Positions 1 to 64,000 of a stretch of 64,000 nucleotides of DNA are shown here, in pieces (position 1 is the stretch's first letter; every line of letters begins with the position of its first letter). Location: the NCBI GenBank assembly GCA_013239625.1, contig MU054757.1, forward strand, positions 2,026,251-2,090,250. Direction: 5' to 3'. Under the pieces are notes generated by a model. That model ran no database searches, was not told the origin of the DNA, and saw nothing but the letters and a program-made list of their open reading frames with translations. Position numbers and translations under genes: made by a program. The DNA comes from Lama guanicoe (lineage: Eukaryota).

Positions 1-1168
1 AGCCCCATGAGGACCCCAGCTCATTTCTGCTCAAGAATGCTTACTCTGTCTTTTCCTGATATCAGAATCTTGCCTTTAAGTTTTATTGGGCTGAATCTCT
101 TTCTTTAGTACACTTTTAAGTATAGCTTGTGAAAAAACTGATTCTTAATCCCCTGTTTAAACATAAGTTTCCCGGTGGCATGCGCTGAATTTCTCCTGTT
201 TGATAGCAGTGTGGATTCCCGATTTGCACCTCCCACACATTAAGTTGACAGCTGCATTATCCCAAAATGCATTCTTGCAATGATGACTGCCAGTATTTTA
301 TGATGACATCCTAGGAATTCAATTACAGCTGCTTACTGATATGAGTGGTATCTGTATTATTTGGTGAGTTAACCAGACGTACTAAATACATTTGTTGCAA
401 GTACAAGATACTAAAAGATAAACACCTTACTTATTATACTTATTACTAGTAAATGCCTTACTTATTATAGTAAAAAACTAGAAACAACCCAAATGTCGAT
501 CAGTAGGGGAATGGTTAATTAAATTGTGGCATAGCTATACTATGGAATATTATGCAACCTATCTCCAAAAGAAAGTAGATCTGAATTTATGGACATGCAT
601 CAGGCTCCCCATCAAGTGCTTTGTATGCATTGTTTTATTTAATTCTCACACCTCTGCAAAATTCCCATTTTATAGGTGTGGACACTGAGACATGGCCAAA
701 GTCACATAGTAAAAGTTGCAGCGGTAATTAGATTTGAGTTCTATGGACCCCCAAATTTATTTCCTCATCCAGTTACACTCTACTAGCTCATGGATGTCAC
801 AGCCTTATGTACTGCTGACTCTCCTCTGATGGAGATTTAGTTCAAGGTGATGTTGGTTTGTATAAACATGAAGGATAGGAAGAGACTCATATAATAGTAA
901 AAGTGAACATATCTAAGTGTCAAAACTAAATTACTTCTGAAAGAGGTATGTTTCCTGTTCTTTCCATGATTGAAACAAAATTTAAGAGTGTGTACCAAGA
1001 TTCTGGTTATGTGGATTTTCATGTATTTTCAGAGCCATTACTCTGTTTAAAATGCCAAGTTAAGAGTAAAGCGAGAAGGCATGCTTTTGCTTAAATGTAG
1101 TTATTGATCATGTAAAATATCACTTATATGCTTGTTTTTACAACTTTTCATTCTTTTAATATTTACAG

Positions 1169-1240
1169 ATGGACAAAAGAGAAAGAAATCCTTGAGAAAG
1201 AAACTGGATTCACTAGGGAAGGAGAAAAACAAAGACAGAG
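1169..1240 (+). CDS. ARHGAP6: ARHGAP6 exon 3 (72 nt, phase 1-1): (D)[23 protein letters not shown]
   Basis: Acceptor tttacag|AT, donor GAG|gtaaag. Translated by hand; not in the ORF track. Confidence 0.95.
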
Positions 1241-2121
1241 GTAAAGGACAGAATGAATGAAAGCAAATGCATCTTCCATGGAGCATAATGGTTGAATTTG
1301 GTGGGGTTTTTGAATTGCATAGATTTACGTGGTTCAACTCTATTATGTAAAGTGGATTTCTATGATGGACTGCCACTAAAGACGGTTTGGGTCTACTCTT
1401 TTTTATTTGAATGGCCGTGTACCGAATTGATGAGTTCAACTGGTTTGAGCAAAGTGTGACTTGGGCCAAATCTATGGTTCCAATTATGATGCTGGCCAAT
1501 CAGCAATGCAGAAGGAAAACCTGGGCTGAGTAGCCATGGATAGCATCTCTAACGCTAACCAGCTGTCTGGCAAATCCCCATAGTTAGACAGGGCTAATTG
1601 AATGAGAAAGAGTTTGGATTTGCTTACCATGACTACTGGAAAGAACAGTCTCACCAAGTTACTGAAGATGGGCCTTTCTCAGCATGTTAATGTTAGATCA
1701 CACAGCATGCTTATTTTTTGCCCTGTATGTTTTAGAAATTGTTGACTCTTCATACTGTCCCCTTCTATGTATACTTAGGAACTGACACTTTAGCCACTCT
1801 TTTCAGAGGTATTTGTGGTCATTTTATGAAACACAGTGATTGAGTGTTGAGTGAGGAGAGCCACGCCATATGTCTCACATTGGAGTTCTTTGATATAATG
1901 ATTGAATTTCTGCTTGAAAATTTATGAAAGGCAATGAAACTGAAGCTATGAAAATAAATGCACGGTGGTAAATATGAGACAAGACCTAGTCCACATCATT
2001 GATCCCAGACTCTACAGCCATATCTTGTACTGTGCCTAAAGGGTCACGACATTGGGTTCTTGGACTAAAAGGAGTTAAAAAATTCTAAAGAATGGAAAAG
2101 CCAGAGTTTTGCTTCCCTTAG

Positions 2122-2272
2122 AGCATGATTCCTCAACCTTGGGACTATTGACATCCCAAACTGGATAATTCTTTGTGGTGGGGGCTGTCTTGTATATAGT
2201 GTGAGATTTCTACCACTAGCTGCCGGTAGCACCACCCCCAGCCAGAATATCTCCAGACATTTCAAATGTTTA
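2122..2272. mobile_element. MER20-like hAT-Charlie DNA transposon relic
   Basis: ctcaaccttgggactattgaca...ggataattctttgtggtggggg...tctccagacatt resembles the MER20 consensus (from memory). Confidence 0.65.
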
Positions 2273-5200
2273 TTTCAAACTGGAGACAAGGAGATGAAAA
2301 TGTCAGTGATCCCTGCCCCTGACAGCATAGTAGAATAATTTGTGGAACCTTTCCATTGTGGAAATTCCAATGTCCTGAACTCCACCCCCAGAATATCTGA
2401 TCCCAATGGTCTGCTGTAGGGATACTGAGCATGTGTAATTCTATAAAGTGCTAATGTTCCCCTTTCTAGATAAGAACTATGGTACACACTAACCAGTATA
2501 TTCACCAGGGCACATCCTATCACAGCAGAATCTGCTGCTGGAATAATGGGTGCAAAAACATTAACTCTTGTCCAGCAACCTATCATTGTCTGATAAATTG
2601 TATTCTGTTGAATTGATTCATATGTCCTTGCCCTTATTTTTTAAATGAAAATTAGTAGCTAGGGTAGCTTTTCTAAAGTAGAGTTTTCACTCATTCTCTT
2701 CCTGCCATGGACTATCTTTACATCATTAGATTAGAGTAATTCTCGGTGTTTATAGAGTTATTAAAGGGATCATTCAGACTAACATTAGTAATGCGTTATC
2801 TTTAAATTTGTTTATTCTAGGGTGTTGACACTGGTACTGGGACCTGAACACTCATACTGTAGACTTTAGGTGATTCTTCAAAAGTGCCCACTCAGGCTAA
2901 ACTAAGCAGAATGAGCATTTTTTTTGCAGATGTTTGAATTCCCACAAGAGAGAGAGATGTATGCTCTCTTGCTTATATTAGGAGACAGCAGGAAGTAAGG
3001 GTAGGGCGGGAAAGCCCAGGGGAAGTAATCAACCAATATCACGGGGCTATTATACGTATTTCAGACCAAATCATATTTATATATTACATAGACTCAGTGA
3101 AAACTTGACAGTGTTCTGTAAGGCTGTACAGGGAGCTGGCTGGGAAAAGGAAAGCAGATCCTAGTGGTTCTAAAGAAAAGATGTGTCACTCATCCAACTA
3201 AGGAGAGAAATATCAGGATTTATGGCAAAAGAAGCTTTTTTTAAAGTAGTTTTGATAGTTAGAAAGAAGATGTCCTAGGCTTAAGTGAAGCTTAATTACA
3301 TGGCATCTTTTCTGAACATAAAGTCCTGTGAATGTCAACACATCCATTACATGGATGTCCTGGGAACCAGGATATGATGGGGCAGCCTACAGGTCTCGCA
3401 CAGTTGTGGTCAGTTCACATTATTTTCTTCCATTTGAATATTAGCATTAGGGTTCATAACAGCTGCACATGTGAAAAATGGCAATAATTTGAATCCAAGA
3501 GTAAAAGAAGGAAAACAGGAAACTCTAAATGACCTCTTGGGTTAGGTCATCTAAAAATAAAAATAGGAACAGCTTTTTAGAATCGAATTGCTCTCCCAAT
3601 AGAGTGATTCATTATATGTTTGATACACTGCTATATTAATTGATTCAATCAGAATGAATCATGTCCTGTGTTTTATTTAATTGCCTTGACATAATATTCA
3701 ACAGATCGTGTGACACTTCTGTGTCCCTCCTGCCACTTAAGCAGTGTCCATGTTACTTTTCATTTCCATATGGAAACTAATTCAGGGTTGATGTTGGCTC
3801 AGAAAACAGATTTTCACATAGAATAATTCCAAGTCCTTAATTTCTCTTAGTTAAATGACTTGGCACCCAAAAAGTATTTTTTAAACATCTAGAACTTCAG
3901 ATAATTTCTTTTTTGTGTCAAAAAAGAATCATTTTGGGGGAAAGGGTTTAAAAATAGCTACTTTGTTCCAGTGAGTGTGTGGTTCCTAACCAGCACACAA
4001 GAGGAATAGTTTTGACCGTGGCGTAAGTCTGGGAAAAAGGTCCCCTGTCTATGGGATATTTGCACATTATGCCATAGATTTATCAACATAAACTCTGGTG
4101 ATAGTTCAGGTCTAGCACCTTTCTTTATGCCACAATTACATGTGCCATGTTTTATTGTTCCCCACTGTCTAAGTGTGATACTGTACGTGAAGTAGCACTA
4201 TATAGGAATAGTTGATAAAACTTTATCTTGTGCACACTAAATAACAGTAGAAAAAGCAAGTGTCAGTTCTCACTATTTAGAAATTGTCAAAGAAAATGTA
4301 TTGAATGCTGTTGCTGGAGATGAGAGAAATGGCGGGAGTGTGATTCCAGGGAAGAGCAGGAAGGGGCTACCTCACACAGGATGGTGCGGGCCACAGCACA
4401 ACTTTTGGTCTGAGCATTGAGTAAGAGCAACATGTATCAAGGAGGGGGTGACCTAATGGTGTCTTGAGGTGGATTGCCACACCGCAATGGAAAACATGAA
4501 CTTGTGGTGGAGGTGAGACAGCAGTGGAGGGAGAAGCCTGACTCCAGACAAACCACTTCTGGTAAGGATAAGGTTCGGGATGGGACCAAGGGAGTTGGTG
4601 GAAAAGGTGATATGCAGAAAAAAGTAAGAGGAGAGGAGAAAGTCAAGGAGATGTGAGGACAGAGAATCAGATGGTCATTTATGTAGACACCCACGTCACC
4701 CAGGATGATGGTAGATTGAGGGGCTCTGACTGTGACAGTAGAAGACAGCAATGAGCACAATGAGCAGGAGACCAGGGGAGCACTTGCAGTACCAGGTTTC
4801 TGCCACACAGAGTCGGGGGGAGGATCTGGAAGTTGCAGGAGGGAGCAAAGAGGCGAGCACACCCCCTCCTGGCCCCATGGGTCATGGTGAGAGTCAGAGA
4901 CAGTGTCTACTAATGAGGACAGTGGAGGATGGAGTCTCCTTGGTTAGCGCATGCCATAGATTAGAACATGATACACATAGTCCCTGGCCCCAGACGGTGA
5001 GTCTTGGGTAATGTTTTTATGGTTTTAAAAACCTGTTATCAATCTTATTAGCCACTATCAGTACAGAAGCTATAGGTTCCTTTTCCCCCCTAACAGAAGA
5101 GCTTTGAACCCACAGATAAGCATGTGTACCCAACACTTTATTTACACAAGAAGGAGGGTTTTGCTCAATAGGCTCATGCTCAGTCCTCAACTTCACAATA

Positions 5201-7521
5201 GCCATAGTTTGAGAAGCAGTAATATTCAGGAAACCCTGCCTAGAATTTTCCAGAGACTAGATACTGCATGAGATACAAGTTTAGAGTGTAGAGAGATCTG
5301 TTTCCTTTCTGAAGCTTGTAAAAGTTCTCAGAAGAAAGCAATGAGAAACTAAAGAGACGAGATCGAAATACTAGCACTGAAAGAAGAAATAAACTCAGCC
5401 AGGAAAGACGGCCTATTAGAGAAAAATAAAAATCTGTTGGTGGCTTTATCTCTTGAATAGAAATGAAAGAGAAGTAAAGGTCATTCGGGGAGAATGACTT
5501 CATGTATTCCAACTGTTCAATTTGTACTCAGTTATTCCAGTTTACAAGGAGAGCGGCAGACTTTTAGATATTAACAATGACAGCTACCAAAGGAAAGCAC
5601 TTTTTTTCTTTTTTCCAGGGACATTAGAAATCTCTAATCGAGTCTGATTGGTTTCATTTATGTGGGAAAAATGTCTAGGGGAGGAATCGATAGTCCCCAT
5701 GTCATATTAAATCCCTGCTATGAGTGTGCCTAAATAAGCAGACACATGTCACTTGATACATTTATCAATGTCTTTTCTACTTACTATCCCCCAACAGTTC
5801 TTGTATATTCCGAGTAGCTGTCAGCCTTGCCATACACATGTTCCTAGACTTTCCCAAAATTTTTGGAAGTAAGACTATTTGGTTATTTCCATAGACAAGA
5901 CAGCCCTGATTTACACAATAAATCCTAAGGTGTCCCCTTTGGTTTCTAATTTTGCTAGTAGTGGAAATGACATTTTGTCAGTCATGAGTATTGGATCCTG
6001 CTACACTGTCCACACTGATCACTCAAAACAAGTGCCTAAATTATTTTGTGTTATCATATGCCATCTAGTTTGTTGATAGAGAATGATAAGCATCCTCTGA
6101 AAATCCCAAAATGCTGAAGTTTTGATTTTTCACTTCAAAATGAATTGCATGTTTTGATAGAACAAGAGGTGCAGACTTTTCAAGTGCCATTTCTGCTTTT
6201 AATGTAGACTTGGCTATTAGCCTAGTGATGCTAAAAATGTTGCCATGGATCAAAGAGGAAGACCTTTTAAAGCCCCTTTCCACCTGATTTAAAGTTATCT
6301 TTTGCTTTCAAAGAGCAAACAACCTTAGAATTGTTTTCCCTTGATCATTCTGGTTTTATTCGTAAGGGTTATAAAAACAGGGGAGAGGCTGGACGCCAGT
6401 TTTCTGCTACTAGGAGATGTAACTTTGAGTCTAAAAGAAATAATGCATTGAATTTAATTATTAATGCTTTTCAGCATGAATTTAAAATATTACCAATAAA
6501 ATGCCTGGCCCTAAGCATCAACGTGCTTACCACGTACGTGTATACAAATGGATTTACTATAGAGATCCAGAATGCAACTGAATGTACATCTCCAAATAAA
6601 GCAGTAGATTTCTGCATTATGTTCCTTCCCCCGAATTGTTCTTATTAGGGGATTTAATAAATTATACCCCAGGCTCTTCATGAGATATTTAGTGGTGAGA
6701 GTCCGTGTCTGCATGTGAGAATGGCTTGAGTTTAGATCATGAGAGTGACAGCCCCAACCCAGCCATTGAAGACAGAATGTGGGGACAAGGAACACAAAGA
6801 AAAAAGAGCAAAGTTCCCAAGCTGCTCCTCTGGCTCTTGGGTTTCATGTGTTGGCTCTTGTACCGGGAACCTCAAAGTGCAGCCACCTAACTGAATTTCA
6901 GTTTTTCTGCATCTCTCTCTTACAGCACATGACAGACTCTATTACAATTATTTAAATATCTGCCTCTCCACTGCCCTCACCACCACCCCACATTCTGCAC
7001 CCTTCAAGAGCCAGGACTGGACTTTCTGTAAGCTTTGTACTCCCCATTGCATAACTTGACATGGCATGCAGTAGATGCTCAGTAAGTGCCTGTGGGATGA
7101 ATGTATACATGCACAGTCTTCTCATGCCTTATAAGCTTCAAGGGCTCTTGAGACAGAAATCAAAGACTAACAGTTTGTAAAACCATGTACTCATGAGGAT
7201 GAAGTATGATGTATATCCTATCAAAAGTGTCATCTTTCTCTATAGAGTTATTTCTTTTAAAACATATTTGAGATATGTGGCGAAAAACCTCAAGGCCTGG
7301 ATTTCTAAAACCCGTGTTCTCCATTCATACTGGCTTTCTTTATGGAAATAGAAACTTTGGCCATTCTGACAAACACAAAATTATCTCCATATTTTGATGG
7401 ATGAATCCATTCTTCAGAAAACAGCCATTTGACTCTATCTGCCCTCAGATCTGCAGCATGACTGTGAGTCTTCCCTGGTCCGGTCTTTCTCTGAAAGTGG
7501 ATGTTTGTTTTTTGATTCCAG

Positions 7522-7778
7522 AATTCATCCCACAGGCATTTGGAATGCCCTTATCCCAAGTCATTGCGAATGACCGGGCCTATAAACTCAAGCAGGATTT
7601 GCAGAGGGATGAGCAGAAGGATGCATCTGATTTTGTGGCGTCCCTCCTCCCGTTTGGAAATAAAAGGCAAAACAAAGAACTCTCAAGCAGTAACTCATCT
7701 CTCAGCTCCACCTCGGAAACACCAAATGAGTCAACATCCCCAAACACCCCGGAGCCGGCTCCTCGGGCCAGGAGAAGG
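7522..7778 (+). CDS. ARHGAP6: ARHGAP6 exon 4 (257 nt): [13 protein letters not shown]...PAPRARRR
   Basis: Within ORF 7401..7847. Acceptor ttccag|AA, donor AGG|gtgagt. Confidence 0.97.
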
Positions 7779-8919
7779 GTGAGTTGGCCAGTATTTTCTC
7801 TGACACTGATGCTAAGACAACTGAAGAGTTATAAGCTTGTTCTCTGAGTCTTCACTCATGTGAGAACTGGAAGTGTAGCTTTTGTCCAGGTATCTGTCAA
7901 CAACCCCATTCAGGGAGAATCTGTACTGGCCCTGAGTCACCTGGCACACCCTCCAGCATTTCCCTGACCCCTTTCAAAGATGTTGGGTGCCTCTCCTTGG
8001 TTACCTGTGATATCCTGAATGTTCTACTACATCACCATTGATCCTGCTCTAGTGTAATCTGCTGCTGCGGTAGCAGAATTTCCCATAAGACTGTGAGGCT
8101 TGAAGGCAGGACCAGGTGCTTTTGTTAATCTCTTCATCTCATCCAAGGACTAAGCCTGGCTGAGTGAGTTTGATGCTGGTCTTCATAAACAAAGAGATAT
8201 CTTCTCATCAATGGAACATGTTTTTTTCTCAAACATAACCTTAGAAACACATATACACATATATACCCTCCTTCAAATCAACAGTGTGACAATATGGTGC
8301 CATTTATGAAGTGAGTACCATGTTCCAGGCACTGTGCTGTTACTTGGTATTTCAAATTCATATTTCAATCCAGGAAAGCTAAGTTTCCAAGGCATACTGG
8401 TTGGTGATTACCTGACAGTTGATAAGCATCTCTGAAACTTCCTAGGTGACTGGAAAATCTTCTCTCCTTTTCCTCTTACCTGGAGACCCAAATCTTTGCC
8501 ACCTCCAGCCATTGACTACTGCCTTATTTAAAACCCCAGACACTTCTCAGTTAAAATCCACAGTTCTCAATTAGCTCCCAACTTTAAGACTTCTCCAAGA
8601 TTGAAGGGTACCTGAGCCACCACTGTTTTCAGACACTTCACTGTGTTTGAAGACAACATTATGTAATATTTGAACTTGCTTGATGGAATTGTTCTTCCAG
8701 TCCTGTCATGGTCTCTCAGACTGTGTGTATAAGCCTTTATGGCAATAACACCAAAACTCCACATATGAGCTTTCTGAGAATCTAGAGCCCAGGCCATGGG
8801 CCTCCCAAATGCCCTCCCCTCTGTCCAGGCTTTGCTAGGACACCAGCAGCCAACTTCTTCCTCTATGCTTCATCAAAGAGTGAGTGACCATACAGACATC
8901 ATTGTTGCCCTGCGCCCTT

Positions 8920-9354
8920 ACCCTCAGCCTTTACCATTCCTTGCATGCCAGCACTCCTTCCACCTGTCATTACCTCTTCTCTTGGCTGGAGGCTTTCTCT
9001 GATGGCCAGAAGCACCCACCTATGCAGATGACAGGCTGCAAGTAGCAAGGCGTCAATGTCACCTCCTGATCCCTACCAGAAGCTGCCCTTAATCAATGAC
9101 TCATGAACCTTGTGGTATAAATACCCCAGTTCCCTGGCTTCTTAGCCAGGATAGCTCTGAAGTGCGTGATATACATGGTCTCTCAGAGGTCCCCAGCACA
9201 GTTGGGCTGCAGCTGCCCACAGGCTTGTTGTAGGCTTCATGATGCTCCCTTCAACGGCTGCCTTCACTTCCCTTTCTCATATACTGCTGTCCCCTGGGAC
9301 TATTACCCTAATAAAGTATGTTGTGTCACTTCTGGGGGAAACCAAACTAAGACT
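8920..9354 (+). mobile_element. LTR16-like ERVL solo LTR (5' boundary approximate)
   Basis: ggtataaataccccag, tctcagaggtccccag, aataaa and terminal tctgggggaaaccaaactaagac are typical of the LTR16 family. Confidence 0.65.
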
Positions 9355-9782
9355 GTTTATGGAATCCTCCTATTTAAAAATCTGCTTCCTAGAATCATAG
9401 TGGAGTTATTTTTTTATTCACAAGACTTCTCTGACTTTACCTCATTCATCAAGTATGTGATTTTTTCTTGTTTCAAGGAATGAAGTGGTTGGGTCAAAAT
9501 ATTTTAATTGTATGTTTGCCATCTCTTGTCTTCCATTTGGAAAAAGTTGTCTATTGCTGAAATTGTAACTCATTACCTTACCCCATATTGTGGAGGTTTC
9601 CTAACTTTTTCAAAAGGTGTTTGTTTTTTTCCTTTTACTATACAAAAAACACCATTAGACCAAACAGTATTATTTCAAGTATGATAAATAGTCATGGGCA
9701 GAAGTATTCACTGGATAGCATTGGGGGAAGCTGTTTTTATTTCCTGTGTCTGCACTCTTCGTTCATGTCTGTTTTTTTGCAG

Positions 9783-9978
9783 GGTGCAATGTCAGTGGAT
9801 TCTATCACCGATCTTGATGACAATCAGTCTCGACTGCTGGAAGCTTTACAACTCTCCTTGCCTGCTGAGGCTCCAAATAAAAAAGAAAAAGCCAGAGATA
9901 AGAAACTCAGTCTGAATCCTATTTACAGACAGGTCCCCAGGCTGGTGGACAGCTGCTGTCAACATCTAGAAAAACATG
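9783..9978 (+). CDS. ARHGAP6: ARHGAP6 exon 5 (196 nt): [10 protein letters not shown]...[15 protein letters not shown], start of RhoGAP domain
   Basis: Within ORF 9588..9986. Acceptor ttttgcag|GG, donor ATG|gtaagt. Confidence 0.97.
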
Positions 9979-12507
9979 GTAAGTAGACTTGTCTGTCAGC
10001 TGTCAGGTACTAAAGACCTTCATTTATTCAAGCATTATTCATTTAAGCACCCAATCTCAGCTCTGTGTTCATTTGATCAGGCTGTGGGCCAAAGTTTCCT
10101 TTAACTTCAGTCCGGCTGAACAAGATTGTGTGTGGGGGGAAATCAGCTTGGTAGTATTCAGACTCCCCAGCCCCAAAGAGTCCTCAGAAGTGACCCTGGA
10201 GGCCAAGTAGTTGAGGGGACGGCAAGATCTGTTGGGCTGGATCTATCCTCCAGGACTCGCTTCAAACAAAGCAGAGCCACTTTTATCTTTTTTATACATT
10301 GAGGTTACTCAAGGCTTCCTTTAAAAAAATTAAGAATCTAGCTTCTTAAAGAAAACAAATTAGAAACCCGTTCCTTAAGTGAATAGGAAATACATAGTTT
10401 GGGACAATAGGTTTCTATATTGCTGTTTGCATTTTTGTGGAAAGATGTCCGCTTAAAATCTCTTCACAAAAACTCTTTCAGCAACTCAGTTCCACTTAAT
10501 ATGCTGACTTAAAAATAATGCACAGTTCTTTAAACTTTTTGCCAAACTTTAGACTTTTGGCTCCTCAAACTGCCATTTCTACAATCTGAATGTGTTTGCT
10601 GTATTGTTAGAACGCATTTTATGGACAGGATGAGAGTTTATTCATTTCTTCTTTTTTCCAGTTTTATTGAGAATTAATTGACATACAGCAATGTAATTGC
10701 TTTTTTGCTACAAAAATAATATACTCATTGTAATAAAGAAAAAAACAGAAAAGCAAATTCTGAGGCTATCATATGGACATAGCTGCTGTTAACATTCTCA
10801 CTATTTCTTTCTAATAAAAGTAAGACTTTATACAAATTATTAAGGATCTATCCAGATCTCTTAATCAACTCATTATATATGGAAATCACTACATAATATA
10901 TGGGTAACAGTAAGATTAATAAGTATCAAAACATTGTTTATACAAAAATTTAATATGTGTATGTGTGTGTATGTGTGTATGTGTGTGTTTATCTGTCTCT
11001 TTTCCTTGGAAGGTAAACTGAAGGTCAAGAAAAATGTCTTAGTCATTTTGAATTTCCAATAGTTCGTATCATGATAACTCAATGAAAATGTTCAATCATT
11101 ATTACTTGAACAGAATTATTCTTAAAATAGCATAGGAAGAGTTCAGTACTATGAATATGTAAATTCAGCCTAAACTTTCCTATGAGGTAGAAAAAGAGGC
11201 TCATACTTTTGTAATTAGAAATATTCCCTATAAAGAATGTAGAGAGTAAACTGTAAGCATTTTAGAATTCTAAATGAGAAAATTTTATTCCACTCATGCA
11301 AAAATGCAGTGCCAGGTTGAGTAACTGCTTTGTGAAAGAAAACTTGGTATGTCTTTCTGTTTTCTTTTTGAAAATAAACTTTCATGAATTATCATTTGTA
11401 AAATTGCATTTCCTTTAAGATTACTCGAAACAGAGCAGTTCACTTTTTTTGCCAGGGTTGGGGGAAATAGTTACAATGCAGTTTAAGACCTAAGAGAAGG
11501 AAGATAACCTGCTTGATCTTTCAAGGCCCTGATTCTGTTCCAAGTTTCCATGGCGCTTAGCCCAAATGGCTCTGGAAAAATAAAAGACAGTTTCAGATTC
11601 AAAGAGATACGAATCTTGGGCACCTTCAAGCAACGAAAAAAAGGCAAACTTCAGAAGCACCTCCTTCATAAGACGTTGTTTGCCAGTTTTTGAAGTGGGT
11701 AGCAGAGAGTTTGATTCACTTTAGCCCTGTAAACATTTGTCAGAGATCTCTCCATTCTGTCCCAAATTGTTCTTGGACAATTATCTTGACTCCATCGGTA
11801 TTCATGTCCACCGCCCTTCCCCACTTTTCCTTCACCCAAATGCTTTCTGTGCTCTTAGGCCAACCCTTAATTTCCCAGAAGCACACATTTCAAACAAAAA
11901 CAAAACAGCCAGTATAACAAAGAGTCAAACTCTATTATATTTCTGGCATGTAGGCTGACTTTAGGCTGGGGCCTCCTGATTACTCGAATTCCCTAAGCCT
12001 GGGTCTACTTTCTGTTTCAGTTTCTGATGAAAAGGAGAGGAAGGTGATCACGTCCATTTCTGGGACAGGATACAGCAAGGTCACATTTCTCTGCCAGATA
12101 TATGCCCTTTCCGATGTACACCTGTTTTTAATCAGTGACTGTCTTAAGTCAAGGTTACTAAATGCCTAGACTGTATCTTGTCTTTGAGGAAAATGACTGG
12201 AAGACTTGTGTCAGAGAACGGCATTAGCTGTCTGAAGACTCATCTGCTCTACCTAAAATTAATTAATTATTTTTAAAACCTTAAAATAGAGTATAATTAA
12301 TTGATACATAGAAATTAAAGCAGTCAATCACTAGCTAGTTTTTTTTTAATCACAGTCATTTTTAATGAGTGGGAAAGTGCTGTAATTTGAGGAAACACTG
12401 TCATAGAAATGGACATTTTCGAACAGACTGGAAGAATTCAGCCAAAGGAATAGACCTACTTTATGTGACATCTCACTTATGTAGAAATTTCAGCTATTTG
12501 GAAACCA

Positions 12508-12917
12508 TCAGACCAACAAAAAATAAACCCAGCCAAAATTAAAATTGCTAAGACTGAGACGAGGCCACCCCACTCGTAGCTCACCCCCTCCCACAGATAC
12601 ACCAAGACTCACATCCACGGACCCACTCAGCCAACCAGAGCACCTGCGGAACTCTGACAGAACATCATCCTCTTCAAAAGACAAAGACGCCAAAAATCTG
12701 GTTTACAAGACCATGGCCTGACCCACGTGGACAGCTGCAAGAACAAAGAACTCCTACAACAAGAAGTTTACAACAACGAACCACACCCTCTCCCCTGTTT
12801 TTTGTATAAAAGGAGCCTGTATTCTGACTGGAGCAGGATGCTTCTCCAAGACATTAGTCTGCCATCCTCTTGGTCTTTGGCTTTCCGAATAAAGTCACTA
12901 TTCCTTGCCCCCCCCCC
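12508..12917 (+). mobile_element. ERV1-type LTR fragment
   Basis: C/A-rich U3-like tract, TATAAA 12805, then agacattagtctgccatcctct...gctttccgAATAAAgtc (12888), an R-region layout typical of ERV1 LTRs. Termini not resolved. Confidence 0.6.
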
Positions 12918-13836
12918 AAAATTGCTAAAACCTACCATTATATAAAAGTTTTCTGTTTTGCACAAAAAGACTCATTCGGCTCACTTAGGGCCTATATCAC
13001 TATATATAACAGTAGATGCCAGGTACAATTTTATGAATTTTATATACATTCAGTAACTGAATCAGTGCACATCTTTTCAAGTGGATACTTCTTATGCTCA
13101 TTTTTGTAGATGAATAAATAGAATTCTGTATTTGATTCTAATACCTTGATTTTCCTGTTTTCAAGCTCCCAGAGAGGTAGAAGCAATAAATTAGGCTGAG
13201 GGTTGGACTCAGTTATGAGGGAGACAAGCTGATGGCAGCAACACGGAAGACACAGACATCTTTTGAAAATAGATGCAAAGCAAAATTCCACCCAAGAGCA
13301 AATCACCAAGATGTACTCATGCAAATGAACAGTAACTAGCCTCTCAGCATGATTTTCTCAAATTATTCTGGAAATTCAGGATAACACTTATAAGATATAG
13401 AAGTGATAAATGGAGTATTTATGGATATTATCTTTTCTAACTGAAAAACTCTAGAAAATCAATTTTAAAAGTCTTATAGTTAATACACAATGTGGCAAGA
13501 CCATGGTATAAATATACAAAAGGATATCCATGTCTTATATAAGAGAAATAATCAGTTATGTACTATAACAATAAAATAATTCATTTATATTCATATCAAA
13601 AATATAATATACCTGGAATATCTGTAATGAGAAGGAAGAAAGTTCTGTGAAGAAAACTGCAAAGCTTTACCAAGAGATTAAAAAATTAAGAAACAAATTA
13701 AGGTGTCTACTTGGTTACTGGATTGAAAGAAATAATGTTATAAATATCTAAATTCTTTCCAATTTAATTATATATTGGACGAGTCAGAACTCTTTCAGTG
13801 GCAAGAGAGAGGAACCCAGATAAAACTAGAGTAAGC

Positions 13837-13955
13837 GGAGAGGGGGAAGGTCTAGCTCAGTGGTAGAGTGCATGCTTAGCATGCACAAGGTCCTGGGTTC
13901 TATCCCCAGTACCTCCATTTAAATAAAGAAGCCTAATTACCCCCCCAAAACCAAA
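13837..13955 (+). mobile_element. tRNA-Ala(AGC)-derived SINE (camelid Vic-1-like)
   Basis: A box tagctcagtgg, cttagcat anticodon loop, B box ggttctatcc, A-rich tail. 15-bp TSD aaaactaga(g/t)taagc at 13822-13836 and 13956-13970. Confidence 0.88.
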
Positions 13956-15283
13956 AAAACTAGATTAAGCAAAGCACACCCCCCCCAGAAAATCCTGTTT
14001 ACATACTGGAAGTCTGAATACTGTATCTAGATTCAGGCACAGGTGGATCCAGGACGTGAATGATGCCGTTGAGAGCACGAGTCTGTTTTCTGGCCTGTTT
14101 GCTGTGTTGCATGGTCTGTTTACTCTCAGACCAGCTCTCTTCATTTGGCTACAGAACGGCCATTGGCAGCTGCAATTTGGCATCATCCTTATAACTGATT
14201 ATCTCTAATGAAGAGAAGATGAGCCACCAATGAAACAATAAATGTAGACGGAGATCATCAGTGGCGATGACCGATGGCTTGCACAGGAAAAGCAGAGTCA
14301 TTCAGACCTTCTGTGCCCCCTTAAGGAAGTGCATAATACATCTTATGAAGTTTTCTTGCTACAAAATTCAAACCTGAATCAGAGAAAACTCTGGCTCTGT
14401 CTCTTTAGAGGAAATAAAAGGGAGAAAGGAACATATAAATGACACCGCGGAGTGTCCACATCCAGACAGTGGGGAAATCTACAGTGAGAAATCAGTGCTA
14501 TTTCTTCATCAAACCAATTACGGGGAAAAAATACAAACAGAGAGGGGCAAACATACACTTTAAGAGACTACAAGGCACACCAACATACCACAGTTTGTGA
14601 ACCTTATGTGACTGTGGACTGGAAATTTAATGATATTAAGGAAATATTGTTGAAATTTCTAATGTGTATTAGGTATATTATTTGTTTTTCTTTTAAGAGA
14701 CCTGATGTTTTAGAGCAGGGTTTGTCAACCTCTGCACAACTGACCTGTTTAGCTGTATAACTCTTTTTTATGCGTTGGCCGTATAATCCTACTTCTAGGA
14801 CATGATCTTAAGAAAATCAGAAATGGAAATTGAGACCTATATACAGAGTTGTTCATAATAGGGCTATTTATGGTAGCAAAACAAGTGCATGTGTGTTAGG
14901 GGGACCTATAGGCCATTCAGAGGAAAGTATGAAGTGAACTGTGGCACATTCATGCTATAGAGTAATTTGCATCCATTTTGAATGACATTTACAAGGATTT
15001 TTTACTAGCATAAAACTTCTTGTGGCATGAGATTGAGTAAAAGCAGCAGCATGTGCTCGCTCTCTGTATATATATATATGATCATTATCATCATATATAT
15101 CATCTCATACGTACATATACATGGATATAGATGGAAAAATAAGCATTAGTGCACACTGTCAAGTTACCGTTGCCCTGCATGTTGCAGTGTGGTGCTGGCT
15201 TATATTCTGTCTTATATCTATTTTGATTTCCTCCAGTTTCAAACCATAAAACAAGGCTGACAATTTTGTTTGCTTATTTGCAG

Positions 15284-15339
15284 GCCTCCAGACAGTGGGG
15301 ATATTCCGAGTTGGAAGCTCAAAAAAGAGAGTGAGACAA
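15284..15339 (+). CDS. ARHGAP6: ARHGAP6 exon 6 (56 nt): GLQTVGIFRVGSSKKRVRQ, with the catalytic arginine finger (CGA 15307-15309)
   Basis: Acceptor tttgcag|GC, donor CAA|gtaagt. GIFR motif of RhoGAPs. Confidence 0.96.
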
Positions 15340-16515
15340 GTAAGTGAAAAGTGAAGATTGCATTGTACGTTTCACTTGACCATTACTTGAACAGCCTCAT
15401 GCAAAGTTGAAGCTTATGCAAATTCATTTCTGAATATCTTTTCTGTACCCTCCCACTGATTATAGTATAATCGAGTCCCAAGAAATAAAAGGCAACAAGT
15501 CAGAAGCTCAGAAAGGTTGTGATAGAGTTAGGATCAAACAGTTAAAAGTGAAACCTCTGGACGTGTCAATGACTTGTACAGCCAAACAAAACTAACTTAT
15601 AAACATCTTACTGAACCTATAAAAGCAGGAGATTCAGAGAGTATCTGATCAATAAGCGATAATAAATAGAAAACAATTGTATAGCACCCATTTTTACTAA
15701 AATGCACAATGAATAATGCCATTAACTGTCTCTTCTTTTAGAATGCTATGTTTACAGCTTTCCTTTAGCAGAAATAAATAATTCCTATTACTTTTCCATG
15801 GAACTATTGATCCACAATTCATTTTCCATGTGGGAACTGTACCCCTCAGTTTCCTTCACCACTTTGCAGTGTTCTTGCAAAACAAGTTTGGTGTTAGAGC
15901 TTCAGGAATAGGCTACTATGGTCAGGCTAATATCTGTGTTCATGATGGCTTCATAAAAGACAAACCACCCTTTGAGAAAAGAATTCATTTGTTGGCTTAA
16001 AGAAAATTAAAATGTTATTTTCCCTCTGTTGGTTCCAACAGAAAGAAGTAAGGAACCCAGCAACTCAAAAATGAAGCGAAATGAAAATAATTTTTAGTTG
16101 GATGAAGCCGAAGAAACACTATTTGTTCATATTATTGAAACTAACTGAAATAAATTCCTCCTCATATTGCTTTTTTTTTTTGTCAAGACAAAAGGGGCTT
16201 TTGAAAGAAGTATGTTTTCTGTTTGTTTGGTTGGCTGGTTTTTCTTTTTAATAGTCACACAAGAGACTATTGAACAATATTTAACATTTCACAATAGGAC
16301 TTGTAGGAAGAAAGATAGCATAGTAACATTTCTTAGGCCTCTCACCTGTGCAGAATTGCAGAATATTTTCATAAGCATTATCTCATTGAACCTGCCCACT
16401 GGCTGTGAGAGAAGCCCCTTTCACCCACTTCTTCTGAGGCTTAGAGAGATTAAGGAATTTAATTCAAGATCACACAATTTAGACCATGCTCTTTCCATGG
16501 TCCATTCTCTCTGGG

Positions 16516-16516
<1 letters not shown>

Positions 16517-16550
<34 letters not shown>

Positions 16551-16554
16551 ACAC
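16517..16554. repeat. (GT)n(GC)n(AC)n compound microsatellite
   Basis: Read directly from the sequence. Confidence 0.95.
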
Positions 16555-16796
16555 TCAAAAAAGAAACATGGTGTGTTTGAATGATCACAAGTAGGAGTGA
16601 TGCCGATGGAAGCCTTGTTCGTCTAGCTACCGGATCCACAGTAAGACGAGTTGCCTGGAATTGATGAGCAGTTCGGGACAGTAATGGGCATTCTCATCAG
16701 GTAAAGAGGTGGCTAGTGTCAGAAATTATTCCTCAGTTTTATCTGGATCCACCAAAGAGAAAACCTTTGCATGGAGACTTACATAGCATTCTCAAA

Positions 16797-16852
16797 AATA
16801 TATATATATACATATATATAATATATTTTTATATATGTATTATATATATATA
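16797..16852. repeat. (TA)n-rich low-complexity tract
   Basis: Read directly from the sequence. Confidence 0.85.
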
Positions 16853-17699
16853 AATCAGTGATTAGATTTCAAGTATGAAATATGCTCTAACTCACCATTT
16901 TATCTTGTTATATCACTTCTTAGCACCCTATACTTTTTCTTCAGAACAATTGTCACAATTAATAAATAGTGAATATTAGAGCTAATTAATCATTTGTGGG
17001 ATTGCCAGTTTATCACCTGTCTGTCAGCCTGGGAGCTGGAGAAGGGTAAGGATTGTGACTCTTTATTCATCACCATATTTTGAGGACCTATAGCAAGGCT
17101 GGGTACAGGCAGGAAGTGTGCAGTACATCTTTGCTGAATGAATGGATGAATGAATGAATGAGCAAATGAACACTTACAGAAGTTTATTGCATAGAGTGGA
17201 TTCATGAAATCACATGGTTATTTTTACAGTAGAGAACAATACATAAGAGAAGTTGAGCTGTCTGAGGTGAAAGTAGGGTGTAGAGTCTTCACTCTCTTCT
17301 TCTTGCTCTTGTGTTTTCCTACAGTTATAAATGCTATAAATGCTAATATAATGATTAAGGCAGGGGATCTTCCTGAGAATTGTTCATAAGGCTACTTTGA
17401 TTAATCTAAGGCAGATTTTATTTAGCTATTGTCATCTTTCAAGCCTTAATCACAAATGATTTATCAGGGGTTTTAATTTCATTGTTTGTAGAAAAATCTC
17501 TTTGCTTTCTTGTTGAGCATTTCTGTAAGATGTCAGAATTCCAACGTGATAAATTTGCTGATGTGCAAAACTGCTGTGTAATAGATTAATTCCTCCCTCC
17601 CACATTTATAGTTGGCCTCACCCCTCAGCTCTTCCTCACAACCTTCTGCTTGCATCGTTAACAGAAAACCCATAGATACTTTTATTTAATAACACAGTT

Positions 17700-17792
17700 A
17701 AATATGTATATTTTATATATATTTATTAATTAATATAAATATGTTATATATAATATTAATATAATTAATATACATTAAATATATATATATAT
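17700..17792. repeat. AT-only low-complexity tract
   Basis: Read directly from the sequence. Confidence 0.85.
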
Positions 17793-17967
17793 TCATGGCT
17801 GGGTTGCATAGACTCTGTAGATCAAGGTGACATACTGTTTGCTTCTCCTTCTTGGGATCTGGGTGAACTTAATACCAGATGCTGCATGTCACAGCACTTC
17901 TTTTGCTAGGCACCGAACATTGAGGTATGGTGTTATGAGACTGCCATTTGAACCATTGTTTTTCCAG

Positions 17968-18118
17968 CTACGTGAGGAATTTGACCGTGGGGTTGATGTC
18001 TCTCTGGAGGAGGAGCACAGCGTTCATGATGTGGCGGCCTTGTTGAAGGAGTTCCTGAGGGACATGCCGGACCCCCTTCTCACCAGGGAGCTGTACACAG
18101 CTTTCATCAATACTCTCT
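17968..18118 (+). CDS. ARHGAP6: ARHGAP6 exon 7 (151 nt): LREEFDRG...[32 protein letters not shown]
   Basis: Within ORF 17827..18126. Acceptor tttccag|CTA, donor TCT|gtgcgt. Carries the LLKxFLRxxPxPL RhoGAP motif. Confidence 0.96.
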
Positions 18119-19151
18119 GTGCGTAATCCAGCCATTTGCAGGAATGTGTCCCTGGATTGCTGGGATGTCCAACTCACTCATCAAAACCTAGTGCATGTGT
18201 TGCCTGATAACTTTTTTTGCCCTTATTTGTTGGTCTCTAATGAGTGGGCTATTTGGGGAATTTTCTGAGATTTACTCTGGGGAGAATTAGCCAGAAGAAA
18301 GTTGCAGTAAAACAAATGGAAGTAGCCGAGAGAATCTGGGATGCTTTCAAATGACTCTAGGGCAATAGAGAATGCTATAAATTGATGCCTTGGAGTAACA
18401 GAGAGAGTTCATGTTGGGTCTTTGCCTAAAAATGAGTTTGCATTTCTGGAACCCAGAGTGAGAAAAGGGGGTAGGAAACATTCCAGGGGAAGCAGGGTGG
18501 CACAGCCCAGTGCCAGGACTTTTAGTGTGGCTGCTTCGGGGCTATAAGCACAGATCCCACGGAGGAGAAAAGGAGGGCAAGGGGGAGGAGGAACAGGCCA
18601 GAGATGTTCCCGCCTCCATGTATTTCTTCCTCCAGGCTGCAATTAAAATAGGATCACAAAAGAGAGACAAGATACTGTCATTGTGTTGTGTCTTGGTTAC
18701 TGCCAACAAAAAAAGTCTACCGCTTGTAGACTGCTCAACAGAAAAGGACCTCGTATCTGTTATCAACTCAGATTTTAGAACATTCACCAATTCTCAGTCA
18801 TTATTAGCAAATAATTACCAACCATGAAAGACTATAACCCATAAAATATGTGATGATTTAGACCAAGGAAAGCGGACAAAAGAAAGTAAGAGGAATTAAG
18901 TTAGCTTTCAAACCTGGATTGTCAAGACTGCTCTAGGTGTTACATTTCCCTGGGTGTAATTTATCTTTATATGCTTCAGAACCTTACTGCTACATAGCTA
19001 AACCGACAGGAGAGTGGGTGAAGGAATGAAACGTGACTTGTCTTGCTAATGCCTTTCTGAAGACAGCTGAGAGGGGGCCTGAGACTCTGGGTCTGAGTGG
19101 TGTGAGTTCCCCCTTTTACTTACTCCGAGCACCTCTTTCTGCCTTCCCTAG

Positions 19152-19300
19152 TGCTGGAGCCAGAGGAACAGCTGAGCACCTTGCAGCTCCTCATCTACCT
19201 TCTACCTCCCTGCAACTGCGACACGCTCCACCGCCTGCTGCAGTTCCTCTCCATCGTGGCCAGGCATGCCGAGGACGACGTCAGCAAAGACGGGCAGGAG
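19152..19300 (+). CDS. ARHGAP6: ARHGAP6 exon 8 (149 nt): [14 protein letters not shown]...SKDGQE
   Basis: Within ORF 19151..19333. Acceptor ccctag|TG, donor GAG|gtgcgc. Confidence 0.95.
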
Positions 19301-19365
19301 GTGCGCGCCCCGCCACTGCCAACCGTGCTCTGACTCTTCCTTTTCCCCGTCTTAAAAGGGAGAGC

Positions 19366-19673
19366 AAAAACTGACACACATGAATGTCTGTGCAGAACAG
19401 AAACAGGCTCACAGACAGAGAAAACCAGCTAGTGGTTACCAGAGGGGAAAGGGCTGGGGTGGGGGGGTGAATTAGAGGCATGGGATTAACAGACGCAAAC
19501 TACTATACATAAACTAGATACGCAAGAAGGAGACACCACACAGCACAGGGACTTATACCCAGTATCGTGGAATGACCTCTAATGGAATATAATCTGCAAA
19601 AAATACTGAATCACTGTGCTATACACCTGAAATTAACACAACATTGTAAATCAATTGTACTTCAGTTTTTTTA
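19366..19673 (+). mobile_element. 5'-truncated L1 3'UTR, sense to the gene
   Basis: L1 3' motifs (gtggttaccagagggg, gaatcactgtgctatacacctgaaattaacacaacattgtaaatcaa). 12-bp TSD aaaagggagagc at 19354-19365 and 19674-19685. Confidence 0.88.
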
Positions 19674-21341
19674 AAAAGGGAGAGCTACCAATTTGGTCAG
19701 ATGTTTCACCTGGAGCAAATGAACCCTCCCTTTTTTCCTGACCTGTCTGTCTCTGCAGGAAGAGAACTAAAAGCAGGGTTTTCTCCAGAAGAACAGTTCC
19801 TAAGGGCACATAGGCCATCGACCTCCTTGTATGTTTCAAAGAGGTTTCTAAATGAAGCTGTTATCTTCCACAATGATGCTTTACTCAAGATCCTGAATTT
19901 CTACTTGTGTGAAGAAGACAGTGAGCTACAGGGATGCTTACAGTCATGAAAAAAAAATGGGATAATGGAGGTGGGAGGAAACTGCTATCCATGTAAATCA
20001 ATTGATCTTCTTTAACTTGATGTGATGTCACCTCTTCATCCTCCCAGTTTATTCCTGGAGTATGGGTAGAAATCTAGTATCTTCCTTTTGAAGGGTCATT
20101 TCTCTTGTTAAGCCCTACCCCCAAAATAGGGACCAGCTCAGTGAAATGCAGAATGGATCCTGCTTCAAATTCAGGTGCAGAAAGAACTGAAAAGTGTGTT
20201 CTAATAACCATTGTCATGCATCTCAATGCCACGTGGTGTCCACTGCTAAAGACAGGTCTGCACAGTCCTATGGATCCTTTTGGGATGTTCTTGTACTTGG
20301 AACCCCTCATCTGAGGCCTTAGGCTCTGGCTCTCTTTGGTCACAACCATATGCTTCAAGGTATCTTTCAGTTTCAGCCTTGGACAAAGGAGATGCTGCTC
20401 AATTTTAAGTGGCCTATTAGCAAGCAACCTATTTAATCTTCTCCTTAGCAAGAGACTTGTTTCCCTTTTTTTGATACTATGCAGTCATACTTCTCCTTCA
20501 CCTTGGATTCCCCAGGGGATCTCAGACTGTTTAATGTGCTAACATGCATCGTAAATCAACAAGAAGGAGCCAAGGGCACTCCCAGCTTACCCCAGAAACT
20601 TTCATGTTATGTCCTATTAAGTAGAACTCAGCTGTGTTATGGATTCATTTCTGTGTTTGTCAGATTTGTTTCCCAAAGGCCATGGTCATATGTAATTTTT
20701 CTCACTTTAATCCAGAAAGGCAGTTCTGCATTTCTTATCCTCATCCTCCCTATCAGTGTGAAAATGGAACTTTCCTGAGTTAGCCATTTCTCTCTGTAGT
20801 AGTTATTAGTGGAACCTCTGCTGGCTTCAGGTTTCATAACATGGCACTGACACCTTATTTCAGCAGACACAGCACTTCCATGGATATCCTATAATTCTTG
20901 TAATTGTTAAGTAGTCATATTACCCGTCAGGGTGTCAGCCTTCATTGACTACAGATATAAAAGAAGGTATAGAGTCATCTGCCTAATCATTGGTTGAAGC
21001 CTAGGTATGTCAATTACTTCCCTGACGTTGCTTAAGTACTATGTGAGAAGAAAGTCAGGTCTTAGGTGATTAAGAAGGCAATGAGGAAAGCAAAATGTCC
21101 AGTTGGACTCACTTGTGCCTTTTTAGAATCATTTCTCAGACATTCTTTCAGTCCAAATGCTAAACAAGACTGCACTGCGCATGGCAAAGAGGAGAAAATA
21201 TTCTTGGACAGGTGCCAATGGAACTTAGCATGCTAAGACACTAGCTGCCACTTATGTATCTCCTACCATGTGCGAGCTATGTGCTAGGGGCTATATATAT
21301 GTATTATACATATTATACATATATATACACGAGATATGCTC

Positions 21342-21577
21342 ACAGTTTCCCAGCCTCCATATGACTGACACTTGGGACCAAGTAATTTTGTATTGTGGCA
21401 GTTGACCTGTGCATTGTGGGATACTTAGCAGCATCCCTGGCCTCTGCTCACTTGATGCTAGTAGCAACTCCCCCCGACCCTACCCCAGTTGTGACCGCCA
21501 AAAGTGTCTTTAAGCGTTGCCAGGTTTCCCCTGGGGAGGGGGAAGGGGTGCAAAATCACCCCTGGTTGAAAACATGT
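21342..21577. mobile_element. MER20 DNA transposon, near full length
   Basis: ctgtgcattgt...ttagcagcatccctggcctct...cagttgtgac...caaaatcacccctggttgaaaac. Confidence 0.8.
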
Positions 21578-23848
21578 GGTAGCTTTTATAACTCATTGGT
21601 CATGTGTTCTTGGAAAAATCAATTAACCTAACTGAGTTTCTTTATCTAAACTTTGGAGATAAAAATTATTCAACTGGTACTGCACAATCATTGAGAAAAC
21701 TAGTTTATTACAAGGAATATAAAAATATCCTGGTAATGGCAAAGTTGTACAGGAAAGCAAGAAATTACAAAGGTGTCTAGACACTCTTGACCTAGACCTT
21801 GAATTTAAATGAAGGACTAGTAACCAAAAATTGAAGCCACAGGGGAAATACGAGGAGAGCATTGCTTCCATGAAATGGTTAGAACTTACCAGAAAACAAG
21901 TAGCCCACACAACCATCTTGGGCTGGAGTTAAGGCTGCAGAGTGGGAATGTACTGGTGAGGTATGAGGGGAAACTGGGTTATGTTCATAGAATGCTGAAT
22001 GCCGTTGTAAGGAGTAGGTGGTTGATTCTTTTAAGCCAAGTATCTCTGGAAGGATTCAACTAAGGTGATATAATCCATGTTGTAGGTTGTTAAGAGACAG
22101 GGAGAGAGTGAGTTAGAAAGGTTTTGTGTGATTAGCAGTATGGAAAACAGCAGTTCACATGATAAATGTTTCCAAATAAGAATGGCCTTGGTATTTGAAT
22201 CACATGTGTTCTGAGCGCCTACTCTGTGTTCCTCCAAACCAGTGAACGTTGTTCAGGAATGTTCTAATTACTGTTCCCAGGATACTGTGGCATCTAGGAG
22301 GTTGAGGGAGTGAAAACACAAGGCAAATACAGAATTGGAGAATGCAGAACAGAGTCACTGCAGAAGCAGTGGTGAACTTGGGCCAGAAAGGTTAGGAATG
22401 ACTTCGTGGAGGAGACTGAATTTAAACTACACATCCAAGGATGTGTAGGGATTCAGTAAATGAGCCACATGGGCATGATGTAGGGATGGAGTTAGCTGAA
22501 AACCCCTTCTCGCAGAAGGGAAGAATGGAAACAGAGGAGTTAGATACAGGTTCTTTGTTCAATATTTTGTAAGTTGGTTTGACCTGAGCAGGTAGAGAGT
22601 ACAGAATAGGCAGTCTGGAGTGAGACAAACAAATCCAGTTGTAAAATATGGTCAAAAAACAAAGCATTTTCCAACTTTTTCTCTTACCTATTTGTTAGTT
22701 TGTGCTAGATGTGTTATCTATGTGTTGAGTGGTTATTATGGGTTACAACATGGAAGAAAACTAAACTAGAGCATCAAGGAGCTTGGAGGCTCACCCAGGC
22801 TCTGTGAGCACCTTGCTTCACATCGTTGTTTTTATAAAATAGAGGAAGAGGAAGGGAAACAGAGTTGGGGCTATGGGGAGGGCTGAGCTTCCTCCTCTGC
22901 AAAGTGAACATAATATTTCTTTTCTAATAGGTGCTTAAATATCAATGCATCACCAACTAATGGGATCTTAAAGATGTCTAAAAAAGGAGCATGAGAAAAA
23001 TTGGGGGAAAAGCAGTGGTATTTTATCAAATTGTGGTGTTTTGCTATCTTGTGCTTGTTTTGTTTTATTCCATTTTGTTTAGTGTGCTCTTTGCTTTGCT
23101 CCTTAGGGGAAAAGAGAAATTCCCAAATGTAAGAAAGATTTTATTTCTTCTAGAAAGAATATTGCAGGAGCATAATTGAAAGCTCTTGAGCAGTGGTTTT
23201 TCAGGTTGTCTAAGAGCCCCCTGGCCTGGCATGGAGAATGTGGTGTGAACATCAATTTTTTTTGGTGAGAGAGTCCACTGCCGACCTCTAGCTCTTTAAA
23301 GAGTCTGTGAGGCAAAAAAGAAGTTACAAATCACCAACACAGGGCTGGGATGACTGATCTTTGATGAGGTTCATGCCTCTAGAAATGGGAGTTTGGCTTT
23401 GGAACTGTAGCAGGTCCGATGCCTCGCTGTCCTCACCCTGGTCCCGGCCCGGCATTGGAGCCAGTTTTCCCACATCCCCACTATGCGGGCTCTGCCAGCA
23501 AGAGTGAGTGTCAGGGAGGCTGCCTGGAGCCCTGAGGCTGGGCCTCCAGCTTTGCTTCTCAGAGCCACCACCTCCTGGCTCCGGGCTCTGGGCATCACTT
23601 CCCTTATCTGTAAAATAAGGGCAACAGCAACAGTGGCTTCATAAGTGTATGGTGAGGAGGAACTGAAACAGCCTTTGGAAAGCCCTAGCCCAGTGACTGT
23701 ATGTACTAAACTTTTAATAAATGTGAGCTATTCACATTAGGCTTAGAAATGATCTAGGATGCTTATTTAGTAGAGATAAATGTTTTCCTTGAATTGGCTG
23801 AAAACGAAATAATGGATCAACCCCAAGTACAGATTATATTACCCAGTC

Positions 23849-23892
23849 ATATAGATATAGACATAGATATAGACATGGATATAGACATGGAT
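23849..23892. repeat. Degenerate (ATAGAY)n hexamer repeat
   Basis: atagatatagacatagatatagacatggatatagacatgg. Gives the DIDIDIDMD run in a spurious ORF. Confidence 0.85.
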
Positions 23893-25237
23893 GATGGTGA
23901 GCAAGGGTGGAAGCCATCTATGAGCAAGTCTCCTTTCCAGTTTAAAAAATGGTATAGCAAAGCCAAAACAAAACAAAAAAAGCATTAACAAGACACAGCA
24001 GCATGGTCTGCAGCTGGGATTTCTGTGCAGCTTTATAGAGAGATTGTATTGCATTCCCAGAATAGCAACAGGAGAAGGAGGGCAGAAGCAGAGTTCCGGA
24101 TGGTCCTTGTGCTAAACATTCTTTTAAAAGAAAACAAAATCTTCTATTTGATAATGTTTTTTTAAAATGAGAAAACCCTGATATTACTTCAAGAAGGGAG
24201 AGGGAAGCACTCCAAATGCCTCTGAGTTCTAAAGGGATGCATTTTAAAATGGTGCATATTTGATTTTTATCCTTAACCATGAATTTCCAGGAAGAGAAGT
24301 GAAAAATAACATGAAAACTTGCCACGTTTTATATCAGTGATATAAAACAAAGGGAAAAAATAATTGAACTGTCAAACATAAAGGTCATTTTCTTGAAAAT
24401 TCCCCATATTTACCACGTGAAATCATTTCACTCAACAGCAAACCTGAAAACAGCCTCACCTTCTAAAAATAACATATCCCGTGTGCCACTCTGGGATTGC
24501 ACAGCCGGGCAGCCACCTGCTCAGGGCTCCACAGGACAAAGCTGGGACTCAGGAGGCTTTGTCTCAGCCACCAATGAGGGATTGATTTTATGCTTGAATC
24601 TTATGGTGTACACCCAGGTGCCTCTCAAAGGCTGTGCAGGTCTTCCTAGGCAAAGGGTCCCCACCAGACAGCCATGGGCCTCATACCTACCTGGGCATTC
24701 CAAGATTTTCAACTAATTTCAACAAGAGAAATAAAAATTTGCCTGGACCAGTGATTCTCAACCCAGGGATAGTTATGCCCAACAGGGGACACGTGCAAAC
24801 ATTCTCCCTTGGCCCTTCCCTGCCTTTTCCTGCAGAGCCCTCTGCCACCCTGAGCTTCCCGGGTGCCTGGGAGTGTTTTACATGCTTCTGCCTTAGCATC
24901 TGGTGCTCTGACCACTGTGAAATTGCCCCTCTGCTTCTCAGCCCAGCAAACTCTGTTCTTCCTTTAAAGTTTTATGCAAATATTGCCATCTCTTTGGAGT
25001 GTCTCTGCAGCCTCCAGAGTTGATAGTTTCATACTTTGTACTCACTACTTGTAATTGATAAGTTTATTTCCCCTCTAGATTATGACCCTTTTAATATAAG
25101 GACGGTGTTGTGATCATTGCTGGAAAAACTCTAAAGTAATGAGAATCCATGAAAAATGCCTGGCCCGCAGTGGGTCCTGAGTGGCTGGATTAATATAGGG
25201 ATGATGGAGTGATGGTTGAAGGGATAGATGGGGGGAG

Positions 25238-25292
25238 GGATGGATGGATGGATGGATAGTTGGTTGGATGGAAGGATGAATGGATGGATGGA
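25238..25292. repeat. (GGAT)n repeat
   Basis: Read directly from the sequence. Confidence 0.85.
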
Positions 25293-25586
25293 CATCAATA
25301 TTTTTAAAGAGCAGACAGGATAGAATTTTCTATAGTACCAGCTTCACAATAAATAATGGTTATAAAATTTTACTCAGTATGATATTGAGATGACCACTGA
25401 GCTATGAACTTCAATCCAAGATATGAAGCAAAAGGAAAATGACGATGCCCTTCATGGATTCTGACAGAGATGATGTAGGCCTTGCAGAATGAGAAAGGAA
25501 AGGGAAAAGAGCCTATTGATTACTGAACCACCTAGCAATTTGAAAAGCACAAATAACACCAATCCTTGTATTCTCTGCTTCTATAG

Positions 25587-25766
25587 GTCACTGGGAACAA
25601 AATGACATCTCTAAACTTGGCCACCATATTTGGACCCAACCTGCTGCACAAGCAGAAGTCATCAGACAAAGAATTCTCGGTCCAGAGTTCAGCCCGGGCT
25701 GAAGAGAGCACAGCCATCATTGCTGTGGTGCAGAAAATGATTGAAAATTATGAAGCCCTATTCATG
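25587..25766 (+). CDS. ARHGAP6: ARHGAP6 exon 9 (180 nt): [20 protein letters not shown]...ENYEALFM
   Basis: NKMxxxNLAxIFGPNL RhoGAP motif. Acceptor ctatag|GTC, donor ATG|gtaagt. Confidence 0.97.
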
Positions 25767-26759
25767 GTAAGTGGCCCTTCTTTAGCAGAACATCTCAGTA
25801 AACTGCCTATTAATTGCCCTTTGGTGGCATAATGAAATTTAGGCACACCACCTTCTGGTCCATAGCACTGGTCATTGACTGAATTCATTGGAAGCCAGGC
25901 AGTTTCAATAGGAATAGAAATTTACATACCTATGGTGTCACTCTAAGTTTGTGATTCCATGTTTTAACGAACATATCCAAATGATAAATTTCATTTTGCT
26001 GTCCCCTAAACAATGGTCATGTTTTAGAGTCATTTATTTATTTATAAAGCAGTGTCCTTATCCACCAAAATTGCTAAAACCCTTCTTACTGGAAATTATA
26101 TGTGGCCCTCCTGAATTCATGTATTTGTAACCATCCTCAGCAATGGGACCTCCTCCAGGGTCAATCTGGACATTTTACTTCCTGCATGAAGCTTTACCTA
26201 TCTTTCCTGTGTCCTTCTCATGTCGCTTTCCCTGTCACTTCTCTTTGCCTTCAACCCATTTCTGTTCCTGTTGATGTTTATCTGACTCAGCATTGTGTTG
26301 AAGTCATTTATGACTATTTCCCCAGGAGATTATAAACACATTTAAAATACAGTCTGTGCCCTTGTTATCTCCTCTCTGTATCCTCTGTACACTTTTGGAA
26401 GGCCCTCCATCTGGCAGGCACTCAATAAATACTTTTTTGATTTGTACTGAATAACCAGTTCCTGTTTTCCTTCAGAAAACTGCATTGCCTGCTCCAATTT
26501 CCCTTGAATCATTAGAACAAATGCCAACTCTCTCCTCTGTTCACTACTCCTATTGCATGTCAAAATTTACAGGAACCTTCTCCATGTTTCTTCTCCCATT
26601 TCTCTTTGGAATTTGCAAACACCATAAATTTTACCTCTTCCTCTAGAACCTTTTGTGGCTTCTTCAACCAAGTATGTTAGTTCCCTCTTTTGAATCTCCT
26701 TAATATTTTGTCTATATTTATCAAGTGCCTTGTGCTAGATTTATTTCCACCCTTGTCTT

Positions 26760-29252
26760 TTTTTAACATTCTTTAATTGAGTTATAGTCATTTTACAATG
26801 TTGTGTCAAATTCTAGTGTAGAGCACAATGTTTCAGTTATACATGAGCATACATATATTCATTGTCACTTTTTTTCTCTGTGAGCTACCATAGATCTTGT
26901 ATATATTTCCCTGTGCTATACAGTATAATCTTCTTTATCTATTCTGCATATGCCTGTTAGTATCTACAAATTTTGAAATCCCAGTCTGTCATCCCTTCCC
27001 ACGCCCCCTTGGCAACCATAAGTTTGTATCCTATGTCTATGAGTCTGTTTCTGTTTTGTATTTATATCCTTTTTTGTTTTTTTTTAGATTCCACATATGA
27101 GCGATCTCATATGGTATTTTTCTTTCTCTTTCTGGCTTACTTCACTTAGAATGACATTCTCCAGGAACATCCATGTTACTGCAAATNNNNNNNNNNNNNN
27201 NNNNNNNNNNNNNNNNNNNNNNNNNNNNNNNNNNNNNNNNNNNNNNNNNNNNNNNNNNNNNNNNNNNNNNNNNNNNNNNNNNNNNNNNNNNNNNNNNNNN
27301 NNNNNNNNNNNNNNNNNNNNNNNNNNNNNNNNAGGTGTCTTTTTGAAGTAGGGTTCCTTCTGGATATATGCCCAGCAGCGGGATTCCTGGGTCATATGGT
27401 AAGNNNNNNNNNNNNNNNNNNNNNNNNNNNNNNNNNNNNNNNNNNNNNNNNNNNNNNNNNNNNNNNNNNNNNNNNNNNNNNNNNNNNNNNNNNNNNNNNN
27501 NNNNNNNNNNNNNNNNNNNNNNNNNNNNNNNNNNNNNNNNNNNNNNNNNNNNNNNNNNNNNNNNNNNNNNNNNNNNNNNNNNNNNNNNNNNNNNNNNNNN
27601 NNNNNNNNNNNNNNNNNNNNNNNNNNNNNNNNNNNNNNNNNNNNNNNNNNNNNNNNNNNNNNNNNNNNNNNNNNNNNNNNNNNNNNNNNNNNNNNNNNNN
27701 NNNNNNNNNNNNNNNNNNNNNNNNNNNNNNNNNNNNNNNNNNNNNNNNNNNNNNNNNNNNNNNNNNNNNNNNNNNNNNNNNNNNNNNNNNNNNNNNNNNN
27801 NNNNNNNNNNNNNNNNNNNNNNNNNNNNNNNNNNNNNNNNNNNNNNNNNNNNNNNNNNNNNNNNNNNNNNNNNNNNNNNNNNNNNNNNNNNNNNNNNNNN
27901 NNNNNNNNNNNNNNNNNNNNNNNNNNNNNNNNNNNNNNNNNNNNNNNNNNNNNNNNNNNNNNNNNNNNNNNNNNNNNNNNNNNNNNNNNNNNNNNNNNNN
28001 NNNNNNNNNNNNNNNNNNNNNNNNNNNNNNNNNNNNNNNNNNNNNNNNNNNNNNNNNNNNNNNNNNNNNNNNNNNNNNNNNNNNNNNNNNNNNNNNNNNN
28101 NNNNNNNNNNNNNNNNNNNNNNNNNNNNNNNNNNNNNNNNNNNNNNNNNNNNNNNNNNNNNNNNNNNNNNNNNNNNNNNNNNNNNNNNNNNNNNNNNNNN
28201 NNNNNNNNNNNNNNNNNNNNNNNNNNNNNNNNNNNNNNNNNNNNNNNNNNNNNNNNNNNNNNNNNNNNNNTTTATTTTTTTTAGCATTTTGTATTGATTT
28301 ATAATCATTTTACTATTTTGTGTCAAATTCCAGTGTTCAGCACAATTTTTCAGTCATTCATGGACATATACACACTCATTGTCACATTTTTTTCTCTGTG
28401 AGTTATCATAACATTTTGTGTATATTTCCCTGTGCTATACGGTGTAATCTTGTTTATCTATTCTACAATTTTGAAATCCCAGTCTATCCCTTCCCACCCT
28501 CCACCGCCCTGGCAACCACAAGTCTGTATTCTCTGTCTATGAGTCTATTTCTGTCCTCTATTTACGCTTTGTTTTTGTTTGTTTGTTTGTTTGTTTTTGT
28601 TTTTGTTTTTGTTTTTTAGATTCCACATATGAGCGATCTCATATGGTATTTTTCTTTCTCTTTCTGGCTTACTTCACTTAGAATGNNNNNNNNNNNNNNN
28701 NNNNNNNNNNNNNNNNNNNNNNNNNNNNNNNNNNNNNNNNNNNNNNNNNNNNNNNNNNNNNNNNNNNNNNNNNNNNNNNNNNNNNNNNNNNNNNNNNNNN
28801 NNNNNNNNNNNNNNNNNNNNNNNNNNNNNNNNNNNNNNNNNNNNNNNNNNNNNNNNNNNNNNNNNNNNNNNNNNNNNATTGTTTCTTTATTTTCTTTTTC
28901 TGTTGATTCATTGTTAGTTTAAAGAAGTGCAACTGATTTTTGAACGTTAATCTTGTAACCCGCTACCTTGCCGAATTCTTCGATCAGCTCTAGTAGTTTT
29001 TGTGTGGACCTTTTAGGGTTTTCTATATATAGTATCATGTCATCTGCATATAGTGACACTTTTACCTCTTCTTTTCCGATTTGGATCCCTTTTATTTCTC
29101 TCTCTTGCCTGATTGCTGTGGCTAGGACTTCCAAGACTATGCTGAATAAGAGTGGTGATAGTGGGCATCCTTGTCTTGTCCCAGATTTTAGTGGGAAGCT
29201 TTTGAGTTTTTCACAGTTGAGTACTATGCTGGCTGTAGGTTTGTCACATATA
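26760..29252 (-). mobile_element. Young 5'-truncated L1 block with ORF2 fragments (RT region and C-terminus) and two 3'UTRs, interrupted by N gaps 27187-27332, 27404-28270 and 28686-28877
   Basis: Minus-strand peptides [14 protein letters not shown]...[10 protein letters not shown] (RT), LPYDPGIPLLGIYP and FAVTWMFLENVILSEVSQ...ICGI*. 14-bp TSD tccacccttgtctt at 26746-26759 and 29253-29266. Nonsense codon near 28919. Confidence 0.92.
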
Positions 29253-29519
29253 TCCACCCTTGTCTTAAATCACTTTGTTTTTGTAAATTTGAGAGCCAGT
29301 GGTTTAGAATATTTGCCCTCTAGGTCTCACCTATGTGATTATGACCAAGTAATTCAATACTCAATAAGCACCAATGTCAGCTTTTGGGAAATGGGAAAAA
29401 ATGAAAATAAGACCTATTTCCCAAGGTGATTCCCAGAGTCATTTGATAAGTGAAAGCAAAGCATTCTGCAAACTATAAAATTCTATGCAAATGTTAATTA
29501 ATTATACTAGTTGGACAAC

Positions 29520-29825
29520 ACAAGCTGGCTCAAGTCTCAGTGCTTCAGCACAACAGACATAAATATCTTATTCACATGAAGTTTAATCAGATGTTTAGCG
29601 GACAGCCTTCCAGATAGTGATTCAGGAACCCCAGCTCCTTGCATCTTGAGACTGTTTAATCCCCTAGGATTTCATGGGCCAAACCTAGAAGGGATATCCG
29701 TCATGTCCACTCAAATCCCATTGGCCAGAACTCAGCCACAAGCCATACTTAACTGCAAGGGAAACTGAGAAATGTATTCCTGCTAGATGCCCAGGAGGAA
29801 GAGAAAATGGATTTAACCACAGTGA
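29520..29825. mobile_element. MLT1-type (ERVL-MaLR) LTR relic
   Basis: cccattggccagaactcagccac...taactgcaagggaaactgagaaatgta motif. Confidence 0.6.
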
Positions 29826-30091
29826 AAAGTTCAATCCCCTTTGAGTCTCTGAGGCACTGCCCATGTGTTGCATGCAGAAAGCTCTCAAAAAAGTGAAAAT
29901 TTTCATTAACTCTCTATAAATTCCACACGAGCCAAAATCCTCGTAATTAATTACATATTTGAATGAATCAAATGTCTGAATATTTCAACATTTTCATCAA
30001 GTTTTAAGTCGTATATCATCTTGCCAAGTAGTCTTGGCCTTACTTCATGCTCTCTGGATTTTTTTTAAACAAAATAATACCTCTTGTCAAT

Positions 30092-30263
30092 TTTTTTAAC
30101 ATTTTTTATTGATTTATAATCATTTTACAATGTTGTGTCCAATTCCAGTGTAGAGCACAATTTTTCAGTTATACATGACCATACATATATTCATTGTCAC
30201 ATTGTTTTCTCTGTAAGCTACCACAAGATCTTGTGTATATTTCCCTGTGCTATACAGTATAAT
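30092..30263 (-). mobile_element. Short young L1 3' end
   Basis: Near-identical to the 26760 3'UTR. 12-bp TSD cctcttgtcaat at 30080-30091 and 30264-30275. Confidence 0.9.
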
Positions 30264-32011
30264 CCTCTTGTCAATCTTAATTCTGTTCTCTAAATTCTGT
30301 ATTCTAAGCAAAGTTCTTTATATGAAACCACAAACCATCAGGCATTTCTTTTCATCTCACATACTAACAAATCTCTTCCTGGCCTCCTTGAAAGTACCGT
30401 TGCCGCCATTTTAATTGTACCATTCCTCTGCTTCCATTTCCTGCTGCCTGGATTATTAAGAAGAGCAGAAGAGCATCAGTATTCCATATCTTCCAACATT
30501 TTCTAAATCTGATCTTTGTTTGCCATTCCCTGTTGAGACTGATGTCGAGATCCTCTCGGGTAGTAGCTCTGATTTGCGTACCCCAGTTGTGGTCTGTACT
30601 TCCCAGCGAGGCCTTCCCTGGCCTCCTTGTCTAAAATACAGCCACACCACCACCAGCACGCACACGCATCCTCACTTCCTATTCCCTTTCCCTGCCTTTT
30701 CTTCTTAGCACTGACCACTACTAATAAGGGTTTTACTAATTTCGCTTGTTTGTGTTTCCCCACTGCGGTGTAAGCTCCCTGACTGTTTTGAATTTTTGGT
30801 CATTACTGCATTGCCCCTGTGACACCTGGCATATGGTAGAAATACAAGAAATATTGGGTGATTAATGAATGACTCAGTGGTAGTTCTGTGACGTACGATT
30901 TCCGTTTTACCAATCCTTACTCCTTATACTTATGAAAAGGTTTGGGCACAGAGGAATTAAGGATACCTTTCTCAAGAATAAGTTAGCCATTAACATAAGC
31001 ATTCTTGACCTCCTTAGATAGAATTATATCTTGAGAAAAGGGACAGTGAGGTGGGAGGAGAGGTCCCAAGCCTGGGTCAGTAAAGAGAAATCTGGCTTTG
31101 GAACCAGAAAACTTTGCTATAGTTCTGTCTTTACTAGGCATTAGCTATGTGACCCCTTCTTCTTAGATTTCCATTTCTTTAGTGATCAAAAGACTAGGTT
31201 ACAATGAACAGTAACCAAGATCCCTTCTAGCACTAAAATCTGCATGATTCTGTGCCCTAGCACTAGTTTCACCTCTTTTATTAATTAATCACATCACTTT
31301 TTAGATTCTTTTGGCATATTTGGCATTTCAGAATGTAGTTTTTTATACCAAAGCTGGTGGCTGGTTGGCGAAGCTGGTCTGTGTGGATGGACAAAAATTC
31401 AATCATGTATATAGCTGTTTCCTTTTGTTTTGCTTTAAGAAGCTTTCAGAAAAAGCACAGTAATTCCAAACAAGGAAGGATAAAGCTAGACAGGCCCTGG
31501 TGGTTAAAAGTAGTTGGCAACTGTGCTGTTTCACGGTCCTTGGAAAGGTTTATGAGCTCAGAGAGGAAGGCATTGCTTCCCATTTGCATTAGAAAGGAAG
31601 ATTTATTAGAAAAGGTGGCTGTGAGTTTGTCCTTAAAGACAGAATGCACCCCGAAGGAAGTGATTCCACAGAACTCATGGAAGGGATGTAAAAACCCACA
31701 GAGACCTGGCAGGGACCCAAAGTTTGTTCCGAGTGTTATAATGTCCTTCATTTCCTCATACTGAGACTGCTTCTCCCAAGTGGCCAGTATCTGAGTTAGT
31801 GGCAAAGGGCAGAAAAGAACCTGGCTTTGTCCCATAACACAGAAGAGGTACCCAGGTTTAGAGGTGGACACACAGTTCAAGAGTGTAGCTAGGACAATCT
31901 TTTGTATCCGTTGTTTGCTTTTCAGGCACTGGGTTGGAAATCCTAAAGCTGAAAGGAGGTCATGATAACAGCCATCGTGACCACTCTATCAAAAGACCAA
32001 GGCAGCAGATT

Positions 32012-32200
32012 GTAAAGTGGTTCTCAAACTTGAACGTGCAGGAGAGTCACGAAACAAAGTTTGCCAAACATTCGGATTCCTGGGCTGCACTCCAGATAAT
32101 CAAACTGAGTAGCACTGGGATGGGGCCCAGAATTGTGCACTTTCTAATGGACACCTCCAGGGCGCTCTGGCAGTTTCCTAACCACGCCTTGGGAAAGCAC
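32012..32200. mobile_element. MER5A-like DNA transposon relic
   Basis: agtggttctcaaactt...gggatggggcccagaattgtgcactttctaa. Confidence 0.65.
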
Positions 32201-32398
32201 ATCTTGGGAAACACCCAAGATAGTGGGAAGGCCATGAGCTTTGGAATCAGCTCCCAGAATTCAGATCTCTGCTCAGCCAGGTATTTGCTATGTGATCTTG
32301 GCCCTATGCTTACCTTCCCTAAGTCTTCATTTTTCTAGTGAAAAAAAAATGAGATGAAGCTTTACAGGATTATTTTGAGAATTAGAAATGACATTTTA

Positions 32399-32751
32399 CA
32401 TATGTGGAATCTAAAAAGAAAAAAAGGGGGAAAAAGGACACTATGAACTCATCTACCAAACAGAAACCGACTCGCAGACATAGTAAACAATCTTATGGTT
32501 ACCAGAGCAAGGGGGTGAGAAGGCATAAATTTGGGAGTCTGGGATTTACAAATGTTAGCCACTGTATATAAAAATAGATTTAAAAAGGATTCTTCTGTAG
32601 AGCACAGGAAACTATGTTCAGTATCTTGTAATAACCTTTAATGAAAAAGGATATGAAAATGAATGTATGTATGTATATGTATGACTGGGACACTGTGCTG
32701 TGCACCAGACATTGACACATTATAACTGACTGCACTTCAATTTACAAAAAC
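32399..32751 (+). mobile_element. 5'-truncated L1 3' end inserted into a MIR, sense to the gene
   Basis: Begins at the ORF2 end catatgtggaatctaaaaa. Perfect 14-bp TSD gaaatgacatttta at 32385-32398 and 32752-32765. MIR-like flanks. Confidence 0.9.
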
Positions 32752-35700
32752 GAAATGACATTTTAATGCACTTAGGACAGGAATTGACATGTACTAGGCA
32801 CTCAAAAAATAAGATCACTGCTATTATTACATTAAATTAATCAGCTGCCTGCCCTATTAAAACACCTTCAGGTGTCGCCTTTGCAGTGACGCCCACCCGA
32901 ACCACGCTGTGTAACACTGTGACCTGCTCCCACACAGGTATACTGCCAGTCCTTCACTCTTCTCTTTCTTTTTGCTATAGCACTTATCACTTTCAACTCA
33001 CTGTGTAATTTATTTATTTATTATGCTTGTTGAAAGTTGATAGAATGCCAGTTTTATGAAGACAGGGATTTCTGTTTGTTCCCTTCTCTGATATCTATAG
33101 CACCTAGAAAATACTTGGCAGAAAATGAGTGCTCAATAATTATTTGCTAAAAGATACTGTGATAACGTATTGCAAGAAAAAAACTGCATTTTTGTTTTTT
33201 GTTTGTTTGTTTAGGGGTCAGTGCCCATACTCCTTAGATTCCGTCAACTTTAAATCATAACCCTCCATTTCTGATATCAACAACTATTTAAAACCTGAAA
33301 AACATAAAATGATGCTCTCTCGGAACACTGGAAATAGAGGAATCACGCAGATCTAGAAATGACCACTGGTATCCTTGTAAGGCAGGAAGCAGTCACTGAC
33401 TAAATCATTAACACATGAATTGTTCTGAGAGTTGTGGCTTCCCTAAGTGATGTTGGGAATGCCAGAGAAAACTCATCGTGGCTCTTGGAATTAAAAAGAG
33501 CTTCAGAGCAGAGCAAAGAGTCAGCTCAGTCTCAGGGCTGATACTACTATTACTTTTTTTTTTTTTTTGAGAGGGAGGGAAAGAAGAGAAGGCACCGCCC
33601 TTGTGGGCTGATGAAAAGTGCCGAGCGCAGTGGAGACGTGGGAACGCCAGAGCGTTCCCACCCTGCTGATTGGTCAGCCTGAGCCGGGGACCAGCATAGC
33701 GCACGTGGGAAATTTCGAATGAGAACTGCTGGGAGCAAGGGTCAGAGGCCGTGATGAGGATCTCAAGCTCAGAAGCCAAGCTTTGCTCTGTGTTCTCTTC
33801 TTTCCCGGCACAAACTGAATTTACTTAAAATTTCTTTTGCATGCCAAGTCAAAAGGCATCAAGCAGCCATCCAGGTCATCAGATAACCACCCACCTCCTA
33901 CCGACATATCCAGATAATTACATATGATTTCCATTTCCCTTTCTCTATAACCACTATTTTTTAAATAACCACTGTTTATGTGCCTGGGGTCGGGCTAGTC
34001 GTTATGGACATCATAGGCTTATCTAAATTTCACCAATTCAAGAGGAGTAAGTCAAGGTCTTTTGCCCAAGTGATGCAAGTACTAAGTGAATTATTTCTAC
34101 AGCATGATGCCTCCCCGCACAAAAGCTGAGATGCTTTAATGTGACGTCTCAGATATGGAATCCATTTGGTGGGGGTAGGAGGGGGAAGAAAAAGAATATT
34201 TCAGCCAGTTTGAAAATGGGGAGGAAAGGAGACCTTCAAGAGCATTAATCTCTCTGGACTGATCATAACATCAACCCACTTGATGTCCAGGCCAGCAGAC
34301 GGCTGCCAAAGCCAGCAGTGTTCCTGCCAGAGCCTGCTCCCCTGGTCCCTGTCTGCAGCGATAGAATGCATGTCCTGTGGGTGACACACGCAGGTGGAGA
34401 GGAGAAGCAGCTATTACACCTGGACTGTTTCCACTTCCTTTAACCTGTTGCCTTGGAGCAAAGCCTGCTCATTGCTCTTCATCTTCCTCGAATCATCCCC
34501 CATCACAGCTCCATGAGTCCTGGGCTCTTCGACTCTGTTTGTCCATTAATGTGCCCCCAGTTGCCAAAAACGCTGTCTGGCATGTATCAGGCATGTGAGA
34601 AAAATTTCTTCAACTTAATGCATTCTGACCCTTTAAATGCACCCAGACCTGCTTGCATAATATTAAGCCATCCTTCGCAACAGAGCTACGTAAAAGTTCT
34701 AGGCAGGACCTGCCCATGTTTTGAGTTTTTGCTCCCATAAATAGCCCAAGGGATTTTTTTCAGTGTGTTTGTTAGCTTAAAAAAAATGTTATCATGACTT
34801 CCAGTGACATTTCCTTCTGCCAGGGAGTAACAGAGTTTTAAATGCAAAGCATCCTTCTTGGTTCAGTGCAAAGTGGCGGATTGGTGTGAAACACCTAGTG
34901 GCGAGGACGGTGGGGTAGGCCCTGGGAAGTGCTCCATGAGATGCCCTTGATGATTTGTCATGGTGACTTAGTAAACGGAGAAAGTTGAACCGTTTTTTCC
35001 TCTCTGTGGTTTATGGAATAAACTGCAAAATAGCAATTATACCCTAGGCAATCATTCAAAGTTTCATTTTTAATTTGATAAGGTGGATTTTAATTGCGAC
35101 AGTTTTATTCCTTCATATGCGCAGTGTTTACATTTTTTCTCTGAAGCAGGAGAGTCCAGAGTTCTTCTGATTTTTGAAATAGCATTATGCTTTGAAGGAA
35201 CACACGAAAATCTAAGGAGTTGAGTCACTAGATAAACACAGCTATAAATGGTACCCTTAGAAAACATCTAAGTTACTAAGTAGACTAAAATCCAGTAGAG
35301 CTTTTGATTTGAAACAATAAATTGTAAGTGAAGAAACCCTTTGGGATGGGTTTGGTTCCTTCATTGAAATGTCCAGAATTGGCTGATTTAAAAAAGTAAT
35401 GTCTTCTGCACGATCCTACTCCTTAGCTTCCATTTCACTATGCACAAAATCCCAGGAGGAAAAAGGAAGCATTTTTGATTATTGAGTCATATTTTTCATT
35501 TTTAGAGTTTTTCTGTTGATGGGAATGGTGGTTTAAGAACTTGTTAGAAAAATTCTGGTGATCCTCAGTTGGAAAAGGTACTTTATTTTCCAACTCTAGA
35601 AATGAATAGCAAGGAATTTTTTCTAGAGCCTGACATTGGTACTACTTATAAGCAGAGAGAAGCATCTAGACAAAGGCAACATCACCAATGTACACCATGA

Positions 35701-38279
35701 AGACCAATAGTCCTGGGTTATTTTTGATTATTATGTAGCCATTCCAACAAAATTTATTCACTATCCATTGCATAGAAAATACCACCCTAGCTTGTGGTTT
35801 GGAGAAGCATAAAATTGAGTGGGTGAGTGAGTGGGTAAGTAAGTGGGTGAAGGGTCATGGATATGCAGGTAGGAGTTTCGACTGCAAGGTGGAGAACAAT
35901 CAACTGTAGGAGGCTGCAAACAGGAGGATTTAGTATCTCAGATGATAAGAAGCCTGGGGGCACAGTTCTAGCAGCTGACTCCGCACGTACGCTCTCTCTG
36001 CTCCGCCATCTTCAGGTACAAGAGATAGCAGTCATTTCCAGCACCTCTTGCAGCCATTGTCACATCCAATCACAAAGAGAGATGTTTCCTCTCATGCACC
36101 TCCTGTCATTATGGAGGAGAACTTTCTCCAGAAGCTCCTACAAGACCCCCCTCAGGGTACCTTGGCCAGGATTGGCACATATGATCTTGGCTTAGCTGTG
36201 AAGGAGGCCAGCTGACAGAGAAATGTAGCCTTAAAAGCCTGGGTAAGTTCCAGGTTGTCGAGTCAGGTCATCCCTGCCTTCCAGTGATGTGACCAGCCCA
36301 AGGACTGGAGGTCTAGCAGAGGAGAAAAAACCAGAAGGGAGAAGCTACACAGAGTCTGGCTTCAAAACCACTGCAGCTGAGTGACCAAGAGGTCACAACG
36401 TGTACCTCTAGAAATTCAAGAGGAGGTTAAGAGCAGACACATTTGGAGAGGAAACCCCATAAGTCAGTTAACCACCAGAAGGGCTAAGCACAAGAGAAGA
36501 ATGTTTCTTTGCAGGCGCACAGGATGAGAGGAACGCTTATACGAGGTGTACTTAACCAGCAGGTGACTGCCAGTTAAAACAAAAGTCTCAGAACAAATAC
36601 TGACCATCTCCACACTATCTTCTTTTATTTTTTCTTTAACTGTTTAACTTATTATTTATTCTGTTTATTTCCAATAAAATCTTTTATTCTAAACCTTTTG
36701 GCAAGTTGGCAAGGCACTGTCAAATTTGTTAGCCCTTTTGCTCCCCATAACATCTCCATAAAGACAAATGGGACAGATAGGAGAGGCCCAGATGTTCAGA
36801 TACAGGAACAGAATCCTAAAGAAGATGGTTGATGTGTGCAAGTTTACATTAATTGTAAGCAGCGGAGCCAAAACTGGACCTCGGGGGCCATCGACTCTTG
36901 ATCAGATATTCTTACGACAGCATCCTAATTTCAGAAAGGAATGCATATGTTAACAGTCTGCCTGAATACTTCTTACTTACTGTAAGCTGCCGTGTCCTGT
37001 CAGTTCATTCCCGTGACTTCTGTTTCTCTATTAAGTATCTAAATTAATAGAAAATGAGTGCTTATCCAATTGAACTGAGCCAGTAGTTTGAAATTTTTAT
37101 TAAGTAATTGGAAATGAAATGTGCAAATGTGGACAAAGATGAGAGGAATTATTGGGAAAACAGCACTGGATGTCATTGTATGAATATTAAAAGTCAGTTC
37201 CAGGCATCGTTCCAAATTCTCTACCCTCATTTTCCCACTGGCTCCAATTTTCTGAACCATTCCTTTATTAAAAAAAAAAACAAATGTGGTTTTATCATAT
37301 GAATTTTGGAAGCTACCTTAAATCATTTTGTAACAAGATGGGCTATAAATAAATTAATTAAAATAATGGATTATGTACACTGTAGTCAGCCTTGCATAAT
37401 ACATAGGAAAATATTATCTACCCTTCCAGCAATACGTAGATCCACATTTTTTAACTTTTACACTTTATTTATTTGTAATATAGTGTCTCCAAGCCAAAAC
37501 GGTGTCATGGGTCTTTTAAAAAGAAACTAGAGATAGGTTTATAGCACTGACCCTCTCTATTTGCATTTGTTACCAAGTCAAGGTCACGTATGCTACATAA
37601 AATAAACCTCAACAATTATAATTGGTTGGGAATCAAGCCTAGTTAAATGAGTAAAAACTCTGAATTGCAGAATAGTTTTTAATAATTTATGGACAGTTCA
37701 TTTTAAACAGTGATACTTCCTGTAACCTATTCTAATAATGTATCCGAGTTGATAATTTATCATTAGACACACCGTATACTCTCTAAGAACTGATACTATG
37801 ATGTTTGCACCACTCCGAAGGCCATGCCCTGCAGTTACTTATTCTTAGTGGGAATGAATTGATGCTGGGAGCAAAATTTTGTATTACATGTCCAAGCACA
37901 CAAGAATTTAAATTAAATAACTGGATGAAAATACAAATCGTTTTCCTAATGTGCTCATGGAAGTTTCTTTTTTAGAAAAAAAAACCCAATTTGTACATTT
38001 TGGGCCTATATTATTTTTGCTTTGCTGTTCATTTTTTAAAAATGAGTTCTGTCTCTTCTCACTTTCACCCTTTGACTATTAGTGTTTGAAAAACCTCATG
38101 TAATCACGCATCTGTGTTGGGTCATGTTGTTTGTAAAAAATTCTCAGTCTTTTTATTTATTTAATGTATTCCATAAAGTAAGAGCACAGAATCTCTCAGG
38201 CTTGACCCCCCAAGTCCTGCCACTTCTCTTCTTCCATTCTCATTCCCAGGCCATTGCATTTGGTCACAGAGCTTTAAAT

Positions 38280-39270
38280 ACCATCTATATGTGTCCCCCA
38301 AATTTCTATGTTCAGCCCAGGACTCTCCCTGAGCCCTAGATCCTTATCACCAATCACCTGCTAGATCTTTCCTTCATTTGATTGTCTCTCAGGCCTCTCA
38401 CTCTTATACCAGAGGCACACTCCTAATCTTCAGCCCAGCCTCCTCTTCCTGTAGCTGCTCCACACCAGCTAACAGCAAGCCCATTCCTCTCGGTGCCTGG
38501 GCCCCAAATGCTGACGTCATCCTCTCTTCTTCCTCTTCCACTCCCTCTCCCTCTTCCTCTCTCTGTCCATCGAGTCAATTAGCTAATACTGTCGTCTCTA
38601 GCTTCACTATCTCCAGGACCCAGATAATTCTCATCAGTTCACCATCTCTCTTCTGGATGTATCAACAGCCTCTATCTGTACTCCTGGCTTCCCCCTTGCT
38701 TCCCTGCAATATTCTAGCAACTCAGCAGCCAGAGTGATGACAAGTCATGTTAGTTGTCTGCTCAAAGCTTCCAGTGGCTCCCCACCCACTTAGATGGAGA
38801 TCAGAAGTCTTTATCATGGCCTAGAAGACGCCACAGCATCTGGCCTTGGTTACCTGACCTAATTCCTACCTACCACTCGCCTTCTTCCTCTGACTCTGTT
38901 CCAACCTCATGAGTCTCCTCGCTGCTTCTGACTCAAGATCTCACTAATTCTCTCTTCCTTCTGCTTGGAATGATTTTCTCCAATTCCTTCATTAACTTCA
39001 GTTCTCTGCTGAAATGTCAGTTTCTCTGACAGTTCTCTTTGGATTGCACCCCACCCCCCAGGATTCTTCATTGCCCTTCTTTGCTTTATTTTTCTCCGTG
39101 ATGCATGCTGTGTTTTCTATTTGTTTGTTTAATGCCAGTCTTCCCATATTTACTGTCAGCTTCAAGGAGACTGTCTTGTCTGTTTGGTTTGTAACTGAAT
39201 CCCAGCATCCAGTGCCTGCCACTCAGTAAGCAGTCACCAAATATTTATGTAATGAATTAAAGGAATGAGG
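38280..39270. mobile_element. L2 LINE relic (boundaries approximate)
   Basis: gcagccagagtgat, ccagtggctcccca, ttctgcttggaatg and the 3'-end motif cagtgcctgccactcagtaagcagtcaccaaatatttatgtaatgaat. Confidence 0.7.
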
Positions 39271-40724
39271 TGGGAAAAGGCCAGAGTGGGAAGCACATTT
39301 GTACTGAAGTAGAAGGTGTGTAAGGATGACTGCTAGGGGAGAAGATGGGAAGTACAGATTGAGGCAAGCAAGCAAGTGGAGGGCTTCAGCCATAGGGATG
39401 AAAAGGGTTTTGAGCAAATCAAGTGTCTTGATCAGAGCATTCTGACAACCATACAGAGAAGAAATGTGATGCGCATGTTGAAGGAAATAGATAGGGCACA
39501 AGTTAGCAAGCTGCTGTATCAGAGACCTATCAGGGATGTAGCTTTCTTTTCAACTAAAAGCTCAAACTAGCTTAAGGAATTTGGAGGCTCACATAGCTGA
39601 ACAATCCAAGAGCAAATGTGGCTTCAGGCATAGCTTGATCTAGGACTTGAATACTCAAATAATGTCACAGTATCTCTTTTCTTTCTCTCCATTTCTTGGA
39701 ATTATTTCTTCAATTGTCAGTGCAGTCCTCAGGCCCTATATCCTGTCTCTCAGAAGTCTCTGGGAAATTCTCACAGCTTTTCATTGCTTCTGATGAAGTC
39801 ACATGCTCATCTCTCAGGCAACCGTGGGAGTCTGGGAATGGAATGATCATTAACTAAGCTGAGTTGCGCCTCAACCTGGAACTAGAGGTTGAGGAGCAGT
39901 TAATTCTCCAGAGGGAACTTGGGATATGATTGTTATAAGAGGGAAGTGAAGGCTGGTAATGGCCAGCAGATGACCACTACAAAGGGGTAATGAGGGCTCA
40001 AAGTTGGATCATTGCAGTTGGAATGGAAAAGAGAGGAAAGAAGTAACAGGCATCATGGAGAGGAAATCAACGAGGTCCTCTGGTTCTGAAACGGAGGGAA
40101 AAGGACACAGAAGCTTGAATACAACCCAGATTTTGAGCTTGTGTGACTAGGGTTTGGCAATGTCATTAATGAAGATTCAGAATGAAGTAGGAAGAACAGA
40201 TTTATGGGAGGAGGAAAGCATTTTGTTGCTTTCTCATCCCTGTTTTTATTAATACAATTGTTCCCAGCTTCTTAGAGCTCAAAAAGAATTGAGTCCTTAC
40301 AAGAAGGAAGAAGCAAATTCTTCCATCAGCCATTTATTCTCAGAAGATTTGTCCCCACAGTTTTTAAGAGTCTTGTCTCCGAGCCCACATATGAGAGAAT
40401 TAGGCTGAAATCTTATTTTGCCTCAGTAATTTGAATTTTCTTTTGTTGAGCTACCAGAATCTGTAGGAGCAGAAAACTGTTGGAGTCAAGTTCAATCTTT
40501 TGTCATAGAAGAGTTCCACATGAGCTATTTAGGATGGTAAGGCCGTCTTCCAATGCACTCTGGATTCGCCTTAGAGAAACACGTAAAGCTAATCTATAGA
40601 ACTCTAGTGAATGCCGCGTGAAATCATGAAGGGAGAAACCTCTCATCACTGCTGGGCCAGGATACAAGAAAGGATTGAAGTCAGGCACTGAATGACAAAG
40701 TGATGCAGGTGGTAGTCAGCGTTG

Positions 40725-40783
40725 TTTTTTTTTTTTTTTTTTTTTTNNNNNNNNNNNNNNNNNNNNNNNNNNTTTTTTTTTTT
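40725..40783. repeat. Poly-T tract spanning assembly gap 40747-40772, followed by a MIR (~40785-41000)
   Basis: Read directly. MIR motifs tagacgagggcactaagac...cttgccaaaagtc. Confidence 0.75.
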
Positions 40784-41011
40784 TAGTGTTTACTATCTGC
40801 CAGGTACTGCTGTAAGTTCTCAACATGCAGTAAGTTCTTTAGTCACCACATCAGCCCTTGGTGGTGAGGACTCTCATTATCTCTAGTTTATAGACGAGGG
40901 CACTAAGACCTGAAAAGGTTGTATACCTTGCCAAAAGTCCCTCGGCCAGTGAGTGGAACTGGGACTCAAATACTAGCAAGTCTCTGGCTCCAGGACCTGT
41001 CTTCAATAAAC

Positions 41012-41130
41012 TGATCATATGTTCCAGAACTGCCCAAGACGGGCATAATTTCTGCCTGTTGTCTTGGCATAGTTATAAACATGAACTCCAGACAGTGTCC
41101 CCATTTGGACAATTAATTATGAACACTGTT
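41012..41130. mobile_element. MER94-like hAT relic
   Basis: tgatcatatgttcc...gcctgttgtcttggc...agtgtccccatttggacaattaattat. Confidence 0.5.
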
Positions 41131-41451
41131 CCTCTCAACCACAGTGTTGTGCTTATTCAAAGTGAAGAAAATCTCATCTGAGCAATAGAATTATCCAAAT
41201 GGTTAGGCTCTATCTCCAGGCACAAGTGAGGTGACAATTCAGATTGAATCTGACTATTTGGTAATCATTCCGTTCGTCCTAAGAATTAAACTGGCTGTAT
41301 GGGTTGGTGTAGGTTTGGTTTTAACCAGCAAATCTTTCCGTTCTCTTACACCTTTTAAGGCACCCTCGTATGCTACTGTAAAGTTGCCAGTGACCATAGT
41401 TTGCCTCTTTCTGCAGTGGTTTTATTTATGCCTCAATATTTGGCCCTGCAG

Positions 41452-41549
41452 GTTCCCCCAGATCGTCAGAATGAAGTGCTGATCAGCCTGCTGGAGACCG
41501 ATCCTGACGTAGTGGACTATTTGCTCAGAAGGAAGGCCTCGCAGTCGTC
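41452..41549 (+). CDS. ARHGAP6: ARHGAP6 exon 10 (98 nt): [32 protein letters not shown]
   Basis: Acceptor cctgcag|GTT, donor GTC|gtgagt. Translated by hand. Confidence 0.95.
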
Positions 41550-43691
41550 GTGAGTATGCCGGTGCCCCCATCTCCTAACGCTGCCTTGGGGATTTCTATT
41601 TTCATTTCCAAAGAATTAGAAAGGGTTACACAACTCCATTAAGAGTTACTTGAAGTGGAATTCTGGCGACTTTCTGGCAAATCTGATCAGTCCACCTAAA
41701 CGGAAAATGTTTCAGTCTTACCAATCCATTTATCAAACCAGCAAGTGCTTTATGGAATTTTCTGTTTCATTTTTGTCTTTTTCTAGTCCCTTAAGGTCCT
41801 TTTGACTGTGTTTACTAGGGAAAAACCCCACTAAATCCCCACTGGCAAGAAGCTCAAGAACTAACTATGATGTGCATCAGTGATTACACTTCTAGAATCT
41901 GAAAACTATGCTTAGGGGCCCCTGAGGCCGCGCCTGGATGCATCTTATGTGTGTAATTTACCAGCAGGACCGGCGCGTTACCAAACCACAAGACAGGCCT
42001 CAGCAAAGGCCTAGGTACTCATTTGAAATTAGAGGTGTTCGCCCTCTTGGCTCTCCATCACTGGTCCCCACATGCACCCATGTTTGCAGTGAGGAAAATA
42101 TAAGCCTTGCTCTAGGCTATGGTTTGCTACCATTTTTCCCCCAAAGGGGAAGCACTGAATCTTTACACTAGTCAGATTCTACGATGTATCTCTACCATTT
42201 GCTATAGAGGCAGAGTGTATGGACGTGCTGAGCATTTAACAAAGCCGTTGAGGGGATAATATTGCATCATTAACCAGGAGCAAAGTTGCCACCATGACAC
42301 CAAACCTTACATTGGTAACAGGAAGAGTTGTTGTTAGCCTTCATGAAAGTAGCCTTCATGCTGTGCTTTTAAGCTACTGAATTTCAACAACTCTAAGGCA
42401 CATTTCCCCCCATGTTTTATCGTCTCTAAAATTGAGATTAATCTTATAATCACTGGTGTGTCCTACATTAATTCATAGCACTTTTTCTCTCTTAGTCGTA
42501 TATAAAATACTGTAATGATATGTCTTATTCAATGATATCTCAGTGACATGGGCACAAATTAAATTGTTCTTTTATCCTGATGTCAAATTTGATGCACTAA
42601 TTTTCATTTAAAACTATTTCAGGTGTTTAAAAGTTGTGTTCTTTAGTGAAATTTGGTGGAAAGGAATTGCACATTTTTCAGGCCTCCTTCTTTCCTGGGT
42701 CATTATGTTATTAGCACTGTTCAGTCCTGCGTCATTCCATGTCCTGCAGAGCAGGGAAGAATTCTTAAGTGGCTCATCCTTTCAAGAGCACTTTTTAAAA
42801 TCCATTTCTGTGCTGATCGTTATTAAGACAAATTCTGGTTCAAGTAAGACATTCTGCCTGAATTCAGGCCCTAAGAGCCACGAGGGAACAAAAACATATT
42901 CAAATAATATAAAAGGGCTGGCATTTCATGGTCTTGCTTTTCATATCTGAGAATTGGGCTCACTTAAATTTTTCCTAGGTTCCTATTTATCATCAAAGTG
43001 TAAGTTCTAATTTAAAGTAGCAAATGGCTTTTCTTCACAGTAGATCTTGTGCCACCAGAATTTAAATGAACTCCCTTCTATCCCTCCCCCATGCAAGGAA
43101 ACAGACGTGGCAGCCTTTCTGATTGTGAATCCGCCATAAGCAACATTTGTAACCCTTCTCTACAGGAAAGCTAGAAAACACACTGATTTTTGACTTGCCA
43201 GATTTCTGCTTTCATATTTTTACATAGATAAATATTCCACTTTGAAGAATAAGTGATAGAAGTTATTTTTATGTGGTTTTTCGAGTATGTTCTTTGCGTA
43301 TAGATGCCAAGAAGTGAGCCTTTCTCCCCCCTTAGGAAAAGGAGGGAGCCCATCCCAAACCATACAGCTGTGCAGCCTCTTCTGTTCCCTGTCCCTGTAG
43401 GAATAAGGCCAAGATCTTAGGTGAGTGTCAGGGCTTCCGGGAAAGGGAGATGAACTCATGGGACCTCTGGAGATGGGAGAGACTAGAAAACATTTGGAGA
43501 AGACTTGCTTAATAAGGAGAAGAGAGTGTTTGGTTTTGCCCTCTAGGTACAGGTCAAGCAGCAGCCTGGAAGGTTGATAATGCTGTCATGAGGTAAAATA
43601 CATATATTAATAAGTAAATGTTTATTTTTAATGACCTTTTGAGGCTTGAAAGTCCTAACCCTCCAGCTGTAGGCAGTCTCTTCGTGCTTTC

Positions 43692-43872
43692 AAGGCGTGC
43701 TTCTCCAGCTTCAGCATGCAGGCACATCACCAAGAGGTCTTGTTAAAAGGCCGTTTCTGGATCAGTAGCTCGAGCAGAGGGGGTCGGGGAGACGGCATTT
43801 CTCACAAGCACCCCCACCGCCGCCCGATTAGGCTGTGATGCCTCTGCTCCGTGGTCCACACTTGGAGTAGCA
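43692..43872. mobile_element. MER5A-like relic (a second MER5-like copy at ~44020-44172)
   Basis: catcacc...tcttgttaaa...gcatttctcacaagc...ggtccacacttggagtagca. Confidence 0.6.
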
Positions 43873-44568
43873 AAAGCTTAAAATGTCAAGGCAAATTCTT
43901 GACTCGAAGAGCTCGCAGACTTGAAAAGGCCCACACGGTGACAATGACAGGAGGCGTGTCCCTGAGCACGTCACGGAGTGCAAAATGCTCCGTGCTGGGC
44001 CGCCGCCTCTCAGCCTCGCCTGCCCGTTCCAGTCTCCTGGGGAGCTTGAAGCACAGCTCCGCCTGGGCACCACCCCTAAAGATTGCGATTCCTGTATTCG
44101 GGGGTGCAGTCTGGACAGTGGGATTCTGAAGAGCTCCCATGTAATTCTAATGAGCAGCTGGGTAAGAACTGCTGGCTGAGAGCTACCACGTTAGATACCA
44201 TGTCCTTACTGTCATACAGGCACTTGAGCTGGGCAGTTTTTTACATTCCAAGGGGGTCTTTGTGTTGACAAAGAAGGGAGCCAGTGCTCCAGACCATAAA
44301 TCCACGTGGAGTTTGGAGGAGAGAAAGAAGTGTTTCCTACAGTCTCAAGGATAGCTTCTGAGAAGAGCAAGGATTTGCAGGGAGCTTTGTAGACTAGAGA
44401 GGTTGTCAGTAGGCCTGGATGTTTAGGGAACTTGAACCAGGGCCTGGTCATAAAGTAAATATGTCAGCTGTCTGGGGACACGGTAAAGAGGCTGGCCAGC
44501 ACAGAGGGCAGAAGCCCTTAAATGGCAGGCTTAGTGGTGGTGCTTAAGTCAAGAAGCAGCGGTGAAGA

Positions 44569-44624
44569 ATTACAGTGATGAGAGATTACGGTAATGATAG
44601 ATTACAGTGGTGACAAATCACAGT
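44569..44624. repeat. 16-bp period tandem repeat, 3.5 copies (attacrgtrrtgannr)
   Basis: attacagtgatgagag / attacggtaatgatag / attacagtggtgacaa / atcacagt. Confidence 0.8.
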
Positions 44625-44699
44625 CCCCCCAATGCCAGATAGTGTTGGCCACATTGGAGTGTCAATTACCCATCAATAGCACACACTGATATAATACAA

Positions 44700-44930
44700 C
44701 GTGCTGGTTGTGAGCTTTAGACCCAGAGCCAGACTGCCTGAATTCAAATTCCAGCTCTACTGCTATCAGCTGTGAGGTCTTGGGTAAATAAATTCCTCTC
44801 TCTCCGTCTCAGATTCCTCATCTATAAACTAGGCATACAAAGTAGCACAAACTTTATAGTGTTGTTTTGCTATTAGAATATTGTCTGGTTTTTAATAAAT
44901 GCTTAGTAAATGTTAATGGTTATTATCACA
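44700..44930. mobile_element. MIR SINE
   Basis: agagccagactgcctgaattcaaattccagctctac...tcagattcctcatctataaa. Confidence 0.75.
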
Positions 44931-45961
44931 TTACTTGGAATTTCGCCATTCTGTTCATTTATGACTACTTACCAAAGACTTAGGTGTCACTAGATTCTAC
45001 CTTGCTGTCCACGAGATGGCCACCTATGAAGGCAATATGGCATGAAAGAACCCATCCATGTTAACTTGTAGCGCTGACATCAGGGTGGTGGCATGGTTCT
45101 AGAACAGAGAGGGATGCCGGTGAAAGGCGCTGAAGTGGGAACACAACCTACTCACACCAGGCCGGGTAGATTTCACAAGGGACTGGAGGGCGATTATGTT
45201 TGCAGGTCATGAGGTCCAGAGCTTGGACAAGCTGTGGTGCGATGGGAATGGACAGAATTCTTGTTCTGAAGACTTTATTTAGTGAAAACTCAGCTACGAG
45301 GGCTATAAAAGGTAAGGATCGCATGGAAGAGCAGAGTGCAAGAGTGGCTTCTAAAATGAATAGCGTAAGTGCAGTGATGTGCACGACCTCCCTCGTTCTT
45401 CCCTTCCGACCCTTTGATTTATTTCCTGAAGCTTCTGTTCTTTGCCATCAGTTCACATACCTAAATAAAGCTTTAGATTCCCCTGCCCCATGTGGAAACT
45501 GCACAAGGTTTTATTTGGAGTGGAAAAGTAAGTTTTCAAAAGCGTGTAAAACCAAGAACATATTTTTTACAATTTCTGTTTTGAAAGTTGAACATTTAGT
45601 TATATTTGGGAATTTAGTGTTTTGTTCTGAGTTGAGTTTTTTTTCCCTTCCTTATGCAACAACAGAACTGGAGGAGTGAAAGGAGGATTCATTATTTTTT
45701 CTTGTGCTTGTCTACTCACATTTTTGGTGTCTACCAAAATGGAATGCCAACAGGAGATTAGAAGAGATTTATATTGCTAACAATGCAAGACTTCTAGTTC
45801 TTTAATTGCTTGTCTGGTATATTTATTAGAATGATATGCCCTTTTCTTCAAAGATACTTAGAATAGACCTCTTCCCCCGTCATTTAGGGATATAAGGAGA
45901 TAGGGGATGAGAATGGAAGGTAAATGAAAGACGCATTTGCAACAGAACAGAAGTATCATAG

Positions 45962-46167
45962 CAGGGGTGAGACTAGGGTGAGGAGAGTGAGGTGCAAATT
46001 TTAAGGGTGTTCTAAAACAGTCATCAAAATGAACAAGATTGAAATGTGGTGTTTCAAAAGATCAACACCAAAAATCTATGATAAACAAAATATCAAAGAA
46101 TTTAAAAGACTAGTGCCACACCAAGCCACACTGGAGCCCAAAGCAAGGGGTGAAATGTGTGCCCCTG
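45962..46167. mobile_element. MER96B-like hAT relic
   Basis: Termini cagggg...cccctg and agggtgaggagagtgagg. Family name from memory. Confidence 0.45.
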
Positions 46168-47125
46168 GCTTAAGTGGATGTGAATTCATTGATAATGTTT
46201 TGAAAATGCTCTTCTTTGCTTATCTCATTTTTAACTGAGAAAATGTCTATATTTGACAATTTCTCCAGACCAAGTGAAAATCTGGAATAATTTTTAATTA
46301 AGTTAAGCTCAGCTAAAATAGTAATAAAATTCTGTTTGGACATAAATAAAGGTTTTCAACTTAATAGAATGTTGTAAGTTCTAATGTACCTACTTTTTAA
46401 TTTTTGAATATTTCCAATTGCTCTAATATTCTGGGAGAAAAATAACCATTGAAACATGTATACCTGTACGGTGCACAGGCTAAATAGAGCATGTTCCCTA
46501 CTATATTCCAGAAACTAAATCAAAATAGAACAAATTTAATTGCATTGGGAGAGAAGGCTGATATGGATGAGCCAAACCCATAGGTATATGTTTTTTAAAT
46601 TTCATTGGATTTCATTCTGTTAGTAGCCTTCACAAAACTTTTGCTGAAATCGCTCCCTGAAATAGCAGAACTGGTGACCAGCCAGGCAGGACCATGGATG
46701 AAGCCTCATAGTTGTCCCAGAGGATAAAGTGTCAGAACTGAAAAGAAGCTGTTAACATTGTTGAGCTACAGGTTTCTCCTGTTGAATAATAACTCTACCT
46801 TCCTTACTATGGAAGAGCCTCAGGCCTTAGAATTTAAAGGCATCACGTTTAAATCAACAAATCTCACGGAGATAATTTATTTTAATCTTTCAAAGATTGC
46901 CATTAAAAAGTCTTCTTCCACAAAACCACGGATTGTTACAGGATGAACTAAGTTCTGTTTTCCTTTTACCAGCACCTATAAAATCAGAAAGGTTTCAGGA
47001 AATTTTCAGAGATGAGAAATCAGACTTAACCAGCATAGTATAGCAGTGAGTGCTGTGAGTCTGGTAGTAGCTGGTGGCCTCAACTGTCTTTCTGTTCCAA
47101 TTCCTTGGAAATTATGAAGCATTAA

Positions 47126-47127
47126 AC

Positions 47128-47169
<42 letters not shown>
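47126..47169. repeat. (AC)n(GC)n(AC)n microsatellite
   Basis: Read directly from the sequence. Confidence 0.95.
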
Positions 47170-47293
47170 TCTCCATTCAAGAAAGCCCTTTCAGCCAGAT
47201 AATTTTAGGAAAAACATATGTAGAAAAGAGAATTCCATAATGAAAAATTATGAAAAGTGTGAATGTGCCTCCTGTTGAAAGGCAATTCAAGAT

Positions 47294-47429
47294 GGGGGGC
47301 AGAAGAGGGTGTAGCTCAGTGGTATAGCGCATGCTTAGCATGCATGAGGTCCTGGGTTCAATCCCCAGTGCCCCCATTAAAATAAATAAACAAACTTAAT
47401 TACCTCTCCTCTCCACACCCCCCCAAAAA
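47294..47429 (+). mobile_element. tRNA-Ala-derived SINE (Vic-1-like)
   Basis: gggtgtagctcagtggtatagcgcatgcttagcatgcatgaggtcctgggttcaatcccc plus the same taattacc tail as the 13837 copy. Confidence 0.88.
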
Positions 47430-48046
47430 GGTAGAGGGAGAATTCATCACATCCCCTCTTTTCCCCAGCACCTTTACTGTGATCAACTTCTTTATAAACT
47501 TGCAAGATATGAATTTGAAGATGTTTGACCAGGCGTACTGTAAACAAAATTAATAGAATCATCACTGTTTTCTCTTCACCTGTCATAATGCCTCTGTATG
47601 CTGGGGCTACTAGGAAGGAATTAATAAGAGCTAAAAATGAGGGGAGAAATTTCCCCAAAGGCCTGGGCAACTTCTAATGTCCAGGGTGCTGGCTTTATCT
47701 CCTGGTGGGAGTTTGGATTCGTGTCAGCTTCTCTTTGGAACGGGGTGCCTTTGTCCCTAGGATTCTGCATAAAGGATGCTTTGCAGAACTGAGTATGAGG
47801 AATGTGAAAATCGTCCATAAATCCAGAGCTAGGCAGTGGATTCCTTTCCCCCTACCGTGAACGGTGTCCGAGATGGTTATGTGCTTTGAGTTCCAACAGA
47901 CTAAGGTTTATCAATTAACGACAAAGTCCAGCGTGAAACCAATGCAAGTTCAAACTCTCCAAGGATGCTTCTCACTGGAGTAGCTCAGTGAGGGGCTGGG
48001 CTGGCCACATCCAGTGATTGAACCGGAGTTTTCCGTTTATCCGCAG

Positions 48047-48136
48047 AAAGAGTTCTGTGCCTCCGGCTGCGGTGCAGGCCTGCCCACAGTACCCTGCCAG
48101 CGTGTTTACACCCTGACCTGGAGGGACCGGCTAAGG
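48047..48136 (+). CDS. ARHGAP6: Alternative cassette exon between exons 10 and 11 (90 nt). Codes (S)KSSVPPAAVQACPQYPASVFTP* with the stop at 48114-48116; likely a poison or truncating exon
   Basis: Pyrimidine tract and acceptor ttttccgtttatccgcag|A, donor AGG|gtgaga. In exon-10 phase it resembles the C-terminus I recall for a short human isoform (TSSVLPAAVQACPQYPASMFTP). Confidence 0.75.
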
Positions 48137-49587
48137 GTGAGAAAGCCATTCGCTCTCCATGTCCATCTCATGCGTACCTGGTTAGCTGAGACTGGCCATG
48201 CATGCTGTGGACGGTCCTGGGACTTTCAGGTCTCCTGGGGAAGCTCTCCATCCATGGAGGCAAATCCGTGTCAACTGGCAGGGTATCTGCTCAGCGCTCC
48301 CATCCTCCATCCATGAAATTCCAACACACAGACAGAGAAGCCACTGTGTGCTTCTGAACTATAGTTCTCGTCCGGTCAATCACTGGTTAAATATTTTATA
48401 TAAATAAGTACATGACTATTTATTGCCTTTACTTGAAGTGCTGAACTTAAAATTGTCTTCGTAGAGTTGAATCATCTTAGAGGCAAATCTTAGAGAAGAC
48501 ATTGGTGGCTACTCATCTCATTCTTTCAGAGATACCCTAGGGAGGAAGGGGGTCCTGGATTTGTTTCCAGTTGATTTAATGATAAAGCAATAGAATGACA
48601 CTAACATTTTTTTAAACTCTGAACTGCCTATGTTGTAATGAGAGTTCTGAGGAGTGAATAAAGTAGTCTTATTTTGTTTATTAACTGGTGGGGTGTCACG
48701 TGGAAAGACTCTCTTAAGCATAGGTTCTTAGGCAAATTTGGCCACCACCTTACTGACCTCTGCTGAGAAAATAAAATAATAAATAGGAAATACTTTTAAC
48801 ATATAAAAGAGCCATCAACTCAAAGTCTAAGAGAAAGCACTTTACTATTGAGTTTTAATAATACTGAGTAGTAGTTACCAAATACGCTTTAGGAGTCTCG
48901 ACCCCTTCTGCCTGTACTGCTGGAGAGACACCTTATTTCATCTGCTTCATCGTTTCTTCCTAGACGGTGATCAGAAACAAGAAGGGTTATTAGCGCTAGC
49001 TTAGTACAGTGCCTGCCACACAATGAACTCTGCATAAATATCCATTTTTGTGCCTCTCACAGGCCAAGGGGTTATGTCACGTAAGTGTGTGTCACAAGCT
49101 GTTTGCCATGTATACTCAATCTGTACCCCCTTCCGTGGCCAAGATACGCTGGCTGGGAAGAAAGGCATCACCTCTTGTTGGGTGGCCCCATCTGCCCGTG
49201 CCCCTGACTGTGAGACTCACGGCCTGGGTCTGCCTCACTCACCTCTACCTCCAGGGATTAGCTTTCACCAGCTCCTCCAGTTTCTCCCCTGAGTGGGGCC
49301 ACAGCTGTGGTGACTTTGGGGGCCTGAGTGTGGAGAATGACATAAAAGCAGAGAAAGGCAGATTGGTCTCTCCCGCCCCCCTCTCACCTAAACATATTCT
49401 GGTCCATAACCAAAGCACATTCGGTTATCTGGATCCTGCCACCTCAAAGTCAGGACTGCCACATTTACCCCCACTGCCAGCCAGGGCTGAGGTTTTGGCG
49501 ACTATCTGGGGTTTTTCTCCCGATTTGACTTAGTAGATCCTTAGCCTCATCTATGGGTAGATGGAGGGCAGGTAGGTTTGGTATGGG

Positions 49588-49900
49588 AGGTTCTCAGGCT
49601 TCCCCAAGCATCAAAATTACCTGGGGGGCTTTTAAAGCCCTGACCGCAAAGGTTCCCTTTCAGTCGGCCAAGCCAGCTTCATGGGCCGAACCTGGTACTC
49701 AGAAGAAGCGCACATTTGGCTTAATGATCTGCTGTCACCATCTTGAAATTCTAATCATTTTTCAGTTTCATTTTGCCCCGGATCCCGCATATGATAACCA
49801 GTCCTGTCAGTGGGTCCAGGATGGAGCTTGAGAATTTGCATTTCCAACAAGTGATCCATTTCCCAGGTGATGCCAATGCCGCTGCGTCAGAATCACTGAG
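49588..49900. mobile_element. MER5A-like element with a nested MER45A-like element (49668-49806)
   Basis: gccagcttcatggg...ctgctgtcaccatcttgaaattct...agtcctg flanked by the 8-bp TSD tcagt(c/g)gg at 49660-49667 and 49807-49814. Confidence 0.7.
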
Positions 49901-50059
49901 TGAGGTTTTACAGAGTCAACCCAAAGAACAGAGGAAGGGGACGGTGGCCCTCCACCTCCTCCTTGTTCATGTCTGCTTGATCAGATCCAATCACAACCAA
50001 GAAAATGGAGGGAAAATAGTGTGGCAGCTTCAGTTTTGGCGGGGGGGTGGGTGCTAAAA

Positions 50060-50343
50060 TTTTTATTTTATTTCATTTTTTTATTGAAGTATAGTCAGTT
50101 TACAATGTTGTGTCAATTTCTGGTGTACAACATAATAGTTCAGTCATACATATACATACATATTATTTGTTTTCATATTCTTTTTCATTATAGGTGACTA
50201 TAAGATATTGACTATAGTTCCCTGTGCTACACAGCAGGACCTTGTTGTCTGTTTTATATGTAGTAGTGTATATCTGCAAAGCTCGATATCCCTTCCCAAT
50301 TTATCCCTTCCCACCCCCTTTCCCCACTGGTAACCATAAGTTT
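50060..50343 (-). mobile_element. L1 3'UTR fragment
   Basis: ttttattgaagtatagtcagtttacaatgttgtgtcaatttctggtgtaca...ttccctgtgctacacag...ggtaaccataagttt. Confidence 0.85.
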
Positions 50344-50839
50344 AAAGAGTTAGTTTCAGTTATTTTTATTATCGCTATTCTTGTTCTCTGTTTTGTTTTG
50401 TTTTGTTTTAACCAAACTAAATGCTCTCATGAAGCATGCTGCCTTTTCAGTACTCCCAACAATGTGGGCGTGATTTCCCTGTCCAAAAACACTTTATTGA
50501 AGCAGCTTGCAGAAATATGTAAAGTGGAGCAATATCCTAGTAACTAATTTGAAAGACCAGGGAAAGTGGAGTGATGAGGTAAAATGAAGTTGTGCTGTGA
50601 ACACACTAAGGCGTACCACCAGCTCTAATACTCCAGCTCGACTAGAGCCCCAGCTCCTCGGAGCCTTGTAGCAGTCACTGCAAAGACAGGTACTTTCTTT
50701 ATTCCCTGACACAAGGTTCCATGTAGAGAAATAATTTTTACCTCCAAGTAGGTAAAAATAACCTGCTTTGCTTGAGAGAAACACAAATGTCCCTAGTACT
50801 GAGATGTTCGAGAAATTTCTTCCATGAGGCATCTTTCTT

Positions 50840-50940
50840 AGGTTTATCTATTTTTTTTTTAGTGGAGGTACTGGGGATTGAACCCAGACCTTGTGTGCAT
50901 GCTCAGCACGTGCTCTACCACTGAGCTGCTATACCTCCCA
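50840..50940 (-). mobile_element. tRNA-Ala-derived SINE (Vic-1-like)
   Basis: Reverse complement of the same SINE. 18-bp TSD ccatgagg(c/t)atctttctt at 50822-50839 and 50941-50958. Confidence 0.9.
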
Positions 50941-51821
50941 CCATGAGGTATCTTTCTTTATGCACATAACTGTTGGCTGAATCTGGAACTTGTAATGTTT
51001 TGTTGGATATATTTGATGTGTTTTGTGTGACAGATAAGCAAGATATGAGACAGAACTATTGTGGTCTCCATGCCCTACGGTATGACCTTTCCAAAACTTT
51101 CCTCCTGTTGTAAGGGGGCCGAAAAAGCATTCGAAGCCCTGATAGTTATTTTGTTTTGGCAAATAAGTTGACTTGACTCTCCTTAAAACATCCCATAAAA
51201 TAAGGCTTTGTGTACCCACTGCTAGTGATATATCACGATGACTTCCTCTTGCCCAGTAGACAGAAGACACTTTTCATTAATGAATGGAAAAGTGTCAGCT
51301 AAATGGGAAACAACTGAAATTAGCCCAGCAATCTGATGTCTAGCCCTGGGCAGGATAGAGAGCCCTGATTCTGAGCTGAGCTCTGTGTGGCTGCAAGTTC
51401 AACTCATTTGTATTTTCCTATTTTCATAGTAAAGTTTCCTCAACCAGAGTCAAACTCCATGACGACCGACAAATGTCCATGTGTTTTGTTTTGTGTTCCC
51501 TTCACTTGATTTAGGGAGGGTGTCCCCTTTTAATTAGATATGGGGGTTAAATCACTTTTTCCCACTTTCCAGAAGTAGTAGTACGTTCCTTGTATTTTCC
51601 CTGCATTCACCGGAGGCCTGAAGTTTCTGGAAAACCATCCTCTTGGTTGTCCTCTGACTTTTTCCCATAAGACTATCAGTCATCGGTTTAAAAAGGAGGG
51701 AAGGAAAGGATTTATTTATTCCATGTGGGTGAGAAATTCCCTCAGCAAAACATATTTGGGCCCCTGGCTGCCTCGGTGGCAGGCGAAGCAGGTCACTGAT
51801 GCTGAAATGCTTGCCTGGGAC

Positions 51822-51836
51822 GCTGCCCCCTGCTGG
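51822..51836 (-). promoter_or_regulatory. CTCF core motif
   Basis: Minus strand reads CCAGCAGGGGGCAGC, matching CCASYAGRKGGCRS. Occupancy untested. Confidence 0.55.
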
Positions 51837-52384
51837 AAACCCCAGGTGAAGCTAGACCCCCTGTGAGTGCACTTCCCCTGTGTTGCACGCACAGAACCCT
51901 TTGGTTAGGAAAGAATTGCTCAAGCATGTGTTTACTTTCTTTAAGATCACAAAGGATTTGTTTTGAAAAAGTAAACCAAAAGAAAGCAAAGACCAGTAAA
52001 GAGAAGTGAAGGGGCGGGGTGGGGAGGGGGAACAGAAGCAGGTTTTGGAACTTTTAATCAATCTGTGATCATTTCCCTTTAAGATGTTGTCAGGGCCACC
52101 TTTTTGAGGAAGGTAGAAAAAACAGATGTTCCCAGGTAAGACTTGGAACACTCTTGTCATGTTCCTGATGTTCCCATTTGTCCTGTTCTGCTCACATTTT
52201 CACTGTTATTTCTGTTGCTATGACAATTTATACACCTATAAAACTTAATGGATATGCTTACTAGGGTGCTTGATATCAATTTGTAAAAGCACTAGTGCCT
52301 TGTAGAATCCTTTTAGATGTATTTAAATACATTGGACTCTAGTGATGGTCATATATTTATCATTTTATACGTGAAACAACTGTT

Positions 52385-52448
52385 TCCACCATCCTCACCA
52401 TCCTCACCATCCTCATCAACATCAGCATCGTTGCCGACGTCGTCATCA
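52385..52448. repeat. (CACCATCCT)n / (CAT)n degenerate repeat
   Basis: Read directly from the sequence. Confidence 0.8.
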
Positions 52449-52969
52449 CAGGAAGGGTGGATTTACTTACGCTAAGCACTTGGGTGGGGGGAGAAAAAGT
52501 GTCCATAAAGCCATAATGAACTGCATGTAAAGTTTCAATCATAGTTTTATCTGAATTATTTTTACTTCAGGATATTGAGGAAAGTCAAAGAGTTATCTAC
52601 AGGTTTTCCTTACTTAACAGATAGCGAGCATCAGACTTTACTTTAAAAACGGAGACAGGGATTAATCCAACAGGCATTTCAGCGGTGCACCTTGGCGAAC
52701 ACAGGGATCCACTGTTTCAATCTCCCCTGCCCCACTTCGCCTTGCTGTTTCCTGTAACATCTGTTGGGTTTTACTGCCATCTGCTGGCCATTTTATGGAA
52801 ACGCTTTCACCTTCTTGACAGACGTCTTGGACCATTGTTCAGAAGGTCTTTCTGTTTCAGCCCGTGTCCATTCACTCTCCTCCTGTCATTTGTGAAACCA
52901 TCAGGTTGTTTCAGTCTGCTCACTCCCTGTTAACACACTCACGCTCCTGTAATTCTCTCCTTGTGCTAG

Positions 52970-53238
52970 AAGCCCTGACATGCTGAGGTCGGAAGTTTCC
53001 TTTTCCATGGGAGGAAGGCACTCGTCCACAGACTCCAACAAGGCCTCCAGCGGAGACCTCTCCCCTTATGACAACAACTCCCCAGTGCTGTCTGAACGCT
53101 CCCTGCTGGCTATGCAAGAGGATGCGGCCCCGGGGGGCTCGGAGAAGCTTTACAAAGGGCCGGAGCAGTATGTGCTGGTGGGCCACCTGCCATCTTCAAA
53201 GTCAAGGGAGAGTTCTCCTGGATCAAGACTTGGGAAAG
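52970..53238 (+). CDS. ARHGAP6: ARHGAP6 exon 11 (269 nt): [12 protein letters not shown]...SSPGSRLGK
   Basis: Mostly within ORF 52980..53582. Acceptor tgctag|A, donor AAG|gtacct. Confidence 0.95.
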
Positions 53239-54489
53239 GTACCTGGAGCCGGGCTGGCGCTGGCCCACCCAGGGACTCTGACTGCATGTGGCCTGGTGTG
53301 GGCGCTTTGGGCCTTCTCTCCCTCTCTCCCTTGTTTCCTGCTTCTCTGATTCGGTGGCATTTACTGAGGACCTGCCGAACACCCACGCCGGGTCTGAGTC
53401 CCTGCAGACCCGGCTGTCTGGGAAGCAGTCTCATGCTCGGAAAGCCACCGACCTTCCCACCTGACTTGCCCGCCAGCATCCAAGGGACTTTACGTGTCCT
53501 GGCCTGGGGTTTGGGGTGCATATTTGTTAGTCTAAGATGTCACCCAATTATTTGTGTTACTTTTATAAAGAGAACAAGCTGAACTTACAGACAGCATGTT
53601 CCAAAGAGATCTCCACGGGAGATGACCAGTTTTAGGCAACATAACGTTTTCATGGTCAAATACATTTGGGAAATGCTGAAGTAAGCAAGCTAACGGTTTC
53701 TCTACTGTACAATTTCTCAAACCCTTTAAAGTGCTATTGGGCACATGAATTTCCACAATGGGAGGGAGGCTATGCTTTGCAGCTTTTCCCAAATTTATTT
53801 GACCACTGAGTGGTTCTGTTCTCCCCTCCACAGAGTACTTCCTCAGGGTCAGGACTCAGAAGGACACTGTTTAAGTAAGAACTGAAAGACACAGTACAAA
53901 ATCTTGCTATTTTATCTCAAATTTATAGTTTAGTCTGAAGAGCCACTCTGGAAGGGCTCCTATTTTTTCTGGTGTTTTTAATCCTAGCATCTTTATTGTT
54001 ATTTCACAAATATTTGTGTTAAAAATGTTTGTAACTTACAATGAAACCAGTAACCCATGTTCCCATCAGGCATAAGATTTATTTTTAAAATATTAAAGGC
54101 AAAAAATTTATTTTTAAAAGATTGAAGGATTTGCCTCATCTGTCAAACAGACTCAGGGGCATCTCTTCAGGATGAACTGAGAGAATGCATATGAACTGCT
54201 GAACCCAGCAGACATTTGCTTCTAGAAATAGTCATTATCATCACATCATGGAATCGTAGTGAGGATTAGATGAGACAGTGAAAATGCCTAGTATAGCGCC
54301 TCATACTGGAGATATTTACAGACAGACTAAAGGGATGTATGGGAAAATACATGTATGAATAATACCGGGAGGACTCTATTGAGGCTAGTAGGGTGTGTTC
54401 CTGAGGGTAGTACTAGATTTTAAAACTATAACTATTGTTCTTCTATCTCTGTGTTAATGCGGTTGGAGCTGTTGTCACCCATCACAATA

Positions 54490-54920
54490 GTACTTGTTTC
54501 CTATCGCCACCGTAATAAATGACCACAAACTTGGTACTTTAAAACAACACACAAATCTATTATCTTTCAGCTCTGGGCGTCATAAGTCTAAAATGGGCCC
54601 ACAGGCCTGTGCTCCTTCTGGAGACTCTAGGGAACAATGTTTTCTTGCCTTTTCCCACTTCTAGACGCCGCCTGCATTCTTTGGTGCATGGCCCCTTCCT
54701 CCATCTTTAAAGCCAGCAATGCAGCATCCTCTGTCTTGCCTCCTTCTTATAAGGACTCTTGTGATTCCATGGGGCTCACACAGATAACCCAGGTTCATCT
54801 CCCCATCTCAGAATCCATAACGTAATCGCACCTGCCAAGTGCCTTTTGAATATAACATCTTTAGAGGTTCTGGGGATCATGACACAGATATTTGGGGGGA
54901 TCCTTATTCTGTCTACCACA
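54490..54920 (-). mobile_element. MLT1C/D-like MaLR LTR
   Basis: accacaaacttgg...aaacaaca, ccttctggagactctaggga, ttataaggactcttgtgatt, ending attctgtctaccaca. Confidence 0.8.
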
Positions 54921-55201
54921 GCATACTATAGAAAGAGCCTTTTTGTAAATCCCAAATGGAATAAGCCTCTTAAAAAGACAGGTCTGCTTCGTATTCTGTC
55001 TTGTATCCATCACAGTCTCAAATACAGGACTTTGAGCACAAGAGATGTTAGGAAAAAATTTGTTTATTCATTTTTTGCTCTTCAATTTTCATTGTGAGTT
55101 AGATGCCTTTTTTAAAAATTTGCATTCTTTTTTATTGAAGTAGAGTCGGTTTTCAATGTTGTGTCAATAATTACATACCTTTTTTATACACTTTGTCCTA
55201 G

Positions 55202-55282
55202 ATATGGCAGAGGAGGCTTTCAATATCTGGGGAACTTGGCATTCAACTTTAAAAAGTGGATCCAAAGACCCAGGAATGACAG
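55202..55282 (+). CDS. ARHGAP6: ARHGAP6 exon 12 (81 nt, phase 1-1): [27 protein letters not shown]
   Basis: Acceptor tcctag|AT, donor CAG|gtgaag. Translated by hand. Confidence 0.94.
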
Positions 55283-56198
55283 GTGAAGTATTTTTTTTAA
55301 ACTGGTATTGCATTTACATTTTCAGTTAATTTTTATGAATTTTTGCCTTACTATCATCATAGTACATGCTTGTCAAATATTATTTGGAAAATGCTGGAAA
55401 GAGGAAAAAAGGGGATAAAGCTAGACTTATCCTTTCCACCAAAATACATCAGTCTTCGACTACATTTCATTTCCTTTCCTTTGCAAGAGTTTTGAAAGAT
55501 AGTTACAATCATTCTGTCTGTGCGCCTTTATGTAATTCGTTTAACTTCCATTCTTCAGTTCTTTTCCATTATTATTAAGGGCCATGTAGTATTCCAGATG
55601 CATAGTCACAGTTTACAGCCCAATGCTGGGACAACTGAGTTGTTTCCATTTTTTTAATTGATGTAATAACTTATGATTTCAGGAACCTCTTTTATGTACT
55701 GTTTTTGTATTTTAAATTATGAACAGATTCACACAATGTTAGAAAGCCAGTTATAAATCCAGTTTAGGAAAGTGGGCCCAAAATTATGAACCTTTCCAAG
55801 AATATGGAGGTGTGGTCATTTCGGGTTCCATATGGGATGTATTAGCTTCTGCTGCATAAGCCATAGTGCCATATTTCACTGTACTGTCCATGTGACTTTA
55901 ATCTCATTGCTATTGCAAATCACTGGGTCTGCATTTTGGCTTATTTAAAAAACAAAATTGTATTTATTATTTTAATTTGCCTTTCTTTCTCACCAGTATT
56001 TTTCCATTTTTCTGTTAATCAGTTGAATGTCCCCCATTGACTGTCATTTATGTCATTGGCTATTTTTGTCTGCTAGCATTTTTAAAATTGATTCTTAGGA
56101 ACTCTTCCTATAGTGAAGACATTAACCCTTTATCCACATTGTTTGCCACTGATATCATTATCCCTTGCGTTTTTTTTTCCCTTTTGGGGTATCTGGAA

Positions 56199-56643
56199 TT
56201 TTTTTTTTTTACAATGTTGTGTCAAATTCCAATGTAGAGCACAATTTTTCAGTTGATACATGAACATACATATATTCACTGTCATATTTTTTTTCACTGT
56301 GAGCTACCATAAGATCTTGCATCTATTTCCCTGTGCTATACAGTATAATCTTGTTTATCTATTCTACATTTTGAAATCCCAGTCTGTCCCTTCCCCCCCC
56401 CCCCCCCTTGGCAACCACAAGTTTATATTCTATGTCTATGAGTCTGTTTCTGTTTTGTATTTATGTTTTTTTTTTTTTAGATTCCACATATGAGTGATCT
56501 CATATGGTTTATTTTTCAATTTCTCTTTCTGGCTTACTTCACTTAGAATGACAATCTCCAGGAACATCCATGTTGCTGCAAATGGCATTATGTTGTCATT
56601 TTTATGGCCGAATAGTATTCCATTGTATAAATATACTACATCT
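56199..56643 (-). mobile_element. Young L1 3' end (3'UTR plus ORF2 C-terminus)
   Basis: Near-identical to 26790-27186. Confidence 0.9.
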
Positions 56644-56802
56644 CTTTTGCATAATTAAGTCTATCACTCTCTCTTTTTGTGAATTATTTCACAAAATCAA
56701 TCTTTCCATAAGAAAAAGGCAGCCTGGGGACATAGACCCCAGAACTCCTCATTTGCTTGTGAAACGCAGTGTTTGGCTCTCCCTTCAATTTCCTGAAGAA
56801 AG

Positions 56803-57240
56803 TTGTATCAGTTAGGGAAGGCTAACTGCTGTAACAGATTTCTCCTAAATGTCAGTGGCTTAACCTCTCACAGGTTGATTTCTCCCTCACTGTCCAGTCT
56901 AGTGTAGACTGTGCAGGGTGAAGAGGGTGGGAGTGCTCTGTTCCAGACAGTCTTGAGGTGCTCAAGTTCCATCTAGCCAGTGGCTCTCCCATCATCAGAG
57001 GCCTCATAGTCTTCCATGGTTTCTCCTTCCTGGGCTAGAAGTTGAGGGAAGGGAGCAAGCAGGAAAGACCAGGAGTGCATTTATTTATTTTTATTATTAT
57101 TATTATTAATTCTATCAGGCCTACAAATAGCTCACATCACATTTCTCCACATTTGTTCGCCAGACCTCGTTTATGTGGCCCTCCTAAGTGCAAGAGAGTG
57201 TGAGAAATGTCATCCAGGAAGGAAAGGGGATGATTTGGCG
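56803..57240. mobile_element. MLT1-type LTR relic
   Basis: tgtatcagttaggga...gctgtaacaga...cagtggcttaac...gcaagagagtgtgagaaatgt. Confidence 0.6.
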
Positions 57241-57767
57241 AACGAGCCAGTCTCCCCCACGGTGGTGGTGGTGGAATATACACAGCGCTGCTGTCTTTCA
57301 TCGTCTTCTGGCACCAAATGGGGGCATTTTCGATTCAATTCTTTTATTCCTACAGCTTTTACTGAAACAATAGAAACATGAAAACATTATCATTTGTGTC
57401 TCCTCTGGATTTCAAGTTGCAGTGAACAGGAAGGGCATGTTCCTTCCACCTCCGAGGTTCAGGAAAGGTTTCACAACCACGTGGGGATGGGGGAGGAGCT
57501 TCCTAAAACAAATTAGTGCCAAGGACTGTTTAGTCTCATTTGACAGCTAACATGTCAGGGTCTAGACATCTGTCTTTGGAGCTGCTACATGAATTGTGCC
57601 AAAAATCAAAAAGCATTTGTTATTTCACTAGGAAGTCTTTTACTTTAGGCAGCAGCAGCTGAGCGTGTCCCATGCGTTTTGAATTTTCCAGGTTGGCAGT
57701 GGGAAGGACATCCCAACAGGGATTGTACAAACTAATTCCACTTCTCGCCCTTCACTCTGGCTTCCAG

Positions 57768-58348
57768 GTTCCTACGGAGACATTTTTGAGAGCAGCTCCC
57801 TACGACCGGGGCCGTGCTCCCTTTCTCAAGGGAACCTGTCCCCGAATTGGCCTCGGTGGCAGGGGGGCCCGGCGGGGCTGGGCGGCGGTGCGCGGGGCGA
57901 CAGGCCCGAGCAGTGCTGGACTCTGAGCGGCGCCCAAGACGTCGCCGAGAGCGAGCCGGACGTGGCCTGGCCGCAGAGGAGAGCCAAGCCTCCGCCCCAG
58001 AGACCTGGAGAGGGTGCCAAGCATGACAAGAGGCCTCCTCCGCCTTATCCTGGTCCAGGGAAGCAGGCGTCAGCAGCGGCCCACCAGCCCGCGGAGCCAC
58101 CGCTGTGGAGGCCGCAGAGGCCGGAGGAAGGCTCTGGAGCCGCTCTGGAGGAGGGAAGCCGAACAGCCGAGCGGGAGCATCAGGCCGCCCAGCAAAAAGT
58201 GAGCAGCGCCCACCCCGGTCCTTCCAGCGATCAGAACAGTAAGACCTTGGGGGACCCCAGCTGGCTCGACTGGCAGAGAGAGCGGTGGCAGATCTGGGAG
58301 CTCTTATCCACCGACAACCCCGATGCCCTCCCGGAAACGCTGGTATGA
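57768..58348 (+). CDS. ARHGAP6: ARHGAP6 exon 13 coding part: [12 protein letters not shown]...[25 protein letters not shown]
   Basis: Acceptor cttccag|GT. Open through ORF 57962..58348 to TGA. Confidence 0.96.
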
Positions 58349-59473
58349 GCCCCACAGGCTCGAGCCCTCCCGTCCCCAGCAGCCTTCTTCAACTCAGTAG
58401 GGGAAAAAGTGGGTGTGGAACAATTGGGCACTTCCTTATTTTTCTTCCTTTACACTTAAAAAAAAAAACCACGAGAGAAAACTCAGTTCACTTAAAGATA
58501 GAGAGCACTATTACCCTGGCCATTTATAATAAGATTCTATTGCATAGCCAGCCTTCAGAAAAAAACAAAAACAAAAAATGGCTGTTAATACCCAGTCTAA
58601 AAGCTGTTCACATTGGCTCTGTATGCGGCAAAACTCTCGCTTTGGTATCGCTTAACTGTATTTATGTGTCTTCAGTTTTGACTCTTGTATATCTGTAACA
58701 GATTATATATGATAATCGTATATGTTATATTCACAAAAAACAGAAGGAACAAAATTTTTTAATCACTTCACTGATTCTAAGTAATGAGAGTCTGTAGAAT
58801 GTTCTAGAATATGCACAAGCGGGTTTCTGTGCTTTTGCCATAGCTTTTTAACTGAGGACAGCCCTTCCTTCAATGCCTAAGGAAAACACTAACAAAACAA
58901 AGTAAAACAGAATATGACAAGCCATATTTTTATATAGTAGTGAGATACAAAAAAGTATAGTCACTGAATGCTTTTTCATATTGAATACGTTTTAAGGAAA
59001 ATATTAAATTTGATACATTATGGAATATATTTTTAGAATCTGTTTAAGAAAGAATTCAGTTAATGAAGCAAGAGAAAGGCCGTGCCTGACAAAGAAAGAA
59101 TAATTAAGTTGTACTTCCCATTTTAGGTCAAACTCAATTTTATATAGACCATATATAATATATATTTATGATGTACGATTTTTTTTTCAAAACTGCAAAC
59201 TGGAATCCAACTATAAAGTGTTTAAGAATCAAAATAGAGTATTCAAATGACAGAACTTGGTTTTTCCTTTTGCCCCATAATCAGTATTAACCAAATTTTA
59301 TGCAGTGCTTTGTAAAGTAAATCATATTTGGAAGAAAAAAAACTAAAGCTTTGTATTTACATTGTGCCAAAGGCTGAGGAAATGTTTTCTTTGGTAACTT
59401 TCTGTGTAATGTAAAACTCCTACCGCACTTCAGTAGTAAATTTGAAGTTTTTCAAGTGCAAAACAATATTTGA

Positions 59474-59487
59474 CCAGCAGGTGGCGA
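59474..59487 (+). promoter_or_regulatory. CTCF core motif inside the 3'UTR
   Basis: CCAGCAGGTGGCGA, a GC-rich island in AT-rich UTR. Confidence 0.5.
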
Positions 59488-59640
59488 TTCGCTTCAGTAT
59501 TTTATGAGATTTTTTTTTCACTTCATAAGGGAATGTGTATTATAGAAAAAGAATTTTTTTTATAAAACATGCTACATCTTAATTTTCATGTTGGCGATGA
59601 CATTTTCAGTGGTGTTTCTTAAAGTTCTTGTGCCATAATG

Positions 59641-59646
59641 AATAAA
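59641..59646 (+). terminator. Polyadenylation signal AATAAA
   Basis: Canonical hexamer ~1.3 kb after the stop, followed by a T/GT-rich element (ctttgttccc). Confidence 0.75.
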
Positions 59647-61595
59647 AAGTTAAGCAAAGGCTTTGTTCCCTGGCATTAAATCTAATGCATGAACTCACGC
59701 TTCATTCCAGACATGCACATTCCGGACTATCTACAAGTCCAAGTGTAAGAAATTATGGCACTACTGTACATAGACAGCTAAAGAGCTAGTAAAAAAAAAA
59801 TATCAGGTGGCTTGGGGACATAACCCAGTGACACTGAAGCATTTAGAAATTTATATTTGTTGTAAATGAAGGCTGATCGGCATCCAATTGAAACTCAGTT
59901 GTCGATGAGAAAGCGGCTTGCTACAGGATGGGAACCCAGGTTTCCCAGCTGCTGGACGGGTGCTGGCCAACACAGCCCTTGTCAATTACATCTGCACTAG
60001 AGGCCTTGGGTGCTTATTTTGCTTCAGGGCTGAAGTAATGCCATCTAGAAGTGGTATCTGATGTTTCTTACTGGGAGAATGATGGGGATAGCTTCAGGCT
60101 CTGCCATTGGGTCCAGCACTTCTGCCACTGGCCGGGACTCGGGAAGGATTCCCTTGCCAGCCTCCGGGTCTTCCTGGCTGCCCACACGGAACCCAAAGTT
60201 GTAAACAAGATCCAGAGCAAACGCTGTCTTCTGGTGGCTCACAGGTTGCTTTCCTGGGCCACCTACTCCCATCCTACTCCTGCTGACCCTGTGTTTTCTT
60301 GGCTTTGAATTCGACCCCGGTCTGGCCGGTTCTCTCTCTCCTTTCTGGACGTGACTGTCTAATGAATATATGAGACCCCCTCTGTCACTCGGTGCTTGCC
60401 CTAATAGTCCTGGTTTTTAAAACTTTCAGATCAGATGGCCCTGCGGCTGATGTCTGTCTCACAAGAATAATGAAAAGTATATCTACTAATAGTCAGATCT
60501 AGAATAGTGAGTCCAGAAAACATAGCTCAGAATATTTTTTTAATAATTAAATTGTGTGCGTGTGTTCTGTGCCTGTGTATGTACATGTATGTGCATGTAA
60601 TGAACAATATTCACTCTCCCTCTTTGGATGGTCTGAGCCCAGTGGCCATACCTTTAGTTTAGTGCGTGAAAGCATGTTTCTTAGATGCTTTTATCACATT
60701 GACACACACAGGACCCGAAGACCTGAGTGGAAATTGGAGTCATTTCTAACACCTTGTAAATAACATAATACCTAACAAGAAAAACATAAACTCTTTCAAG
60801 TTGGACAAAACCATTTAGCAGGCAGTTGAGGTTACTCATTCCCGGGAGCAGAGAGCTCCTACAATCAAGAAAAAAGCTACGATGTGCCGCAGATGTCTCT
60901 GCATCTGAATACTCAGTTACCGTGTTTGCGTCTCTGGCAGCGGGCAGAGTGACGGTGGCAGACAATACCAAATAGGACTTTGTCTAGATCTAAGTAACTA
61001 TTAACATACATTTGTTGTGGGTTTTTATAGAAAAAAAAACTCTTATACCAATGGAGTTTGTGCAAATTAAAGAAATTTCTAAATAAGCCCAGCTTGCTTC
61101 TTTTCTTATGCACATTTTAATACACATCTGCTTGGCAGAGCAACAGCCCTGGGATTAAACCTAAGAAGTTGGCAGAACAGAGTCCAGGCCTGTGGTGTCT
61201 GTCAGTCTGATAAGCAAACTGCAGGAGGTGGAGTCAACTGAACTGAGAAGGAAGACAATGACAGGGGAAGAGTCACATGGGGATGAAAACAGGACATCTC
61301 CACCGGGCAGAATTGTAAAGCAGGACAAAATCAGCAGCAAATGTTCTTCAGGAGAAAAAAAATCCAAGCCAAAGGAAAATTCCAGTAAAGTTTGGAATTC
61401 TTCGGCACGGTCCAGGTGGCGGATGGTGTGAAGATGTGGAACTGCAGTCAGTGGTCTCTGGGGTGGACTCCTGGCCTGGCGTGGCCTGTGGTTCCCCACG
61501 GCACGCACAGCACCGACCCCAACTGAAGGGCCCTGGAGGTTGCCGAAGGGTCAGAAGATTCTCTCAAGTCAATTTGACCAACGTCGGTTCAGCCT

Positions 61596-61950
61596 AGAGT
61601 GACCAACTCATCCCAGGTTGCCTGGGCCATCCAAGGTTTAGTAATAAAAGCCCCACATCCTGGAGCACAGGCCATGCTACTAGCTGGCATGGAGGGGAAG
61701 GTGGGATGGTACTTGTCAGGGAAGGTCGCCACATAAGATACAGGGAGCCCAGTTCAATTGGAATGTCAGATAAATGACTGGTCTAATTTTAGTGTAAGTA
61801 TATGCCCTGCGCTATCCAGGAGTTACTTACACCTAAAAAAAGATCCTTTGGCCCAGATATTACATGGGACACACATATTAATAAAGGATTTGTTGTTTAT
61901 TTGACTTTCCAATTGAACTGAGCATCTATTTGCTAAGTCTGGTAACCCTA
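61596..61950. mobile_element. Adjacent hAT relics: MER81-like (~61596-61665) and MER53-like (~61720-61950)
   Basis: agagtgaccaactcatcc...; atacagggagcccagtt...tcagataaa...ttttagtgtaagtat...tctggtaacccta. Confidence 0.55.
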
Positions 61951-61969
61951 ACCTGCCGATTTGATAGCC

Positions 61970-62800
61970 ACTCGGTCCTCAACTGCCTCCTTGACATCTG
62001 CACCCAACGCCCCACGGTGCCTCAACCGTCCGGAAAGGGCCAGCTGCAGCTTCGACTTCCACGCGGAGCCACGTGGCCTCCAGCCCCCGCCCACTTCTCC
62101 GTCCAGGGAGTCTCACCTGCAGCTTCCCTGGGATCCAAGGCTTGTTGACTCCCACAGGTGTCTCCTGTTTGTCCAGCCTCACCAGCTCAGTTCGAGCCCT
62201 TACCCCCCGCCCCGGTTACCGCGGCAGCCCTCCATCTCCGCCCTCCCCCTTCCTCCACACCACCACCATCACAGCTCCGAAACGCACATCTTGTCCTAGG
62301 CACATCCCTGCTGAAAAAACCTTGAGGCCCTCTTTTCCCTCTGGCCTACAGGACGAAGTCCACACTCCTTTGATAACATCAAAACGCTCCACAATCTGGG
62401 CGCCATCTGCCTTCAGCATCTCCTCTCTCCCCAGCACGCCCCCCCCCCGTGCTCTGGCCGTGTGCGGAAAAATCCCCATTCCCACGTACAGGACACGCTC
62501 TCCCGCCTGTTCCAAGGGCCCCCAGTGCGCTTCCTTGCTTTTCCTATTCAATCAAACGCTCATTTTCTCCTCAGATTAGCCGGAGCCGGCCCCTCCCACA
62601 AGCACGCGGAACCACGACTTACTCCGGCGCCCGGTGTACGTGACCTGGTAACCGGCGCCGCAGTGCATGATGGGTGCCGCCATTTTCCACCGGCCGGCCG
62701 TGGCCGCCCCGTCCCCGACGGCGGGGACTGTGTCCTCAGGACCGCGCAGAGGCCCGACGTGAATTTGCTGTTTGATAAACGTTGGCCGAATGTGTGCATA
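61970..62800. mobile_element. GC/CpG-enriched L2 relic
   Basis: caactgcctccttgacatct, ggcctacaggacgaagtccacactcctt and the 3' motif ggcggggactgtgtc...gataaacgttggccgaatg resemble L2. Confidence 0.5.
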
Positions 62801-63444
62801 TAACTAAGATGGAGCAGGTTACCATGCAGTGGAGAAAAAATACAAGGACATCAACCTCGCGGCTAATTCAGAGGTAGGGCTTTATTTTTCAAATAAAAGG
62901 GTTTTTGAAGTAAGGAGAAGGCAGTCTGAGGAGAAGCACAGAGACCCTGTCTCCTAACCAGCCATGTCCCACAAAGACGCGGCACCGCCGCTCTGTATTG
63001 TAGGGGACAAAGAGGGCGGGTAGCTTGTGATGCATGATTTCTTTATTCCTGAGCTTTGAACTTGAATAGTAAACGTGGGAAGCAAATGTGTATTTCCATG
63101 CTTCCTGCTGGGTGCTCAGTAAATATTTAATGATTAAAAAAACCAGTCACGTTTTAAAGTGTGGGCTTCAGGGTCAGGGAGAACACGGTTTGAGTACTGG
63201 CTTTATCATTCATTCGCTGGTATCCGTTACTTTGACTCATTTTCCGTTTCCTCAGAGTCGTCGAAGCATAACAACATGCAACTGCCAGGATTATTGTGAG
63301 GGTTAAGTGGGGAAATGCCTACAGTAGTGCCAGCCATGCGACAAATATTCAATGCAGTATACTTGGTGTCCCATGTAACATCATTTTAGAAAAAACAAAT
63401 TGGGATCTTCTGCTGCAAACCGCAGCTACTACAAGCTAACACTT

Positions 63445-63630
63445 AGTAACAATGCCAGCTCTGGTCTAAGTGATTCACTAACGTGAGTTCATTTAACCCG
63501 CGCAAGCCGTAGACAGGAACCATGACTAGCCTTATTTTCCAGGGGGCACAAAGACTCAGAGTGACATCAAAGGAGTTGCCCAAGGTCGCACAGCTGGAAG
63601 GTGGCAGAAGCAGGATTCGGTGGCTGGCCA
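63445..63630. mobile_element. MIR SINE (another MIR at ~63150-63350)
   Basis: ttcatttaacc...ttgcccaaggtcgcacagct...gtggcagaagcaggattcg. Confidence 0.75.
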
Positions 63631-63673
63631 TCCAACTGTGCCAACCGGCTATTTGGACAGAACCTCCCGATGT

Positions 63674-63687
63674 CCACTAGGGGGAGC
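63674..63687 (+). promoter_or_regulatory. CTCF core motif
   Basis: CCACTAGGGGGAGC, one mismatch to CCACTAGGGGGCGC. Confidence 0.5.
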
Positions 63688-63774
63688 AAAGCTCTTTCTT
63701 ATCCTCATACAAACCAGATGCCAACATTTGCCTAGAGGTGGAGAGGGCGGAGGGAAGGGAAAAAAAGAAAAAAC

Positions 63775-64000
63775 TTCTCCTCTACCCGCTTAAGTTAATT
63801 GCCTGGGGCCTATAAATTAAACTGACAAAAGACAGTTTGACAAGAGAAAAAGGTTTATTTCCTATGCATACAGGAACCAACAAAAGAAGTATCTGGCTCC
63901 TTAAATGGGTAAAGTTAAAGATTTACATACCCAACCTAGCAGGGAAAAGGGATGGGGGAGGAACAGCTTCTGTGGGAAAAACAAATAGGTTTATTTAAGA
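63775..64000. mobile_element. Possible ERV1-derived sequence, cut by the window end
   Basis: aattaaactgacaaaagacag...aagagaaaaaggtttattt resembles ERV1-class repeats. Weak recognition only. Confidence 0.35.

Follow-up and report, generated by a model that had tools for sequence, protein, structure and literature searches.

A stop-carrying 90-nt cassette exon in intron 10 of guanaco ARHGAP6, the likely ortholog of a poison exon catalogued in humans

Introduction

The RhoA GAP gene ARHGAP6 lies within a 64,000-nt stretch of Lama guanicoe DNA (contig MU054757.1; hereafter the window, with positions counted from its first letter), and its intron 10 contains a 90-nt candidate cassette exon with two in-frame stop codons. 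This raises the question of whether the exon is genuine and, if so, whether its inclusion leads to nonsense-mediated decay (NMD) of the transcript, to a truncated protein, or to neither. The evidence presented below indicates that the guanaco exon is probably orthologous to a poison exon catalogued in humans, and its inclusion is predicted to trigger NMD.

Anatomy of the exon and its host gene

The coding exons of ARHGAP6, numbered here as in an earlier reading of the same DNA made from the sequence alone (the sequence-only reading), map to positions 7522-58349, and exons 4-13 joined without the cassette yield a 672-residue frame with a single terminal stop and an ETLV end. The peptide encoded by exon 11 is identical to that of an alpaca record at 89/89 positions and to that of camel at 87/89. 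Inspection of the window confirmed every coordinate that the sequence-only reading had assigned to a CAG...GT exon of 90 nt with two in-frame stops (Table 1), and the computed join shows that the phase of exon 11 is preserved when the cassette is placed between exons 10 and 11. The AG-free zone at the acceptor measures 16 nt and is shorter than at any other of the 11 acceptors scored. Two extra AGs situated 4 and 6 nt inside the exon (48049-48052) could act as minor acceptors, of which the one at +6 preserves the frame. GC and CpG content rise locally around the exon.

Table 1. Features of the cassette exon and its surroundings in the window (a slash marks the exon-intron boundary)
Feature	Position	Strand	Remarks
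Upstream exon 10	41452..41549	+	ends ..TC/GTGAGT
3' splice site	48024..48046	+	CAG at 48044-48046; pyrimidines 12/17
90-nt alternative (poison) cassette exon, ARHGAP6 intron 10	48047..48136	+	phase 2/2; from window sequence and human catalogues
Alternative C-terminal tail, 22 codons	48048..48113	+	19/22 identical to human, 21/22 to Bactrian camel
Stop 1, in-frame TGA	48114..48116	+	end point of human, orangutan, camel, rat and ground squirrel records
Stop 2, in-frame TAA	48132..48134	+	end position of the pipistrelle protein record
5' splice site AGG/GTGAGA	48134..48142	+	consensus matches 5/9 plus 2 wobble positions
Four YCAY words, candidate NOVA-type cluster	48146..48171	+	+10 to +35 after donor; lead only
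TGCATG, candidate RBFOX site	48199..48204	+	+63; lead only
Three AATAAA hexamers, possible intronic polyadenylation	48657..48783	+	521-642 nt past donor
Downstream exon 11	52970..53238	+	269 nt
Exon 12	55202..55282	+	81 nt
Last exon 13, coding part	57768..58349	+	ends ETLV; lost when cassette included

Stop 1 is located 20 nt from the cassette's own junction, which is too near to count under the 50-nt rule. However, it is 289 nt upstream of the 11/12 junction and 370 nt upstream of the 12/13 junction, and transcripts that include the exon and are spliced through are therefore predicted NMD targets.

Several other features were observed in and around the gene. Exon 11 has a tandem acceptor (TAG/AAG at 52967-52972), and a form shorter by one residue is seen in 20/368 records. 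From its donor (AAG/GTACCT; 53236-53582 region) an open frame continues to 53582, with a TGCATG at +45. Past exon 11, a human 765-aa record and whale records end in another tail, which makes this a second route to a short tail. In exon 13, at 57881-57905, the window has about 41 fewer residues than alpaca and camel records; the gap is in frame, has very GC-rich surroundings, and might be an assembly collapse or a real deletion, a larger piece being missing there in an older alpaca record. Intron 9 contains minus-strand remnants, presumably LINE-1-like, around N-masked stretches (27084-29430). Beyond the 3' end of ARHGAP6, the region 62001-64000 is rich in GC and CpG (84 CpG in 2 kb) and is possibly the CpG island of a neighboring gene.

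The likely human ortholog in published catalogues

The sequence-only reading had described the exon as hidden, a description that no longer holds, as the human ortholog is present in two published catalogues and in GENCODE. Supplementary table ST2 of Mironov 2023 (PMC10123112) contains the event ARHGAP6_chrX_11162368_11166750_11166839_11174649, classified as "annotated, poison exon, PTC within" and with both inclusion junctions; the exon occupies hg19 chrX:11166750-11166839 (90 nt) and was drawn from GENCODE NMD transcripts. Of the 5271 annotated events, 2754 passed the filters for reads and variability in GTEx; this event is one of them, and its PSI spread is 0.11. Likewise, Supplementary Data 2 of Lim 2020 (PMC7347940) gives hg38 chrX:11148630-11148719 as EI_NMD, i.e., NMD-inducing inclusion, on the basis of junction reads from human tissue, the threshold for entry being at least 3 junction read pairs together with 3% PSI. 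The poison-exon arm of the sequence-only reading agrees with the class given to the human exon in both of these catalogue entries.

The human exon resides in the same gene and the matching intron, is likewise 90 nt long with an internal stop, and has the same first-stop position as the window exon, while three residues of the tail differ and the flanking introns (7809 and 4381 nt in human as against 6497 and 4833 nt in the window) differ in length by 450-1300 nt. Judged by gene, length, position and the isoform-2 peptide, the two are likely orthologs. The window exon is, on this assignment, the camelid ortholog of a known human poison exon, a real and conserved feature that was already known.

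The effect of inclusion on expression is less straightforward. In table ST7 of the same GTEx-based study, the human event is recorded as not significant (significant = 0), with delta e_g of +0.22 (z +3.7) and delta e_l of +0.05 (z +1.8), where a call of lowered expression needs z < -5 (PMC10123112). According to this published table, human samples with high inclusion express more of the gene, not less, and the regulatory effect on expression that the sequence-only reading had expected is not borne out by it. With regard to NMD inhibition, the readable supplements of PMC13187750, PMC6547761, PMC11387194 and PMC8233366 have no row for ARHGAP6, that of PMC13078869 has the gene only in a gene-count table with no exon-level row, and the row for the exon in the Lim 2020 table gives no cycloheximide result (PMC7347940).

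The tail in other mammals

Among 443 proteins, 9 end in the alternative tail, 373 continue into exon 11, 33 are of other kinds, and 28 are without the exon 10 motif. The nine records derive from at least six species, a count taken from cluster listings in which the absence of afrotherians, birds and reptiles is uninformative, and these comprise primates, rodents, artiodactyls and bats, i.e., four mammalian orders. Four are human, including cDNA FLJ55566 and isoform 2 (AAC98540.2, labeled "Isoform 2" in UniRef), which is the short isoform that the sequence-only reading had named, with the same first-stop position. The non-human records are those of orangutan, Bactrian camel (XP_045381000.1), rat (EDL90578.1), ground squirrel (XP_077891254.1) and Pipistrellus kuhlii (KAF6276997.1), some of which may have been projected from the human model.

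The tail of the window is identical to that of the orangutan record at 19/22 positions. The Camelus bactrianus protein (623 aa) shares 21/22, its first tail residue being T where the window has K, and the tail is found in none of the 4 alpaca records among the matches listed for the cluster of this protein. The 22-codon frame is open in all six species. The single Pipistrellus kuhlii record has an in-frame insertion, passes stop 1, and ends seven codons later at the position of stop 2 of the window. For the idea that the second stop acts as a back-up, as the sequence-only reading had it, this one record furnishes a single supporting data point.

The short rat protein is recorded on 17 contigs, with Logan among the sources, as compared with 11 contigs for one full-length rat form. 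As the product spans many exons, these contigs would appear to represent spliced RNA. Searches centered on the tail added no further species: among 555 candidate proteins there were 2 matches, namely the query itself and a full-length gecko protein, and among 37 short candidates there were 22 matches, none with the tail.

Distinguishing the exon from chance

In intron 10, 37 AG..GT pairs spaced 50-250 nt apart, the cassette included, match or beat it on simple measures of acceptor and donor. An in-frame stop is present in 36/37 of these pairs and the frame is kept in 13/37, which leaves the combination of frame-preserving length and stops, regarded in the sequence-only reading as a sign of regulation, a weak indicator. 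Splice signals by themselves fail to set the cassette exon apart from chance. Instead, it is singled out by homology, in that the peptide match goes beyond chance under a neutral model. In simulations of neutral nucleotide change at distances of 0.3-0.5, which we take to be the inter-ordinal range, the mean was 8-11 identities of 22, and 19 or more identities were reached in 1/4000 runs at distance 0.3 and in 0/4000 at both 0.4 and 0.5. Across 10 species pairs, tail identity ranges from 15 to 20 of 22, above the neutral expectation, with the peptide serving as a proxy.

Three candidate explanations were set aside. A chance pseudo-exon is rejected by the peptide conservation together with the human junction data. 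Read-through of the stops is rejected, as there are two of them and none of the records runs on past them into exon 11. An origin from a repeat is rejected because a DNA search of the exon against its own genome, in which common words are skipped, returned a single match, namely the exon itself.

Constraint at the RNA or the peptide level

The 12 distinct substitutions in the tail across five species have a mean BLOSUM62 score of -1.08, as compared with +0.89 for the GAP region, -0.15 for exon 11, and a neutral expectation of -0.59 +/- 0.33, a test that rests on 12 changes. The changes in the tail thus lie within the range of unselected changes. Conservation far above neutral combined with non-conservative changes is more readily reconciled with constraint acting on the RNA than with constraint acting on the peptide. 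Further, the shift of the stop in the bat and the non-conservative substitutions suggest that the presence of a stop counts for more than the peptide itself. Disordered tails likewise change non-conservatively, and stop 2, which adjoins the donor, may have been retained for splicing reasons.

Functional considerations

The following scheme is proposed for the exon. Upon skipping, exon 10 would be joined to exon 11, giving the full-length protein ending in ETLV, as can be read from the window. A minority of transcripts would splice the cassette in on both sides, as the published junction data indicate for human and as is presumed for the guanaco. In these, translation would end after 22 new codons, well ahead of the two downstream junctions, and the junction complexes remaining there would be expected under the 50-nt rule to trigger NMD. 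Selection would then maintain the RNA signals and a stop rather than the peptide. More speculatively, RBFOX- and NOVA-type sites 3' of the donor might set inclusion by tissue and thereby trim the amount of ARHGAP6. The YCAY and TGCATG words concerned, which we take to be NOVA and RBFOX motifs, were both picked post hoc among 7 motifs and are leads. When 60-nt stretches of the gene are drawn at random, 0.8% contain a cluster of four YCAY; of random 100-nt stretches, 4% contain TGCATG, which is also present within 300 nt of 2/9 other donors checked. In the wider surroundings, inverted copies of a short repeat, probably a lineage SINE, flank the cassette exon at 47313-47399 and 50838-50927 (73/86 identical), with a third copy at 13846-13930; the flanking pair could base-pair and loop the exon out.

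In its general form the exon resembles the poison exons of the SR-protein genes TRA2B and SRSF3, which are conserved internal exons whose premature stop is linked to NMD. However, its conservation is high without reaching ultraconservation, its NMD sensitivity is predicted, and its host encodes a RhoGAP rather than an RNA-binding protein; hence, direct autoregulation is not expected.

Three observations sit less comfortably with NMD as the main outcome. The lack of a link between inclusion and lower expression in the published GTEx table weighs against a strong role as a dimmer; 17 contigs of the short rat form are many if the RNA is unstable, although assembly is easier for short frames; and RefSeq has protein-coding models with the tail. 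All three bear on an alternative which we regard as unlikely, namely an isoform switch, wherein mRNAs escape decay in some tissues, either through skipping of the donor combined with polyadenylation in intron 10 or through weak NMD, and give rise to a GAP-only ARHGAP6 lacking about 350 C-terminal residues and ETLV. In favor of such a protein, the short forms retain an intact RhoGAP domain (residues 376-531 of 623 aa in Pfam), with positions 1-147 of the 148 of PF00620 covered in 4/4 short forms scanned, whereas ETLV and the family PF28133 are lost (in precomputed annotation the latter is on the long records and not on the short ones). For the short form of camel, the AlphaFold2 model had a mean pLDDT of 35.6 and was set aside, and a PDB search gave only generic RhoGAP relatives. 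The open frame across six species, the in-frame bat insertion, and the RefSeq protein-coding models with the tail in camel and ground squirrel also speak for such a protein, as does a review table in which ARHGAP6 is among the partners of MAGI1 PDZ2, with binding tied to the last residues, the final four of which are the same as in NET1 (PMC8428372). Further, widespread escape from NMD via intronic polyadenylation behind poison exons has been described, and the poison exons of VRK3, NFX1, TM2D3 and DDX31 are, as in ARHGAP6, stop-bearing exons followed by AATAAA in the next intron (PMC13187750). However, ARHGAP6 has only candidate poly(A) hexamers, does not appear in the supplement file of that paper, and has AATAAA at the level of chance, the hexamer being present in 36% of random 700-nt stretches of the gene. 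Additionally, the entries in both human catalogues are for an internal exon, the tail changes non-conservatively, and the GAP-only form is known from translated records alone. A composite of these possibilities appears rather improbable: a tissue-controlled three-way switch across mammals, wherein skipping would give the full-length, PDZ-anchored GAP, splicing-through would give mRNA decay, and the use of intron-10 poly(A) would give GAP-only ARHGAP6 off MAGI1 scaffolds, with the NOVA/RBFOX-type sites choosing among them.

At the other extreme, the exon could be a by-product without a regulatory role, the DNA being conserved as an enhancer or RNA element and the low-level splicing being tolerated noise that is cleared by NMD. 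The missing negative relationship between PSI and expression in the GTEx table would be consistent with this, as would the abundance of stop-bearing look-alike splice-site pairs in intron 10, the location of the exon within the local GC/CpG rise, and constraint that appears to act on nucleotides. Nevertheless, we consider it very improbable, given that the same acceptor and frame recur in records of four mammalian orders with a stop retained even in the bat, while in the neutral simulations just 15-30% of pairs keep both the open frame and the stop at distances of 0.3-0.5. The argument from several orders is itself weakened by the possible projection of the human model onto some of the non-human records. 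A stop-carrying exon with predicted coupling to NMD probably remains the best description of this locus.

Implications

No study of the ARHGAP6 exon itself, whether of its spread over four orders, the second stop used in the bat, or the choice between NMD and a short protein, was found in the Creative Commons literature of PMC and bioRxiv. In terms of annotation, the gain is one more species for a known exon. Should the exon be a true dosage switch, ARHGAP6 could be raised by means of splice-blocking oligonucleotides. A short protein, were it made, would uncouple the RhoA GAP activity from anchoring via PDZ domains.
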